In this document: piece after piece, positions 1 through 64,000 of the stretch
Layout: each line of letters starts with the position of its first letter
How positions within the stretch are numbered: the stretch's first letter is position 1
DNA from: an uncultured Candidatus Rokubacteria bacterium
Lineage (GTDB): Bacteria > Methylomirabilota > Methylomirabilia > Rokubacteriales > CSP1-6
Length of the DNA stretch: 64,000 bases
Direction of reading: 5' to 3'
Assembly: GCA_963758635.1 (NCBI GenBank)
Contig: CAVWWD010000002.1
Location: 82,724 to 146,723 of the forward strand
Notes under the pieces: generated by a model
The model's input: the letters and a program-made list of their open reading frames with translations, nothing else
Told to the model about the DNA's origin: nothing
Database searches by the model: none
Position numbers and translations under genes: made by a program

Positions 1-171
1 GTGCTGACGCTGGTGGTGGTCGGGGTGCTGCTCTGGCTGCTGAACAACTACGTGCCCATGGATGGGAAGATCAAGTCGATCGTCAACGTCGTGGTTGTCA
101 TCGTCGTTGTGATCTGGGTGTTGCAGGCCGTCGGCCTTCTCGGGTCCTTGCAGAACATCCGTATTCGGTGA
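1..171 (+). CDS. Small two-TM membrane protein, 5' end outside window (Thivi_2564-like)
   Basis: Frame 1 reads VLTLVVVGVLLWLLNNYVPMDGKIKSIVNVVVVIVVVIWVLQAVGLLGSLQNIRIR*; two hydrophobic helices. Confidence 0.75.
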   Translation: MLTLVVVGVLLWLLNNYVPMDGKIKSIVNVVVVIVVVIWVLQAVGLLGSLQNIRIR

Positions 172-205
172 CGCGCAGGTCCGGTGCGATGTGGACGCAA
201 GGGGA

Positions 206-231
206 AGGGGCGCGCCCGGCGCCGCGCCCCT
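206..231. terminator. GC hairpin between convergent genes
   Basis: AGGGGCGCG-8 nt loop-CGCGCCCCT; no clear U tract. Confidence 0.35.
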
Positions 232-304
232 GCTCAACGGGGGTGAGCGACAGAACCAGCCGAGACGCGTCAATCCGGCGAGGCGGGGAGCTCGAGGACG
301 CCTC

Positions 305-2167
305 TCAGGCGTTCGCGGTGCCCTGCGCGGCCAGGAGCGCGGTGAGCGTGTCGCGATCCACGACTTCCTGTTCGATCAGCACCTTCGCCAGCGTCTCGAG
401 CACGTTCCGCTTCGCGGTCAGCGTTTCCCGGACGCGATCGTGGCCCGCCTGCAGCAGGGCCCGGACCTCCCGGTCGATCATCCGGGCCGTGTCCTCGCTG
501 TACACCCGCTCGGTGGGGTTCGGACCGTTGAGGAACAGCGCCTGGCGAGGACGCTCGAACGTTCCCAGGCCCAGCGCATCGCTCATCCCGTATTGCGTCA
601 CCATGTGCCGCACGAGATCGCTCGCCCGCTGCAGATCGTCGTGCGCCCCTGTCGAGACATCCCCGAAGATGATCTCCTCGGCGACCCGCCCGCCGAGGAG
701 CACGTCCAGCCGGTCCAGGAGCTCCGCCCGCGTCATCAGGTACCGATCCTCCGTCGGCTGCTGCTGCGTGTAGCCAAGCGCCGCCACCCCGCGCGGAATG
801 ATCGATATCTTGGCCACCTTGTCGGCCCGTTCCCGCGACTCGGCGACCAGAGCGTGGCCGGCCTCGTGGTGAGCGACGATCTCCTTCTCCTTGGGGCTGA
901 TGATCCGCGACTTGCGCTCGAGACCCCCGACGATCCGGTCGATGGCCTGGTCGAAGTCCGCGGCGTCCACCGCCTCCTTGTCCTCGCGCGCGGCGTGGAG
1001 CGCCGCCTCGTTGACGAGGTTCGCGAGGTCGGCGCCCACGAATCCCGGTGTGCGCGCCGCGATGAGGGACAGGTCGAGTGCCGGGGCCAGCGTGACCGTT
1101 CGCGTGTGGACCTGGAGGATCTTGGTCCGGCCCTTGAGGTCCGGTCGATCGATGACCACCTGACGGTCGAATCGACCGGGGCGCAGGAGGGCCTGATCGA
1201 GGATCTCCGGGCGATTGGTGGCGGCGAGGATGATGACGCCGGCTCGCGAGTCGAACCCATCGAGCTCCGCGAGGAGCTGGTTGAGGGTCTGCTCGTGTTC
1301 GTCGTGTCCCCCGAAGCCGGGGGTGATCCCCCGAGCCTTTCCGACGGCATCCAGCTCGTCGATGAACACGATGCTCGGCGCCTTCGTCTGCGCCTGGGCG
1401 AACAGGTCGCGCACGCGGGCGGCTCCCACACCGACGAACATCTCCACGAAGTCGGATCCGTTCAGGCTGAAGAAGGGGACTCCCGCTTCCCCGGCCACGG
1501 CCTTGGCCAGCAGGGTCTTCCCGGTTCCCGGCGCCCCGACCAGCAGCACTCCCTTCGGGATCTTTCCGCCGAGTCGCCGGTAGCGCTCGGGCCTCTTCAA
1601 GAAGTCCACGATCTCCATCAGCTCACCGCGGGCCTCGTCGATGCCCGCGATGTCGTCGAACGACACCCCCGTCTTCTGCTCGACGTAGACCTTGGCCCGG
1701 CTCTTGCCGAGGCTCATGAGCCCCTTCTGCGGATTCATTCGGCTCACGAGGAAGAACCAGAGGCCGAAGAAGATCGCTGTCGGCACGATCCATGACAGAA
1801 GGGTGAAGAGCCACGTGCTCTCGGTATGCCCCGTGAAGCGGACGCGTGCGACTTCGAGCTCGGGCACGAGGGCGGCGTCCTCGACGCGCGTCGTCACGAA
1901 CGCGTACGTACCCTTCCCGAGGCGCTTGATCTTCTCGATCTTCTCCTTCGAAAGGATGGCGTCGAGGCCCGCGGGCGACAGCGCCCCTTCGATGGTGTCC
2001 CGGTACAGGGCCACCTCGGAGACTTTTCCCGCTTTCAGGAGGGCCTTGAACTCGCTGTACGAGATGTTGTCCGGATGGGGCGCCAGGAACAGCGCCTGGC
2101 CGCCCACGAAGACGGCGATCGCGATCAGTGCGTACCACACGGAGAACGTCCGCTGCTTCAGTTGCAT
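305..2167 (-). CDS. ftsH: ATP-dependent zinc metalloprotease FtsH
   Basis: Two TMs, Walker A GAPGTGKT, Walker [32 protein letters not shown] zinc motif. Confidence 0.97.
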
Positions 2168-2251
2168 GGTCCCTCTTGCAGGCCCGCGGCGGGACGGCGG
2201 ATCGACGCTCGGCGGTGGTGAGCGTCCCGTACGCGAGGTCGAGGTCGGGAG

Positions 2252-2692
2252 CTACGGCACCTTCGACGAGAAGGTGACGCGTCGATTGGAGGCCCGGCAC
2301 GCCGCCGTGCTCTCCGTGCACGCGGGGCGCTCCCCGCTGCGTGACTGGATCTCGAGCCGATGCGCCTTCACGCCCCGCGACACGAGATAGGCCTCGGCCG
2401 CGCGCGCCCGGTCTCGGCCCACCTCCGCGCTGAGAGCGCGAGCTCCCGGCTCGTCGGTATGCCCCTCGATGAGGAGCCCCCGGTGTCCGGCCCGGCTGAG
2501 CCACACGACGTGGGCGTCGAGGACCGTTCTGTCACGCGGACGGATGTCCGTCGTCCCCGCATCGAAGTAGATCGGCTTCAGGGTCGTGGCGTTCACCGGC
2601 GCACCCTGCACTTGTGGATAGCTTGCGACAATGGCGACCAGGGCCATGACGACGGGAGCCACGAGACATGCGGTTCTCCAGCCTCTCGACAA
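2252..2692 (-). CDS. OmpA/Pal-family peptidoglycan-binding protein
   Basis: Signal-like N-terminus; IYFD, IEGHTD, RA..A..YL...GV, SxGERP, NRRV motifs. Confidence 0.85.
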   Translation of the reverse strand: MSRGWRTACLVAPVVMALVAIVASYPQVQGAPVNATTLKPIYFDAGTTDIRPRDRTVLDAHVVWLSRAGHRGLLIEGHTDEPGARALSAEVGRDRARAAEAYLVSRGVKAHRLEIQSRSGERPACTESTAACRASNRRVTFSSKVP

Positions 2693-2749
2693 GCCAAGTC
2701 TCCTAGTCCCGCCTGATCTCCGCGGCTCGCCGAGCGGTCCGCACCTGTG

Positions 2750-2793
2750 AATCTAGTCTCTCGCCCGCTGCGTGCCTATTGGACCTTGGTCGC
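2750..2793 (-). promoter_or_regulatory. Palindromic activator site 1 (2780-2793) plus -10 TAGATT, upstream of OmpA-ftsH
   Basis: TGGACCTTGGTCGC; 24-nt gap to TAGATT (minus strand, 2755-2750). Confidence 0.7.
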
Positions 2794-2808
2794 CCTGCCG
2801 GTAGCCAC

Positions 2809-4879
2809 TCATCGCTCCTCCTCACGCCGCGCCGCGGCCCCGCTGGTGTCATCGTAGAGGCGGTCCTGGGCGCGAAGGGCGGGCTCGCCATCGGCCCGGA
2901 TGCGGACGGATCGACCGTCCGGGAGGATGCGCCGGGCCTTCACCGTGTCGGCGAGCTGGATCTCGAGGATCTCCTGGACGCGAGACTGCAGGCCGGGATC
3001 CAGCACCGGGAAGGCGATCTCCACCCGGCGGTCCAGGTTCCTGGGCATCCAATCCGCGGAGGCGAGGAGGCACTCCGGCTGCCCGGCGTTGGCGAAGTGG
3101 ACGATGCGCGCGTGCTCGAGGTACCGATCGACGATCGAAATGACCCGAACGTTGGCAGAGAGGCCCGGCACCCCGGGACGAAGGCAGCAGATGCCGCGCA
3201 CGATCAAATCAATCGTCACGCCCGCGCCGCTGGCGGCGTACAGCTCCTCGATCAGCCGGCGGTCCACGAGACCGTTCATCTTCGCGATGATCCGCGCCGG
3301 CCTCCCGGCCCTGGCATGGCCGGCCTCCCGGCGGATGCGCTGGACGAGCCCGTCGCGCAGATCGGCGGGCGCGACGAGCAGGTGATGGAAGCGGGGCGGC
3401 CGTGCGCAGCCGCTCAGGCGGTCGAACAGCTCGGTGACGTCCTCGCCGAACGAGACGCGGCTCGTGAAGAGGCCCAGGTCGCCGTAGAACGTCCCCCGTC
3501 CGCGCGTTGTAGTTGCCCGTGGCGAGGTGGCAGTAGAGCCGGACCCCGTCGGCTTCCTGCCGGACGACGAGGCAAGCCTTGCAGTGGGTCTTGTATCCCG
3601 GGAGGCCGTGGACCACGTGCGCACCCACCTTCTCGAGCTCGCGGGCCCAGCGGATGTTCGCCTCCTCGTCGAATCGGGCCTGGAGCTCGACGAGCACGGC
3701 CACCTTCTTCCCGTTCTCGGCCGCCGTGCGCAGGGCCTGGGCGATAGGCGAGGCCGGGCTCACCCGGTAGAGCGTCATCTTGATCGCGAGGACGGCGGGA
3801 TCGAGGGCGGCCTCGCGCACGAAGCGAGTGACGCTGGCGAAGGCCTGGTAGGGGTGATGCACGAGGACGTCCCTGGCGCGGATCGCGCTCCAGATGTCCG
3901 GCGCGCGCTCGAACGCCGCGACGGAGTGCGGCGGGCGCGGCCCCTCCTTGAGCCGGGGCAGGTCGACGGCGGCATAGAGCTGGAGCAGATCGGTGAAGGC
4001 CGTGAAGCCCGTGCTCGCGTAGAGGTCCTCGGGCGCCAGCTCCAGCTCGTCGACCAGCGTGGCCAGGACGTCGGCGGGCAGCTCCGCGTCGTACTCGAGG
4101 CGCACCGCGGCGCCGAGGCGGCGGTCGCGCAGGCTCGCCTCGATGCTCGCGATCAGATCCTCGGCGCGGCCCCGCGTCGCCAGGGTCGCGTCGCGAGTCA
4201 CGCGGATCGCGTGGCTCCATACGACATCGCGGCCTCCGTGGATGCCCGACAGGTACGGCCGGATCGCGTCCTCGAGCAGCATGAAGGCGTGCGGGCGAAC
4301 GGAATCGGGCACGGCCACGAAGCGCGGCAAGGCTGGGCTCGGCACGTGGATCACAGAAAGCGAGCTTGCGGCCATCGCCGAGGCGGCGGCCGGGCGGATC
4401 GAGGCGACGATACACAGCGATCGGTTGCCGAGGTAGGGGAAGGGACGGCCGGGGTCGACGGCCAGGGGCGTCAGCGTGCCGGGCAGCAGGCGACGGACGT
4501 GCTGTTCGACGAAGCGCCGCTGCTCGGCGGTAATGTCCTGGTGCCGGAGGAGGACGATGCCTTCCGCGGCGAGGAGCGGCAGGATCTCGAGGAAGCAGCG
4601 GCGGTGCTCGTCGACGAGCTCGTGGACCCGGCCCGCCACCGCCGCCAAGGTCTCCGCCGGCGTGAGCCCGTCGGGCCCCGCCTGCGCCTCGCCCGCGTCG
4701 ATGCGGCGCTTCAGCGCGGCCACGCGGACCATGAAGAACTCGTCCAGGTTCGCGCTGAAAATGGCCAGGAACTTCACGCGCTCGAGGAGGGGCACGCTCG
4801 GATCCTGTGCCTCCTCGAGCACCCGGCGATTGAACTCCAGCCAGGACAGCTCGCGATTGACGAACGCCGCCTCGGTCAC
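2809..4879 (-). CDS. ppk1: Polyphosphate kinase 1 (frameshift ~3497)
   Basis: NRELSWLEFNRRVL, HHPY, IKMTLYR, ARFDEEANI, KTHCK, RYLEHARI, SADWMPRNLDRRVE; split over two ORFs at a G5 run. Confidence 0.93.
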
Positions 4880-4880
4880 G

Positions 4881-5844
4881 TCAGTCCCGCGTATTGAACG
4901 TCTCACGCAGGAGGATGCCGTCACGGACTCCCCGCGTGCAGACGACGAGCGTCAGGTATCCGCCGAAGACCATGGTCTCCTCGATCACCATTGCTCCAGC
5001 CAGGATGATGTCGGCGCGCTCGGACTTGAGGCCGGGGACCTTCTCACGGTCGTGGTGCGTGAGGCCTTCCAGGCGCTCGCGCACCGCCGTGACGTCGGAC
5101 TGTCGGAGCGAGAGCCCGTGGCGGTGCTTGCGGGCGCCGCGGCGGGCGCGGAGATGGACGCGGGCGAGGCTGCGCACGATGCCGCCGAGGCCGACCAGGA
5201 CCTCGCCGGGCGCAGCGACGGGCAGAGCGCCTCGGAGCTGCTCGCGGATGGCGCCCCGGAGGGCGTGGACCTCGCGTGGGGTGGGCGGATCGTGCCGGAG
5301 AAGACCTCGCGTGCTGCGGATGGCTCCAAGCGGGAGGCTCGCGCTGGACACGATCCTGCGCGCCCGGACCCGGCTGAGCTGCAGGCTGGCGCCGCCGAGG
5401 TCCGCGACGGCCCCGTCCTTGAAGGGGAGGCTCTCGAGCGCCGCGCAGACACCCAGCCGCGCCTCGTCCCGGGCGCTCAGCACGTGCACCGTGATGCCCT
5501 CGTTGCAACGGAGGGGATGGAGCAACTGTTCCTGGTTGCGCGCGTCCCGGACGGCCGAACGTCGCCACCGCCACGACGCGCGGGCCACCGCCACTCGGCG
5601 AGACCCGCGCCATGAAGTGGTGGACGGCCCGAAGGGTCTGGTCGATCGCCGCGCGGGGCAACGTGCCGGGCGGGCCGCCACCCAGCCGGGTCGGCACCCG
5701 TTCCTCCGCCAGCACACGGTAGCCGGTGCCCGGGGTGATCCGGGCGAGCAGAAAGCGAACGGCGGTCGATCCCAGATCGACCACGGCCACCAGCTCCGCC
5801 CGCTCAGCCACGCGAGGGCGCACAGGTTCCGAGATCCACGACAC
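4881..5844 (-). CDS. ppx: Ppx/GppA exopolyphosphatase (frameshift ~5560)
   Basis: VDLGSTAVR, VAT-SAVRDARN, EARLG, DLGGASLQ, SLPLG, RADII.AG, GVRDG; GGAGG RBS before GTG. Confidence 0.88.
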
Positions 5845-5940
5845 TCCTCCTTCAGGGGCGGCCGCCAGTCCCGATATCCGCCCCACACCCGGAAGGCCCC
5901 AAGCGCGGACCAGCATGAGAAGGAGATCGCGATCGCCTGC

Positions 5941-6015
5941 ACTCTAGCCAGGCCGATTCACCCCGCCCATTGGACCTTCGTCCAGTGTTCTGCCCGTGGA
6001 GTCGATCCTTAGACT
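5941..6015. promoter_or_regulatory. Palindromic site 2 (5971-5984) serving divergent promoters
   Basis: TGGACCTTCGTCCA; TAGAGT on minus strand (5946-5941, gap 24) and TAGACT on plus strand (6010-6015, gap 25). Confidence 0.75.
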
Positions 6016-6077
6016 GTGGGGGTGGGGAAGACGTCGCGGCGGCGGTTCGATACCTGGGTTGAAATCGGGAGAGAGAC

Positions 6078-6425
6078 GTGGCAGAGATAAGCGGCCTCAT
6101 GACGGAGCTCAATGACCTTCGCGAGCAGAAGCATCTGACGTGGAGCGAGCAGGAGGCCGGATGGATCGGGACGCCGGCCGCGATCTTGGACGCGCTCGTC
6201 CGTGATGGATACGAGGAGTGCCAGCGCGAGACCACGACGAGTCATCGCGATGGCCGCCCGGCCGGCGGCCTCTGGCGGGGAGTCAACCCGCGCACGGGAT
6301 CCGTGGCGTCGGCGATCTGGGTGACGCGCCCGGCGGCGGCAGCCTTGGTGTTCATCCAGATCGATGGGGAACTGGTGGCACGACCGGGGAGGGGGCCGCA
6401 TGAGGAGGAAGGCGGGCAGGGCTGA
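6078..6425 (+). CDS. Hypothetical protein (115 aa)
   Basis: ORF with GGGAGAG RBS, globular composition, downstream of site 2. Confidence 0.65.
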   Translation: MAEISGLMTELNDLREQKHLTWSEQEAGWIGTPAAILDALVRDGYEECQRETTTSHRDGRPAGGLWRGVNPRTGSVASAIWVTRPAAAALVFIQIDGELVARPGRGPHEEEGGQG

Positions 6426-6466
6426 CGCTTGCCGGGCCGCAGGCTCGAATCTATGAGGAGGCCACA

Positions 6467-6529
6467 ATGAAGAACGTTTCTACGATGACTCTGCCGTGCC
6501 CCCAGGTCCCGTGGGGCCGCCGCCGATGA
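6467..6529 (+). CDS. Putative 20-aa peptide coupled to the desaturase
   Basis: GAGGAGG RBS, MKNVSTMTLPCPQVPWGRRR*, ATGA overlap with the desaturase start. Confidence 0.35.
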   Translation: MKNVSTMTLPCPQVPWGRRR

Positions 6530-7278
6530 TCGAGCTCGGGATCATCTTCCTTGTGACCATGGCGCTCACGCAGACCGCGGTCCTCGCCACGACGGTCTAC
6601 CTGCATCGCGCCCTCGCGCATCGCGCCCTCGTCGTCCACCCGGTCACGGACGTCTTCTTCCGGACCGCCCTCTGGCTCACGACGGGCTTGAGCCGCCAGC
6701 AGTGGGTGGCTGTCCATCGCAAGCATCACGCCTTCACCGACCGGGACGGCGATCCTCACAGCCCGCGGCTGCAAGGCATCTGGCACGTCCAGATCCTGAA
6801 CGCCTACTACTACATGCGGGAGGCACGGAACCCCGAGACGCTGCGGAAGTTCGCGGCGGACCTCCCCGAAGACCGGCTGGATCGCCTGCTCTTCTCCCGG
6901 GGCTGGTGCGGCCTCGGGATCGGGATCACGCTGCTTTGCCTCGTCCTCGGTTTCTGGCCCGGACTCATCGCCAGCCTCGTGCATGCCATCCAGTACGTCT
7001 TCATCGTGGCCCCGCTCATCAACGGCCTGGGACATTGGCGAGGAGCACAGAACTTCGCGAGCAACACCGCGTACAATTCACGCGTGCTCGCCTGGCTGAC
7101 GGGGGGCGAAAGCCTCCACAACAACCACCATGCGCATCCGCGGGCGCCCAAGTTCAGCATGAGACGCTTCGAGTTCGATCCGGCGTGGCTCGTGATCCGC
7201 GCCCTGGCGCGAATCCGTGCCCTCGCGATCCTCGGGACGACGGTCAGGCTGCAGACCGGCGCGGGGCCGGCGCGGTGA
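6526..7278 (+). CDS. Fatty acid (delta-9-type) desaturase
   Basis: His boxes HRALAH, HRKHH, HNNHH; DGDPHSP; GESLHNNHHA. Confidence 0.93.
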   Translation: MIELGIIFLVTMALTQTAVLATTVYLHRALAHRALVVHPVTDVFFRTALWLTTGLSRQQWVAVHRKHHAFTDRDGDPHSPRLQGIWHVQILNAYYYMREARNPETLRKFAADLPEDRLDRLLFSRGWCGLGIGITLLCLVLGFWPGLIASLVHAIQYVFIVAPLINGLGHWRGAQNFASNTAYNSRVLAWLTGGESLHNNHHAHPRAPKFSMRRFEFDPAWLVIRALARIRALAILGTTVRLQTGAGPAR

Positions 7279-7361
7279 CCGTGGACGGCGGGGAGCGCGC
7301 CACGCGCGACGACCGCGCACCCTCGAATGGATCGACCCTGAATGTCTCGAAGGGGAGGGAC

Positions 7362-7730
7362 ATGCAGGCACTGAAACGGATCGGCCCGCCCGTGCCGACG
7401 GGTGTGCGCGGCGACGAATACGACCTGAGCGTTCCCCTGAACGGCACGCCTTCCGTGGACTGGCGGCGCGCGTTCCACGCCTCCGAGAAATCGACCGAGC
7501 TGTGCCATCCGACTCGCGTCACGGTGAAGGACCGCGCGCTGACCTTCACGAGCGAGGAAGACCACGTGCGACTGTGGATCCAGCTCATCGACGAGTGGAT
7601 TGCTGGCGCGAATCAAGCGTGCGCCGAGCGGCCCACCTCCACGTCGAGACGCGAGGTCGAGCAGAGCGACGACGAGCGCGAGCGCCAGCGGCGGATTCGG
7701 GAGGCGGTGGAACGCTTCAAGAACCTGTGA
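7362..7730 (+). CDS. Hypothetical protein (122 aa)
   Basis: GGGGAGG RBS, MQALKRIG...; C-terminal charged helix. Confidence 0.65.
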   Translation: MQALKRIGPPVPTGVRGDEYDLSVPLNGTPSVDWRRAFHASEKSTELCHPTRVTVKDRALTFTSEEDHVRLWIQLIDEWIAGANQACAERPTSTSRREVEQSDDERERQRRIREAVERFKNL

Positions 7731-7750
7731 CGCTCGCTCGAGACGGCCCC

Positions 7751-7794
7751 TGGACCAAGGTCCAGTAGGGCCACCCTGCCCGCTGCTGTAGCCT
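7751..7794 (+). promoter_or_regulatory. Palindromic site 3 (7751-7764) plus -10 TAGCCT
   Basis: TGGACCAAGGTCCA; 24-nt gap; TAGCCT at 7789-7794. Confidence 0.8.
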
Positions 7795-7826
7795 GACCTC
7801 ACCGAGGACGCACGAAGGAGGAGACC

Positions 7827-8087
7827 ATGCACGTTCTACTCTTCATCCTGATCGGGTTGGTGGCAGGCGCGCTGGCCGGGCGGGTGGTGAGCGGCCATGG
7901 CTACGGCATGGTGGGGAACTTCGTCGTCGGAGTTCTCGGCGCCGTCCTGGGCGGATGGATGTTCACCACCTTCGCCGGCGTGACGAGCGGAGGAGTGTCC
8001 TTCAGCCTCTTCACGGCGCTCCTCGGCGCGGTCGCGCTGCTCTGGGTCGTCAGGCTGGTCGCCCCCGCCCGCGGCTTGAACCCCTGA
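7827..8087 (+). CDS. GlsB/YeaQ/YmgE family stress membrane protein
   Basis: IGLVAGALAG..G.G...N.VVGVLGAVLGG...ALLGAV.LLW pattern; AAGGAGG RBS. Confidence 0.9.
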   Translation: MHVLLFILIGLVAGALAGRVVSGHGYGMVGNFVVGVLGAVLGGWMFTTFAGVTSGGVSFSLFTALLGAVALLWVVRLVAPARGLNP

Positions 8088-8118
8088 AACCACACTCGAT
8101 GTCTCGAGGAGGCCACCA

Positions 8119-8361
8119 ATGCTGCGTTTCATCTTGGGGGCGATCATGGGCGGTGTCGCGGTCTGGGCATGGCGAGACGAGCTCCGTGAGTACATCGCCG
8201 ACGGCACCCGCGGCCTGAGGACGACGGCGGCCGACCAGCTCCAGGCGGTCCAGACAGCCGCGGAGGGCGCACTCAACACCGCGAGGGATGGGATCAGCTC
8301 CGGCCTGCAAAGTGGGCAGGACGCGATCCGCCCGGAGGACGCATCGCGACCGGCACGATAG
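8119..8361 (+). CDS. Small membrane-anchored helical protein (YtxH/general-stress-like)
   Basis: N-terminal TM FILGAIMGGVAVW followed by amphipathic helix; GAGGAGG RBS. Confidence 0.7.
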   Translation: MLRFILGAIMGGVAVWAWRDELREYIADGTRGLRTTAADQLQAVQTAAEGALNTARDGISSGLQSGQDAIRPEDASRPAR

Positions 8362-8401
8362 TCCGTTCCCGCTCCGAACACCCGCACGAGGAGGAACCGT
8401 C

Positions 8402-8635
8402 GTGAATAGAGCATCCGCGCTTCCCGTGGCCGTCCACGTGCCACACCTGTTCCCTCGAGCCCTGGTCCGGACGGCAAGGTCGGGGATCTATCTCGTCCGT
8501 GGGGTTCCACGCGACCTGCAGCGCACGGCGCGCGCCCGGGCGGCGCGGGAGACGACCACCTTGAGCGCCGTGCTCCGGCAGGCCTTGCGCGAGTACGCCG
8601 CCGGTACCTGGACGCCCGAACCCGCCGACACATGA
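8402..8635 (+). CDS. Putative ribbon-helix-helix DNA-binding protein
   Basis: YLVRGVPRDLQRTARARAARETTTLSAVLRQALREY fits the strand-helix-helix pattern; GAGGAGG RBS. Confidence 0.6.
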   Translation: MNRASALPVAVHVPHLFPRALVRTARSGIYLVRGVPRDLQRTARARAARETTTLSAVLRQALREYAAGTWTPEPADT

Positions 8636-8666
8636 TGTGACGGCCGTTGCGCGGCCGTTGCGGCAC

Positions 8667-8710
8667 TGGACCTTGGTCCACTACCGTCTTTGCGGCGCCG
8701 GCTAGAGACT
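8667..8710 (+). promoter_or_regulatory. Palindromic site 4 (8667-8680) plus -10-like GAGACT
   Basis: cacTGGACCTTGGTCCActac; 24-nt gap to GAGACT. Confidence 0.75.
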
Positions 8711-8754
8711 GACGTAGGGATCCGCCAAGAGAGCGGCCCTGGAGGAGGTGTCTC

Positions 8755-9126
8755 ATGCGAGTGCCAGTGTGGATCAAACCGATGGTATGGGGCGGCGTCT
8801 TGGGCGCGATCGGGATCATGATTGTCGGATTCTCCTGGCTGGGGTGGACGCTCGACCACACGACCAAGAGACTCGTGACGGAAGGCAGCGAGTCGGCCGT
8901 GGTCACTGCGCTGACTCCGTTCTGCGTCGCGAACTACATGAAGCAGCCCGACGCCGCTCAGAAGCTCGCCGTGCTCCGCGCCGACTCCTCGTCGTACACA
9001 CAGCGCGAGATCATCGAAAAGGCCGGATTCGCAACCATGCCCGGAAAGACCGAACCAAGCTCAGGACTGGCGGCGGCCTGTGCGACCGCGCTTCAGACCG
9101 TCAGCCTTGCCGTCCCGAGCAAGTAG
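8755..9126 (+). CDS. Hypothetical membrane-anchored protein with two Cys
   Basis: GGAGGAGG RBS; N-terminal TM; PFC...AAAC. Confidence 0.8.
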   Translation: MRVPVWIKPMVWGGVLGAIGIMIVGFSWLGWTLDHTTKRLVTEGSESAVVTALTPFCVANYMKQPDAAQKLAVLRADSSSYTQREIIEKAGFATMPGKTEPSSGLAAACATALQTVSLAVPSK

Positions 9127-9428
9127 TCGACGATAAGGCCACGCGGCCGCGCGCTCGGGCGGAGACGCCCGGGCCGCGCCGCCTCAGGCCTACTCGTCCG
9201 TCCGCCTTGCGGGCGTGAAACGCCAGGCGGAGCTCCGCAGCGGATCAGCCGCGCGGGTCAAGAGATCGATCCCGTCGGGCCACGCACATACTCGCGCTCG
9301 ATCTCCGCGATGATCTCGCGGCGCTCAGAACGGGTCCACCATTCGCTCGTCCTACGACGGGACGCAGAACTCGGCCGTCATAGCGGAGGTCGGCTCGCCG
9401 CCGCTCCGGCGCGTGCTGACCCGCGCAC

Positions 9429-9473
9429 TGGACCAAGGTCCACTACGTTGCCCACGCGGGTGGCTGCTAGGCT
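9429..9473 (+). promoter_or_regulatory. Palindromic site 5 (9429-9442) plus -10 TAGGCT
   Basis: cacTGGACCAAGGTCCActac; 25-nt gap; TAGGCT at 9468-9473. Confidence 0.8.
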
Positions 9474-9577
9474 GATGGCGTTCGCGCCACACCCACGGTT
9501 CGCGCACGAGACGATCCGATCGCGCCGGAGCCACACAGTCGGTGAACATATCGGACGATGCGCTCGGGAGGCCCTCC

Positions 9578-9766
9578 ATGGCGAAGTTCATCCAGATCTG
9601 CGCATCACAGAACGATCTGTTCGCTCTCGACCAGGACGGGGGCGTCCATCAGTACGACTTCAACACGAAGACGTGGGCGCAGCTCGCCCTGGACCGCCGC
9701 GACGAGGCGCCTTCGCGAAGTGACCGTCAGGCGAGCGGCGGCGCGCCGTGGGGGAGGCCGCCGTGA
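9578..9766 (+). CDS. Small hypothetical beta-rich protein (62 aa)
   Basis: GGGAGG RBS; MAKFIQICASQNDLFALDQDGGVHQYDFNTKTW resembles a single propeller blade. Confidence 0.65.
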   Translation: MAKFIQICASQNDLFALDQDGGVHQYDFNTKTWAQLALDRRDEAPSRSDRQASGGAPWGRPP

Positions 9767-9899
9767 TCTCCGGCGATTGCCCCAGTCAGATGGCTATCCC
9801 GTCGCAGTCTTCGCGTCCGCCCGTGAGTTCCTCGCCTCCGGGCCGCTCGGTCGCCTCGGCTGCCTCGTCCTGGACATCCGCCTCGGGGAGATGACGGGC
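9765..9899 (+). pseudogene. FixJ-like receiver-domain fragment
   Basis: QSDGYPVAVFASAREFLASGPLGRLGCLVLDIRLGEMTG contains the phosphoacceptor Asp context; no start, no C-terminal half. Confidence 0.65.
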
Positions 9900-9923
9900 G
9901 GTTACCGCATTCTACGAGGGTCA

Positions 9924-10127
9924 TCAGACCTGCACGAGCGCCTTCCCGTTGGCCCCGAGCCACTCCACCACCTTGGCCCACGCAACAGGCTCCCGCTCCG
10001 TCCATGCCCTCACCGCCTGGGCGGGAACGACCACGTATGCGCGCTCAGGGTGCGCGGCCGCTTCCACCAGGCGGGCGAGATCGGTTCGGGATTGTCGAAG
10101 CTCCACGAGCAAGTCGCTGGTCGTCAT
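9924..10127 (-). CDS. Small hypothetical protein (67 aa)
   Basis: AGGAGA RBS, MTTSDLLVELRQ...; downstream of site 6. Confidence 0.65.
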   Translation of the reverse strand: MTTSDLLVELRQSRTDLARLVEAAAHPERAYVVVPAQAVRAWTEREPVAWAKVVEWLGANGKALVQV

Positions 10128-10218
10128 GAGTTCTCCTGGGAATGCAGCAATGGATTCAGCACCGGTCGGCAGCACGGGGTCGCGACCCTCACCCCGGCTT
10201 GGAGTGCGCCCTCTCGGG

Positions 10219-10262
10219 AGCCTATCTGGCCGCTCGTCGGCGCGCCATTGGACCTTGGTCAG
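10219..10262 (-). promoter_or_regulatory. Palindromic site 6 (10249-10262) plus -10 TAGGCT
   Basis: TGGACCTTGGTCAG; 24-nt gap to TAGGCT (minus strand, 10224-10219). Confidence 0.75.
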
Positions 10263-10406
10263 GGAGCGCTCCGCTCCCTGATACTCACGCAGTCGTGATC
10301 GGCGAGGCCGCCCGGCTCATCAGCCGTGCTCAGGTTTCAGGGAGGCTCCGGGTTGTTGGCGACAACTCCAGATAGCGCGCTGGCGGTGCCGGACCCGCGA
10401 CCGAGC

Positions 10407-11537
10407 TCAAGGCACGAACGCAAGGAACAAGAACGCCGCGAAGAGCACGAGGTGCACCGCCCCCTGCATCACGTAGGTGCGGCCGGTGCCGAGAGTGAAC
10501 GCGCTCACCAGAAACGTCAGCATGAGCATCGCCATGTCCGCCGGCCCGACGCCCAGGACCAAGGGCAACTGGAAGGCGATCGATGCCAGTACCACGACGG
10601 GAACGGTGAGACCAATGCAGGCGAGCGCGGAGCCGATCGCAAGATTGATGCTGGTCTGAAGTCGATCGGCCCGGGCGGCCCGCACCGCGGCCCACGTTTC
10701 CGGCAGCAGGATCAGCCCGGCGATCACGATCCCGACCACAGCCCTGGGCGCATCGGCGGCCTCGACCACGCCCTCGATCGTGGGCGAAAGCATCTTGGCA
10801 AGACCCACGACCGCCACGAGTGAGAGGAGGAGCAACCCGGAGCTCACCCATGCCTCCAGGGCCGTCGGCGGCTCGGCATGCACGTCCAGGTTGTCCGCGC
10901 CGGCCGCCGGGATGAAATAGTCCCGATGGCGTACGGTCTGAACGAAGATGAAGATCGCCCAGAGCACGGCGGCCGTCACGGCCACGAATCCGAGTTGCGA
11001 GCCGCTGTACGTGCCGGCGGGCGTGCTTGTCGTGAACACCGGCAAGACGAGCGTGAGGGTAGACATCACGATCAGCGCCGCAAGCCCTGCGCCAGCTCCC
11101 TCGATGCGGAAAGTCTGCTCTCGGTGCGCAAGACCGCCGAGGAGCACGCATATGCCTACGACACCGTTGCAGATGATCATCACGGCGGCGTAGATCGCGT
11201 CGCGCGGCAGAGCGGCCATGTCCTCGCCGCCTGCAATCATCATCGACAGGATGAGCGCGGTCTCGATCGCGGTCACGGCCAAGGCAAGCACGAGCGTGCC
11301 GAGGGGCTCGCCCACGCGATGCGCGATGACTTCGGCGTGGTGGACCGCTGCGATGATCGCCCCGACCAGAGCGGCGCCGCACAGCACGGCGAGCAAGGTT
11401 CCCACGCCCGCGACGACCGCAGCCACGAGCAACGCGAGCGCCAACACGGGGACAAGCCAGGTCCAGAGAGGGATGGTTCGTCCTTGGCCCGGTGGTGTGG
11501 GCGTCACCACCATCCCCCCACGCCGGGAATCGCGCAA
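10407..11537 (-). CDS. chaA: Ca2+/H+ antiporter (CaCA family, ChaA-like)
   Basis: HHAEVIAHRVGEPLGTLVLALAVT, LLPE..AAVRAA, SINLAIGSALA.IGLT; about 11 TMs. Confidence 0.9.
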   Translation of the reverse strand: MRDSRRGGMVVTPTPPGQGRTIPLWTWLVPVLALALLVAAVVAGVGTLLAVLCGAALVGAIIAAVHHAEVIAHRVGEPLGTLVLALAVTAIETALILSMMIAGGEDMAALPRDAIYAAVMIICNGVVGICVLLGGLAHREQTFRIEGAGAGLAALIVMSTLTLVLPVFTTSTPAGTYSGSQLGFVAVTAAVLWAIFIFVQTVRHRDYFIPAAGADNLDVHAEPPTALEAWVSSGLLLLSLVAVVGLAKMLSPTIEGVVEAADAPRAVVGIVIAGLILLPETWAAVRAARADRLQTSINLAIGSALACIGLTVPVVVLASIAFQLPLVLGVGPADMAMLMLTFLVSAFTLGTGRTYVMQGAVHLVLFAAFLFLAFVP

Positions 11538-11541
11538 GGGT

Positions 11542-13455
11542 TCATCCGCGCTCAGTCAGGTCTCGGGAAGGATCCGGGCTGTGGCGGGTCAGCACCTCGG
11601 CGAGGTCCGCAACGGTCGGCGTCTCGAGAAGCAGCCCGAGGGGCAGCGCGACCTGGAATCGCTCGATCACGCGGGATAGGACCCGGGTCGCGGCGAGCGA
11701 GTGGCCCCCGAGATCGAGGAACGGGTCGTGGACGCCCACGCGGTCGAGGCCGAGCACGTCGGCCCAGATCGAGACCAAGGCCTCTTCCGTGACGGTGCGG
11801 GGCGCCTGAAACGCCACGTCGAGCTCTGGTCGCTGGCGCCCGGGATCGGCCAGGGCGCGCCGGTCGACCTTTCCGCCGGCGGTCAGCGGCAGTGCGTCGA
11901 GCCGGACGTAGGCTGACGGCAGCATGTAGTCGGGCACCCGGCCCGCGAGGGCGCGGCGGAGCTCGCCGATGGACAGCGGTCCGCCACGTTCGGGAACGAC
12001 ATGGGCCACGAGACCGGTCGCGCCCGTATGGTCCGCTCGCGCCGTGACCACGGCTTCCTTCACCGTCGGCAGGGCGAGGAGCGCGGACTCGATCTCCGCC
12101 AGCTCGACGCGGTTTCCCCTGATCTTCACTTGCTGGTCCGTGCGCCCCAGGTGGAGGAGGCCGCCGTCCGCCCGCATGCGGCCGAGGTCTCCGGTGGGGT
12201 AGGTCACGCAGCCCGGCTCGGTCGGATCGGGCACGAAGCGAGCGCGCGTGAGCTCGGGTTGTCTCCAGTATCCCGGAGACAGATACCGGCTCCGGACGAC
12301 GATCTCACCATGGCCGCCGGGGCTCACCACGCCGCCGTCGTCGTCGCGGAGCGTGATCTCCACGTCGTCGACCGGATAGCCCACCGGCACCAGGTCATCC
12401 ACTTCCGGGTAGGCGCCATCGAAGAAGCAGGTACACAGCGTGCCGGTCTCCGTGCTTCCCAGCCGGACCATCAGGATGGTCGGCGTCGCGCGCCAATGGG
12501 CACGATACAGGTCGAGGTCGGCCCGGGTGACCGAGTCCGACCCGAGCTGGATGAGCCGCAGCGCCGGCAGCTCCGCGACCCCGCCCAATCCGGCCACCCA
12601 CTGGCGGAACACCGCGGGGACGGAGAAGTACACGGTGATCTCGTGTCCGGCCAGCCATGGCGTCAGCTGGTCGAGGCCCTGCCGCGCCAGGTCGAAGGGA
12701 CAGAGCGCGGCGCCGTTCAGCAGCGCGGCGAGCGTGATCTTCAGGCCCTGGCTCGCGTGGCAGGGATAGAGGAGCGCGAGGCGATCCTCGGCGCAGATGC
12801 GCAGGCCGTTGGCGTAGAGCATGGCCTCGTGGAGCCCGTTCCGATGATTCTGCGTCACGCCCTTCGGCTGTCCCGTGGAGCCCGAGGTGTACACGATGTA
12901 CGTGAGGTCGCCGGGCGCGATCGGAAGCGCGGGGTCGCTCGCGGGCAGCTCCGGGTCGAGCGCGTCGAGGTCCAGGACCCGGCAATTCGCCGGCGCATGC
13001 GCGGCCCCGGTCGCCAGGCTCGCCCCGTCGGTGAGCATGAGCGGCGCCTGCGAGTCCGCGAGGACGGCTTCGATCCGCGCCCCGGGCCAGGACGGACCAA
13101 GCGGCACGAACAGCTTGCCCGCCTTGAGGATGCCGAGGAGCGCCGCGATCATGGCGGCGCCGGTCGGCAGGAGCAACGCGATCGGCTCCTGGATCGAGCC
13201 CCGCTCGCGCAGCACCGCGTGGGCGATGCGGTTGGCGCGGCGGTTCAGCGCCTCGTACGTCAGCGTCTCGCCGGGGGTTCGGACCGCCACGCGATCGCCG
13301 TGGCGTGCGACCATCTGCGCGAAGCGCGCGGGAATGGATTGCTCGGTGTCCGCCTTGCTGAACGCGACGAAGGCGCCCGACGGATGCCTGGCCCTCGCCC
13401 GGATGGCGTGCTGTTCGGCCGGAAGCGCTGCGCTCGGGGCCGGCGGATCACTCAT
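11542..13455 (-). CDS. Standalone NRPS-like adenylation-PCP didomain
   Basis: YTSGSTGQPKG, GSTE, TGDLG, QVKIRGNRVEL, LPLTAGGKVDR, PCP FLDLGGHSL. Confidence 0.92.
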   Translation of the reverse strand: MSDPPAPSAALPAEQHAIRARARHPSGAFVAFSKADTEQSIPARFAQMVARHGDRVAVRTPGETLTYEALNRRANRIAHAVLRERGSIQEPIALLLPTGAAMIAALLGILKAGKLFVPLGPSWPGARIEAVLADSQAPLMLTDGASLATGAAHAPANCRVLDLDALDPELPASDPALPIAPGDLTYIVYTSGSTGQPKGVTQNHRNGLHEAMLYANGLRICAEDRLALLYPCHASQGLKITLAALLNGAALCPFDLARQGLDQLTPWLAGHEITVYFSVPAVFRQWVAGLGGVAELPALRLIQLGSDSVTRADLDLYRAHWRATPTILMVRLGSTETGTLCTCFFDGAYPEVDDLVPVGYPVDDVEITLRDDDGGVVSPGGHGEIVVRSRYLSPGYWRQPELTRARFVPDPTEPGCVTYPTGDLGRMRADGGLLHLGRTDQQVKIRGNRVELAEIESALLALPTVKEAVVTARADHTGATGLVAHVVPERGGPLSIGELRRALAGRVPDYMLPSAYVRLDALPLTAGGKVDRRALADPGRQRPELDVAFQAPRTVTEEALVSIWADVLGLDRVGVHDPFLDLGGHSLAATRVLSRVIERFQVALPLGLLLETPTVADLAEVLTRHSPDPSRDLTERG

Positions 13456-13485
13456 GGTGACGAGATCGTCCCATCCGCCCGCTCG

Positions 13486-13578
13486 TCACCGCTTCCAGCC
13501 GGAGGGCACCTGCCGGTGATTGGGGTTGGTGGGGTTGCCCGCATTCCAGAGGTGGATCTGCGCGTCCACGATCAGCAT
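13486..13578 (-). pseudogene. Internally deleted amidohydrolase_2 gene
   Basis: AAGGAG RBS, MLIVDAQIHLWNAGNPTNPNHRQVPSGWKR*; N-terminal DxxxH motif joined directly to a GWK-type end. Confidence 0.6.
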
Positions 13579-13617
13579 GTCGTCTCCTTCCTGAAGAGCT
13601 TCCCCGGGCGCGCGACC

Positions 13618-13947
13618 TCAGCCCCCGGCTTTGTCCATGCGCCGGAGGAACACCTCGACCTCTTTCTTGGTCTGGAGGTCCCCCGTTTCCGCCGCCACCT
13701 CGAGGCCCTTCTCGTATGCCGCCCTTGCCTCGGCCGTGCGCCCCGCCCGCTCGAGGGCGCGGCCGAGCCCCCGGTACGCTGCCGAGTAGTCCGGCTTCAG
13801 GCGGACGGCTTCCGCGTACTCCGCGGCCGCCGCCTCTGCCTGACCCGCATCCAGATAGGCGGCGGCAAGGCCGAAGCGGACCACGGGATCGTCCGGCATC
13901 AGCTCGGCCACTTCCTTGAACTCTGCGATCCGATCCTCGCCAGCCAT
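13618..13947 (-). CDS. Small TPR protein
   Basis: PDDPVVRFGLA, AVRLKPDYSAAYRGLGRAL; GGGAGG RBS. Confidence 0.85.
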   Translation of the reverse strand: MAGEDRIAEFKEVAELMPDDPVVRFGLAAAYLDAGQAEAAAAEYAEAVRLKPDYSAAYRGLGRALERAGRTAEARAAYEKGLEVAAETGDLQTKKEVEVFLRRMDKAGG

Positions 13948-13964
13948 GCGGACGCCTCCCTGCA

Positions 13965-14171
13965 TCACATCGAGTGGATGCGCTCTTCGGGCACCTCGAC
14001 CCGCTTGATCCCCTTGAAGCTGAACAGCAGCTCCACGAGGTACGTCGGTGGCGTCGTCGAGACCTGCTGAACGATGGTCCCGATGGCCTTCTGCACGTTC
14101 TGGCTGAAGAACACGCCCTTGATCGTCAGGTTGGATAGGTCGACCGTCACTCGCTGGTTGGGTTGGTACAT
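13965..14171 (-). CDS. Small hypothetical beta-barrel-like protein
   Basis: MYQPNQRVTVDL...VEVPEERIHSM; SH3/KOW-like pattern; adjacent to the TPR gene. Confidence 0.7.
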   Translation of the reverse strand: MYQPNQRVTVDLSNLTIKGVFFSQNVQKAIGTIVQQVSTTPPTYLVELLFSFKGIKRVEVPEERIHSM

Positions 14172-14613
14172 GCCTCGCTCCCGGAAGAGCCCCTCGCGCC
14201 GACCAACCTCATCATAGTCGAGCACCGGCTTGATCCGCTCGTACAGCTGACCGGCGCCCGCCCGAAGATGGCGGCTGTCCGGGGGAGGCTCGGTCGGGTG
14301 CTCGAGCTACGCTGAAGGCCGAAGCACGTCCGCGCGCTCCGGCATGTGGAACTCCCACGCAAACAACGACGATCAGCGGAAGCGAGGCGTGCTCACCCAA
14401 CCCGGGCCGTGATTTCCGTCGCCTCGCAAGCGTGGTTGGCGCGCGAGAAAGCTGCTACTGTGCCTTGTGGCATCGGGCCCTTCTGCGTCGCCACTGTCAG
14501 AGTCTGGCAGCTCATGTCGCCATGGCGGGGATTCGCGCAGCGGCGATCGCCGTCGGAGGGCACTACAGTTGGTGTCCCGTTCTCCGCGGGCGCAGCGGCG
14601 CCAGTCGCCGTAG

Positions 14614-15798
<1,185 letters not shown>

Positions 15799-15887
15799 TC
15801 TGGGGAGAGCGACCAGTGGTAGAGTTCGGGCAAGTCGGAGGCACCTACCAACCGTCAACCTGTTCGGTGTCGAGAGGAGGATTTCCC

Positions 15888-16049
15888 ATGCCTCTCTACG
15901 AGTACTTCTGCGACCACTGCCGCAAGGAAGTCTCCGTGAGACAGACCATCGGCGAGCACGACAAGGGCGCGGCCTGCCCCGATTGCGGGAGCCGGACGAT
16001 GCAGCCGCTGGTCGCCTCGTTCTTCTCGAAAACCTCCCGCAAGTCATGA
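15888..16049 (+). CDS. FmdB-family zinc-ribbon protein
   Basis: MPLYEYFCDHC...CPDCGS; GAGGAGG RBS. Confidence 0.88.
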   Translation: MPLYEYFCDHCRKEVSVRQTIGEHDKGAACPDCGSRTMQPLVASFFSKTSRKS

Positions 16050-16325
16050 AGGCGGCGGGGACGCGTGACGTGACCCGAGGGCTTCGAGCAGCATGCGCGC
16101 CGCGCACAGGTCGGCGGTGTCGAACCCTTCCGTGAGCCACCCGTAGACCCCGCCGAGGATCCGTCGCGCCTCGGGCCCGGCGGCGCAACTCCGCGAGGAG
16201 CCGCACGAGGCCAATGGCCGCGCGCAGCGTCAGGGAGCGCTCGTCGCGGGAGCGCGCCAGGGTCATCCACTGCCGGAAGCGCGGCTCGGCCTCGTCCGGG
16301 CGGCCCTGCGCGAGGGCTCGACGCG
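16044..16325 (-). pseudogene. C-terminal remnant of a cyclase/AAA-TPR protein
   Basis: EAEPRFRQ..TLARSRDERSLTLRAAIGLVRL and VYGWLTEGFDTADLCAARMLLEAL match the family C-terminus; no 5' part. Confidence 0.7.
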
Positions 16326-16465
16326 CAGGCCCTCCATCTCCGGAGCGAAGAAGCCGCCGCGCAGCTCTCGGGGATAGCTGTAAACCAATCCGACGATTCC
16401 TACCCCGTAACGCTTTCGTGCCCATCAAGGGCCCGTGACGTCGAGCTTCAGCAGAGGGCGAGGCT

Positions 16466-16481
16466 TGGCACCTTCGCTGCA
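16466..16481 (+). promoter_or_regulatory. Sigma54 (-24/-12) promoter
   Basis: TGGCACCTTCGCTGCA, GG-N10-GC spacing, 13 nt before the ATG at 16495. Confidence 0.6.
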
Positions 16482-16494
16482 TCGTCACCCTGGC

Positions 16495-16668
16495 ATGAAC
16501 ACCGTGATCGACCACCGATCGTGCGCATTCCCGCTCGGGCGCCTTGCGCTGTGTCTCGACTGTGAGATGTGCTTCGACGTGGGGCTCAGCGCCTGCCCGG
16601 CCTGCGCAAGCAGGACGTTCGTCCCCGTGTCTCGATTTCTGGAGCGCTCGGCCCCCGGAAGCCGCTAG
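16495..16668 (+). CDS. Small zinc-finger protein (57 aa)
   Basis: CLDC-x10-CPAC. Confidence 0.65.
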   Translation: MNTVIDHRSCAFPLGRLALCLDCEMCFDVGLSACPACASRTFVPVSRFLERSAPGSR

Positions 16669-16728
16669 GCGCGCGCCGCGCGGGCTCGATCTACCACCGT
16701 CGCGGTGCGGGCCGTCTGTGGAGGCGCC

Positions 16729-19700
16729 TCACGAACCCGTCCCGACGAACCTCCGCAGCACCTCGCAGAACTCCGCGGTCGCCGTGAAGATGGGCAGGTG
16801 TCCGCGCCCCTCGAATACGTGCAGGCGTGCGTCGGGAATGTGCTCGGCCAGGTGCCGGGCGGCGGCCATCGACACTCGCCGATCCTCAGCGCCGTGCAGG
16901 ACCAGCGTCGGCACCTTCACCTGTCCCAGGATCGGGGTGACATCCAGCTCCGGGTCGGGCGTCCAGGTGCTCAGGATGCTCTCGCGCGGCAGCCGGAGCA
17001 GGTTGCGCGCGAACTGCTCGGCCAGCTCGCCGGTATCCGGATCGCTGACGACCGTGGCCACGAAGTGCGGCATCGCGCGCTCCAGATCGCCGGCCTTCAG
17101 CGCGGCGCGGAAGCGGTCGTCCTCCTCGCTGGGAACGAGCGACATGCTGCCAGGTGTGATGTCGAGCGGCGTGCCGATCAGCACGAGCCGCTTCACGAGC
17201 GACGGCGCCGCCACCGCCAGCCTGACCACCATGTTGCCACTCTTGGAGATGCCCATCGCGGTCACCGGACCGTGCCCGGCGGCCTCGATCACGGCCCCGA
17301 TGTCGGCCGCATGGTCGGCGGTGGTGTACCCGGCCGGGATCGGGTCCGAGCGGCCGGTCCCACGCAGGTCCATCGTGATGATCCGGAACTCCTGGCAGAG
17401 GTGCTCCAGCACGGGCTGCAGGATCTCCAGCCCGTAGATGATCGGGTTCGTGAACAGCAAGGTCTCGCCGCCCCCGCCGTGCTCGTAGAACGCGAGCGTC
17501 GCGCCGGCGCGGCGGGCGAGCCGGGGCCGGTGGAGCTTGTTGGCGATCCGGCCCCGATCCGCCTCGCTGGTCTCGAGCATCAGCGCGGCGTCGTAGCTCT
17601 CGTTGGCGCGGTCGAGGTCGCCTCGAAGGCTCACAACGTCCCCGAGCAGCTCGAGCGCGCGTGCCCGATCGCTCCCGGTGTCCCCGCCCTTCGCCGCCGC
17701 CTCCGCCGCCTGGCGACACGATGCCTCGGCCGTCGCATAGGCGAAGCGCTGCTTCGCGCGCTCGGCCGCGCGCATACGGTAGTGGACCGCCCGGGTCCAC
17801 GCCTCGCCGCGCTCACAGTGGTCGGCCAGGACTTCCCCGAACGTCGGGCAGCCGGTCGGCCTGGAGCGTCTCGATCGCGTCGGCGATCCGCCAATGCAGG
17901 CGCGGGCCGCGCCACGGCGGGAGCTCGGCGTACGCGACCTCGCGGATCCGCTCGTGCGGGAAGCCGAGACGCTCACCGACGCTGGTGAGGAGTCGCCGGC
18001 GAACGAGCTCTTCCACGGCCTGGGCCGTCGCGTCGTCATCGAGCTCCCCGACCCGGCGCAGCATCTCGAAGTCGAACTCGCGGCCGATCGCTGCGGCCAC
18101 GGTGAGCAGTGAGCGGCTGCGCTCGGTCAGACGCTCGATCCGGCGGCTGATCACGTCGCGAGCGCGTCCGGGCAGCGCTGGGCTCTCCGGCAGCCCGCGC
18201 TCCTGGATCTCGCGCATCATCTCCACGGCCACGAGCGGGTTGCCCTCGCTGGCCGTCCAGATCCGCTCGCCGAGCTGCGCGGCGCGAACCGCGAAGCTGG
18301 CAGGAGTCAGCATCGTGACCAGCGCGGCCGTGTCGCCTCGCGACAGCGGGGCCAGGCCGAGCGTGACGACGTGCCCGGCGCGCGCGAGATCGGCCAGGGT
18401 GTGGCGCAGGAGCGCGGCGTCGTCGAGCTCCTCTTCGCGCGCCGTGATCACGACGAGCAGTCGCTCGGTCGGAGCCCGGCGCGCCAGGTACGCGAGCAAG
18501 CGCAGCGTCAGCTCGTCGGCCCAGTGGAGGTCCTCCAGCACGACCAGGACCGGATCGCGGGCGGCCAGACCCTTCAGCAGCGCGGAGATGGCCTCGAACA
18601 GACGCCGGTAGTCCACGGTGGCCGGCAACAGCGGGGCGGTCGCCACCTCGGGCAGCAGGCGAGCGAGCTCGACGCGCCGGGCCGGGTCCAGCGCATCGAG
18701 GACCTCGCGGTCGAGCTCCGCCATGCGCAGGGCGTCGACGATCGGACCGAACAGGAGGATCCGATCGCTCTCGTACGCCCGGCCCAGCAGCACGCGCGCG
18801 TGGCGCCGGTGCGCGTGGGCGATCAGCTCCTCGGCCAGTCGGGTCTTGCCGATCCCCGCCTCGCCCAGGACCGCGACGAGCCCGCCGCGGCCGGCGCAAG
18901 CGCGCTCGAGGGCGTCGCGGAGACGGGTCATCTCCGTCTCGCGCCCGATCAGTGGGGTCTCCGCCGGCCGCCCCTCCGGAGTGCGGCGTCCTCGCGCCGG
19001 CTTCGCCACGCGGGCGGTGCCGCCGCCAGTCCCTCGCTGGAGGATCTCCCGGTAGAGCTGCCGCGTTTCGGCCTCGGGCTCGACACCCAGCTCCCGCTGC
19101 ACGACGTTCACACACTCCTGGTACTGCCGCAGCGCCGCCCCTCGCTGTCCGAGCTGCGCGTACAGCCCCATGAGCGTTCGGTGCACCGGCTCCTGGAGAG
19201 GATCGAGCGCGAGCAGCCGGTGCGCCGCGTCGATCGCGGGCTGGAGCTGTCCCGCCTGACGCTGCTGGGCGAGCAAGCGCGTCACGCCATCGAGCGCGCG
19301 GTCGTGCAGTCGCGCCCGCTCGCTCCGCAGCCAGGCCTCCCACGGCTCCTCCTTCACCGTCAGTCCGGCCAGGAGCTCGCCACGGTACAGCGCGGCCGCC
19401 TGGTCGAGCGCCCGAGGTGTGCCGTCGTCGAGCAGCCGCGTGAAGGTCGCCACGTCGAGATCGATCCGGTCGACGTCGACGGCCACCGTGTCGCCTTCGA
19501 CGCGAAGGAGAGACGCCGAGGCGGCCAGAGCGCCGCCGGAGCTCGTACAGGGCGTGGCGCAGGCTGCCGCGAGCCTGCTCGTCGGGCATATCGCCCCAGA
19601 GCATCGCGGCCAGGTTCTCGCGACGATGGACACGACCGGGGTGCAGGACCAGGTAGGCCAGCAGGGCCTCGGCCTTCCTGGTGCGCACGCTCACGGCAGG

Positions 19701-19757
19701 GCCCGACTCCAGTCGAGCCTGAAACCCGCCGAGAAGGCTGAGATGCACTCGTCGCAT
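16729..19757 (-). CDS. SARP/BTAD regulator with AAA ATPase and C-terminal alpha/beta-hydrolase (frameshifts ~19535, ~17840)
   Basis: LSLLGGF..KAEALLAYL, BTAD LYRGELL/DPLQEPVHR.LM, GEAGIGKT, LEDLHWAD, GNPL; hydrolase DLRGTGRS, GISKSG, GHLP. Confidence 0.88.
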
Positions 19758-19827
19758 GCGCTCCCTGGCCCGTGGGCCGATCGTATCACTCCCGGAACGG
19801 ATCACTCCGTCCGGCCCGCCGTGATGT

Positions 19828-19855
19828 TTCACGACGCGTCGACGCTGCGTTCACG
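19828..19855 (+). promoter_or_regulatory. Three direct repeats with 11-bp period (putative SARP site)
   Basis: TTCACG 19828, TCGACG 19839, TTCACG 19850. Confidence 0.6.
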
Positions 19856-19917
19856 CCCCGCCGCGATAACGGGCCCAGTGCGCGCGCGTGGACGCGCACG
19901 GAAAGGGAGGACGCATC

Positions 19918-20859
19918 ATGAAGGCGTCACTGGCAACGCTCCTGGCTCTTCTCGCCCTGTGGGCCGTCACGGAGGTCGGAATGGCTCGAGACGCCCGGAA
20001 CGCTCGCGACGGAGGCAAGCGCATGACCCTTGCGAAGATCGACGGCGCGGAGCTGGAGTACGAGGTGCGCGGCAGCGGCGAGCCGGTCGTGCTCGTCCAC
20101 GCGGGCATCTTCGCCGACTGGTTCAAACCGCTCCTGGACGACCACATCCTCACGAGCCGCTACCGGGTGGTGAGCTACCACCGCATCGGGTACGCCGGCA
20201 GCAGCCGCGTGGCCGGGTCGGTGAGCATCGCCGACCAGGCCGCCCACCTTCGCGGCCTGATGCGTTACCTGGGGATCGCGCGAGCGCACGTCGTCGGACA
20301 CTCCTCCGGCGGGAACATCGCGCTGCAGCTGGCCCTGGACGCGCCGCAGCTGGCGCAGTCCATCGTGCTGATGGAGCCGGCGCTTCCCGTGCCCACGCTG
20401 GGCCAGGAGCGGATGCTGTCGATGCGAGCGGCGATGGCGCCGGTGTTCGAGGCCTATCGCGCCGGTGACAAGGCCCGCGCCGTCAATGGCTTCATGCGTG
20501 GCGTGTCGGGGCCGGACTATCGTGCCGTGATCGACCGGGTGCTCCCCGGCGCGTTCGAGCAAGCCGTGGTCGACGCGGACACGTTCTTCGGCCAGGAGCT
20601 GCCTGCCGTGCAGCAGTGGTCCCTCCGGCGCGAGGATGCCGCTCGCATCACGCAGCCCGTCCTGTCAGTGGTCGGCGCGAAGAGCCAGCAGCTTTCGCAG
20701 ATCTGGACGGAGCGTCACCAGATGGTGCTTGCGTGGGTGCCGAACGCGGAGGGGTTCGTGCTGCCGGACGCGACGCACCTGCTGCACGTGGAACATCCGC
20801 GCGCCGTGGCCGAGGCGCTTGCCGCGTTCTTCGCGCGCCACCCGGTCAAGGTGCCGTGA
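19918..20859 (+). CDS. Alpha/beta hydrolase (possibly secreted; alternative start 20023)
   Basis: GHSSGG nucleophile elbow, THLLHVEHP; signal-like N-terminus. Confidence 0.9.
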   Translation: MKASLATLLALLALWAVTEVGMARDARNARDGGKRMTLAKIDGAELEYEVRGSGEPVVLVHAGIFADWFKPLLDDHILTSRYRVVSYHRIGYAGSSRVAGSVSIADQAAHLRGLMRYLGIARAHVVGHSSGGNIALQLALDAPQLAQSIVLMEPALPVPTLGQERMLSMRAAMAPVFEAYRAGDKARAVNGFMRGVSGPDYRAVIDRVLPGAFEQAVVDADTFFGQELPAVQQWSLRREDAARITQPVLSVVGAKSQQLSQIWTERHQMVLAWVPNAEGFVLPDATHLLHVEHPRAVAEALAAFFARHPVKVP

Positions 20860-20877
20860 GGCGCAGCGGAGGCTGAG

Positions 20878-22289
20878 CTAGCGGGCGGCGGAGACGGGCG
20901 CGACGGCGTCCAGCATCCAGCGGGCCATCGCCGTCACGCGGGCGTCCTCGTGCTGCTGGCCCATGATCTGGACGCCGACCGGCAGGCCGCCGACCGCCAG
21001 CAGCGGCAGCGTGACCACGGGCGCGAACAGCATCGAGCTCGGCGCGTTGAAGACGAAGTCGCCGGTGGGACGCGGCGCCAGCGGCTGGCCCGGCACGTCG
21101 CCGGACCACAGGGGGGCGGGACCCGGGCACGACAGCGTGATGATCGCGTCGGCGAGGGGAGCCACCGCCTCGTGGCGAAGCTGCGCCGTGGCCCGCTCCA
21201 TCAGGGCCGCGCGGTAGTCGTCAGGCGTCATGGTCTCGGCCTTCTCGAGCGTCGCCTTTGCCCGCGCGCTCACGCCGTCCGGATGCTGGTCGACCAGGTT
21301 GCGGATCGCCCAGCGGTTCTCCCAGCTCGTGATCGCGTTGCACACCGCGCGTCCGTCGGCGATGGCCTGCTCGAGACTCTCGATCCACCGATGATCGCGG
21401 CGACCGAGGACCGTGACTCCGGTGCTCCGCAAACCTTCCAGCAGCGTTTCGAACGCCCGGCGGCTCGGGGCATCCAGCGCGGCCCAGCCCTCGGTCTCGA
21501 GGACGATCACTCGCTCCGGCTTCGCGGCGGCCGGCGGCGCCGGCGGTCCGAAGAGCCCGGGGCAGCCGCGATCGCCGCCGGCGCGGCGCGCGATCTCGAT
21601 CGCCACCTGCCACATATCCTCGAGCGAGCCGGCGTGCACGCCATGCGTGCTCATGCTGGTCGCCTGGCGCTCCCCGCGGTTGATCCCCCCTGGGTCGGCT
21701 TGAGCGCCACGTTGCCGCAGTACGCGGCGGGCCGGATGATGGAGCCGCCCACCTGCGTGCCGATGGCGGCCGGCAGCATCCGGGCGGCGACGGCCGCGGC
21801 CGAACCGGACGAGGAGCCGCCGGCGGTGCGCGCCGGATCGAAGGGATTCGTCGTGGGGCCGGGATGCGAGCCGCCCAGCTCCGCGGTCACCGTCTTGCCG
21901 ACGATGACCGCCCCCGCCTGCCGCAGCGCCCACACCGCCGCGTTGTCCCGCTTCGGGAAGTTATCGCGATACGCGTCGCAGCCCATCTGCGTGGGCATGT
22001 CCTTCGTCTCGAGCAGGTCCTTGATGCCGATGGGCAGGCCGTCGATCGGCGAGCGCACGTGTCCGTCCTTCCAGCGCCTGGTGCTCTCGTCCGCCGCCTC
22101 GCGCGCGCCGGCCAGGTTCAGCGTCACGAACGCCCGCACGACGGCCTCGCGCTCCCCGATCGTCTCGAGGCAGCGCTCCAGGTACGCGCGGGGCGTGTCG
22201 GAGCCGTCCCGGAAACGCGCGATGGCGTCGTGGAAGGTCAGCGCCCGGCACTCCCGGGGGTCGTAGGTCTTCGGTGCCGTGGTGATCAT
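20878..22289 (-). CDS. Amidase signature family protein (frameshift ~21690)
   Basis: [48 protein letters not shown]; shift at a G6 run. Confidence 0.9.
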
Positions 22290-22372
22290 CGTTGGTCTCT
22301 CTCGCCCGTCCTGACCAGCCGAAGGTACTCGGACAGGCGCGCCTTGAGCTGCTTGACACCCACGGCCTTCAT
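22286..22372 (-). pseudogene. Truncated Phd/YefM antitoxin (28 aa)
   Basis: [24 protein letters not shown] then DQR*; stop overlaps the amidase ATG. Confidence 0.75.
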
Positions 22373-22381
22373 GCGCCCGTC

Positions 22382-22410
22382 ATGGTAGTTTCCGGTAGTC
22401 ATCGCGTCAA
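22382..22410 (-). promoter_or_regulatory. Sigma70 promoter with ACTACC direct repeats
   Basis: TTGACG-17 nt-TACCAT, 9 nt before the Phd-remnant ATG. Confidence 0.7.
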
Positions 22411-22482
22411 CGTCTGCCGGACGCTCGCCGACCGAGCGGTTGACCGGGCCGTCCTCGCGTCGTAGGGTGCTCTGCGAAACCA

Positions 22483-25400
22483 GTGACTGATCGCCTGCCG
22501 ATCTTGCTGCACTCCGCCTTGTACGCGGCGCTGCGCCGGCAGCAGCCCGAGCGCCGCTCTCGCTTCCGCCGTCTCGCCGACAGACTGGCCACCGGCCGCT
22601 GGGGCGGCGGCACCCGCGTCAAGAAGCTCCGCGGCGTGGCCAGGCCGGTGTTCGAGGCGCGCCAGGACGGCGGCGATCGCGTGCTGTTCACCTTCGCGCG
22701 CTCGGCGGCGGCCGAGGAGAACGCGCTCGTCACGTACCTCCAGGTGTGGGACCTCGTGCCCCACGACGACGTCTCGGCGGCGGCGGCACGCATCAACCGC
22801 GCGGCGGAGGCGGAGTTCCTCGACTACGACGTGCTGGAGTCCGAGACGACGGACGCCCCGCCTCCCCACGCCGGCATCACCTTCGACGAGGTCCCACCCG
22901 TCGCCGCGGGCCAGGCCGCCGGCCTGCTGGAGCTGATGCTGCCGCCCGAGGACTTCCGCCCCGCCGCCCGCGAGGAGATCGAGGGTGGGGTGCGGTGGTA
23001 CCTCCTGCCCGAGCGCCTCCTCGTGGACGACCCGCGATGGCAGGGCCTGATGGACGAGGACAGCGACGAGCTCGAGCTGAAGCTCACCGCCGAGCAGTAC
23101 GCGGTGGTTCGGGCGGCGGGCCCGCTCTTGCTCTCGGGCAGCGCGGGCAGCGGCAAGACCACGATCGCCGTCCACCGGATCGCCGCGGCCGCCGCCACCG
23201 GCGCCGCGCCCCTCCTGTACGTGACCTACAGCGGATGGCTCCGGGACCACGCTCGGCGCCTCTACCGGGCGCTGTGCGCGTGCCGCGGCGACGAGCCCGG
23301 CGCCGCCCCGGACTTCCTCACGATGGAGGAGCTGTACCGCTCGCTCCTCGGGCCCGCGGGCGACAGCGTCGAGCGGCTGGCCGACTACGCGGAGTTCGCG
23401 CGGTGGTACGCGGGCGGCTTCCGCCGTCGCGACGCCGCGCTGGCCTGGGAGGAGATCCGGAGCATCGTCAAGGGCGCGTGCCTGGACGACGGCCGCGACC
23501 TCCTCCGCCGGGACGAGTACGAGACGCTCGGCAGGAAGCGGGCTCCGCTCTTCGTGGCCGAGCGGCCCCGCCTGCACGAGGTGGCCCGCCGCTGGCAGGA
23601 GCACCTGCGCGCGGCGGGGCGCGCGGACGAGATCGATCTGTGCCGGAGGGCGCTGACCGCGCATCGTGCGCGCCCGCGCGCCTGGAGCCACGTGGTGTGC
23701 GACGAGGCGCAGGACCTCGCCGAGCTGCAGGTCGAGCTGCTGCTGCGGCTGCACGCAGGCCCCCGGCTCGAGGGGCTGTTCCTGGCCGGCGACCCCCAGC
23801 AAGTGATCAACCCCAGCGGCTTCCGGTGGGCCGAGGTGCGCACCGCCATCCGCGAGCGCGCCCGCGGAGGCGCGCGGCCGGTGGACATCACGTCGCTCCG
23901 GCGGAACTTCCGTAGCGTGCGCGGCGTGGTCGAGCTGGCGAACGCGCTCCTCGCCCTCAAGCGCGAGCGCACCGGCCGGAGCGACGGCGACGAGACCGAG
24001 GAGGCGGCGGTCGTCGGCCCGACGCCCATCCGCGTGGAGGGCGGCGAGGAGGAGCTTGCCGCCGCCGTGGCCGGGTTCGGCCCTCGATGCGCCGTGCTGG
24101 TGGGCTCGGAGGACATGCGCGGCCGGCTGCAGGCGCTGCTCGACACCACGCGCATCTTCACCGTCCAGGACGCCAAGGGGCTGGAGTTCGACGTGGTCGT
24201 GCTCTGGGGCCTGGTCGCCGCGGATCCGGACCCGTGGACCCGGCTCCTCGATGCCGCCCTCGACCTGAGAGAGGACCCGGCGTGCCGGCGCGCGCTCCAT
24301 CACCTTTACGTGGCGGTCACGCGCGCGCGCCGCCACCTGGCCGTGCACGAGCCGCCGGGGGCGCCGCCCGTCTGGACCAGCCGGTGGCTCGGAGCGCGGC
24401 TCGACTCCGAATCGTCGGCCTCGCTCGCGCGACTCTTCGTCCGGACGGCGGCGCCCGCCGAGTGGCTCGGCGAGGCCACGTACTTCCTCGAGCGCGGCCG
24501 CCATCGCCAGGCCGCGGAGTGCTTCCGCCGGGCTGGCGAGGCGCGGCGCGAGACGGAGTGCCTGGCCTTGCACCACGAGCAGGCGGGCGACGGCGCGGAG
24601 GCGGCGCGGCTCTGGCTGGACCTCGGCGAGCGTGCGCGGGCGGCCCGCTGCCTCGAAGCATCCGGCGCGTGGGTGGAGGCGGGGCGCCTGTGGATGGAGG
24701 AAGGCGACGTGGCCGCGGCGCGCCGCTGCCAGGCCCGCGCCGCGGAGCGCACCCGCGACTGGGCGTCGGCCGGCGACGCCTGGGAAGCGCTCGGCCAGTG
24801 GGCGGATGCCGCCCGGTGCTGGTCGAACGGCGGTCAGCGTGGCCGGCAGCTCCGGTGCCTCGGCGAGGGCGCCGAAGCGGAGCAGCGCTGGGCGGACGCC
24901 GCGCGGCACTGGGAGGAGGCTGAAGCCTGGGCCCGGGCCGACCGCGTGCTGGCAGCGCGCGGGGCGAGAGGCGGACGCGTCGCGCACGGAGGCGATGGGG
25001 CACGAGAGCGCCGGGCGCTTCGCCGACGCCTCGCGCGCCTGGCGCGCGGCCGGGAACGAGGCCCGCGCACGCCGGACCGGTGCGACCGCCGCGGAAGACG
25101 ATGAGCGCTGGGAAGACGCCGCCGCCCTCTGGGAGGATCTGGGTGAGATGCCGGCCGCGGCACGCGCGTGGCGACGCGCTGGCCGACTACGGGAGGCGGC
25201 GCTCTGCGAAGCCCGGATGCACGAGGCCGCGGGCCGGCACGCGCGCGCGGCGGAAGCGCTCGAGGCCGCGGGTGAGCTGACCGCCGCGGCCACGGCGTGG
25301 CGCCGCGCGCACGAGGCCAGCCAGCCTCCCTCGAAGACCGTCCCGCTCACGCTTCCGCCCGACGCGGCCCACCGGTGGACGGAGGGCGGCCGGCCCGCGC

Positions 25401-26353
25401 GGCTTCTCGCCAGGACCGCGGCGGCGGCCCGCTCGCACGCCGCACGCGACGCGCGCGTCCGAGGGCTCGCCTGCGCGGTGGCCGCGGCCGAGAGCGCCGG
25501 CAGGCTCGACGAGGCCGAGGCGCTGTGGACCACCCTCGGCGATCCGCACCAGGCGCTGCGCTGCCAAGTCCAGCGCCTCGAGCGCGACGGCGCGCTCGGA
25601 GAGGCCGCCGCCCTGCTGGAGCGTCACGGGCTGTTCCCGGCCGCGGGCCGAGCCTGGCGCGCCGCCGGCGACACGGCGGGCGTGACTCGATGCGAAGCCC
25701 GGCGGCTCCAGAAGAAGCGGCGCTGGCAGGAGGCGGAGGCGCTCTGGCTCTCCATCGGCGCCCAGGCCGAGGCGGCCCTCTGTCGCGCCCGAGAGATGGT
25801 GCTTCGCGGAGACTACCGAGCCGCCGCGGATGCCTTCGCCCAGGCGGGCCAGCCGGGGATCGCCCTCGAGCTCTCCGTGCTCGCCGCCCAGCAAGAGGGA
25901 GACTGGGACGGAGCGGTGGCCGTCGCGACGACCGGTGGCCGCACCGATCTCATCCGCCGCATCCGGAAGGCTCAGCAGGCCGCAGCCGCGCAGCCAGGTC
26001 CGCGACAGGCCGCGTCGGATGAACGCCGGGGAGACGGCAAAGAACACTCGGGCCGCCGACCCCCGCGAGCCCGAAACGCCGCGCCGGCCCGCAGGTCGAA
26101 GTCGATGCGGGCGCTGTCTCGATCGAGACACCACCGGCGGGCCGGCGCGCGCGCCGCGGCTGCCTCCGACATCGAGAGGCTGGTCGCCACCGTTCGGCGA
26201 CACCCGGGCGCGCGAAGCGAAGACCTCGCCCGCCTCTCGGGGATCCAGGGGCCGCGTCTGGCCGCGTTGCTGCGCGCGGCGGTGGCCGCCGGACACGTGG
26301 TCCGGTCCGGAGCCACGCGGGGCACGCGCTACTGGCCCCGGAGAGAGGGCTGA
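22483..26353 (+). CDS. RelE-like domain + SF1 (UvrD-like) helicase + TPR-like repeats + C-terminal HTH (frameshift ~24940)
   Basis: GSAGSGKTT, VVCDEAQD, GDPQQ, LRRNFRS, AKGLEFD, LYVAVTRAR; repeated A..W..AG...A.RC units; ARSEDLARLSG...RGTRYW. Confidence 0.85.
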
Positions 26354-26541
26354 TCGCGCATTCTACAAGTGGCGTACGCCCTTCAGGTGCGTGCCGATCG
26401 CGCCAGCCGGATCGGCTCGGAGGAGCGGTGGCCGAGTGATGCGTGGCCGGCGCGTTCTGCTGCTGCTGGGGACGGTGGCGTCAGAGGCCCGCCGGCTCGC
26501 AGCGCGCCGCGAGGAGATGGTGGCCGGTGCGGTCGTCGGTG

Positions 26542-26670
26542 CGAGAAGCAGGCCGCCTACTCCGTCGCTACCGCGGGCAAGATCGGCATCCGGAAGTCAC
26601 GGCTTCCGGCAGGCCGCTCCGGCACGCCGGGCCGAACGCTTCTACGTCGAAGCCCGTGACGTCATCACCC
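26542..26670 (+). repeat. Degenerate direct repeat, copy A
   Basis: 27 nt identical to copy B (TACCGCGGGCAAGATCGGCATCCGGAA, 26569-26595) plus collinear shorter matches. Confidence 0.8.
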
Positions 26671-27024
26671 GCGAGCGGCCACGGCCGGTCGCTCTGAGGT
26701 ATCGGCCAGGCCCATGGCCAAGCCCGCCAGCCTCATCAGCAGGATGGTGACGGAGGCGGCGCCTGCCGCGCTTCTGTTCGGGCTAGTTCCTTAGCAGCGA
26801 CAGATGATCAGGCAGGACGCGGCGACCGCCGCGACGATCGCCACCAGCTGCGGCTCATTTCCCTCTCGCATGGGCACGCACTGAGGCGCATGCAGCGCGA
26901 GGCAGTCCCGCCAGGCAGTCGGGTGCGTGCGGTCAGGCGTTCAGGATCTCCAGGCCGCGTGAGCATGCCCGCGACGTTTGTCGGGTTGGTGCCGACCGCG
27001 GGTCCCGTGACTTCCCATCGGACA

Positions 27025-27366
27025 TCAACCACTGTCGTTGCCTGGCGCAGGACCGTCGCCTGGACCGATATGACGCCGGCTTTGGGGACAGCCCTGACAC
27101 AGCGTCCCGTTGATCTGGAATGGCCCCTGCTCCGTGACGAACAGTCCCAGCCATTCGTCTCGCATCGCGGTCTCCGGCGCGTAGGTAGCGAGATAGAAAG
27201 GCACGCCATCAGGCTTCATGGCTGCGCCGAACCGCGAGACAAGGCGAGATCCTGACGGCGTAGTGGTTGAGGCGAAGACCCGTGCCATCTCTCGCACGCG
27301 CGCAATCTGTTCGTCCAGCAACGGGAAGACCGAGGGCGGGCCACCGTCAGTCAGTTGGCATGACAT
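27025..27366 (-). CDS. Hypothetical protein, possibly degraded
   Basis: AAGGAG RBS; 113-aa ORF with no recognised motif. Confidence 0.3.
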   Translation of the reverse strand: MSCQLTDGGPPSVFPLLDEQIARVREMARVFASTTTPSGSRLVSRFGAAMKPDGVPFYLATYAPETAMRDEWLGLFVTEQGPFQINGTLCQGCPQSRRHIGPGDGPAPGNDSG

Positions 27367-30300
27367 GGGGGCAACTCCTTTGCCCGCGTCGAAACCGTGC
27401 GCGGGCTCCGGACGATCGGCGGTCTAAGGTTAGGGGGCGTGTGGGGAACTGCTGCCAGGGATTCCTCGGCTTCGGCAAGCCAGCGGCTCATCTGCAGGGT
27501 ACGGTACAGTTCCCCCGCGGCCGAGATGCTCCTGGCCGCGTCGTCCGCCCTTCCCGCCGCAAGCTCCGCGTGGCCGAGGCCGAGGCGGCAATGGGCCAGC
27601 AACGGATTGAGCTCCAGCGACTGGGCCAGCTCGATGGCCCGTGTAAAATGTGACTCGGCTTCCTCGGGGTTCTTGTCGGCCAAGCAGGCGAGCCCTAGGG
27701 CTCGCTCGGCGTATCCTTCGTATCCGAGCTCCCCGTGCTGTCGAGTACGCTCGAGCGCGCCGCGCGCAAGGTCCAGACCTTCGGCCACGCGGCCGGCCAG
27801 CAGATACGCCTCGGCCAGACGCGCCTCCCAGACCGACTTACCCGCCTGGATCCTCACGTCAGTGCTCTGCTGGACGGCGAACGACAGGAGCGGCAGGCCC
27901 TCGTCGATCCTCCCGATCAGGACGTATCCGTATCCAAGGTGGGAGCTGGCCACACTCACCATGTGCGGCAGGTCCTGTGCCCGACACGTCTCGAGGGCTA
28001 CCTCGGCGAGCGCAATAGCGGACTCGATGGAGCCTTGTCGAAGTAGCGCGAAAGCCCAGGAGGAGGTATTGGTGTGGATAAGATCGAAGGGGCCGCCGAA
28101 GGAGTCCAACAGCAGCCGTGCCTCGCGTCCGTAAAAGCTCGCCTGATCGAACAATCCCAGCTCGGCAGCGGCAATGACCATCCAGCCGCGAGAGATCACG
28201 GACGGAAGGCCGGGCATTCCGTACCGCTCGCGCGCTCGCGGTCCAGCGAGATAGTCGACGTTGTGCTCGAGTACGCCGAGGGCGGCGCGATTGCGCCCGC
28301 CCGCATGGAGGGCTTGGGCGAGGTGAATACGGGGGACGACCTGAAGATCCGGCCGATCCAGGCGCGCGGCCAGCGGGATCGCGTGCTCGGCATGCTCTAT
28401 CGACTGGACGAGCTGACCGGAGAGATACGAGTGCCCGGCTCGGAAGCCCGCGATGCGTCCCAGCCGGAACTCATCGTTGATGCGCTCGGCGAGGGCCTCC
28501 GCTTGGGTCAGGCACTGGCCGACCTGCTGCAGATCCTGCAACGCGAGGAACGCGGACCGCAGATCCAGCAGGCTGTCGATGGCGTGCTGGATCGTGTCGA
28601 CGGATTCCGGCAGATGAGCCAGCGCATCCAGCGTTTGCTGCGCGTACGCAACCGCCTCGCGGATGGCCGGCCTGCCGAGCGCCTTCTCGGTCGCCAGCCG
28701 CAGATAGGTGACCGCTCGCTCCCAGCGCTCTCCGCGCACCGCGTGATGGCTGAGGCGATCCACATGCTCAGGCAGCCGATCGGCGTAGACCTTCTCGATC
28801 GCCGCCAGGATCGCAGCGTGCAGCAGCGCCGGCGGTCCTGCAGAACGCTGCCGTACGCGACCTCGTGGGTCATCGTGTGGGTGAAGGTTAGCTCGAGTAC
28901 CGGGAAGAGGTTCGCCTCGTAGAGGAACTCCGCGCTTCGAAGCAGGGCGACCTGCTGGCGGATTTCGGCGTCGGGAAGACCGCTCACCGCCCGCAGAAGC
29001 TCGAAGGTACGTCCTTGCCGATGACGGCCGCGGACTGCAGCAGTCGCTTCGTGTCGGGAGGCAGGCGGTCGATCTGGGCCGCCAGGACCGCTTGCACGGT
29101 CTCGGGCACCTGGATGCTCTCCGAGGCGAATGGACGAGTTGATGGCGCCCTGACTCTCCGGCCAGGGCGCGCGTCTCGAGAAGAGCACGGACGCTTTCCT
29201 CGAGGAAGAACGGATTGCCGTCGGTGCGTGCAATCAACGCGCGCTTGACCGCATCGAGACTAGGGTCGTTGCCGAGTAGCCCTTCGAGGAACTTCTGCGA
29301 ATCCGCGGGCACGAGGGGATCCAGCCGGAGCTGGGTGGAGAAGGTACGCCCGGCCCAGGTGTGTTCGAAGTCCGGCCGGTAGTTCAGCAGCAGCAGGATA
29401 TGCGCGTCGGACAGATGTTCGATGAGATCGTCTAGGAGCGCGAAGGTCTGCGGATCCGTGATGTGGAGATCTTCGAAGATAAGGCAGACCGGCTGCACGA
29501 GGCTCTCGCGGAGCAGGAGCGTCCTCGTGGCCTCGATCGGTGCGCTGGCGCCGCTCGCGCGGATCGAGGCGTTCGAAGGGGCTGCCCGCGGGAAGGGCGT
29601 CGAGCAGGGCCAGCAGTGGTGGCACGATGCGACGCAGACCCTCCTCGAGGGTGAGCACGATGCCCGTGACCTTCGCCTGTATGCTCCGGACATCATCGCG
29701 GCTATCGATCTTGAAATAGCCGCGTAGGAGCTCGACGAGCGCGTGGTAGGCCGCCAGTCGCCCCTGGGACAGTGAGGCGCTCTCAAGTACGAGCCACTTC
29801 TGATGCGCCTGTCCGCGCACGAATTCGTAGAAGAGGCGAGACTTGCCGACGCCGAGTTCCCCGATAACGGCCACGAACTGGCGGTGCCCCGCGTGAACAC
29901 GTTCGAGCGCCCGGGTCAGCTGTCGCATCTCGTCGGTGCGCCCGACGAATGGCGATAGACCCCGCGCGGCCGTCGCCTGCAGGCGCGAGCGCACCTTGAT
30001 CGCCCCGGTAAGTTCGTAGACGCTCAGGGCGCGGTTGAGTCCCTTCACCGGCACAGGCCCCAGTGCTCGAACCTGGATGTACCCCTCGCTCAGGCGAAAG
30101 GTATCCGACGTGAGCAGAGTCGTCCCAGGCCGCGCCAGCTGCTCCATCCGTGCAGCGAGGTGGGTCGTTTCGCCGACCGCGCTGTAGTCCATGCTCAGAT
30201 CAGTGTGGACGGATCGCACGACAACTTCACCCGAGTTGAGACCGACCCGGATCTGGAGATCGAGACCTTCCGTGCTTCGTACATGCTCGGCGTATGCGGC

Positions 30301-30822
30301 GACGCGCTCGTGCATTCGGAGGGCGGCGTAACAAGCGCGGATGGCATGACATACTCGTGGGCCACCGGGGCGCCGAAGGGCGCCATGATGCCGTCGCCCA
30401 TAACCTGGTTTACCAGCCCTTGTACTCGGGAACCGCCTCGACGATTCGCTCCGCCACGGCATCAAGGAATCTGCGTGCCTCCTCGGGGTCGCGGTCGGTG
30501 AGCATCTCGATGGGGAGAGCCGTTGAGATCCAGCGAACAGGACGGTAACTTGCTTGCGCTCCCCTTCTAGCAGGGCCAGGCGTATTGAGGAGTCCTTCGA
30601 CCTGATAGGGGGGAGGGACCTGCTGGGCGATCTGCACCTTCAGTCGGTCGGCCTGGTCGTGCTGAGCCGAAGCGCGGTGCCGCAGGCCTTGCAGTAGCGA
30701 TACGAGAAGGCATAGCTTGTCCGGCAGCGCTCGCAGGTCGTGACGAGTTTTGCGCCGCAATCGGGGCAGAAGCTCGCCTCCGCGGGCGCTCGCTTGTGGC
30801 AGCCCGAACAGCGCGTGGTCAT
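27351..30822 (-). pseudogene. Zinc ribbon-class III adenylate/guanylate cyclase-AAA-TPR protein, multiply frameshifted
   Basis: CSGC..CPDC/CERC..CKAC, GERKQVT, MGDGIMA.FGAP, RVGLNSGEVV, GETTHLAARMEQ, GELGVGKS, FEDLH, GNPFFLEE, TPR tail; many frame changes. Confidence 0.85.
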
Positions 30823-31042
30823 TGCGGTCTTACTGCGCCCTTTGCGCTTCATCCGGAGCTAGTTACGCCTCCGATCGGTCGATGCTGGACGGCGCGCGGG
30901 CGGACTCTCCCGTGAACCAAGCTGAGACTAGACGTGAACCAGAGGGTGGTCAAGAGGGCCGGGCGCCCGCCTTCCGCGCCACCACGATCGCCCGTGGATC
31001 AATCTCGACCATTTGAACGCGGCGGAGATGGACGCCCTTCGT

Positions 31043-31235
31043 CGAGAAGCAGGCGGCCTACTACAAGCAGGCGGCCTACTACGTGGATACCGCGGGCAAG
31101 ATCGGCATCCGGAAATGGCGTGGTTTCGGCTGGGCACTTCCGCCGAGGCTGCTTCCGGTAGTTCGCTTCCCGCCGGCGGCTTCGGGCAGGCCGACGGACG
31201 CTTCTACGTCAAGCCTCGTACCACCGTCATCAACA
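31043..31235 (+). repeat. Degenerate direct repeat, copy B, with an 18-bp tandem duplication
   Basis: 27-nt core at 31088-31114; AAGCAGGCGGCCTACTAC twice (31047-31082). Confidence 0.8.
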
Positions 31236-31583
31236 CCTAGCTAGTCTAGAGGGTGACGGCGGCGGCGACGGCCGCTACCGCCACGAGAAGGAGGGCCACG
31301 AGTCCGACGAACAGCAAGTCGCTGACGCTGCCCCCGGCCGGCCTCACCCGGCGACATCGTCCCGCGGAGGCGCAGCAGGGCCGGGTTCTTCTGATTGGCC
31401 TTCCACGCGGCGTCGAGGGCAGTTGCACGAACTGCCGCAGCTACACCGGTCCGGTTGACTGAACACGCAAGAGGAATGGCCCGGCCACAAGCCGGACCGC
31501 GACTACGTGGAAGCGCGGAGACTTGCGGCCACAGGCGGAAGGGCGCACGATCGGCCCCACCCGCGATCACAGGAGGAGCGCCC

Positions 31584-32453
31584 ATGGCGACGACCGTTGG
31601 AAGCGGCAGCTACCAGTACGAGCTGAACGAATCCTGGGCGAGGCTGCCAACCGGCTGGGCGTGGGGACAGGTCAGCGCGGTCGCGACCGACTCGCAGGAC
31701 CGCGTCTACGCCTTCCAGCGAAAGGATCCCCCGGTCGTCGTGTTCGATCGCGACGGCAACTATCTGACCTCGTGGGGTCACAGCGCCATCAAGGATCCGC
31801 ACGGCATCGCCATCGTCGACGACCTGGTCTATCTGACCGATCGCGACGACCACGTCGCCCTCAAGTTCACGCTGGACGGCAAGCCCCTGATGATCCTCGG
31901 GACGCGCGGCCAGCCCTCGGACACGGGGGCCACCAAGGACATCGAGCTTCCACCGCGCTCGGCCGGGCCCTTCAACAAGCCCACCGAGATGGTCCCGGCC
32001 CCGTCGGGCGATCTCTACGTCTCGGACGGCTACCGGAACAGCCGGGTGCACCGCTTCTCGAAGGACGGCGCCCTGATCTCCTCGTGGGGGACGCCGGGCA
32101 AGGAGGCGCCGGGCGAGTTTCACCTGCCGCACAGCCTCTGGGTGGGGCCCGACGGCTCCGTCTACGTCTGCGATCGGGAGAACAGCCGGATCCAGGTCTT
32201 CACCGCCGAGGGCAAGTTCGTCTCCCAGTGGCGCGACATCAAGAAGCCGACCGACATCTACTTCAACAAGCAGCAGGTGGCCTACGTCAGCGAGCAGCGG
32301 CCGTCGATCAGCATCATGGATCGGAGCGGCACGGTGCTCGCCCGCTTCGACACGCCAGGCTCGGGCCACGGGCTCTGGGTCGATTCCGCCGGCGACATCT
32401 ATCTCGCCGAAGCCGGGGGCAAGCGGCTCACCAAGTACGTCCACAAGCACTGA
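31584..32453 (+). CDS. NHL-repeat beta-propeller (PAL-like family)
   Basis: VATDSQDRVY, PHGI, YVSDGYRNSRVHRF, PGEFHLPH, DRENSRIQVF; AGGAGG RBS. Confidence 0.9.
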   Translation: MATTVGSGSYQYELNESWARLPTGWAWGQVSAVATDSQDRVYAFQRKDPPVVVFDRDGNYLTSWGHSAIKDPHGIAIVDDLVYLTDRDDHVALKFTLDGKPLMILGTRGQPSDTGATKDIELPPRSAGPFNKPTEMVPAPSGDLYVSDGYRNSRVHRFSKDGALISSWGTPGKEAPGEFHLPHSLWVGPDGSVYVCDRENSRIQVFTAEGKFVSQWRDIKKPTDIYFNKQQVAYVSEQRPSISIMDRSGTVLARFDTPGSGHGLWVDSAGDIYLAEAGGKRLTKYVHKH

Positions 32454-32479
32454 GACCGGCGCCACACCGGAGGAGAGAC

Positions 32480-33537
32480 ATGCCTGACGTGCTGTACGTA
32501 GGTCTCCAGGACGGCGACAAGATCTTGACGTTCACGATCGACAGCGGCGCCGGCACGGTGGCCCTCCAGGCCGAGACGCCGGCCGCCGGCGCGCCCTCGG
32601 CCTTCGCAGTGAGCCCGGACCGGCGCGTGCTGTTTGTCGGGTATCGCGGGACCCCGGCGATCGAGAGCTGTCGCATCGACTCGGCCAGCGGCGCGCTGAC
32701 CTCGCTCGGGCGCGTCGCCACCGAGCACCCGCCGACCTATCTGGCCACGGACCGCGCGGGCAAGTACCTCCTGTCGGCCTACTACCAGGGTGGCTATGCT
32801 GCCGTGCACGCGCTCGGAACAGATGGTGCGGTGCGCGGCCCGGCGGTCGACCGGCAGAACACCGCGCCCGGAGCGCACGCGATCCTGACCGACCCGTCGA
32901 ACCGCTTCGCCTTCGTGCCGCACATCGCGCGCCAGAACGACAACGTCCTGGAGCCGCCGAAGAACATCCCCGGCCCCAATTTCATCGCGCAGTTCCGGTT
33001 CGATCCGGCCAGTGGGCGCCTCAGCCCCAACGCGCCGTTCAAGCTCGAGCCTCGCGAGCCCATCGGGCCGCGGCACTATTGCTTTCATCCCACGCTCGAC
33101 GTCGCCTATTTCTCGGACGAGCAGGGGTGCAGCGTCACGGCCTACCGCGTCGATCGCGCCGCGGGAACTCTGTCCGCCATGGAAACGACTCGATCGCTGC
33201 CCGACGGCGTCACCGTGCGCAATACCTGCTCACAGATCCACCTGACGCCGTCGGCCCGGTTCCTCTACGTCGGCAACCGCGGGCACAACAGCATCGCTGG
33301 CTTCGCGGTCGATCGGGCGACGGGGCGCCTGACGCCGGCCGGGCACGCTCCGACCGAGGCGGTCCCCACCGCCTTCGGTCTCGATTCCGGCGGGAGTCTC
33401 CTGTTCGCCGCCGGGACCGCATCCGGGCGGCTCGCCTCGTACCGGGTCAACGGCGAGACCGGCGCGCTGACCCCCTGGAGACCCACACGGTCGGACAGCG
33501 GCCGGCCGCGGTGCTGGCGGTACCCCTCGGGGGCTGA
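32480..33537 (+). CDS. Lactonase family protein (6-phosphogluconolactonase-like; frameshift ~33475)
   Basis: AHAILTDPSNRF, GPRHYCFHP, LYVGNRGHNSIA; GGAGG RBS. Confidence 0.88.
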
Positions 33538-33580
33538 TCTCCTCGCGGCCGCCCGTCACCCGATGGCCACGGAGGGAACC

Positions 33581-34597
33581 ATGCCCACCGGAGATGCCGA
33601 CTGGCTCGCGTTGACCCCGGAACCGACCCTGGAGTCTGAGCTTCCCATCTGTGACGCGCATCATCACCTGTGGGAATTCCGACCCGAGCCGGTGCCCTAT
33701 CAACGGTATCTCCTGGCCGAGCTCGCCGAGGATCTCGGGAGCGGTCACAACGTGCGGGCAACGGTGTTCATCGAGGTCAAGGCGCGATATCGCTCCGATG
33801 GCCCGGAGGACATGCGTCCCGTAGGGGAGGTCGAATTCGTCGAAGGCCTGGCGACGGAGAGCGCCCGTGGTCGGTACGGGCGCACTCGGATGGCCGCCGC
33901 CATCATCGGCTACGCCGACTTGAAGCTGGGCGAACGCGTCGCTCCGGTGCTGGACGCGATGCAGGCCGCCAGCCCTACCCGGTTCCGCGGTGTCCGACAC
34001 TCCGTCGGGTGGGATGCCAGTCCGGACCTGGTGAAACGAGAGATCCAAGGCGTGCTGTCCAGCGAACAGTACCGGGCGGGCGCCCGGGAGTTAGCGCGCC
34101 GAGGGCTGTGCCTGGAGAATTCGCTCTACCATCCCCAGCTGGAGGAGCTGGCCGCGTTCGCCCGAGCGGTGCCCGACCTCACCATCGTCCTGAACCATAT
34201 CGGCGGTCTGGTTCGGATCGGCGCATACGCCAACCGGGATGACGAGGTGTTGCCCGCCTGGAGGCGCGGTATTGCCGCGGTCGCGGCCTGTCCCAACGTG
34301 ATCCTCAAGCTCGGTGGGGTCGGCCAGCGCCGGTTCGGCTTCGACTGGCATGCGCGCGCCAAGCCCATAGACTCGGAAGAGTTGGCCGCCGCGCTGGCCC
34401 CGTTGATGCACTACTGCATCGAGCAGTTCGGCCCCCGCCGTTGCATGTTCGAGAGCAACTTCCCCGTGGACAAGGTGTCCTACTCCTACAACGTCCTGTA
34501 CAACGCCTTCAAGCGGCTGTCCCAGGGCTACTCACCCGCGGAGCGCGCGGCCTTGTTCCACGACACCGCGGCCCGCGTCTATCGACTCGCCGTCTGA
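33581..34597 (+). CDS. Amidohydrolase_2 family protein
   Basis: ICDAHHHLW, RFRGVRH, IVLNHIGG, RCMFESNFPVDK; GGAGG RBS. Confidence 0.9.
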   Translation: MPTGDADWLALTPEPTLESELPICDAHHHLWEFRPEPVPYQRYLLAELAEDLGSGHNVRATVFIEVKARYRSDGPEDMRPVGEVEFVEGLATESARGRYGRTRMAAAIIGYADLKLGERVAPVLDAMQAASPTRFRGVRHSVGWDASPDLVKREIQGVLSSEQYRAGARELARRGLCLENSLYHPQLEELAAFARAVPDLTIVLNHIGGLVRIGAYANRDDEVLPAWRRGIAAVAACPNVILKLGGVGQRRFGFDWHARAKPIDSEELAAALAPLMHYCIEQFGPRRCMFESNFPVDKVSYSYNVLYNAFKRLSQGYSPAERAALFHDTAARVYRLAV

Positions 34598-34832
34598 CCG
34601 AGCGCGGCCGTCACGCGCTCGTCCGTTCCGCCGCCACGCCTGTCATCTCGCTGGTCGAGCGCCGCAGCGGGGACCGGATGGACCGCGTGTACATCGGCGC
34701 GGTCGCGGGCGGCTTCATGATCCGCGCCGAGAACAGCGCCCCGCACGTCTTCCGCTGCCAGTGAGGGACGGCGTCCGCCGGCGAGCGCGGTCGCGCTCGC
34801 CGGCGGACATGAGCGGGGGGCGGAGCGAACGC

Positions 34833-35880
34833 TCAGCTCGGTTTGGTGAGCTTGTTGTAGACCTGCTCGACGTTGGCGTCGATCCGGTCGCGGTACCGCC
34901 CCAGCGGGTGCTTGGACATCGGACTCTCGTATTTGCCGGCCAGGTCCGACGCGATCTTCGTCTTCATGTCGGCGAGCGGCATCTTGTCCGCCGTCCCCTT
35001 CTTCACGGCGCCGACGAGGTCGGTGAGGTAGCCGCGGAAGTACGTCAGGTGGCTCTTCGGCTGCGGATCACCGTGGCCGACAACGACCTGGCTGACATCG
35101 AGCTTCTCGAGCGCGGCGACCGTCGCGATCCAGTCCTCGGGGTAGCCGTCGTTGAAGAAGGGCATCCAGTCGATGACGGCGTCGCCGGTGACGAGCACCT
35201 TCTCCTTGGGCATGTAGATGAACAGGTCGCCGTCGGTGTGGGCGCGGCCCAGGATCATGAGCTGGAAGTCGCGGCCGCCCTCCTTGAGGGTCATGGTGCT
35301 CGACACGCCACGGCTCGCGAGCGGGGGCTTCATCGTCTTGAGCTCGGCGAGGTAGGCCTCGGCCTGGGCGAGGTTCCCCTCGAGCCGGGCCTTGGCGTCG
35401 GCGTTCGACGCCTTCTGGATGTCGGCCTTGATCTTCTCGATGTCGGCCGGCATCGCCGCGATCTGCTTCTCGATGAACGCGATGCCGCCGTTCATCGCGT
35501 TGGGGTCGGCGAGGCGGGCGCGGGTGCGCTCGGACGCGATGACCTCGACGCCGGCGTTGCCCTGGGTATAGGCCTGGTGTGCCCTGGGTATGGTCCCAGT
35601 GGAAGTGCGTATAGATGATCTTCTTCACCGGCTTCTTGGTGACGCCCTGCACGTCCTTGTAGAGCGCCTGAGCGGCCGACGGCTTGGAGTGGGTGTCGAC
35701 GATGACGAGGCCGTCGTTGGTCTCGATCACCGCCGCGTTGGAGTTGACCTTGTACCGCGGGCCCGCGACCGCGGCCCACACCCCGTCGCCGACCTTCTTG
35801 AGCTCGAACGATTCGCTCCCGGCGGTCTGCGCGTGGGCGCTCGAGCCGCAGCAGAGCTCGTGGGGATCCAGCTGTACACC
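34833..35880 (-). CDS. Metallo-beta-lactamase-fold hydrolase (frameshift ~35575; 5' end uncertain)
   Basis: THFHWDH, AHTDGD, TGD, VVGHG. Confidence 0.8.
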
Positions 35881-36102
35881 CTGCCCGACTCCCCCGCCAC
35901 CCCCCTCCGTCGGGCCTCGTCGCCCGTGCAACGGGTGAGCCGCAGCGCCCCGCGCCCCGAGGATGCGCCCTGGGCGCCCCTTCGCTCCCCGCGGGCGCCT
36001 CGCCCGCGGGACGTGCCGATCGTCCTCCCCGGATCGCGGCTCTGTCAAGAAACACCCAGGCGATCTTGTTGCCCGTCGCACGCAGGCGGTAGACTCGCGA
36101 GC

Positions 36103-38019
36103 GTGGTGCTCGGCTCCGACGATGGGCGTGCCGACGAGCAGCTCCCGCCGCTCCAGCAAGAGATCCGCGCGCGCTGCCGGCATCCGACGGGCGCGTGGGA
36201 ACCCTTCGACTGGCAGGGCGGAGAGGTCTCCGTGCCCGCACGACTCGCCGCCGTCGCCGCCCGCCATCCCGATCGCGTCGCCGTCCTGGAGCCGGCGCGC
36301 TCGCTGACCTATTCGGAGCTCGAGACCCTGACCGCGCGGGTCGCAGGCGCCATCCTGACGGGGGGCGCGTCCGCCTCCGGCGCGGTGGCCATCTTTGCTG
36401 GCGTGGACGCGCATGCCGTCGTCGCGATGCTGGGCGTTGTCCGGACGGGGCGGCTCTACGTGGCGCCGGATCGCTCGTTGCCGTTGCCGGCGCAGCGGCG
36501 CGTTCTGGACGACGCCGGCGTCGAGCTGATCCTGTCCGACGCGCCCCATCTCGGCGCGGCGAAGGACCTGGCCGGCGGCCACCGGCGGGTGCTCGCCCTC
36601 GAAGACATCGAGGACACGGGCGTCGAGGCGATCGGCCAGGGCGTGGCCCCCGAGACACCGGCCACGGTCATCTACACGTCCGGCACCACCGGGAGACCTC
36701 GCGGCGTGGTGCACACGCATCGCACCTTGCTCGGCGAGGCAGGGATCGCCGCGAATGCCCAGCACTTCAGCTCCGCGGACCGCGTCGCCTGCGTGTCGTC
36801 GGTGAGCTGGCTGGCCACCACCTGGTGGCTCCTCGGACCGCTCGCGGCCGGCTCGTGCGTGTGTCCCTTCGACGTGACGGCGCACGGGATCGATCGGTTC
36901 GCGGCATGGATCCGGTCGGCGCGGATGACCATCCTCAACAACCGCACCGTCGTCCGCCAGCTCCTGCAGAGCGAAGGGGCCGGCACGTTCCCGGACGTGC
37001 GCGCCGTGAACATGGGCGGCGACACGATCTATCGCCGCGAGGTCGAGGCGTGCCGCCGCGCCTTTCCCAGCGCCACGGTGATCACCGGACTCGCCACCTC
37101 CGAGGCGGGGCGCGTGACCTATCTCTTCCTCGACCAAGCCAGCCCGCTACCGGACGCCGTCGTGCCCCTCGGGTATCCGGTGCCCGGCAAGCGTGTCCGG
37201 ATCCTCGGCGAGGACGGTCGAGATGCCGAGCCGGGCGAGGCTGGCGAGATCGGCATCCAGAGCCGGCACCTCGCGGCGGGCTACTGGCGTCAGCCCGAGC
37301 TGACCGCCGCCCGTCTCGCGCTCACGGGCCCCGGCGGTGAGCGGCTCAGCCTCACCGGAGACATGGGACGTCGCCTGGCCGACGGGTGCATCGTGCATCT
37401 CGGCCGGACCGACTACCAGGTCAAGGTCCGCGGCTACCAGGTGCCCATCAACGCCGTCGAGGCCGCGCTCCTCGAGGTCGATGGGATACGCGAAGCCGTC
37501 GTCGTCGCCCTCGGCAGCGGCGCCGACGAGCGGCGCCTGGTCGCCTACGTGGCGCCGCGCCCGCCGGCGGCGCCCGGGCCGGAGGGGCTCCGGCAGGCCC
37601 TCTCCGGGTTGCCCGCCCACATGGTCCCGAAGATCTTCGTCTCTCTCGACACTCTGCCCCGCACCGCCTCCGGCAAGGTCGCGCGGGACGCCCTGCCGCC
37701 GCCGGCCCGGTCTCGGCCCGACCTCGAGACGCCCTACGCGCAGCCGCGCGACGAGCTGGAGCGATGGCTCGCGGACCTCTGGGCGTCGGTGCTCGATCTC
37801 GACGAAGTCGGCATCGACGATCGATTCCTCGACCTGGGCGGGGACTCCCTCGGCGCCATGCGCATCGCCTCGCTGGTGCTGGCCACGCTGCGCATGGACC
37901 TCTCGCCGGCCGAGGTCCTGGACGCGGCCACGGTGGCGGAGATGGCCTCCGCGGCGCGTGACCACCTCAGCAGACAAGACAGCGGCCGCGCCGATAGCGA
38001 GGTCAGCGAGCCAGGCTAG
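36103..38019 (+). CDS. Standalone adenylation-PCP didomain (paralog of 11542-13455)
   Basis: YTSGTTGRPRG, TGDMG, QVKVRG, LPRTASGKV, PCP FLDLGGDSL; TAGACT -10 seven nt before the GTG. Confidence 0.88.
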   Translation: MVLGSDDGRADEQLPPLQQEIRARCRHPTGAWEPFDWQGGEVSVPARLAAVAARHPDRVAVLEPARSLTYSELETLTARVAGAILTGGASASGAVAIFAGVDAHAVVAMLGVVRTGRLYVAPDRSLPLPAQRRVLDDAGVELILSDAPHLGAAKDLAGGHRRVLALEDIEDTGVEAIGQGVAPETPATVIYTSGTTGRPRGVVHTHRTLLGEAGIAANAQHFSSADRVACVSSVSWLATTWWLLGPLAAGSCVCPFDVTAHGIDRFAAWIRSARMTILNNRTVVRQLLQSEGAGTFPDVRAVNMGGDTIYRREVEACRRAFPSATVITGLATSEAGRVTYLFLDQASPLPDAVVPLGYPVPGKRVRILGEDGRDAEPGEAGEIGIQSRHLAAGYWRQPELTAARLALTGPGGERLSLTGDMGRRLADGCIVHLGRTDYQVKVRGYQVPINAVEAALLEVDGIREAVVVALGSGADERRLVAYVAPRPPAAPGPEGLRQALSGLPAHMVPKIFVSLDTLPRTASGKVARDALPPPARSRPDLETPYAQPRDELERWLADLWASVLDLDEVGIDDRFLDLGGDSLGAMRIASLVLATLRMDLSPAEVLDAATVAEMASAARDHLSRQDSGRADSEVSEPG

Positions 38020-38430
38020 AACCGCTGTACGGGCCGGGGCCTATGGTTTACTCTATGCGCTGCTTCAGAGGACCGAGCCCACCGGCTTGACGCCCACACC
38101 AACGAAAATTTACGGCGCATCACAGCCTGTGCTAGCGCGACTGTGTGAATGGGCGCGATCCCGAGCGTTGGGATCGCTCGGGCTTTGCTTCGTGCTGCTG
38201 CTCGCGGGCCCCGGTCAGCTCGCCGCGCAGGACAGTACCTCGCGACTCATGCCCGCGTCCGCCGCCGATGATCGGCTGGCGCCGAGCGAGACCGCGTCAT
38301 CGATCCGACCGCATCCGGTCTATCGCCTGTTGCCGGACGAGCCGGCGATCACGACCCCTGGATCGCCTCCGCACAGCTCGGAACGGAGCCGCCGCTGACG
38401 CTCGGGCTGGATCCCCAGCGGCCAGGCAGG

Positions 38431-39402
38431 ATGCCGTTCGGGCCCGCCGACGGCCTGTCCGTGTGGCCCACCGAACCGGCTCCCTGGCGCGCCGCCTGCC
38501 CGACGGACCAGCCGCTGTCGGACAATTCGAGCGCGTGCGACCGGCGCATGGCGTCCGCGGCTCTCACCATGGACGCCTCTGCACAGCTCGAGGAGGCGGA
38601 GCCCGAGCTCCCGCGATGGGAATTCCTGGAGCGGCACCGACGACTGCTCTCGATACTCCTTCCGATCACGACGGTGGCGCTTGTGTCGGTGGACGCGCTC
38701 CTTCCGTATGAAAAGCGCAGTTTCTGGGTCGACTACGAGGGCTGGTTCGGTAAGAACACGGACAACGGCGGCGCCGACAAGGCCTCCCACCTCGCCGACT
38801 ACTTCATCATCGCCGGCCTGTACGAGGACATCTACAGGATGATGGGGTATTCGGAGAAGGAGGCGATCCTGTGGGGCTTCGGCGTGGCGGTCGCCGTGGG
38901 GCTCGCGACCGAGGTGAACAACGGGTTCTCGAAGGAATACGGCTTCTCCTGGGAAGATCTGACGATGGACGTGGCCGGCGCCACCGTTTCGAGCGTGCTC
39001 TCGCTGACGCGCACCCGGGACCTCTTCGGACTGCGAACGTCCCACCTCCCCTACGATACCTACAGTCACGACGTGTACTCGGCCGATTTCAAGCTCTCGG
39101 GGCTCGGCAAGCGTCTGGGAATCAACCTCGGGCCTCTGCGCTGGCTGCTGTTCTCGGTCACCTACGGCGTCAAGGGTTACCGGGACTCACCGCCGATCAC
39201 GCAGCAACGCCAGCTCGGCTTCGAGATCGGCCTCAACGTCCAGCAGATCCTGAACGACCTCGGAGTGAGAAAGAGCACCTGGTGGGGCTACGCGCTTCAT
39301 CTCATCGGCGACAATATCCGGTTCCCGTTCACCGCGGTCGGGATGCGCGTGGACCTGAACAGCGGCAAGTGGCACGGGCCGAATAGCGGCAACTACGACT
39401 AA
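38431..39402 (+). CDS. YfiM/DUF2279-like membrane or exported protein (N-terminus may extend to ~38128 across a frameshift)
   Basis: GGADKASH, E..NGFS..YGFSWEDLTMD..GA. Confidence 0.65.
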   Translation: MPFGPADGLSVWPTEPAPWRAACPTDQPLSDNSSACDRRMASAALTMDASAQLEEAEPELPRWEFLERHRRLLSILLPITTVALVSVDALLPYEKRSFWVDYEGWFGKNTDNGGADKASHLADYFIIAGLYEDIYRMMGYSEKEAILWGFGVAVAVGLATEVNNGFSKEYGFSWEDLTMDVAGATVSSVLSLTRTRDLFGLRTSHLPYDTYSHDVYSADFKLSGLGKRLGINLGPLRWLLFSVTYGVKGYRDSPPITQQRQLGFEIGLNVQQILNDLGVRKSTWWGYALHLIGDNIRFPFTAVGMRVDLNSGKWHGPNSGNYD

Positions 39403-39490
39403 GCGTACTGCACCGATCGCCGGGCCGGGCAACGCCGCTCGGCCCGCGGCGCGTGAGCCCCCAGCGAACCGCCCGGAGAAGAGCGAGGTC

Positions 39491-41020
39491 ATGAGGAAAG
39501 CGTCCCCGATCCTTCTGCTGGTCGTCCTGCTCGCCGCGGCCATCCCGGCCGCAACCACGTGGCGGCCAGAGCCCGTGCGCGCCGCCGGCAACACGCTGAC
39601 GGTGGCGTTCAGCACGGACATCGTCACGCTGGATCCCCACCAGAACACCGACCTCAACACCATGCAGGTGCTGCTGCAGATCTACGAGCACCTGGTCGCC
39701 CTCGGCCGCGACGGGAAGTTCCACGGGGTGCTCGCGGAGTCGTGGGAGGTGGTGGACGATCGCACGTGGAGGTTCAAGCTCCGCCGCGGCGTCCGGTTCC
39801 ACAATGGCGAGGAGCTGACCGCCGACGCCGTCAAGTTCACGCTCGACCGCCTCGCGGACACCAAGGAGCAGATGCGGGCGGGCCCGAGCTTCCGGCAGAA
39901 CCTCGCCGAGGTCGTGGTCCAGGACCCGCTCACCGTGCTGATCAAGACCAAGGCGCCGTATCCCGACCTGCCCGCGCTGCTGCACCTGAGCGGCGGCATC
40001 ATCCCGCCGAAGTACTTCCAGTCGGTCGGCAAGGAGCGGTTCGCACGCGAGCCGAACGGCACCGGCCCGTATCGCTTCGGCTCCTGGAAGCGCAACGTCC
40101 AGGTGACGCTCCAGGCGAACGACCGGTACTGGGGCGGCAAGCCCGCCTTCGCCGAGTTCGTGTACCGGCCGCTCCCCGAGGCCACCGCGCGGGTGGCCGC
40201 GCTCGTCAAGGGAGAGGTGGATCTGGCCGCGGACATCCCCGCCGAGCGCGTGAAGGAGCTCGAGTCCGGGCGCAACACCCGCGTCGTGAGCCGGACGGGC
40301 CAGCAGATCTACATCGGGCTGGACACGCTCAAGGTGGAGCCCCTCAAGGACCGGCGCGTACGCCAGGCTCTGAACCACGCCGTCGACGTGGACGCCATCG
40401 TGCGCGACGTGCTGGGCGGCCAGGCCGTCCGCCTCAGCGGCCCGTTCTTCCCCGGGATGATCGGCTACGATTCGACGATCAAGCCATTCGCGTACGACCC
40501 GGACCGCGCGAAGCGCCTCCTGGCCGAGGCGGGCTACGCGAGCGGCTTCAGCGCGACCCTGGACGTGCCCGTCGGCTACCAGGGCGCGATGAAGCTCAAG
40601 GACGTGGGCGAGACGGTGGCGAGCTATCTCGGCAAGGTCGGGGTCAACGTGAAGCTGAACTTGATCGAGCCGGCCGCGGCCACCGAGCGCTACCAGGCCA
40701 AGCAGTTCCAGATGTACTTCTACGCGTGGGGCGGCGACCTCGTCTCCGGACGCATCCTCGAGATCCTCCTGCACTCGAAGCTGCGCGGCTACTACTACCA
40801 GAGCCCGGAGGCCGACGCGGCGATCGCCGCCTACCAGTCGGCGATGAACCCGCGGCGGCGCGAGGAGCTCGGCCGCGCCGCGCACCGGTTCCTCCACGAC
40901 GACGCGCCGTTCATCTTCCTCTACCAGGAGAAGGCCACCCTCGGGCTCGCGAAGAGCCTCGGGTGGGATCCGGTGCTCTCCGACCAGCGGCTGCGTTCCA
41001 TGGAGTTCAGGTCCCAGTAA
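39491..41020 (+). CDS. Peptide/nickel ABC substrate-binding protein (family 5)
   Basis: Signal peptide, LAESWE, LRRGVRFHNGE, GTGPY, VRQALNHAVD. Confidence 0.95.
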   Translation: MRKASPILLLVVLLAAAIPAATTWRPEPVRAAGNTLTVAFSTDIVTLDPHQNTDLNTMQVLLQIYEHLVALGRDGKFHGVLAESWEVVDDRTWRFKLRRGVRFHNGEELTADAVKFTLDRLADTKEQMRAGPSFRQNLAEVVVQDPLTVLIKTKAPYPDLPALLHLSGGIIPPKYFQSVGKERFAREPNGTGPYRFGSWKRNVQVTLQANDRYWGGKPAFAEFVYRPLPEATARVAALVKGEVDLAADIPAERVKELESGRNTRVVSRTGQQIYIGLDTLKVEPLKDRRVRQALNHAVDVDAIVRDVLGGQAVRLSGPFFPGMIGYDSTIKPFAYDPDRAKRLLAEAGYASGFSATLDVPVGYQGAMKLKDVGETVASYLGKVGVNVKLNLIEPAAATERYQAKQFQMYFYAWGGDLVSGRILEILLHSKLRGYYYQSPEADAAIAAYQSAMNPRRREELGRAAHRFLHDDAPFIFLYQEKATLGLAKSLGWDPVLSDQRLRSMEFRSQ

Positions 41021-41043
41021 GCCCAGCGCCGGTCGATCGCAGG

Positions 41044-41967
41044 ATGGTGCCCTGGTGGTACATCGGACGGCGCGTGGCGCAGACCGCGCTGGTCCTGGTC
41101 GGCATCACGCTGGTCGTCTTCTGGGTCGTCCGGCTGAGCGGCGACCCCGTGCTCCTGATGCTGCCCGCCGACGCGAGCCAGCAGGACATCCAGCGGCTGC
41201 GCGAGACGCTCGGCTTCGACCAGCCCCTGCACGTGCAGCTCTGGCGCTTCGTGGAGCGCGTGGCGCGGGGCGATTTCGGGACCTCTCTCCGGTTCCAGGA
41301 GCCGGCCCTCCCCCTGGTCCTGGAGCGCCTGCCGAGCACGGCCCTGCTCGCGCTGACCGCGCTGTCGATCTCCACGCTGGTGGCCATTCCCCTCGGGGCC
41401 GTCAGCGCCGCGCGTCGCGGCTCGGCGTGGGATCACGTCGCCATGTTCGCCGCCCTGCTCGGCCAGTCGATGCCGATCTTCTGGACGGGCATCATGCTGA
41501 TCACGATCTTCTCGGTCGCCCTCGACGTGTTCCCCAGCTCGGGCACCGGGACCCTGGCGCACCTGGTCCTCCCCGCCGCCACCCTCGGCTTCTTCTCCAC
41601 CGGACGCGTCACGCGGCTCGTGCGCGCCGGGATGCTGGAGGTCCTCGCCCAGGACTACGTGCGGACGGCGCGCGCCAAGGGGCTCGCCGAGCGGCGCGTG
41701 ATGTACCGTCACGCGCTCCGCAACTCGTTGCTGCCGGTGATCACGATCATCGGCCTCGAGCTCGGCTCGACGCTCGGCGGCGCCGTCGTCACCGAGATGG
41801 TCTTCGCCTGGCCGGGGGTCGGCCGCCTGATCGTGTCCGCGATCTTCGCGCGCGACTACCCATTGGTGCAGGCGGCGGTGTTCGTCGTCGCCACGATGTT
41901 CGTGCTGGTGAACCTCGTCGTCGACCTCCTGTATGCGATCGTCGACCCCCGTGTGCGCTATGCCTGA
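41044..41967 (+). CDS. Peptide ABC permease (DppB-like)
   Basis: GDFGTS, YVRTARAKGL, HALRN, RDYPLVQ. Confidence 0.95.
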   Translation: MVPWWYIGRRVAQTALVLVGITLVVFWVVRLSGDPVLLMLPADASQQDIQRLRETLGFDQPLHVQLWRFVERVARGDFGTSLRFQEPALPLVLERLPSTALLALTALSISTLVAIPLGAVSAARRGSAWDHVAMFAALLGQSMPIFWTGIMLITIFSVALDVFPSSGTGTLAHLVLPAATLGFFSTGRVTRLVRAGMLEVLAQDYVRTARAKGLAERRVMYRHALRNSLLPVITIIGLELGSTLGGAVVTEMVFAWPGVGRLIVSAIFARDYPLVQAAVFVVATMFVLVNLVVDLLYAIVDPRVRYA

Positions 41968-42853
41968 GCGGCGCGATGGCGCCGCGTCGCCGGGCGCCGC
42001 GCGGGCGACCGGGCTGCGCGGGTCGTTTCGCCGGAACCGCCTGGGCGTGATCGGCGCGGGTGTCCTCCTCGCCGAGGTGGCGGCCGCGCTGCTGGCTCCG
42101 GCCCTCGCGCCCCATCGACCCCTGGACCAGGACACGACGCGGCGCCTCCGGCCCCCGCTCACCGCCTCGGCGGGAGGCGGGCGCTTCCTGCTCGGCACCG
42201 ACCAGCTCGGCCGCGACGTCCTGAGCCGCATCCTGTTCGGCGCGCGCGTCTCGCTCCTGATCGGCGTCTGCGCGGTGGCCATCGCGGCGCCGCTCGGCGT
42301 CGCCGTCGGCGTGGTGGCGAGCTACCACGGCCGGCTCCTCGACGACGCGGTGATGCGCGTCGCCGACATCCAGCTCGCGTTCCCGTTCATCCTGCTCGCG
42401 GTCACGATGGTCGCGGTGCTCGGACCGAGCGTGGCGAACCTGATCGTCGTCCTGGGCGTCGCGGGCTGGGTGCCGTACGCCCGGCTCGCGCGGAGCGAGG
42501 TGCTCGCGCTCAAGCGGCGGGAGTTCGTCGAGGCGGCGCGCGCGCTCGGAGCCGGCGACCCCCGGATCATGGCCCGCCACATCCTGCCCAACGTGGTGAC
42601 GCCGGTCATCGTGGTGGGCACCTTCGCGCTCGCCAACACGATCCTGGTCGAGTCGTCCCTGAGCTTTCTCGGTCTGGGCGTCCAGCCGCCCCACCCGACC
42701 TGGGGCGGCATGCTCAGCGACAGCCGCGAGTACGTGACGCAGGCGTGGTGGCTCTGGGTCTTCCCCGGAGGCGCGATCCTGGCGACGGTGCTCGCGACCA
42801 ACTTCGTGGGCGACTGGCTCCGGGACGCGCTCGACCCGCGCGCGACGTGGTGA
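41960..42853 (+). CDS. Peptide ABC permease (DppC-like)
   Basis: LGTDQLGRD, EAARALGA, HILPN, LSFLGLG, GDWLRDALDP. Confidence 0.95.
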   Translation: MPERRDGAASPGAARATGLRGSFRRNRLGVIGAGVLLAEVAAALLAPALAPHRPLDQDTTRRLRPPLTASAGGGRFLLGTDQLGRDVLSRILFGARVSLLIGVCAVAIAAPLGVAVGVVASYHGRLLDDAVMRVADIQLAFPFILLAVTMVAVLGPSVANLIVVLGVAGWVPYARLARSEVLALKRREFVEAARALGAGDPRIMARHILPNVVTPVIVVGTFALANTILVESSLSFLGLGVQPPHPTWGGMLSDSREYVTQAWWLWVFPGGAILATVLATNFVGDWLRDALDPRATW

Positions 42854-42938
42854 GCGGCCTGGCCCGCACGGGCGCTCGCGCGATGACGTGGGCGCACATG
42901 ACCACGCGTGCGCACACGACGACACACGAGGAGAGGCA

Positions 42939-43883
42939 ATGACCGACACACCGCGATGGGCGTGGCTCGACGGCGAGTTCGTCCCCTGGAGCGAGGCGAA
43001 GCTCCACGTTCGCACCGAGTGCGTGATGCGCGGCGCCAACGTGTTCGAGGGCGTTCGCGGCTACTGGGACGACAGCGCGGCCGAGCTGCGGGTCCTGCAG
43101 CTCGACGAGCACCTGGATCGGCTGCATCGCTCGATGAAGGTCCTGCGGCTCGCGGTGCCCTACAGCCGCCGGGACCTCCGCGCGATCTCGCTCGAGCTCC
43201 TCCGTCGGAACGAGTTCCGCGAGGACGTGCACCTGCGCCCCACCGTCTACTTCGGCGAGGGTGACGGCTTCGCCCACACGCCAGAGACGATCCACATGGG
43301 CGCGTTCATCACCGCCACCGCCCAGCGGGCCCGGCGCAACACCACGGGCATCGCCTGCGCGGTCAGCTCGTGGCAGCGCATCTCGGACCGCGACGTGCCG
43401 CCCCGGGTGAAGGCCGCCGGCAACTACATCAACGCGCGCCTCGCCATCGTGCAGGCGCGCGTGGACGGCTACGACAACGCGATCCTCCTGAACGCCGAGG
43501 GTAAGGTGACGGAGGCGCCGGCGGCGTGCCTGTTCCTGATCCGCGACGGCGTGGCGGTCACCCCGACGGTGACCAGCGGCATCCTCGACAGCCTCACCCG
43601 CTCCTCGCTGCTCCGCCTCTTCCGCGACGAGCTCGGCGTGGCGGTGGAGGAGCGCGAGGTCGATCGCACCGAGCTCTACCACGCCGACGAGGTCTTCCTC
43701 TGCGGCACCCACACCGAGGTGCTGCCCGTCGTCTCCGTCGACCGCTATCCGGTGGGGTCGGGCGCGGTCGGCCCGCTCACCGCCACGCTTCGCGATCTCT
43801 TCTTCGACATCGTCCGCGGCCGCGTGCCGAAGTACGGCGCCTGGCTGACCCCGGTGTACGGCCGCATGCCCGCGTCGACGTAG
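42939..43883 (+). CDS. PLP fold-IV aminotransferase (IlvE-like)
   Basis: FEGVRGY, HLDRL, KAAGNYIN, ADEVFLCGT. Confidence 0.9.
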   Translation: MTDTPRWAWLDGEFVPWSEAKLHVRTECVMRGANVFEGVRGYWDDSAAELRVLQLDEHLDRLHRSMKVLRLAVPYSRRDLRAISLELLRRNEFREDVHLRPTVYFGEGDGFAHTPETIHMGAFITATAQRARRNTTGIACAVSSWQRISDRDVPPRVKAAGNYINARLAIVQARVDGYDNAILLNAEGKVTEAPAACLFLIRDGVAVTPTVTSGILDSLTRSSLLRLFRDELGVAVEEREVDRTELYHADEVFLCGTHTEVLPVVSVDRYPVGSGAVGPLTATLRDLFFDIVRGRVPKYGAWLTPVYGRMPAST

Positions 43884-43969
43884 GACGGCGCGCGCCCCGT
43901 GGCGCCCGGTAGCGCGCCCTGCGGAGTAAGATGGTGCGGTCGCCATCAACGCTATCCGGAGGGCCCGCC

Positions 43970-44410
43970 ATGGACAAGTCCGGGTTCCAGCAGTCGCTGC
44001 TCGTCAAGCACCTCGAGGACACGAAGTTCGAGGCGATGGAGGCGAACAACGGCGCGCCGCGGCCGCAGTTCGTCTACCGGCGGCTCGGCGTCGAGGAGGC
44101 CACCGGCGGCGCGTACGACGCGCACGTGATCAAGGGGGTGCCGGGCTCGAAGCCGCCCATCGCCGAGCACAAGCACACCGAGCTCGACTTCCTCTTCGTC
44201 TATGTCCTCAAGGGCTGGATGAGCTTCCACTACCACGGCCACGGCGAGCACACGCTGAAGGCCGGCGACTGCCACATCATCCCGCCGGGCCTGTCGCACA
44301 CGGTCACCGGCTGGTCGGAGGACGTCGAGATCCTCGAGATCACCGCGCCTGGGCACTACAAGACGACCGACACGGTGAACGGCGTGGAGGTCGCGCCGGC
44401 AACCGCCTGA
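43970..44410 (+). CDS. Cupin domain protein
   Basis: HKH..DF..VYVLKG, GDCHIIPPGLSH. Confidence 0.85.
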   Translation: MDKSGFQQSLLVKHLEDTKFEAMEANNGAPRPQFVYRRLGVEEATGGAYDAHVIKGVPGSKPPIAEHKHTELDFLFVYVLKGWMSFHYHGHGEHTLKAGDCHIIPPGLSHTVTGWSEDVEILEITAPGHYKTTDTVNGVEVAPATA

Positions 44411-44501
44411 GGCGCCTCCATCAAGAGGCGCTCGACCACCGCGCGATCGCGGCTGACCTTCGCGGACGGAGAGTCTTCGCCGGCTCTGGTAGCATCAGTT
44501 G

Positions 44502-45692
44502 GTGAGACGTCTCCTTCATCCGTTCGTGCTCGTCGTGAGCGCGATCCTCGTGGTCGGCTACGCGTACATCGCCACGCGATTGGCGTCGACTGCGCCGGTC
44601 CGGGTGGCGCTGGCGGCGCCGTTCATCATGGTGTGGATCCTTCCCGTCGTCTACTGGTTCGGCGGTCGCGACCGCCAGGGCCGGGGGCACGAGTGGGTGC
44701 AGGCGCTGTGCTTCCTCTGCATGGGATGGCTCAGCTTTCTCCTCGTGCTGACGGTGGGACGCGACGTGCTCCTGCTGGCAACAGCCGCGCTGCCGTCGCT
44801 GGCCGCTGTGCACACGCTCCTCGATGAGTCGGGCGCGACGTGGGTGCCGGTGGCCGCGCTGGCCGCGGTCGGCATCGGCGCGCTGCCCGCGCTGCGGGGT
44901 CCCTACGTCCGTCGCGTCGATATTCCCGTGCATGGGCTGGCATCGGATCTCGACGGGTTCCGGATCGTGCAGATCAGCGATCTGCACGCCGGGCCGACGA
45001 TGCGGCTCGCATACGTCCAGCGGGTCGTCGACATGACGAGGGAGCTCGCGCCGGATCTCATCGCGCTGACCGGCGACATCGTGGACGGGTCGGTGTCGCG
45101 GCTTGCCGCCCACGTCGCGCCGCTCGAGGCGCTGGCGTCCGAGGACCGGGCGTTCCTCGTGCTCGGCAACCACGACTACTACTCGGGGGCGGCGCCATGG
45201 ACGGCGCACTTCGAGGCGATGGGATTTCGCGTGCTCGAGAACGCCCACGTGACGATCGCGCGTGGCTCTGCGCGCCTCCTGATCGGCGGCGTCATCGATT
45301 TCGCCGCGCGAATGTCCGATCCGGAGGCGCGGCCACGTCCGGACCTCGCGACCGACGGCGACGCGCGGCCGGCCTTTCGTCTGCTCCTGGCGCACAATCC
45401 GAAGATCGCGCCGCTGGCCGAGCAGGCCGGCTTCGACCTGCAGCTCTCGGGACACACGCACGCCGGCCAGTTCTTTCCGTGGACGTTCGTCATTCATCTG
45501 GTCCACGGGCCGCACGCCGCCGGGCTCTCGCGTCGCGGCCGCTTGTGGGTCTACGTCAGTGCCGGTACGGGGACGTGGGGACCGCCCGTGCGTCTCGGCA
45601 CGAGGCCGGAGCTCACGCTCCTACGCCTCGTGGCCGCGAACGGCCCATCACAAGGAGCGGACCTCCGTGAGGTGATAGAGTCGTGCCCGTGA
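44502..45692 (+). CDS. Membrane-anchored metallophosphoesterase
   Basis: SDLH, TGDIVD, GNHDYY, LAHNP, SGHTHAGQ. Confidence 0.92.
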   Translation: MRRLLHPFVLVVSAILVVGYAYIATRLASTAPVRVALAAPFIMVWILPVVYWFGGRDRQGRGHEWVQALCFLCMGWLSFLLVLTVGRDVLLLATAALPSLAAVHTLLDESGATWVPVAALAAVGIGALPALRGPYVRRVDIPVHGLASDLDGFRIVQISDLHAGPTMRLAYVQRVVDMTRELAPDLIALTGDIVDGSVSRLAAHVAPLEALASEDRAFLVLGNHDYYSGAAPWTAHFEAMGFRVLENAHVTIARGSARLLIGGVIDFAARMSDPEARPRPDLATDGDARPAFRLLLAHNPKIAPLAEQAGFDLQLSGHTHAGQFFPWTFVIHLVHGPHAAGLSRRGRLWVYVSAGTGTWGPPVRLGTRPELTLLRLVAANGPSQGADLREVIESCP

Positions 45693-47515
45693 CGCGTCGC
45701 TATGCGCCCATCGAGGACTACGGCATCATCGGCGACCTGCACACGGTGGCGCTGGTGGGCAAGGACGGCTCGATCGACTTCCTCTGTCTCCCCTCCTTCG
45801 ACTCGCCGTCGGTGTTCGCGGCGCTCCTCGACGCCGAGCGCGGCGGCCGCTTCCAGATCGCGCCGCAACTCGGTGAGGCGGCACGCAAGCAGATCTATCT
45901 CCCCGACACCAACGTGCTCCTCACGCGCTTCCTCTCCAGCGACGGCGTCGCCGAGCTCTCTGATTTCATGCCGGTGGAGGACACCGGTCAGGCCCACAAC
46001 CTCGTGCGCCGAGTGAAGACCGTGCGCGGGGAGATACGCTTCCGGATGCTCTGCGATCCTCGCTTCGACTATGCTCGCGCCACGCACTCGGTCGAGCGGC
46101 GCAGCGATCGAGAGGTGATCTTCGTCGGCCGCAGCGGTGCCGGCGAGCTGGCCCTGCGACTGTGCTCGTCGATCCCGATGCAGGTGACCGACGGGGCCGC
46201 CGTGGCCGAGTTCGCGCTCCGCGCCGACGAGTCGGCGTCCTTCGTGCTCGAGGTGGTCGTGGCGGGTGAGCCATCCCCGGGCCATCAGCCAGACTATGAG
46301 AGCGAGGCGTTCAAGCAGACGGTGAACTTCTGGCGCCGATGGGTCGACCGCTGCACCTACCGGGGCCGCTGGCGCGAGACGGTGAATCGCTCGGCCCTGA
46401 CCCTGAAGCTCCTCACCTCGCAGCCGCACGGCTCGATCGTTGCTTCGCCCACGTTTGGCCTCCCCGAGCACATCGGCGGCGTCCGGAACTGGGACTACCG
46501 CTACACCTGGATCCGCGACTCGGCCTTCTCCCTCTATGGACTCATGCGGCTCGGTTACACCGGCGAGGCGGAAGCGTTCATGCGCTGGGTCATGGCGCGG
46601 GTCGATGAGCTGGAGCCAGACGGCTCGCTCCAGATCATGTACGGCATCGACGGGCGCCACGCGCTCCCTGAAGAGGCGCTCCCGCACCTCGAGGGGTACA
46701 TGGGCTCGCGCCCGGTTCGCATCGGCAACGCCGCGTATACCCATCTTCAGCTCGACATCTACGGCGAGCTGATGGACGCGGTGTACCTGTACGACAAGTA
46801 TGGATCCCCGATCCCCCACGACGGGTGGCAGAACATCGTGCGGTTGATCGACTGGGTCTGCGTCCACTGGCGCGAGCCGGACGAAGGCATCTGGGAGGTG
46901 CGCGGCGGGCGCCAGGAGTTCCTCTACTCGCGGGTGATGTGCTGGGTCGCGATCGACCGGGCCATTCGTCTTGCGGGAAAACGCTCGTTCCCGGCCCCGC
47001 TGGCCCGATGGCACGACATCCGAGACACGATCTATCGCGACATCTACGAGCGCTTCTGGGATCCGGCGCGACGCGTGTTCGTCCAGGCGGCCGGCTCCAA
47101 GGCGCTCGACGCCGCCGCCCTCCTGATGCCGCTCATCCGCTTCGTCTCCCCTACCGACCCTCGCTGGCTCTCCACGCTGCACGCCATCGAGCAGGATCTG
47201 GTGAGTGACTCGCTGGTCTATCGCTATCGGCTCGGCGACGGCTACACCGACGGTCTCGCCGGCCAGGAGGGCACGTTCTCCATGTGCTCCTTCTGGTACG
47301 TGGAGTGCCTCTCGCGCATGGGCGACCTGCACAAGGCGCGATTCTTCTTCGAGAAGATGCTCGGCTACGCCAACCACCTGGGACTCTACGGCGAGGAGCT
47401 CGGCCCGCAGGCGCAGCACCTGGGCAACTTCCCGCAAGCCTTCACGCATCTCGCGCTGATCAGCGCCGCGTTCGATCTCGACCGGCGGCTCTCCGCCGCC
47501 GGTCACGCCGGGTGA
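45683..47515 (+). CDS. Glycoside hydrolase family 15 (glucoamylase/trehalase-like)
   Basis: IEDYGIIGD, RNWDYRYTWIRD, QLDIYGE, GIWEVR, GNFPQAFTH. Confidence 0.95.
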   Translation: MPVTRRYAPIEDYGIIGDLHTVALVGKDGSIDFLCLPSFDSPSVFAALLDAERGGRFQIAPQLGEAARKQIYLPDTNVLLTRFLSSDGVAELSDFMPVEDTGQAHNLVRRVKTVRGEIRFRMLCDPRFDYARATHSVERRSDREVIFVGRSGAGELALRLCSSIPMQVTDGAAVAEFALRADESASFVLEVVVAGEPSPGHQPDYESEAFKQTVNFWRRWVDRCTYRGRWRETVNRSALTLKLLTSQPHGSIVASPTFGLPEHIGGVRNWDYRYTWIRDSAFSLYGLMRLGYTGEAEAFMRWVMARVDELEPDGSLQIMYGIDGRHALPEEALPHLEGYMGSRPVRIGNAAYTHLQLDIYGELMDAVYLYDKYGSPIPHDGWQNIVRLIDWVCVHWREPDEGIWEVRGGRQEFLYSRVMCWVAIDRAIRLAGKRSFPAPLARWHDIRDTIYRDIYERFWDPARRVFVQAAGSKALDAAALLMPLIRFVSPTDPRWLSTLHAIEQDLVSDSLVYRYRLGDGYTDGLAGQEGTFSMCSFWYVECLSRMGDLHKARFFFEKMLGYANHLGLYGEELGPQAQHLGNFPQAFTHLALISAAFDLDRRLSAAGHAG

Positions 47516-47555
47516 GCGATACGTCCGGGCAGCAGTGAAACGGAGGCTCACGGCC

Positions 47556-48406
47556 ATGGCAGAGTTGCCTCGTCTGAACGGTCTCATCAAGGCTCTGGAG
47601 GAAGGCGGCGTCGCTTTTGTCGGCTCGGCGCCCGCCGATGGGGCGGCCGGCACCAGCGCCCCCTACGACGCCGCGCTGTTCGAGATGGAACACGGCCCCT
47701 ATGACATACGGGCGCTGCAGGAGGGGCTGCAGAGCATGCTGGATCGCCGCCAGATCGCGCAGCGTGGCATCGCGCCGGCGGTCACCCCCATCGTGCGGAT
47801 TCCCCCGAACCAGGGACAGACCAACTGGGTCGCCAAGCAGGTGCTCGACATCGGCGTGTACGGAATCATCTGGCCCCACGTCGATACGGTCGAGGACGCG
47901 TACAACGCCGTCGCCGCCATGCGCTATCCCAGGGTCGAGGGCCGCCCGCTGCGCGAGCCCTTCGGCCGCCGCGGCGATGCCCCGCAGCGCGCGGTCACCT
48001 ACTGGGGCATCACCCAGCAGGAGTACTACGCCCGCGCCGACGTGTGGCCGCTGAACCCCCAGGGCGAGCTGCTCTGCTGCCTGATGATCGAGAGCCCCGA
48101 GGGGATCGGCAACCTGCCGAAGATGCTGGACGAGGTGCCCGGCATCGGCGTCGATCTTCACCGGGGAGGGCGATCTCTCTCAGGAGCTGGGCCACCCGCG
48201 TCAGTATGACCATCCTGACGTGCTGAAGGGCGTCAGGGAGATCCTGGCCATCTGCAAGGCGCACAACGTGCCGAACGGCTGGTTCCACACCACCCTCGAC
48301 AATGTCGAGCAGGTGATCCAGGACGGCTACCGGGTCCTCATGGCCCCGTCCTCGCGCAGCTACGCCGTGCTGCAACAAGGGCCGCGCCGCGGCCGGCAGA
48401 CGCTGA
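47556..48406 (+). CDS. HpcH/HpaI aldolase family protein (frameshifts ~48155 and near the end)
   Basis: EMEHGPYD, PIVRIP, KQVLDIG, MIESPEG, GEGDLS. Confidence 0.8.
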
Positions 48407-48727
48407 GTGCCGCGCGCCGATGCGCAGCGGGTGGACACCGCGAGCCGGGAAGCTCTCGGCTCTCATGTGGAAGGCGCTCGGCCGCGACGTTCTGGGTTGA
48501 TGCCGAGACGACATCCGGGGAGCGGGGCGCCATCGTATATGGAGTGATGCGTACGGTTGAGGCGGCGCGCAGTCAGGATCCCCTGGCCGGCCCCGCGACG
48601 CCATGGAAGGGATGAAGCTGGCGACCGAGTGGACAACCTGACTCTGGGGCGCTCGTCGCTTCGCAACTCCGCCGATGGGGCCGCGCCGGGCCGCACGCGG
48701 CAGTCGCCAGGCGCCAGGCCCGATGCT

Positions 48728-49294
48728 ATGGTGACCTCGGTGGAGGATGAAGGGCGCGAATTAATTGAGCAGATGGCCGGGGGCCATAGGCCGGCGCTCG
48801 AGCGGCTCTACGACCGTCACGCCCACCTGGTCCTCGGGCTGGCCCTCCGAATCCTCCGAAATCAGGCCGACGCCGAGGAGGTCGCGCAGGAGGTGTTCCT
48901 CCAGGTCTGGCGGGAAGCGTCGCGCTACGACCCCGCTCGGGGAACGCCCCAGGCCTGGATCGTGACGCTGGCGCGTACGCGGGCGATCGACAAGCTGCGC
49001 GCCGCCCGCCGCCTGGGTGACCAACGGCGCGAGGCGGCGAACGTGGAGCGCACGGAAGTACGCACGGCTCGCGGGACCGACGACCAGGTGGCGGATCGGC
49101 AGCTCGTGCTCGGCGTGCTGGCTGACCTGTCTTCGGCCCAGCGCCAGATGCTGGAGCTCGCCTACTACGAAGGCCTCACGCAGACCGAGATCGCGGACCG
49201 TACGGGACTTCCGCTGGGAACGGTGAAGACCCGGATCCGGATGGGTCTCGAGCAATTGCGAACGGCGCTCAACCACAAGCGAGCGACCTCTCTC
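48728..49294 (+). CDS. ECF sigma factor (SigK-like); reads in frame into the anti-sigma gene
   Basis: DAEEVAQEVFLQVW, ARTRAID, AYYEGLTQTEIA..PLGTVKTRIR. Confidence 0.9.
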
Positions 49295-50080
49295 ATGAGC
49301 CGGCCAGCGCCGAGCCACGAGCCCTTTACCGAGTGGGCGGCCCTCGCGTCCATCCAGGCACTGGACGGCGACGAGCAGGTGCGGTTCGAGGCCCACCTGG
49401 CCGCCGGCTGCGCTGAGTGCGAGGAGACGCAGCGCGAGCTCGCACTGGCCGCGGCCGCGCTCCCGCTGGCCCTGCCCGAGGTTCCCGTGCCGCCGGAGCT
49501 TCGAGACCGTCTCCTGGCCCGGCTCGCGTCCGCTCCTGGACTTGCCCGGCCGTTAGCTCGGACGCGCGCGGCGGGTGTTCGCTCGCGCGCGTGGCGGTGG
49601 GCGGCCGGCCTGGCGGCGGCCGGCGTCGTCGGCTTCATGGCGTGGGAACAGTATCAGTTGCGGTCCGCGCTGGAGCGGCAGCAGGCCTCCGTGGCGCGGC
49701 TCGAGCACGAACTGGCCAGCCAGCGGACTCTGACCTCGCTGGTGGGGGGCACCGACAGCAGCGTGGCGGCACTGAAAGGCACGCCGCCGGCGCCCCAGGC
49801 CGACGGATGGATCGCCTGGAGCCCAGCTCGAAAGAGCGGCTTCCTGGTGGTCCACAACCTGCCCATGCCGCCTGCGGGCAAGCAATATCAGCTCTGGGTG
49901 ATGGCCGCCGGGCAGCCGGCCTCCGCCGGCGTGTTCGATGTCGACAATCTCGGCCACGCTTCCCTTGTCGTGCCGGTGGAAGCGCCGAAGCCCGATGGCT
50001 TCGCCATCACCCTCGAGCCGGCCGGCGGCGGCCCGGCGCCGAGCGGTGCCCCGCTCATGACGAGTCCCAGCCGCGGCTGA
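49295..50080 (+). CDS. RskA-type anti-sigma factor with ZAS motif
   Basis: HLAAGCAEC, one TM, YQLW, FAITLEPAGG..PSG. Confidence 0.9.
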   Translation: MSRPAPSHEPFTEWAALASIQALDGDEQVRFEAHLAAGCAECEETQRELALAAAALPLALPEVPVPPELRDRLLARLASAPGLARPLARTRAAGVRSRAWRWAAGLAAAGVVGFMAWEQYQLRSALERQQASVARLEHELASQRTLTSLVGGTDSSVAALKGTPPAPQADGWIAWSPARKSGFLVVHNLPMPPAGKQYQLWVMAAGQPASAGVFDVDNLGHASLVVPVEAPKPDGFAITLEPAGGGPAPSGAPLMTSPSRG

Positions 50081-50216
50081 GCAGCCTCCCGAAGCCCTGA
50101 CCGGCACGCTGGCGGCCTGGCGCGAGAGCGCGGACGGGATGAAGGCCCCCCGCCAGAGCGCGGCCGGAAGCTGTTCTCGAGGAGCTACTTCCGGTACAGG
50201 ACGGCCTCGTCCGGAC

Positions 50217-52030
50217 TCAGGTGGATGCCCAGCTCCTTGGCCACCGCCACGACTTCATCGACGTGTTCCATCTCCATCCGCGCCCGGCGAAGTACTCGTC
50301 CAGCAGGGGCTCGAGGGAGCACACGCGCCCGGCGTGGATGCCGTCGGGGACCGGCTCACTCGTGAACCTTGCTGGGAGCGTGTCGTCCGCCACCGTGAAC
50401 CCATGCGCCATGTTGTAGCTGCGCTCGGCGGTGAAGATGCGCGCTCCAGTCGCCAGCAGCTCGGCGCTGGTCACCGGCTCGCCGGTGACCAGCGAGAGGG
50501 CGTCCGCGTAGTCCTGGACCGTGAAGGCGTAGGTTCCGAAGGCGCAGCTCGTGAGCGAGTCGATGACGGCCACGAGATCCTGACGGTAGCGCACGGCGTC
50601 GGCGATCTCCCGCGGGGTGCTTCGCGGGCCTACGAGCGGGGCAACACCGGCGTCGCGCAGGCCGTAGACCAGGTCCCCGTAGGTCCACACGTGCGCGGCC
50701 CCGCCGCTGTTCTCCGTCGCGTTCAGGAGGCCCCACGCGGGCTCCGGGCGGGGATCGACGTTCTGGATCGAAATCCCCTTCACGGACATGGCAAGGTGAG
50801 GGACACCGAAGCGAGTGGCCGCCGCGCTCGCGCCGAGGGCCAGCACCCCTCCGATCCCGTCCCCTCGGCCCGTCAGGTTGATGAGCTCGATCATGCGGTC
50901 CACGTCGCCCCACCGGAGTCCATCACGAACCAGTCCCAGCTCGGTGGCCTCCGCGAGCATGGAGAGCGTGTTGCCCATCTCGATCGGGTCGATGCCGAGC
51001 TCGTAGCAGAGATAGTTGAGGTACCCCAGCGCCTCGAGGTCCCGGACGAGACAGTTCGACCCCAGCGAGGAGAGCTGAGAGTAGTCCGGTCCTTCGGTCG
51101 TGTACGGGCGGGGCCCGTCGGAACCGACCTCGCGGCGACAGCGAACCGGACAGCCGGTACACGTCAGTCGCTCCCGCAGGATGGTCTGGCTCATCCGGAT
51201 GCCCCCGATGCTCTCGTGACCGGCCATGCGCGTGAGGCGGTAGTTCATCGTCGGTAACGCCTCGTGCTGCCCCAGCATCTCGATCGCGATCGCGGTCCCG
51301 TGGAGGGCCAGGGTGCCGGTCTTCGAGCTGAGGAGCGGGGATTCGAGCAGCCGGCCGTGGGCACGTTTCCGGAGCGCGTCCAACGCGGGGCGATCTGCGG
51401 GCGCAAGCTTGGCGCCGCCGGTTCGGCGCACGACGATCGCCTTCACCCGCTTGCTTCCGAGCACCGCCCCGACGCCGTGGCGCACCCCGCTGGCGCGGCC
51501 CTTGTCGTTGATGACGGTCGCGATGGGCGACATCGCCTCTCCACTGGGACCGATCGCCAGCACGTGCGCATCGGTATGGGCCGCCTGCAGCAAGGACACC
51601 GTCTCGACAGCACCCTTCCCCCAGAGCGCGCCGGCGTCGCGGATCTCGACGCGCGTCCCCTCGACCAACAGATACGAGGGGTTCCGCAGGCGACCGTCGA
51701 GGACGATGCCGTCGAGCCCGCCCCTTTTCAGCTCGGCCGCGAAGTAGCCTCCGGTCATCGCCGAAGCGATCGTGCGCGTGAGCGGCGACCGGAAGACCAG
51801 CGCGAGCCGGTTGGAGAGCGGAAAGTCGCTCCCTGTGAGCGGCCCGGTCAACAAGCAAAGGAGGTGTCCGGATCGAGCGGCTCGACGCTGCAACCCTGCC
51901 CGGCGAGGAGGGCCGCTCCGACTCCGCGGCCGCCGAGGTACTCTCTCAGGAGCGTGTCGTCGAGACGGACGTGCCGCGTGGCGGAGTGGCTCAGGGAGAC
52001 CGCTGCAATCCGATGGTGATATCCACGCAT
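50217..52030 (-). CDS. Aldehyde:ferredoxin oxidoreductase (W/Mo AOR family; frameshift ~51860)
   Basis: YLGGRG, SPLT, GG.FAAELK..G.DG, IGPSGE, GAVLGSKRVKA, CTGCPVRC, GPDY, DTLPARF. Confidence 0.9.
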
Positions 52031-52230
52031 CGCAAACCTCCTGGCGACCAGCTCGGGTGCTGCCAACTCTAGATACGCGCCGTGAGAGGCCAACGGATTG
52101 TCCCGACTGAGCTCGCCGAGCAGAACCCGGCCGAATGGTCATACTGGAGGCGCCCTCCGGCGCGGACACTTTCACGGAACAGTTACGGGCGGACATTTTC
52201 ATGGACCAACAGCACGTGCGCCCTTGCCGG

Positions 52231-52260
52231 TTGACGGCGGCGGTGTGCCAGCCGTAGGCT
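52231..52260 (+). promoter_or_regulatory. Sigma70-type promoter for the CoA transferase
   Basis: TTGACG-18 nt-TAGGCT, followed by AGGAGG RBS. Confidence 0.55.
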
Positions 52261-52289
52261 TGACGAGCTTCTAACAGGAGGGGTGAGCA

Positions 52290-53519
52290 ATGGCTGAGAT
52301 CGGCGTCGAGCTCGACTGTCTCGCAGGCGTCAAGGTGGTGGACTTCACCCAGTTCGAGGCGGGGCCGTCCTGCACGGAGTCGCTGGCCTGGCTCGGCGCC
52401 GAGGTGGTCAAGATCGAGAACCCGGGACTCGGCGATCCCGGCCGCCGCCTGCGCCCCGGCCAGCCCGACAACGACCCCTGGTATTTCCACCAGTACAACG
52501 CCAACAAGAAGTCGCTGACGCTGAATCTGAAATCGCCGCGCGGGCTGGAGATCGTCCGCGCCCTGCTGAAGAAGGCCGACGTCACCGTCGAGAACATGGC
52601 GCCCGGCACGATCGAGCGCCTCGGCCTCGGCTATGACGCGGTCAAGGCGATCAACCCCGGCATCATCTATTGCCAGATCAAGGGCTTCGGCACCGGCAGC
52701 CCGTACGAGAAGAGCCTCGCCTTCGACATGATCGCGCAGGCCGCGGGCGGCCCGATCAGCGTCACCGGCGAGGGCGACCGGCCACCGGTCAAACCCGGCC
52801 CGAGCTTTGGCGACACCGGCACCGGCATGCTGATGGCGATCAGCATCCTGGGCGCGCTCTACCAGCGGACCAGGACCGGCCAGGGGCGGCGCCTGCAGGT
52901 GGCGATGCAGGACGCGATGATCCACTACATGCGCGTACCGTTGTCCCGCACCCAGCAGAGCGGCCAGGCTCAGCTCCGCAACGGCAGCAGCCGGTCCAAC
53001 CCCGCCCTTGCCCCGTCGGCCCTCTATCCGTGCAAGGGGGGCGGGCCGAACGACTACGCCTATATCTTCACCAGCCGCGCCAATCCCGATCACTGGCGGC
53101 GCCTCTTGAAGGCGATCGAGCGCGAGGACCTGATCGGCGACGCGCGCTACGAGACCGGACCGGCGCGCGGCCAGCGCGCGGCCGAGGTCGATGAGCTGAT
53201 CGCCGCGTGGACGCGCCAGCATTCCAAGGAAGAGGTGATGAAGGTCATCGGCGACGCCGGGGTGCCGGCCGGGGCGGTGTTCGACACGCTGGAGCTGATG
53301 AACGACCCCTCGCTCGCCGAGCGCGGCATCATGCAGACGATCCAGCACCCGACCACGGGGGCGGTCAAGATGCCGGCCTGGCCGGTGCGCTTCGACGGCG
53401 CGCCGCCGCGGGTCAAGCCGTCGCCGCGCCTGGGCGAGCACAACGCCGAGGTGCTGAGCGGCTGGCTCGGCATGAGCGCCCAGGACGTCGAGGCGCTCGC
53501 CAAGGACGGTATCGTCTAG
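52290..53519 (+). CDS. Class III CoA-transferase (CaiB/BaiF, Frc-like)
   Basis: EAGPSCT..LAWLGAEVVKIE, NANKKS, ENMAPG, GDTGTG, PRLGEHN. Confidence 0.95.
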   Translation: MAEIGVELDCLAGVKVVDFTQFEAGPSCTESLAWLGAEVVKIENPGLGDPGRRLRPGQPDNDPWYFHQYNANKKSLTLNLKSPRGLEIVRALLKKADVTVENMAPGTIERLGLGYDAVKAINPGIIYCQIKGFGTGSPYEKSLAFDMIAQAAGGPISVTGEGDRPPVKPGPSFGDTGTGMLMAISILGALYQRTRTGQGRRLQVAMQDAMIHYMRVPLSRTQQSGQAQLRNGSSRSNPALAPSALYPCKGGGPNDYAYIFTSRANPDHWRRLLKAIEREDLIGDARYETGPARGQRAAEVDELIAAWTRQHSKEEVMKVIGDAGVPAGAVFDTLELMNDPSLAERGIMQTIQHPTTGAVKMPAWPVRFDGAPPRVKPSPRLGEHNAEVLSGWLGMSAQDVEALAKDGIV

Positions 53520-53572
53520 CCGCCGCGCCCAGCCGCCGCGCCCGGGGCGGCCCGACAGACAGGAGGCCTTCG

Positions 53573-54679
53573 ATGGCGAATCTCACCGCAACGGCAGCCG
53601 TGCTGTACGAGATCAAGAAGCCCCTGGTCATCGAGGAGGTCGAGCTCCTCGAGCCCGGGCCGCACGAGGTGCAGGTCCGGTGGGTCGCCAACGGGGTCTG
53701 CCACAGCGACTATCATCTGATGTCCGGCGACTCGGCCCACCCGCTGCCCGTGGTCCTCGGTCACGAGGCGGCCGGAGTCGTGGAGAAGATCGGGGCGCTG
53801 GTCGAGTCCGTGCAGCCCGGCGACCACGTGTGCTCGAGCTACATCCCCTCGTGCGGCAAGTGCGGCTACTGCATCAACGGGACCCCGACGCTCTGCGCGC
53901 TCCGCGACAAGCCCCGCTCGCTCATGCACGACGGCACGTTCCGTTTCCGGAAGAACGGCCAGGGGCTCCACCAGTACCTGCAGGTCGGCGGGTACGCGAC
54001 GCGAGCGGTCCTGCCGGAGGCGAGCGTCATTCCCATCCGCAAGGACGCCCCGCTGGACGTGGTCTCGCTGGTGAGCTGCGGCGTCCTCGCCGGCGCCGGG
54101 CCGGTCATCAACAAGGCCAAGGTGCCCCCGGGGGCCAGCGTGGCCGTGTTCGGCTGCGGTGGCGTCGGCCTCAACACGATCCAGGCGGCGCGCCTCGTGG
54201 GCGCGGCGCGGATCATCGCCGTGGACGTGATGAAGCAGAAGCTCGAATGGGCCCTGGAGTTCGGGGCCACCCACGTGGTGGACGCCTCGAAAGGCGACCC
54301 GGTCGCCGAGGTGCACCGGATCGCCGGGGGCGGCGGCGTCGACTATGCCTTCGAGGTGGTGGGCTACCAGCAAACCGTGGAGCAGGCCTTCAACTCCACG
54401 CACCGGGGCGGCACCACGGTGGTCGTCGGGGTCTGCCCGACCGGCACCCGCATCAGCATCGACCCCACGATGCTCCTCCAGCAGCGCGTGCTGACCGGCT
54501 CCTCCTTCGGCGCCGGCCACCAGCGCACCGACGTGCCCATGCTCATCGACCTGTTCATGGACGGCCGGTACAAGCTCCGCGAGCTGATCAGCCGGCGGGT
54601 GCCGCTTGGCGAGGTGAACCAGGCCTACGAGGCCTTGCTCCAGGGCGAGGTGAAGCGGAGCGTGGTCGTCTTCGACTAG
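53573..54679 (+). CDS. Zn-dependent alcohol dehydrogenase
   Basis: CHSD, GHEAAG, CGKCGYC..C, GCGGVG. Confidence 0.95.
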   Translation: MANLTATAAVLYEIKKPLVIEEVELLEPGPHEVQVRWVANGVCHSDYHLMSGDSAHPLPVVLGHEAAGVVEKIGALVESVQPGDHVCSSYIPSCGKCGYCINGTPTLCALRDKPRSLMHDGTFRFRKNGQGLHQYLQVGGYATRAVLPEASVIPIRKDAPLDVVSLVSCGVLAGAGPVINKAKVPPGASVAVFGCGGVGLNTIQAARLVGAARIIAVDVMKQKLEWALEFGATHVVDASKGDPVAEVHRIAGGGGVDYAFEVVGYQQTVEQAFNSTHRGGTTVVVGVCPTGTRISIDPTMLLQQRVLTGSSFGAGHQRTDVPMLIDLFMDGRYKLRELISRRVPLGEVNQAYEALLQGEVKRSVVVFD

Positions 54680-54680
54680 C
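54574..54680 (+). repeat. 107-bp direct repeat copy 1 (ADH 3' end)
   Basis: Matches 55886-55992 with 3 substitutions. Confidence 0.95.
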
Positions 54681-54714
54681 CGGCCTGCCCGGGCCACGGA
54701 ACGAGCCCCGCAAC

Positions 54715-55815
54715 ATGCCCTCGACGGCACCGGGAGCTTCGGAAAGAGTCGTCTTCCTCGATGGGCTCCGGGGGGTGGCGATCATCCTCATGGTCGTCAA
54801 CCACACCGCACGCTGGTGGATGGACCGCTCCATGGGGTGGCCGCGCTCCCATCTGGTCTACCTCACCGTGCCCTTGGCGGCGCCGCTGTTCCCGTTCCTG
54901 GCCGGCTTCAGCCTGCCGCTGGCCTTCCTCGCCGCGACGCGGGATCGCGGTGAGTCCTTCACGATGGTGGCGGGGCGGAACGTCCGGCGCGCCGTGCGGC
55001 TCATCCTCGGCGGCTGGCTGCTCACGCTGCTCGTGTTCCCCGAGGTGCCGCTGTTCCGCGGCGACGTGCTGCAGATGATCGGCGTGTCGCTCATCGGGCT
55101 GCTGCCGATCCTACCCCTGTTGCGGTGGCCACTCGCGCGCGTCTTGGCCGTGCTCGGCGCGATCGGCTGGTACGCCAGCTTTCACTGGGCCCACCCGAGC
55201 CTTCCCGGCTGGCTCGAGGGCCATCCGGTCATCTCCGAGGTGTGGTTCACGGGGTTCGCGCCCTGGCCGTGGTTCGCCTTCCCACTGCTCGGCGCGGCGC
55301 TCGGGTGGATCTGGGCGGAGCGCCATCGGAGGGGAGCCGACGTCCGTATCTACTTTGGCGGAATGCTCGCCGCCGGGCTGGCCTGCCTGGGCGCCTTCCT
55401 CCCGCTGGAGCTCTGGCTGGGGAACGCACCGTGGCACTTCTCGAACTCACGGGACATCGCAATCAACAAGTACTTGAACCCCGGCGCGGTCACCTGCCTG
55501 TTCATCCTCGGCTATATCTTCAGTGTGCTGCCGCTCGCCCACTCCATGATGGAGGTGCGGCGCTGTCGCCCTGGCTGGCTCCTCGCGCTCGGCCGGCACT
55601 CCCTGATGCTCTATTTCGTTCACCATGTCATCGCACTCACCCTGCTGCACCAGCGCCTGGGGCTGCTGATCCACTCCTGGTGGCTGTTCGCGCTTGCCAA
55701 CGTTGCGCTGGTCGCGCTGCTCGTCGGGCTTGCCCAGCTCTGGCCGGCCGTCAAGCAGCGAGTGCGCGCCTGGTGGACCGGACTGCGGCGCCCCGCCCCC
55801 GCAGTTCGGCCGTGA
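54715..55815 (+). CDS. DUF1624/HGSNAT-like membrane acyltransferase
   Basis: FLDGLRGVAIILMVVNH, DVLQMIG, LGRHSLMLYFVHH; multi-TM. Confidence 0.85.
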   Translation: MPSTAPGASERVVFLDGLRGVAIILMVVNHTARWWMDRSMGWPRSHLVYLTVPLAAPLFPFLAGFSLPLAFLAATRDRGESFTMVAGRNVRRAVRLILGGWLLTLLVFPEVPLFRGDVLQMIGVSLIGLLPILPLLRWPLARVLAVLGAIGWYASFHWAHPSLPGWLEGHPVISEVWFTGFAPWPWFAFPLLGAALGWIWAERHRRGADVRIYFGGMLAAGLACLGAFLPLELWLGNAPWHFSNSRDIAINKYLNPGAVTCLFILGYIFSVLPLAHSMMEVRRCRPGWLLALGRHSLMLYFVHHVIALTLLHQRLGLLIHSWWLFALANVALVALLVGLAQLWPAVKQRVRAWWTGLRRPAPAVRP

Positions 55816-55885
55816 GGGTACCGAGGGTGCGCGCAAGCTCTCTGGGGACGAAGGTCCCGCCGGTGATCAGCAGTGGATGTATCAG

Positions 55886-55992
55886 GCTCCGCGAGCTGAT
55901 CAGCCGGCGCGTGCCGCTTGGCGAGGTGAACCAGGCCTACGAGGTCTTGCTCCAGGGCGAGGTAAAGCGGAGCGTGGTCGTCTTCGACTAGC
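55886..55992 (+). repeat. 107-bp direct repeat copy 2 (orphan ADH 3' end)
   Basis: Encodes LRELISRRVPLGEVNQAYEVLLQGEVKRSVVVFD*. Confidence 0.95.
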
Positions 55993-56054
55993 TTGGCTCT
56001 ACCAGCCTCGGCGCTCGTGCGGTGATGCCTGCAAACGTCCGTTTTCGGTGGCCC

Positions 56055-56345
56055 TCATGCCGGAACCGGCACGCGCTTCACCTTGATGGTCGTGGCCCTC
56101 TTCTCCGCCTGCGCCAGGTCGTACTGCATCTGCATCCCAAGCCAGACCTCGGGACTGCCGCCGAAGGCTTTGGACAGCCGGATCGCCATCTCCGGGCTGA
56201 CGCCGTTCTTGCCGTTCACCAGGTTGCTGAGGGTCAAGCGCGACACGCCAAGCACATCCGCCGCCTTGGTGATGCTGAGGCCCAGAGGCTTCAGGCAGTC
56301 CTCACGCACGTGCTCGCCGGGATGAGGCGGATTCTTCATCGCCAT
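56055..56345 (-). CDS. higA: HigA-family antitoxin
   Basis: [33 protein letters not shown]. Confidence 0.93.
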
Positions 56346-56362
56346 TGGTCGTTTCTCCTTCC

Positions 56363-56440
56363 CTAGTGGTAGTCGATCAAATCAACGTCGGCAGCGTCCT
56401 CGCCTTGAAAGCGGAAGATCACACGCCAGTTGGCTCTTAC
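56363..56440 (-). pseudogene. higB: HigB toxin C-terminal remnant
   Basis: [25 protein letters not shown]; the rest is replaced by the TRAP operon. Confidence 0.85.
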
Positions 56441-56453
56441 GGGCAGAGCGGGG

Positions 56454-57773
56454 TCACTTCCCCATCACGAGATCCGGCAGCCAGAGGGCGATCCCGGGGA
56501 AGAACAGCAGGAGCGTGATGCAGATCGCCATTCCCACCATGAACGGGAGCACCCCGATCCAGAGGTCGATCATCGTCCCGACCTGGAGGCCGGCTTCTTC
56601 GGACACCGATTTGCGAATCCCCTGGATGATGTAGAGGTTGAGGCCTTCGGGCGGACTGACGAGGGCCGCCTCCAGGAGGATCACCATGATGATGCCGAAC
56701 CACACGAGGTCGACGTTCATCGACTTCAGGACCGGCACCAGGATCGGCATGGTCGTCACCATCATCGAGAGGGCCTCCATGAAGGTGCCGAGGATCAGGT
56801 AGAAGACGACGAGGACGAGCACGAAGGTGACCGGAGTCAGATTCCATCCCGACACGAGCTGGGTGAGCTGGGCGGGGACCCCGAGAATCGCCAGCGCGAA
56901 GCTCATGATGAACGCCGCCGTCACGATGAGCATGATCATGGAGGACGCCTGGACCGTGGTCACCATGACCTTCTTCAGCATCGGGATGCTGACCTCGCGG
57001 GCGAGGGCGGCGAGGAACAGGCTCGCGACGACCCCGAAGGCGGCCGCTTCCGTGGGGGTGGCGATCCCCAGATAGATCGTGCCCAGCACGATGAACATGA
57101 GGGCGAGGACGGGCAAGAGCGACAGAAGCCCCAGGAAGCGCACCCGCCACGACGGGGCCACCTCGCGCGGGGCCACCGACGGCCAGATCTTCGCGGCTAC
57201 CGCGATGATGAGCATGAAGATCCCGGCAAGCAGGAACCCGGGGACGAAGCCCGCCAGGTACAGCCGGCCGATGGATTCCTCGGCCAGCACGCCGTAGATG
57301 ATCATCGAGATGCTGGGCGGGATGAGGATGTCCAGAGTGCCGCCCGCGGCCAGGCTCCCGATCACGAGGCGCTCGTTGTAGTTCCGCTTTCTGAAGGCGG
57401 GCAGGGCCACCGCGCCGACGGTCGCCGCGCACGCCGCGCTCGAGCCGGAGATCGCCCCGAAGACCGCGCAGAAGGCGATGTTCGAGTGCAGGATTCCCCC
57501 CGGCAACGGCGCCAGCCAGTGGGAGAGGACCTTGTAGAGCCGCTCCGACAGACGACTGTAGATCAGGATCTCCCCCATCATCACGAACAGCGGGATCGCG
57601 ACCAGGATCGAGCTGCTGTTCACGTTCCACGCGATCTGCCCCAGCATGTCCCACAGCGGGCGATCGGAGAACAGGTACATGAGCGCCATGCCGATGAGAC
57701 CGAGCGCGCTGGCCACGTGCAGCCCGACCAGGAACAGCAAGATCATGAGCACCGAGGCGACGGCGAGAATCAT
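56454..57773 (-). CDS. dctM: TRAP transporter large permease
   Basis: AIPLF, FGAISGSS, ILIPPS, ATPTEAA, PPEGLNL. Confidence 0.95.
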   Translation of the reverse strand: MILAVASVLMILLFLVGLHVASALGLIGMALMYLFSDRPLWDMLGQIAWNVNSSSILVAIPLFVMMGEILIYSRLSERLYKVLSHWLAPLPGGILHSNIAFCAVFGAISGSSAACAATVGAVALPAFRKRNYNERLVIGSLAAGGTLDILIPPSISMIIYGVLAEESIGRLYLAGFVPGFLLAGIFMLIIAVAAKIWPSVAPREVAPSWRVRFLGLLSLLPVLALMFIVLGTIYLGIATPTEAAAFGVVASLFLAALAREVSIPMLKKVMVTTVQASSMIMLIVTAAFIMSFALAILGVPAQLTQLVSGWNLTPVTFVLVLVVFYLILGTFMEALSMMVTTMPILVPVLKSMNVDLVWFGIIMVILLEAALVSPPEGLNLYIIQGIRKSVSEEAGLQVGTMIDLWIGVLPFMVGMAICITLLLFFPGIALWLPDLVMGK

Positions 57774-57789
57774 GGGGCGCGCGCCGCGC

Positions 57790-58347
57790 TCAGGCCTGCG
57801 GCCCGACGCTGGATTCCGTGGACTGCCAGCCCGCGAGGATCGCGATCGCGGTGAACACCGCGGCCAGCGCGAGGAGACTGAACCCCACGCCCAGGATCCC
57901 CTGCGGGATGTAGAGCGGGGTCAGGAGATAGGTGGACGAGCGCATGTCGTTTTCCAGGGAGTCGGCGACGAGGGACCAGATCTTCCACGCGATGGTCGCG
58001 GCGAAGACGGCCATCAGGAGCTGCGCCACGACGTCGGCGGCGATCCGCAGCCGACGCGCCATGTAGGGAAACATCACGTCGACGCGCACGTGGCCGCCGG
58101 TCCGGAGGGCGAAGGCGAACCCCCAGGTGGCGGCCACCGCGAGGATGTATCCGCTGATCTCATCGGTGACCCGCGTCGTCGGCAGGCCGATGGCGCCGCC
58201 CCACTTCCGCGCCAGCACGTCGTACGTCACGAAGAACGAGAGCAGGATGTAGAGCGCTCCCGCGAGGTACCCGGGCCACATGAAGACGTGGTCGACCGCG
58301 CGCGCCCACGCCGGCGCGCGCGGCCCCGACGGGCGAGCATCGCTCAT
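57790..58347 (-). CDS. dctQ: TRAP transporter small permease
   Basis: Four TMs, EISGY, GGHVRVD. Confidence 0.92.
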   Translation of the reverse strand: MSDARPSGPRAPAWARAVDHVFMWPGYLAGALYILLSFFVTYDVLARKWGGAIGLPTTRVTDEISGYILAVAATWGFAFALRTGGHVRVDVMFPYMARRLRIAADVVAQLLMAVFAATIAWKIWSLVADSLENDMRSSTYLLTPLYIPQGILGVGFSLLALAAVFTAIAILAGWQSTESSVGPQA

Positions 58348-58356
58348 CGGAGCGGC

Positions 58357-59412
58357 CTACGGCTTGACGGTGAAGCCGACGAGCGGCGCGACCACCTCGT
58401 TGAAGAGGCGCGCCGCCTCGGCGCCGCCCGCTCGCTTCACCCAGTCCGGAACCACCTTCGACCGGAGCACTTCCTTGATCGCGGCCTGCGTCTCCGGAGA
58501 GAACGGGATGTGCTCCATGCCCTTCTCGACACTCCGGTCGATCCCCTCCTTGTTCCACGTCTCGATCGCCTCGAAGGCCTTGCCCTCGACGATCTTCTCC
58601 GCCTCGTCCTTCAAGACCTGTTGGAGGTCGGGCGGCAGCCGTTTCCAGCTGTTCTTGTTGATGGCGAGGGAGACGTGCGGTCGCATGGAGATGGGACCCA
58701 CCAGGTACTTCGAGACCTCGTACCAGCGCAGGCCGAACCCGGGCTTGGTCCCGGTGATCCCCGCGTCGAGCGTGCCGCGCTCCAGGGCGGTATAGGCCTC
58801 CGCGAACGGGATGGTGAGGGGCTCGCCGCCCAGCCCGGCGACGAGCGAGGCGAGGGCGACGCTGTGCACGCGCGTCTTGAGCCCCTTGAAGTCGGCGGGC
58901 TTGCGGATGGCCCGCTTGCTGAAGAATGCCTGGTCGGGATACACCGCCATCGCCAGCACCACCGCGTTGGCCTTCTGGTCGAGGATCTTCGTCTCGTGTG
59001 GCTTCCAGGCCATGATCGCCTTCCTGGCCGTCTGCCCGTCGGGGAAGATCCCGGGCAGCTCGACGATCTCGACCATGGGAAGCTCACCGGCCACATAGCC
59101 GCCGTACACCTCGGCGACGTCCACCACACCCGTCTTCAGGATCCGAATCGTCTCGGCGCCGCCGAGGCTCAGCTCGGGGAGCGACGTCAGCTCGAACTGC
59201 ACCCGCCCGTTGGTCCGCTTCTCCACCGCCTGCGCCCACTCCTGGAAGAGCTTCCAGGGGTCGAGCGTCCGGTTGATGCCCATCAGCTTGAGCTTGAATT
59301 CCGCCTTGGGCGCCTGCGCGACCACGGTTGCAGGCATCCACACACCGGCCACCACGACGAGAAGCCCCAGAACGCCGAGCAGGAACGCGATCCTTCGCAT
59401 GGACATGCCCAT
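58357..59412 (-). CDS. dctP: TRAP substrate-binding protein
   Basis: Signal peptide, DFKGLKTR, EAYTALERGTLD, W..LPPDLQ. Confidence 0.92.
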   Translation of the reverse strand: MGMSMRRIAFLLGVLGLLVVVAGVWMPATVVAQAPKAEFKLKLMGINRTLDPWKLFQEWAQAVEKRTNGRVQFELTSLPELSLGGAETIRILKTGVVDVAEVYGGYVAGELPMVEIVELPGIFPDGQTARKAIMAWKPHETKILDQKANAVVLAMAVYPDQAFFSKRAIRKPADFKGLKTRVHSVALASLVAGLGGEPLTIPFAEAYTALERGTLDAGITGTKPGFGLRWYEVSKYLVGPISMRPHVSLAINKNSWKRLPPDLQQVLKDEAEKIVEGKAFEAIETWNKEGIDRSVEKGMEHIPFSPETQAAIKEVLRSKVVPDWVKRAGGAEAARLFNEVVAPLVGFTVKP

Positions 59413-59542
59413 AGGACGAGTCCTCCGTCTGGTCGGTCGGCTCACTCCACCCGCCGGGGTTGCGGCGGTCCAGGTACTCTAGGCGAGGGCCTCCCCCTCG
59501 GCAAGACCGATCGGAGCGTCAGGCCCATCAGCGTCGCGTCAT

Positions 59543-59662
59543 CCAGTCCGTCGGGCCGCCCTGATCGAGGACCTCGTGCAGGCACATCATCTCGAAGTGA
59601 TGCAGGTACATGCGGTGCCACGGCAGGAAGAACCAGTTGCGGTGCTCGCAGGTGGACCAGAA
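59543..59662 (-). pseudogene. Tyrosinase (CuA-site) fragment
   Basis: FWSTCEHRNWFFLPWHRMYLHHFE..GGPTDW; FLPWHR hallmark; no start or CuB region. Confidence 0.8.
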
Positions 59663-59664
59663 GC

Positions 59665-60219
59665 AACGCGGCTCTGAAGAACAAGCGCCAGAATCCGAAC
59701 GTGCTGTTTCCAGGCGACCACCTGTTCATTCCCGATCGGGAGGAGCGCGAGGTCCCGCGCCCCACGGACCAGCGCCACCGCTTCGTCGTCCAGTGCCCGA
59801 TCCTCAAGCTCCGCATCGTGCTGGAGGACCAGTACGAGAGGCCGATCACCGCCGCCTCCTGCCTGCTGTCGGTGGACGGGGATTCCCGGCAGCTCACGAC
59901 CGATGGGACTGGCAAGCTCGAGCTGCAGATCCCGATGCTCGCCAAGCAGTCGGTCCTCATCATCCGGGACGCCACCCAGACGCCCCACCATGACGTGGAG
60001 ATCCCGATCAAGATCGGCCACCTGGACCCCGTGGAGGAGGTCACGGGCCAGCAGGCCCGGCTGAACGCGCTCGGCTACTTCCTCGACGACCTCGACGGCA
60101 AGACGGGACCGGATTTCCAGTCGGCCGTCGAGGAGTTCCAGTGCGAGCACGGTCTCAAGGCGGACGGCATCTGCGGCCCGATGACCCAGGCGAAGCTGAA
60201 GCAGGTGTACGGCTGCTAG
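59665..60219 (+). pseudogene. 5'-truncated LysM-like / PG-binding-1 protein
   Basis: NAALKNKRQNPNVLFPGD (second half of a LysM-like unit), TTDGTG, Q.RLNALGY..AVEEFQCEHGLKADGICGP.T; no start codon found. Confidence 0.7.
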
Positions 60220-60229
60220 GGCGGCCAGG

Positions 60230-63200
60230 TCAGCGCGCGGGTCGTCTTCCTCCATGTCTTCCTCCATGGTCGATGTCGAGGAAGTAGACCGCCCCGCCCA
60301 CATCGCCCGCGACGATCCGACCGTTCCGCGCCGCGATCGCGAAGAGCTGGCTGTCGAAGAAGAGGCGCTGCACGGGGTGTCCCGAGCTCAGGTCCCAGAG
60401 CACGAGGGTCCGGTCCCACGAGACGGTCACCGCGCGATCGTTCGAAGCAAAGGCGACGCCGGTCACGACCTGCGCGTGGCCTTCGAGGCGCAGCAGCCTC
60501 CGCCGGTCCTTCGCGCTCCAGACGATGGCGGTGTGGTCCTTCGACCCGCTGAGGATCCGCCGGCCGCCCGCGTCGCCATCGATCGCCAGCACGCCGCGCG
60601 TGTGCCCCCTGAACACCCCCCGGGGCTTCTCGAGGGATTTCTGGAGAGCGATCTCCGTCCGCCTGTCGGCGGCGAGGATCTGATCACGATGCTTCGCGAC
60701 GTTGCCCAGGTTCCAGGAGTAGAGCTTCCGGCTGCTCTCGTGCGCGCTGGTCGCCGTTTGTCCGTCGGGGCTCACGAAGAGCGACGTGATGCCATCGGAC
60801 TCGTCGTCGTCATCGTCCGCGGGATGCCGGAAGCCCTGCAAGAGGCGGCCGGTACCGCCATCCCACACGACGACCCACGACAAGTCAGACCCAGACAGCA
60901 CGAGCCTCCCGTCGGGTGACAGACCGACCGCGTGAATGCGGCCCCTTCTCGCGTCGAGGTTCAGCATCGAGGCGCCGGTGCGCGTGTTCCAGAGGATGAA
61001 GGTCCCGCCATGGTCACCGCTCACGGCGCGGGCGCCATCGGGGGCCAGCGCGACACGGTTGACGCGATTCGTATGGCCCTGGAGCACTCGCGCGCGCTTC
61101 CCGGTCGCGACGTTCCAGAGGATGACCGAGTGGTCGTCGGAGCTGGTGGCGGCGATCGATCCCCGGTCGTCGATGCTCGCCGAACGAACCCAGAGGGCAT
61201 GCCCGATGGGCCGCCGCGCTCGATGACCGGCGCCGAGGTCCCAGAGGATCGCGTTGGCATCCCAGCCGCCGCTCACGGCCCGCCGCCCATCGGACGTGAG
61301 CGCGACCGAGGTGACCTCCCGCGTATGGCCCGTGAGGGTGCGCAGGCAGCGGCCCGTGTGGACGTTCCAGACCTTGAGCGTCTTGTCCGAGGATCCGCTC
61401 AGCAGACGGGAGCCATCGCCGCTGAAGGCGACGGCGTTCACCGGGCCGGTGTGCCCGCGGAAGTGCCGGACGACGCGGCGCTCACCGAGGTCCCAGAGGA
61501 ACAGGCGGCCCTCCCGATCCGGCCCGAAGTAGTCGACGGCGTCATGCCCGCCGTATCCCGCGGCGATGGCGGCGGCCTGGCCGTCCGGCGTGAGGCTCAG
61601 CGCAGTGATGCCGCGCCTGATGTTGTCGGGGCTGGGGTCGATCTCGAAGTGGTGGAGGTGACGCTTCGCCTCGAGATCCCACACGGAGACGCCGCCGTCG
61701 ACGTCCCCCGTGACGGCTCGGCGACCGTCGAGGCTCACCGTCACGGCCGCGACGCCCCGTCCTGCCCCCTCGATGCGGGCCATCCTTCGCCCCGTGGCGG
61801 CGTCGCGTAGCAGGACCGCCCCGTCCGGAGACCCCGTGAGGATGACCGAGCCGCCGGGAAGCACGGCGATCGCCCCCGCGTGGCCGCCGTCCTTCCACAG
61901 CTGCTCTCCGGTCTCGAGATCCCAGCCGATGAGCGTCCCTTGGCCCGGCCGGGCGCCACGCTCCCAGCCGGCGCTGACCGCCCGGCAACCATCCGGAGAC
62001 ACGACGGCGGCACCGACGCGGGACGCCTGGTCCCCCAGGACGCGCACGATCTGGCCGGTCGCGACGTCCCACACGATGATCTGGTCTCCTCGAGGCGGTC
62101 ACCAGGCGCCGGCCGTCCCCGCTCATCCCGACAGCGATCACGGCGTCCTCGTGTCCGTGAAACACGCGCAGGAGACCCACGTCGTCGACAACCGTGGACG
62201 CGAGGAGGCGAACCATGGCCCGGCCGCCCCGCCGGCCCGCGTCGAGGAACTTTGCCGCCAGCTCGGGCAGACCCAGGAGCGCGGCGCGCTGGTGCAACTG
62301 CTGGAAGAAACCGGGCGCGAGCTGGGGCACGCTCCCGTCGTTGTCACCGGCAGGAGGCCGGAGGTGGTGCCGCTCGCGGTCCAGGAGGCGCTCGAGCAGG
62401 CGCAGATCGCGATCGGTCCCGGCCCAGGCGCGGGCGGCGCCGAGATCCTCGATCACCGAGTCGATCCCGCGCGACCTGTGCTCCGCCTCGAGGCGGGCGA
62501 GATCGCCGTACGCCTTCTTCAGCCTCAGCGCGGCAGCGCGGAGGAACGGACCTCGCGCGCGCTCCGGAATCAACCGGTGCACCACCGCGGCGACGAGCGG
62601 ATGGACGCGGATGGCGGATGCGGGCTCCCCTCCTCCGATCAAGGACAGCTGACGAAGGAGGCGCAAGGGCCGCGACAAGCGGAGGGCGGTCGCGGACTCG
62701 CCGTCCGCGAGGCCCGTCAGCACGCCGAGCCGGCGCGCCGGGATGACGCTGGCCTCGGGCAGGTGCGCCGCGACCTTCAGGAGGAGACGCGCCGCCGGGT
62801 CGCGCAGCGTGCCCCATTGGCTCCGCAGCGTGACGCCGACGGCGTCCTCATGCCGGGTCGCGAGATCGCTCGGATCGATCCTCGTGCTGTCGATGGCCGC
62901 GAGCTTGCCCGTGCGGAGGGTTCTCAGATAACGGGCGTACGACACCTGGGGAACTTTCTCAGGTGGCTCGCGATCAGCGCCAGAGCCAGCGGCAAGTAGC
63001 CGACGGCGTTCGCAATGTCGTGTGCGGCCTCCACCTCGGGGGGCGTGGGCGGAGGCCGGTGCCGCGTGAGCAGATCCAGCGCGGGCTCCGGCCGAAGGAT
63101 CTCGAGCACGTGCGCGGCAACACCGGTGAGCGTGAACGCCGTCCGCGTCGTGAACAGGACGTTGCAGCCGAGAGCGAGCGGGGGAACCGGCCGGTCACCA

Positions 63201-64000
63201 GCGACGGCGGAACGGCGACGTTGTCGATGATGAGCAGCATCTGCGGATGCGCGCGCGCATGGGCGGCGAGGGCCAGGAGATAGCGTCCGTTCGCGTCGGC
63301 TCCGTGCGGATCGTCGATGGCGAGGCGAAGGCGATCGCGCGCCAGCCGCACGAGCTCGGCGAGAAGCTCCGCCAGGCTCTGACCCTGTACCCAGTAGACG
63401 CCGTCGAAGGCGGCTCCGAAGCGGTGCGCGAACTCGATGGCGAGCGCGGTCTTGCCGACGCCGCCCATCCCGACGACGCCGAGGTGACTGACGGCCACCT
63501 TGTTCAGCTGGCCGATCAGCCCAAGGTAGATGGAGAGGAGGTCGTCCTTGCGGCCGATGAAGTCGTCGTCCGGCGCGAAGGGCACGTACCCCCGCACCGG
63601 AGTGCGAAAGTCATACCTCCAGGACAAGGCCGTGCGCCGCGCGACGTGCCTCGCCACCTTGCCGCGGCCGGCGCGCGTGGCCACGAACGTCACGCCTTGC
63701 ATGTTCTGGATCTCAGCGGCAGCGCGGGCGCCCCGGGACACAGGCAGGGCACGATCAGCTTCTCGAGCGCGCGCGCGGTGAGCCATTCGTTCCGCACCCA
63801 GCGGGAGGCCGCCGACTCCTTGCTCCAGAGCAGACAGAGGAGATCGGCCTCGGCGAGCGCCTGGGCGATCTCGGCGGACCAGTCGTTCTCGAGCCGGCGC
63901 TCGTCGCGCAACACGTCGAGGCCCGCGGATCCGAGCGCTCGCTCCAGGGCGACGGCCGCCGAGCGGTTTCGAGAGGAATAGCTGATGAAGACGCGGGGCA
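60230..64000 (-). CDS. TIR-NB-ARC-WD40 (STAND/NLR-like) protein, several frameshifts, start at the window edge
   Basis: PRVFISYS..SRWVRNEW (TIR), FIGR, GMGGVGKT, LLIIDNV, GYLPLAL, VHPLV, then more than ten GH...WD repeats. Confidence 0.88.

Follow-up and report, generated by a model that had tools for sequence, protein, structure and literature searches.

A polar 20-bp palindrome in a Rokubacterium and other bacteria is the probable operator of a FixJ/StyR-like response regulator

The set of palindromes described here marks a real regulon. Judged from sequence comparison, the palindromes are probably the operator of a FixJ/StyR-like two-component response regulator of the NarL/LuxR superfamily, which would activate from a 20-bp site. 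The pair of regulator and site is present across many bacterial phyla and, it seems, has yet to be described. We analyzed a 64,000-nucleotide stretch of DNA (the window) from an uncultured soil Rokubacterium and scanned the whole genome (6.17 Mb, 87% complete).

Palindromes and their promoters

A previous sequence-only reading had proposed that six intergenic 14-mers in the window, each at a fixed distance from a -10-like hexamer, form one regulon. All six were verified as written, at positions 2780, 5971, 7751, 8667, 9429, and 10249, and each of the seven hexamers was found 24 to 25 nt from its 14-mer.

2750..2755, minus strand: -10-like TAGATT, spacer of 24 to site 1
2780..2793, minus strand: site 1, GCGACCAAGGTCCA in promoter orientation, matrix score 20.4
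5941..5946, minus strand: -10-like TAGAGT, spacer of 24 to site 2, facing ppx-ppk1
5971..5984, unstranded: site 2, TGGACCTTCGTCCA, scores 27.9 (+) and 30.8 (-)
6010..6015, plus strand: -10-like TAGACT, spacer of 25 to site 2, facing the 115-aa gene and the desaturase
7751..7764, plus strand: site 3, TGGACCAAGGTCCA, score 32.1, the best of the genome
7789..7794, plus strand: -10-like TAGCCT, spacer of 24 to site 3, facing GlsB
8667..8680, plus strand: site 4, TGGACCTTGGTCCA
8705..8710, plus strand: -10-like GAGACT, spacer of 24 to site 4
9429..9442, plus strand: site 5, TGGACCAAGGTCCA
9468..9473, plus strand: -10-like TAGGCT, spacer of 25 to site 5
10219..10224, minus strand: -10-like TAGGCT, spacer of 24 to site 6, facing the 67-aa gene
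10249..10262, minus strand: site 6, CTGACCAAGGTCCA in promoter orientation

Site 2 is common to two divergent promoters, and the distal half is degenerate in sites 1 and 6. The weakest of the seven hexamers is the GAGACT of site 4, for which TAGAGA at 8703-8708, with a spacer of 22 nt, is an alternative. The remark that the window holds no further copy was borne out, since TGGACCWWGGTCCA with up to two mismatches picks out the six sites and nothing else there. With up to three mismatches, TGGACCWWGGTCCA was enriched in the window (12 matches versus 4.6 expected, a number reached in 0 of 100 shuffles); the loose TGGAC-N4-GTCCA with up to two mismatches was not enriched there (32 matches versus 30.4 expected). 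Another three sites precede the window by a short distance (C2:81058, 82352, and 82468), which brings the cluster to nine sites in 12 kb.

Using our own crude GC3-based gene calls, on which the split between intergenic and coding DNA rests, we found six exact matches to TGGACCWWGGTCCA in the whole genome, all intergenic, nine with one mismatch (7 intergenic), and 49 with two mismatches (12 intergenic). By the same split, a genome-wide weight-matrix scan gave 38 intergenic strand-hits versus 3 coding ones at a score of at least 16, intergenic DNA making up 14.9% of the genome; instead of being equally frequent in coding DNA, the motif is thus biased toward intergenic DNA. The spacing was examined at offsets 10 to 37 in 50 oriented flanks from 25 intergenic sites. 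TANNNT started at offset 24 in 10 of the 50 flanks, at offset 25 in five, at offset 27 in one, and at the remaining offsets of this range in none, against a background rate of 0.0023 per position.

In full, the site reads (C)AY-TGGACC-AA-GGTCCA-ATAG, a 20-bp palindrome with a polarity. The centre is AA in 24 of 30 promoters, site 4 being an exception with TT in the promoter direction, and the ATAG flank lies on the promoter side. The promoter-side half and this flank are more conserved than the distal half, which is still conserved. Beyond the ATAG flank, the spacer between site and -10 carries no information, and the promoters have no recognisable -35 consensus. Provided that the hexamers are true -10 boxes, the site centre would fall at about -43.5, in agreement with the activator-type geometry proposed for the regulon, and transcripts presumably start about 7 nt past the hexamers.

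Candidate regulator and its linkage to the site

The site belongs to a cassette composed of a sensor kinase, a FixJ-like regulator, the site itself, adjoining the regulator gene, and a single-domain receiver. Inside the phylum, relatives G003, G016, G020, G022, and G034 carry the site at the 3' end of the regulator gene or ahead of the kinase-regulator operon. Among 251 genomes, whose counts are phylogenetically non-independent, 67 have a close regulator orthologue and 184 do not; the exact 14-mer was present in 56 of the former versus 24 of the latter. In four of the 11 regulator-bearing genomes lacking the exact 14-mer, a looser pattern gave one to three sites each. The recognition helix, EKT[VI]K[VA]HR[AG]R[VA]M.KM, is nearly invariant in all 17 aligned regulators, the two of this genome included. 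With a FixJ-like regulator gene linked to the motif, the proposal of a NarL/FixJ-family binder is likely to be right.

The cassette is found in at least six phyla: Methylomirabilota, Betaproteobacteria, Acidobacteriota, Planctomycetota, Verrucomicrobiota, and Desulfobacterota. A cross-phylum scan with an 18-mer returned at least 121 stretches, and 33 of the 80 loci examined from it had TANNNT at offset 24. In Undibacterium, Vicinamibacterales, Phycisphaerales, Chthoniobacteraceae, and Syntrophobacteraceae, the site lies 28 to 130 nt past the regulator stop codon; the receiver gene comes next in three of these five and also in Caballeronia udeis. The earlier suggestion of a programme in a lineage without prior description therefore has to be widened: the site is shared by many phyla, with cultured Burkholderiaceae among its carriers.

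Only two related regulators are encoded in this genome, both outside the window.

C6:77678-78322: RR1, FixJ/StyR-like regulator
C6:89971-90609: RR2, FixJ/StyR-like regulator

StyR (1yio) was the best solved-structure match for RR1 and RR2 (1e-56 and 6e-54) and FixJ (5xso) the second best; the nearest NCBIfam model for the regulators was FixJ, at 217 to 224 bits, below its equivalog cut-off of 255. The sites adjoining RR1 and RR2 are of a variant form, GAGACC-WW-GGTCYC, and may belong to a parallel regulon. By tblastn, a close "group I" regulator of the kind that adjoins the motif in relatives was absent from this 87% complete genome, which is one of only three genomes with at least three exact sites but without a group I orthologue. 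The binder in this genome would be RR2, RR1, or an unassembled orthologue.

The absence of a group I regulator could also be read as a sign that another dimeric helix-turn-helix protein (CRP/FNR-type, or small and ribbon-helix-helix [RHH]-like) binds the palindrome and that the FixJ-like regulator is merely a target. An RHH-like protein of 59 to 69 aa is a conserved member of the regulon, and FNR-type class II sites are likewise built as 5-4-5 and placed near -41.5 to -43.5, which would suit the sites described here. We consider this unlikely: across six phyla, only the FixJ-like regulator, along with its kinase and receiver, constantly adjoins the site, while RHH-like and small proteins are missing from the cassettes in other phyla. 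Furthermore, the recognition helix of the regulator is as invariant as the site, and site presence follows regulator presence.

We thus infer that the FixJ-like regulator is both binder and activator. As a phosphorylated dimer, it would occupy the 20-bp site, with its centre at about -43.5, and from there bring in RNA polymerase at promoters in which a -10 box is present and a recognisable -35 is missing. The receiver whose gene the site would control might act in feedback, as a phosphate sink or a kinase inhibitor.

Relation to known systems

The sequence-only reading had compared the sites to the DosR/DevR box of Mycobacterium tuberculosis. Indeed, the two systems share a NarL/LuxR-type dimer, a palindrome of about 18 to 20 bp (20 bp here) with a GGAC...GTCC core (GGAC-N4-GTCC) and an A/T (W-W) centre, site control of the regulator's own operon, and Hsp20 (alpha-crystallin) genes among the targets. 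The hspX DosR box is described as centred at about -43.5, the position predicted here, beside a suboptimal -35 (PMC13486717), and in Rokubacteria the partner kinases of the regulator bear GAF domains. A true hypoxia/dormancy regulon of this type, in which a haem-GAF kinase would signal to a DevR orthologue that induces the genes as oxygen falls, is nevertheless very unlikely. In the Protein Data Bank, the motif-linked regulators are far nearer to StyR (1e-56) and FixJ (1e-48) than to DevR (1e-12), and FixJ is also their nearest NCBIfam model. The half-site is TGGACC here but GGGACT in the Dev box, given as G4G5G6A7C8T9 in PMC3177182, and one site is the usual number per promoter here, in contrast to DevR promoters, all of which carry tandem boxes, 2 to 4 of them (PMC3177182). 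The motif-linked kinases are of the HisKA type (PF00512), and their sensors differ by lineage (PAS, GAF, MASE1, or a Reg_prop propeller), the sensor part having no match among solved structures. Because the sensor domains vary, the hypoxia signal suggested earlier is not supported. Universal stress protein, nitroreductase, and nitrate-transport genes were not seen among the annotated targets.

StyS/StyR of Pseudomonas fluorescens ST (and, with it, TodS/TodT) resembles the system in the structural match of StyR to RR1 and RR2, and the sty/tod box is a 16-bp palindrome whose ACC-AT-GGT centre is similar to the site described here. Phosphorylated StyR is reported to activate as a dimer from a high-affinity site, STY2, about 40 bp upstream of the start, at about -40 (PMC2442086). 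However, StyR governs a single catabolic operon and does so with IHF and three sites, unlike the roughly 20 promoters of stress-type genes and the putative feedback receiver gene after the regulator found here.

As for FixL/FixJ, likeness lies in the database matches, in the PAS-HisKA kinases of about 450 to 540 aa that adjoin the regulator in Burkholderiaceae and Syntrophobacteraceae, and in the neighbouring single-domain receiver gene, which resembles FixT of Caulobacter, a receiver-type feedback inhibitor. On the other hand, the scores stay under the FixJ cut-off, the sensors are variable here, and a fixK-type intermediate regulator was not seen; to our knowledge, rhizobial FixJ sites are not the palindrome found here. 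The lux box is likewise a 20-bp inverted repeat over the -35 region, from which a dimer with a LuxR-type helix-turn-helix recruits polymerase (PMC5001607), but LuxR is ligand-gated and lacks a receiver domain, whereas the system predicted here would be driven by phosphorylation.

LuxR-type proteins can also repress, from sites within the core promoter (PMC5001607), and so does StyR-P, from other sites (PMC2442086). That the palindrome is a repressor operator, with the bound protein holding genes off until its release, is highly improbable in our case: the site is in every case located ahead of the core promoter, at a fixed 24 to 25 nt, and in none does it cover the -10 or the start region; this layout, together with the missing -35 consensus, is that of activator-dependent promoters. 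The probability is close to negligible that the better conserved promoter-side half (AAGGTCCAATAG) of this polar, mostly AA-centred site is, with ATAG, the -35-type element of an alternative sigma factor, given that the distal half is conserved too, the whole being a 20-bp palindrome, the mark of a dimer, that the 24 nt from the end of GGTCCA to the -10 exceed the gap of any sigma-factor promoter we know of, and that the gene accompanying the site encodes the regulator and not a sigma factor.

Target genes and predicted output

The genes around the six sites of the window are the following.

305..2167, minus strand: ftsH (AAA + peptidase M41), predicted second gene of the site-1 operon
2252..2662, minus strand: OmpA-family protein, 136 aa; G016 orthologue 57% identical, behind a site
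2809..4879, minus strand: ppk1, in two overlapping frames (3209-4879 and 2809-3624); G017 orthologue 69% identical, in an operon behind a site
4881..5942, minus strand: ppx (Ppx/GppA family); G017 orthologue 66% identical, sharing the ppk1 operon
6078..6425, plus strand: 115-aa protein, no family match
6511..7278, plus strand: fatty-acid desaturase; G003 orthologue 69% identical, directly behind a site
7362..7730, plus strand: 122-aa protein, no family match
7827..8087, plus strand: GlsB/YeaQ-type protein (Transgly_assoc); G020 orthologue 66% identical, behind a site
8119..8361, plus strand: 80-aa protein, no family match
8426..8635, plus strand: 69-aa protein, weak RHH likeness; G017 orthologue 77% identical, within the ppx-ppk operon behind a site
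8755..9126, plus strand: 123-aa protein, no family match
9542..9766, plus strand: 74-aa protein, no family match
9924..10127, minus strand: 67-aa protein, no family match; two G016 homologues (73% and 63% identical), both behind sites

Site 1 would drive the OmpA-like gene and ftsH. The desaturase, ppx with ppk and the RHH-like gene, GlsB, the 67-aa gene, OmpA-like, and MlaC genes lie behind sites in G003, G016, G017, or G020. The same promoter is thus kept on orthologues in other genera, in good agreement with the proposed co-control of ftsH, the OmpA-like gene, ppx-ppk1, the desaturase, GlsB, and the small proteins.

This genome has additional targets, namely two genes for Hsp20, one kinase operon, and AI-2E transporters. 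Among the targets in relatives are Hsp20 and FtsH, enzymes of polyphosphate, a desaturase, GlsB, the envelope proteins OmpA/MlaC, superoxide dismutase, and BON and MMPL proteins. The output is presumably a general stress or dormancy programme.

Contigs from RNA libraries span site 3 and therefore lend no support to a transcript start there. In three soil RNA libraries, the highest contig depth was seen over the 123-aa gene (8755..9126).

Palindromic sites at a constant distance from predicted -10 boxes

The sequence-only reading had described six palindromes of the form TGGAC-N4-GTCCA, each at a fixed distance from a -10-like hexamer, and had taken them for a DosR-like dormancy or hypoxia regulon. 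All six 14-mers were found at the positions claimed (genes as predicted for each promoter):

2780, site 1, palindrome assigned to the OmpA-like gene and ftsH
5971, site 2, palindrome assigned to ppx-ppk1 and the desaturase gene
7751, site 3, palindrome assigned to the GlsB gene
8667, site 4, palindrome
9429, site 5, palindrome
10249, site 6, palindrome

A -10-like hexamer was likewise present 24 or 25 nt from every site on the gene side, giving seven promoters in all because site 2 serves a divergent pair; each promoter or divergent pair in the window has a single site. At up to two mismatches, the generic pattern TGGAC-N4-GTCCA was not enriched in the window (32 matches versus 30.4 expected). 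The specific sequence TGGACCWWGGTCCA matched 12 times at up to three mismatches, compared to 4.6 expected, a count reached by none of 100 shuffles, and its matches with at most two mismatches in the window were precisely the six reported sites.

We extended the analysis to the whole assembly (6.17 Mb, 71% G+C, 12 contigs, rated 87% complete, with the window on contig 2), which was split into intergenic and coding DNA by crude GC3-based gene calls made for the present analysis. All six exact 14-mers and 7 of the 9 one-mismatch copies were intergenic. A weight matrix of 21 columns, trained on 20 sites, gave 38 intergenic strand-hits at a score of at least 16 versus 3 in coding DNA, intergenic DNA amounting to 14.9%, and the palindrome is thus not equally common in genes. 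We then examined both flanks of the 25 intergenic sites with at most two mismatches. Of the 50 flanks, 10 had the hexamer TANNNT starting at offset 24, five at 25, and one at 27; none had it at any other offset between 10 and 37, for a background of 0.0023 per position. The fixed spacing between palindrome and hexamer is real.

Aligned by promoter direction, the sites form a 20-bp palindrome, (C)AY-TGGACC-WW-GGTCCA-RTR, that is polar: the promoter-side half and an ATAG flank are near-invariant, while the distal half can decay (sites 1 and 6). The symmetry is also broken at the centre, which in 24 of 30 promoters from the source genome and relatives (loci L021-L038) reads AA toward the -10 box. 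Site 4 is an exception with a TT centre, and its hexamer is also the poorest in the window (GAGACT, or TAGAGA two bases earlier). In the same 30 promoters, the 24-nt spacer carries nearly no information past ATAG, and there is therefore no -35 consensus. If the hexamer occupies -12 to -7, the palindrome would span -50 to -37, with its centre at -43.5. We examined the class II-type layout proposed for these promoters and found the distance to the predicted -10 box constant and a -35 consensus absent; contigs from soil RNA run across site 3, so that transcript starts cannot be read from them. In two relatives (L028 and L037, in G020 and G016), the spacer is itself conserved, reading ATAGGCnGGCCGGAnGnCGTCGAC followed by TAnnnT, and GTCGAC stands immediately ahead of the -10 box, where it may act as an extended -10 element or provide another, weak site.

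Paired sites occur in the source genome only at C11:169019/169066 and C2:82352/82468 and, among the loci of relatives, in G034. There, two perfect palindromes (L021:8561 and 8584), with 23 bp between their centres, are found just 3' of the regulator gene; this arrangement (C6) occurs twice, the second copy being on C14. A search of the literature with the motif letters returned two unrelated eukaryotic papers only and no bacterial one, logos in figures not being searchable.

Target genes and their conservation

The gene names given by the sequence-only reading were borne out by Pfam (FtsH, an OmpA-family protein, Ppx, Ppk1, a fatty-acid desaturase, and a GlsB-type protein). For seven small proteins of the window, neither Pfam nor NCBIfam gave a family; one of these shows a weak RHH likeness. 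Beyond the window, the source genome has three sites just upstream of it and about ten elsewhere.

Among the other genes downstream of sites in the source genome
Two Hsp20 genes
Operon of a 381-aa kinase, a GAF kinase, and a single-domain receiver
Two AI-2E-family transporters; MlaC
DedA/VTT protein with an acyltransferase
Additional small proteins without family

One of the outside sites (C2:82468), with TAGAGT at 24 nt, precedes the gene of a 62-aa Thivi_2564-family membrane protein, which occupies window positions 1-171 and begins 17 nt before the window. The ppk1 gene (2809-4879, minus strand) is broken into overlapping frames at 3209-4879 and 2809-3624, and an AI-2E transporter gene (C2:81137-82313) and an aldo-keto reductase gene (C10:335262-336110) are each in two pieces as well; these splits are probably single-base assembly errors rather than pseudogenes.

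Of 41 close relatives, 8 had the exact 14-mer, and across the phylum it was present in 80 of 251 genomes. By family, it was found in 68 of the 158 other genomes of the source genome's own family (f1), in 5 of 21, 4 of 21, and 2 of 6 genomes of three other families, and in none of the 15 and 20 genomes of two further ones. Copies per genome reached 14, and a reversed control pattern mostly gave 0 to 2. The architecture at the loci of relatives was unchanged, again with 24 nt to TANNNT, and the site is conserved upstream of orthologues in other genera (G003, G016, G017, and G020).

Orthologues found behind a site in relatives (percent identity)
Desaturase, G003, 69%
RHH-like gene, ppx, and ppk in one operon, G017, 77%, 66%, and 69%
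GlsB, G020, 66%
67-aa gene, G016, behind sites, 73% and 63%
OmpA-like gene, G016, 57%
MlaC, G003 and G016

In relatives, the targets extend to Fe/Mn superoxide dismutase, a BON protein, an MMPL transporter, and KaiC-like ATPases. A reading of the palindromes as repeats or mobile elements was ruled out, the sites being isolated 20-mers ahead of orthologous genes. These palindromes define a real, well-defined regulon with promoters of a predicted activator type. About 20 promoters and a candidate regulator make it a concrete gene set, which covers Hsp20, FtsH, polyphosphate enzymes, a desaturase, envelope proteins, and many small proteins without assigned function, and co-regulation offers a route to the function of the latter.

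Rokubacteria (Methylomirabilota) are abundant in soil, and we know of no cultured member. The literature searched yielded nothing relevant on a regulon, binding motif, response regulator, or stress response in Rokubacteria or Methylomirabilota. Eight soil metatranscriptome runs contained 29 to 38% of the words sampled from positions 5800-10400, and contigs of four runs span the genes, some with zero differences. In three soil RNA libraries, contig depth in the region peaked, by a wide margin, over the gene for a 123-aa protein without assigned family (8755-9126), at 42 to 54 versus about 5 to 15 for its neighbours. Expression in soil is plausible and DNA carry-over possible, and we claim neither expression nor co-expression.

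A candidate regulator in the phylum

Ten GerE-type matches were found in the source genome, two of which are FixJ/StyR-like response regulators:

C6:77678-78322, RR1
C6:89971-90609, RR2

Pfam assigns Response_reg and GerE domains to both and to the regulators that adjoin sites elsewhere, which is the NarL/FixJ (LuxR_C-type) architecture; the earlier guess at the family of the predicted binder holds. The best matches of RR1/RR2 among solved structures were StyR (1e-56) and FixJ (1e-48), followed by NarL (1e-17) and DevR (1e-12). In NCBIfam, the nearest model was FixJ (equivalog NF006900), with 218.6 bits for RR1, 223.7 for RR2, and 217.1 for the regulator of the relative G020, all of which fall short of the 255-bit threshold for FixJ proper.

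In relatives, a close-knit set of regulators (group I) adjoins the palindrome in the order GAF kinase, regulator, site, single-domain receiver, and at times an additional site lies ahead of the kinase-regulator operon. The GAF kinase is the orthologue of a kinase of the source genome (C11:58211-60703). To follow regulator and site through the 251 genomes, we counted as carriers those with a protein at least 60% identical to the G020 regulator. The exact 14-mer was present in 56 of 67 carriers versus 24 of 184 non-carriers, and three or more copies in 33 of 67 versus 3 of 184; these genomes are related and not independent, and Fisher values for the co-occurrence therefore overstate the case. 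Eleven carriers had no exact copy. A looser pattern gave one to three sites in each of the four of these that were rechecked, with sites on the regulator's own contig in three of the four, and zero sites in one regulator-free genome. Linkage, co-occurrence, and helix conservation (described below) together predict that the regulator binds the palindrome.

In the source genome, tblastn found RR1 and RR2 but nothing of group I, and the sites that adjoin RR1 and RR2 are of a variant form, GAGACC-WW-GGTCYC. Either RR1 or RR2 recognizes both forms of the palindrome, or a group I orthologue lies in the unassembled 13%. The variant occurs at C6:77559, 84812, and 89898, C7:418618, C8:758900, C11:245712, and C12:155476, often flanked by CAT...ATG. 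One copy precedes RR1 by 105 nt, one separates RR2 from a receiver gene, and one adjoins an MscS channel gene. An RR1 orthologue of G017 has the same variant upstream (L032:9398). The variant may mark a second, parallel regulon of a paralogous regulator.

Regulator and site in other phyla, and relation to known systems

We scanned one genome per prokaryote species for TGGACCAAGGTCCARTAG and found it in at least 121 stretches. By record title, the matches listed include Methylomirabilota, Binatia, Beta-, Gamma-, Delta-, and Alphaproteobacteria, Acidobacteriota, Verrucomicrobiota, and Planctomycetota; among them, many motif-bearing relatives are titled Rokubacteria or Methylomirabilota, and the cultured carriers include Paraburkholderia fungorum, P. 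haematera, Caballeronia glathei, C. udeis, and an Undibacterium. Among 80 of the loci, 33 had TANNNT at offset 24, 6 had it at 25, and 6 at 23.

The regulator was sought in ten genomes with TGGACCAAGGTCCARTAG. In five (Undibacterium, Vicinamibacterales, Phycisphaerales, Chthoniobacteraceae, and Syntrophobacteraceae), a FixJ-like regulator has its stop codon 28 to 130 nt ahead of the site and is itself preceded by a sensor kinase. After the site comes a gene for a single-domain receiver in Undibacterium, Phycisphaerales, Syntrophobacteraceae, and also C. udeis, and the complete order of kinase, regulator, site, and receiver is found in these four as well as in the relatives G003 and G020. By gene order this is a candidate feedback cassette of FixT-like or phosphate-sink type, the receiver-only gene being predicted to lie under the regulator's own site while adjoining kinase and regulator. 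In C. udeis, the exact 18-mer and the regulator are 0.6 kb apart, and a copy with one mismatch follows the regulator's stop by about 50 nt; the corresponding distances in P. haematera are 3.6 kb and about 150 nt. Site and regulator of P. fungorum share a contig, 17 kb apart, and linkage on one contig could not be established for the C. glathei and Aminicenantes genomes.

The recognition helix, EKT[VI]K[VA]HR[AG]R[VA]M.KM, is near-invariant in all 17 aligned regulators, including RR1 and RR2. Judged from sequence, this is the picture expected of a cognate pair, helix and operator both being invariant, and it is unusual for a two-component regulator to have an operator that varies so little between phyla. 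We lean, with some reserve, towards one deeply conserved "plug-in" switch in at least six phyla. Its parts would be a FixJ-like regulator whose recognition helix is invariant, a polar 20-bp operator, likewise invariant, that sits at -43.5, and a receiver gene for feedback, and each lineage would couple them to its own sensor kinases and stress genes. This switch would run the main stress/dormancy programme of uncultured Rokubacteria and would have gone undescribed despite its cultured carriers in Paraburkholderia, Caballeronia, and Undibacterium. Its main interest lies in invariance across phyla combined with testability, since the identical site and regulator in cultured and harmless Burkholderiaceae open the prediction to direct bench testing.

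As for mechanism, a phosphorylated regulator dimer on the palindrome at about -43.5 would recruit polymerase to promoters without a -35 box, and feedback would come from the receiver gene that follows the regulator. The palindrome presumably resembles the StyR/TodT box and the EL222 site. Comparable positions are reported for related activators: a cryo-EM study of DosR on an hspX scaffold places the box centre at about -43.5, alongside a suboptimal -35, and reports contacts with sigma region 4 and alpha (PMC13486717); StyR-P is described as activating PstyA via STY2, which precedes the start by about 40 bp (PMC2442086); and LuxR-type sites that overlap the -35 are reported to activate transcription (PMC5001607).

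The DosR label itself did not hold, and a hypoxia signal was not supported. DevR (3c3w) matched RR1 at 1.1e-12, compared to 1.8e-56 for StyR, and DevR was not among the matches of RR2 at 1e-10, so that neither is a DevR orthologue. Whereas DevR promoters are described as always having two to four tandem boxes (PMC3177182), those of the window are single-site and tandem sites are rare. The half-site TGGACC shares GGAC with the DevR half-site GGGACT, of which G5 and C7 are reported to be essential (PMC3177182), but differs in its outer and inner bases. We also considered the low-oxygen "lxa" motif of Burkholderia cenocepacia, which is given as an Anr-like TGA-N6-TCA and hence is a different site (PMC3721108).

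The kinases linked to the regulator have GAF or PAS domains and HisKA (PF00512), and a comparison of the sensor part with solved structures found no relative. Across lineages the sensor parts vary between PAS, GAF, MASE1, and beta-propeller, which disfavours a single fixed cue such as oxygen. Genes for KaiC-like double ATPases lie within the kinase-regulator operon of one relative (G032, L022:7157-8662) or right behind a site in another (G017, L025:11144-12673), a hint that some Rokubacteria may feed a KaiC-type input into the system.

Follow-up and report, generated by a model that had tools for sequence, protein, structure and literature searches.

The window, a 64,000-nucleotide stretch of an uncultured Candidatus Rokubacteria genome, holds a gene at 22483..26353 on the plus strand, on which all features below are located. 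It encodes one chain of 1,289 amino acids with a RelE/ParE-fold domain, an SF1 helicase, an alpha-helical solenoid and a predicted winged HTH. In the assembly, the frame is split by one extra base into two overlapping ORFs in different frames, 22483-25104 (873 aa) and 24632-26353 (573 aa). The base is absent at 24938 (X1, X2, X5) or 24941 (X4) from the contigs of all four runs compared, which derive from three studies, and the split at 24938..24941 is therefore an artefactual frameshift, an assembly error. The read-through product of 1,289 aa corresponds to about 1,290 codons. In 29 homologs, each a single chain, the alignment with its C-terminal 469 aa starts at residues 817-831, opposite residue 1-3 of that segment. 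These homologs and the contigs rule out two separate genes. A true pseudogene is ruled out for close strains by the contig comparison, in which X1 and X2 possibly come from the source sample itself. The single indel suspected in the preliminary description was confirmed, and the overall anatomy given there is right: the RelE fold is present and the halves form one gene in homologs. The near-identical record P0040 has its own frameshifts. RNA-library contigs of one run covered all 30 bins of the gene, but contigs cannot prove transcription and these come without a silent-stretch control.

RelE/ParE-fold domain and SF1 helicase

The N-terminal domain (aa 5-97; 22495..22773) makes up the first 8% of the chain. 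Its RelE/ParE fold was confirmed on an AlphaFold model (pLDDT 88). The top 12 Foldseek rows were all RelE, YoeB or ParE, with a best E-value of only 8.5e-3 and none at 1e-3. In a structural search of 48,161 chains (VIA), ranks 1-23 all belonged to the RelE/ParE superfamily; the best match had a Z of 8.6 and an rmsd of 2.6 Å over 86 residues. The RelE/ParE-like pattern previously read from the letters is thereby borne out as a fold. The Pfam RelE/ParE model gave no match at E 0.1, PADLOC did not recognise the domain and sequence searches against the PDB returned no relevant match. The ESM Atlas assigned 0.79-0.81 to ParE_like/YhaV and 0.92 to an unnamed RelE-labelled cluster.

A putative RNase active site (22621..22764) comprises K47, E58, R60, R66 and H94, with codons starting at 22621, 22654, 22660, 22678 and 22762. 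All five residues are invariant in 82/82 distant full-length relatives, and core hydrophobics such as L35 (77/82) and W40 (72/82) vary more. The five polar residues, located on the sheet and behind its last strand, occupy the strands and follow the order of HigB-TAC K58/E66/R68/R77/K95 and the YoeB general acid H83, as far as these are given in the cited passages (PMC9098466, PMC12620021), the mapping being by strand position and not by superposition. This invariant set fits an active effector. The N-terminal helices are basic: across 97 aligned rows, aa 11-37 carry a net charge of +3 to +8. In this they are similar to a patch of HigB-TAC that binds rRNA according to the same passages.

RelE, YoeB and HigB-TAC (PDB 2KHE, 1WMI, 7V6W, 7NBU) share the fold (Z 6.7-8.6). 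They are toxins of about 100 aa with a separate antitoxin gene, whereas the domain described here is fused, and neither an antitoxin gene nor a small co-oriented coding-like ORF adjoins the gene. A type II toxin-antitoxin module was rejected on these grounds. A domain profile found five short ORFs (88-104 aa) that share the signature, three of them directly behind a MazE/AbrB gene. At the level of sequence profiles, this shows a relation of the domain to stand-alone toxins located behind AbrB/MazE antitoxin genes. Within the family, short matches (16/914 candidates; 65 of 150 listed) mostly look like fragments of the fusion and do not establish a stand-alone or split form. A folded extension with a linker follows the domain (aa 98-195; 22774..23067). 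It has a conserved helix (108-114) and strand (117-122) and is a candidate cis-inhibitory element.

The SF1 helicase (aa 196-630; 23068..24372) has two RecA-like domains and motifs of the UvrD/PcrA/Rep type. The motif set is complete, as had been claimed: Walker A at residue 219, Ia at 245, II at 407, III at 436, IV at 473, V at 564 and VI at 611. Subdomain 1B is present and 2B is absent; motifs IV and V are only 91 aa apart, and III and V 127-129 aa in 4/4 proteins checked. The best fold match was PcrA (E 6.8e-12). HelD ranked seventh, and Upf1-type helicases were found at E about 1e-7 to 1e-8, below UvrD/PcrA. Motifs and fold are common to PcrA/UvrD/Rep and HelD, but the helicase differs from them by the missing 2B and a divergent motif III (GDPQQ-x-x-NPSGFRW), and the TM-score to their structures does not exceed 0.39 across the 819-aa model (pTM 0.85). 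Pfam matches to NACHT and nSTAND3 at Walker A stayed below the cut-off; with an SF1 fold, the protein is not a STAND-class NTPase.

Repeat tail and C-terminal HTH

The helicase is followed by an alpha-helical, TPR/clathrin-like solenoid of about 505 aa (24454..25978). In the model, the solenoid is seen for residues 658-812 only, with pLDDT mostly 90-98. The long TPR-like solenoid of the preliminary description holds as a helical solenoid, but not as canonical 34-aa TPR: repeat periods of 30, 43 and 73 aa were measured on homolog P0004, and TPR_2 (Pfam) scored 17.5 bits against a cut-off of 27. Some other family members, cyanobacterial ones included, have 34-aa TPR above the Pfam cut-off. The repeats are rich in Ala, Arg and Glu. 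By comparison with the helicase, calling them Trp-rich is justified (4.5% versus 1.8%) and calling them Cys-rich only weakly so (2.4% versus 1.6%).

The solenoid is the least conserved part. Between-group identity is 0.39 in the repeats versus 0.48-0.51, and in a tandem pair the tails are 37-69% identical versus 70-87% for the first 700 aa. Across the family, the tail is variously TPR, clathrin-like or a fused MalT-like TPR. In most proteins, repeats outpace enzymes in divergence.

A low-complexity linker (25979..26167), with compensating indels in related strains, leads to the predicted winged HTH (26168..26338), which ends in G-x-T-R-G-T-R-Y. The prediction is based on an ESM Atlas value of 0.92 to HTH_24/IclR clusters and a conserved wing motif; no Pfam model matched. 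The segment was predicted in 27/28 close relatives and in 0/162 other members tested. The winged-HTH-like C-terminus noticed earlier is therefore retained as a predicted domain, but judged by its sequence distribution it is an addition of the close clade and lies outside the core system.

Family distribution, genomic context and related systems

RelE domain, helicase and repeats occur together in 84 of the 85 long relatives among 150 listed matches, a count that leaves out the 65 short ones. The fusion family comprises 154 clusters, reaches Acidobacteriota and Cyanobacteria and includes one tandem duplication. By sequence, it is a family without a name that occurs in several bacterial phyla, with a near-obligate fusion. 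Its distribution is accessory: the gene is present in 2/251 genomes of the host phylum and in 38/92 of one acidobacterial family, and a clean empty site at 8/12 non-carrier loci points to losses. In this acidobacterial family, the gene occupies a fixed selB-argE-hutF site and the gene tree agrees with that of selB (rho 0.74 over 91 non-independent pairs). Sequence and site thus indicate vertical inheritance at a housekeeping location, unlike an island gene. The translation factor gene selB adjoins in 23/31 acidobacterial-type loci. A functional link to selB is unsupported outside this one family, and in the host genome selB is on a different contig.

The association with defence is weak and its support mixed. 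PADLOC at 1e-8 matched 0/10 neighbours of the gene in the window, NCBIfam names revealed no defence gene among 90 neighbour ORFs, and the fixed selB-argE site has no defence neighbours. Close copies are found on 2/72,556 plasmids and in 0/50,697 phages. On both plasmids the copy has defence-like genes for neighbours, NsnA/NsnB in one case and two NERD-UvrD genes with cas1/cas2 in the other. For the defence association proposed earlier, the window and the vertical housekeeping site speak against it and the two plasmids for it.

The literature searched contains no description of a RelE-SF1-repeat protein; subscription papers and some supplementary tables may list the family. A RelE-SF1 helicase fusion was reportedly described by Anantharaman and Aravind in 2003. 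In the cited parts of the toxin literature, helicase, UvrD and TPR are unmentioned (Gerdes 2025, PMC11980606) and nothing is found on a RelE-helicase-repeat fusion (PMC3710099, PMC3482391). The earlier impression that no named system is involved is correct for the family, but fusions of RelE with UvrD are already described in ArmD of ARMADA II and the Tiamat I-K helicase. What looks new is limited to the form that stands alone and carries a repeat tail.

As far as described in the cited sections, ArmD shares the N-terminal RelE-like domain and the UvrD-type helicase and is essential for ARMADA defence, with an inactive Walker A mutant (bioRxiv 10.1101/2025.09.15.676423; PMC12458937). Walker A to Walker B spacing is similar and the K..R..R..HD pattern comparable. 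At 704 aa, however, ArmD is too short to hold a long repeat tail, and it is one subunit encoded by an operon of four genes. With the family helicase profile it reaches 80 bits, where true members reach 527-542; its identity is 21% over the first 653 aa, its motif III differs, and a quick tree puts it on a long branch that lies outside the family. Profile score (80 versus at least 527 bits), identity and tree position exclude orthology. The gene has no ArmA/B/C beside it, its neighbours do not include the SNF2 helicase, PglX-like methylase and YprA helicase of the type II operon, and the sole MZB/YprA gene of the host genome is on a different contig. ARMADA protects without metabolic shutdown and cells stay viable (Bell et al., PMC12458937). 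The cited section of that paper reports no RelE-site mutant, so even for ArmD a toxin role of the RelE domain is putative. The Tiamat Type I-K RelE-helicase adjoins Tiamat in a multi-gene locus, and the cited preprint text mentions no repeat tail (bioRxiv 10.64898/2026.09.30.754977); by this description only, it is set apart from the gene. According to the same text, Cami1 is a RelE fusion associated with CRISPR, and it blocks translation. Cami1 (CARF-RelE; PDB 8PHB, Z 6.3) likewise has the RelE domain inside a larger regulated protein, but with a CARF domain and CRISPR signalling control and without helicase or repeats.

Possible function

NLR/Avs proteins are ordered as effector, P-loop NTPase and repeats. 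The gene has a parallel order, with an SF1 instead of a STAND NTPase. A stand-alone conflict or anti-phage switch, NLR-like with effector, switch and sensor in one chain, is our best explanation, and we consider its chances about even. The repeats would sense a trigger, possibly phage, and the helicase would change state with ATP. The RelE domain, presumably inhibited in cis since no antitoxin gene adjoins, would then cut RNA on the ribosome and stall translation. The RelE fold, the invariant putative catalytic set with its HigB-TAC/YoeB-like positions, the basic helices, the antitoxin-linked short ORFs, the near-obligate fusion, the least-conserved, swappable repeats and the accessory distribution argue for this switch, as do the surroundings of both plasmid copies and the essential role of ArmD in the cited ARMADA account. 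Against it stand the window without defence neighbours, the vertical housekeeping site, the rarity on plasmids and absence from phages, the generally faster divergence of repeats, the residue mapping by strand position, and ARMADA protection without shutdown or a RelE-site mutant in the section cited.

A wider version is tentative and less probable: prokaryotic immune receptors of a new class, each encoded by a single gene, with NLR logic on an SF1 helicase in place of a STAND ATPase, a RelE effector and a swappable repeat sensor. The class would have a TPR-like branch, the family of the gene, and an ankyrin branch (Methylosinus plasmid; CP0234 of Shigella pCP301) and could be the bacterial template for TRANK1-type helicases. 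In the eukaryotic TRANK1, the helicase precedes the repeats. A weak test for TRANK1-sized homologs linked 0/3,109 candidates of 2,285-5,000 aa by sequence.

Elsewhere, RelE-helicase fusions are known solely from defence operons of several genes. Here the module forms a gene of its own, extended by a repeat tail and with a putative active site that is conserved throughout, and it can thus be tested as one gene. It poses the questions whether ATP turnover of a helicase gates a ribosomal RNase and what the repeats sense. A positive answer would mean a new switch type for NLR-like immunity or a new route of ribosome surveillance, and several hundred proteins at present annotated as 'UvrD' or 'TPR protein' would gain a function.

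An accessory factor of ribosome and mRNA surveillance or stress dormancy, which requires no invader, is unlikely. In this reading, stalled ribosomes or a host factor would be the ligand of the repeats, the helicase would remodel RNA and RelE would cut the stalled message; eukaryotic UPF1 with its nuclease partner is a parallel. Long vertical residence beside housekeeping genes, with selB adjoining in most acidobacterial-type loci and no defence neighbours there, is consistent with such a factor, as are the Upf1-type fold matches and a RelE domain as conserved as the helicase. Repeated clean loss, the two carriers among 251 host-phylum genomes, the host selB on a different contig, the higher rank of UvrD/PcrA and the plasmid copies among defence-like genes speak against it.

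The helicase might also be a HelD- or GajB-like motor that acts directly on DNA, R-loops or RNA polymerase. RelE would then stay tethered and serve as an RNase independent of the ribosome, or as an RNA-binding module, and not as a released toxin. The PcrA/UvrD and HelD fold matches, the predicted DNA-binding HTH of the host clade, a pTM compatible with a rigid RelE-helicase unit and the viable cells of the ARMADA account agree with a motor. It is nonetheless improbable: both the putative active-site residues and the basic helices correspond to those of ribosome-dependent toxins, the closest relatives that stand alone are linked to antitoxins, and the HTH is missing in 162/162 other members tested. 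A regulator or scaffold with a non-catalytic or ParE-like, gyrase-binding fold is very improbable; ParE structures at VIA ranks 7, 9, 15, 17, 19 and 21 and the missing Pfam RelE match agree with it, but K/E/R/R/H is invariant at the RNase positions in 82/82 relatives and RelE/YoeB hold the top structural ranks.

Gene structure, helicase and C-terminal repeats

The ORF track divides the gene at 22483-26353 (forward strand) into two overlapping ORFs in differing frames, which the preliminary description attributed to one indel within a single protein. This proved correct. The 469 residues past position 24944 align from their residue 1-3 with residues 817-831 of 29 single-chain homologs, and one base is missing at 24938 or 24941 in the contigs of 4/4 runs from three studies. 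The gene is therefore one ORF split by an assembly error; read through, it has 1,289 codons. Frame breaks or run-ons also affect the neighbouring genes for an amidase (20878-22289), an adenylate-cyclase/ATPase/TPR regulator (27351-30465) and a lactonase/amidohydrolase run (31395-34597), a pattern typical of an error-prone assembly. Related strains have mutually compensating linker indels at 26082-26136. In several of their contigs the match ends just past the stop codon, downstream of 26358, which suggests a variable downstream flank.

The proposed SF1 helicase motifs are complete and intact. Motifs IV and V are only 91 aa apart, hence domain 2B is absent; larger family members have extra residues in 1B, not 2B. 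A predicted structure of the first 819 aa (pLDDT 90.6, pTM 0.85) had PcrA and UvrD as its best matches; HelD ranked 7th, above Upf1-type helicases. In the host's own PcrA/UvrD ORF (1,244-aa frame), an apparent intein-like insert was recognised by eye just past motif III (G000:C10:218880-219605, minus strand).

The model places the start of a helical solenoid at residue 658. It is TPR-like, as described, but its periods of 30 and 43 residues are not those of canonical TPRs; in a scan of 22 family members, others had canonical TPRs or clathrin-like repeats. The final 60 aa are predicted to resemble a winged HTH (ESM Atlas). This segment occurs in 27/28 full-length close relatives versus 0/80 Thermoanaerobaculia-type and 0/82 distant members, so the HTH described earlier is an add-on of one clade. 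P0133 (165 aa, 4 members) joins the first 70 residues of a family protein to the C-terminal HTH and likely arose by internal deletion.

The N-terminal RelE/ParE-fold domain

Pfam and PADLOC gave no name for the N-terminal domain, and PDB sequence searches gave no relevant match. Structure supported the RelE/ParE assignment of the preliminary description. With the predicted domain (pLDDT 88, pTM 0.85), the top 12 Foldseek rows were RelE/YoeB/ParE, all weak (best E 8.5e-3). In an exhaustive VIA search of 48,161 chains, ranks 1-23 all belonged to the RelE/ParE superfamily (best match Z 8.6, rmsd 2.6 Å, 86 residues); unrelated chains appeared only from Z 5.0 down. ESM Atlas independently pointed to RelE-labelled clusters.

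A search with this domain gave 154 clusters at 50% identity. Among the 150 listed, 85 were of at least 800 aa, with a helicase in 85/85 and repeats in 84/85. Excluding three close ones leaves 82 distant long representatives, in which K47, E58, R60, R66 and H94 are invariant; L35 and W40 vary. According to PMC9098466 and PMC12620021, HigB-TAC relies on K58, E66, R68, R77 and K95, and YoeB on H83 as the general acid. The five invariant residues fall on corresponding strands in the same order, by positional mapping rather than superposition. Across 97 aligned rows, the stretch from residue 11 to 37 is basic, with net charges between +3 and +8. The domain profile also retrieved five short ORFs (88-104 aa) that share a similar signature; three of them immediately follow a MazE/AbrB gene, which makes the domain kin to ordinary antitoxin-linked toxins. 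These stand-alone RelE-like ORFs (loci L028-L032; unnamed, 0 Pfam matches) are likely an uncurated TA family.

Relatives and published fusions

The first 819 aa gave 301 matches among 8,000 scored candidates. The 120 listed included a close group (61-77% identity, mostly 1,197-1,334 aa), with one relative labelled Candidatus Rokuibacteriota, where the host probably belongs too, and a Thermoanaerobaculia-type group (45-51%). Named family members include Acidobacteriota and Cyanobacteria. In a quick helicase tree, a single branch set the 45 family rows apart, though its support was no more than moderate (SH-aLRT 84). P0242, P0262 and P0271 form a deep sub-clade in which 55-280 additional residues precede the RelE domain and the tails are very long (1,661-1,899 aa).

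The next kin combine a RelE-like N-terminus, a 2B-less SF1 helicase and ankyrin repeats: Shigella flexneri pCP301 CP0234 (L056:3350-6262) and a Methylosinus pOB3b2 protein (L057:6491-9364). Against the helicase profile of the family they reach 243-246 bits; on the RelE profile, the Methylosinus protein scores 29.6 bits and the Shigella protein a marginal 10. CP0234 adjoins shf-rfbU-virK; annotations call it no more than a hypothetical, UvrD or ankyrin protein. Shigella accounts for 100/130 weak plasmid matches.

RelE-helicase fusions were reportedly described by Anantharaman and Aravind in 2003. Our searches of openly accessible papers found no account of a repeat-tailed stand-alone form. Two preprints describe RelE-UvrD fusions: ArmD of the four-gene ARMADA type II operon (bioRxiv 10.1101/2025.09.15.676423 / PMC12458937) and the Tiamat I-K helicase (bioRxiv 10.64898/2026.09.30.754977). 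At the domain level, the protein would work like both. It is not an ARMADA member, with no operon and a distant sequence: ArmD scores 80 bits on the helicase and 11.5 on the RelE profile.

Distribution and possible function

The leading explanation, at about even odds, is that the protein is a stand-alone effector-switch-sensor. Its toxin-type active site is conserved and no antitoxin gene accompanies it, which points to control in cis. The intact ATPase would be the obvious switch, the variable, duplicating and fusing tail the obvious sensor, and RNA cleavage at the ribosome the putative output. The single gene makes this directly testable. A fused RelE need not be a suicide toxin, since ARMADA is described as acting without metabolic shutdown (bioRxiv 10.1101/2025.09.15.676423 / PMC12458937).

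What weighs most against a defence role is the housekeeping setting of the gene, together with its vertical inheritance. The gene occurs in 2/251 host-phylum genomes (0/104 near-complete ones). Around it in the window lie genes for an amidase, a hydrolase and ATPase-type regulators, plus an adenylate-cyclase-like gene (PADLOC, 0/10 matches); in genome G189, ilvD lies upstream. In one acidobacterial family, 38/92 genomes are carriers; six have two copies, in tandem in five. There the gene lies between selB and argE-hutF. Among 31 fetched loci, two probably from the same genome, selB is upstream in 23, and a MalT-like TPR gene (~440 aa; L005:11466-12791 and equivalents) comes next in 22. In Thermoanaerobaculia-type loci this gene travels and is lost with the family gene; the two are fused in P0117, P0120, P0122, P0141, L010 and L037, and the host genome has no homolog of the TPR gene. 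Of 12 non-carrier selB loci, eight are cleanly empty, with neither gene present, two hold other DNA, one is at a contig edge and one is rearranged. The family-gene tree agrees for the most part with that of selB, and three changes explain presence, which argues for an old, dispensable, vertically inherited cassette.

Surveillance of ribosomes or mRNA, with no invader involved, is a serious but secondary candidate given this context. A motor acting on DNA or RNAP with a tethered RNase, to which the PcrA, UvrD and HelD matches are relevant, is less probable again. A non-catalytic or ParE-like module is improbable beside the five invariant residues. As to mobile elements, the family was found on 0/50,697 phages, and a full copy on only 2/72,556 plasmids, both cyanobacterial. 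One copy lies beside NsnA/NsnB-like genes, the other beside two NERD-UvrD genes and cas1/cas2.
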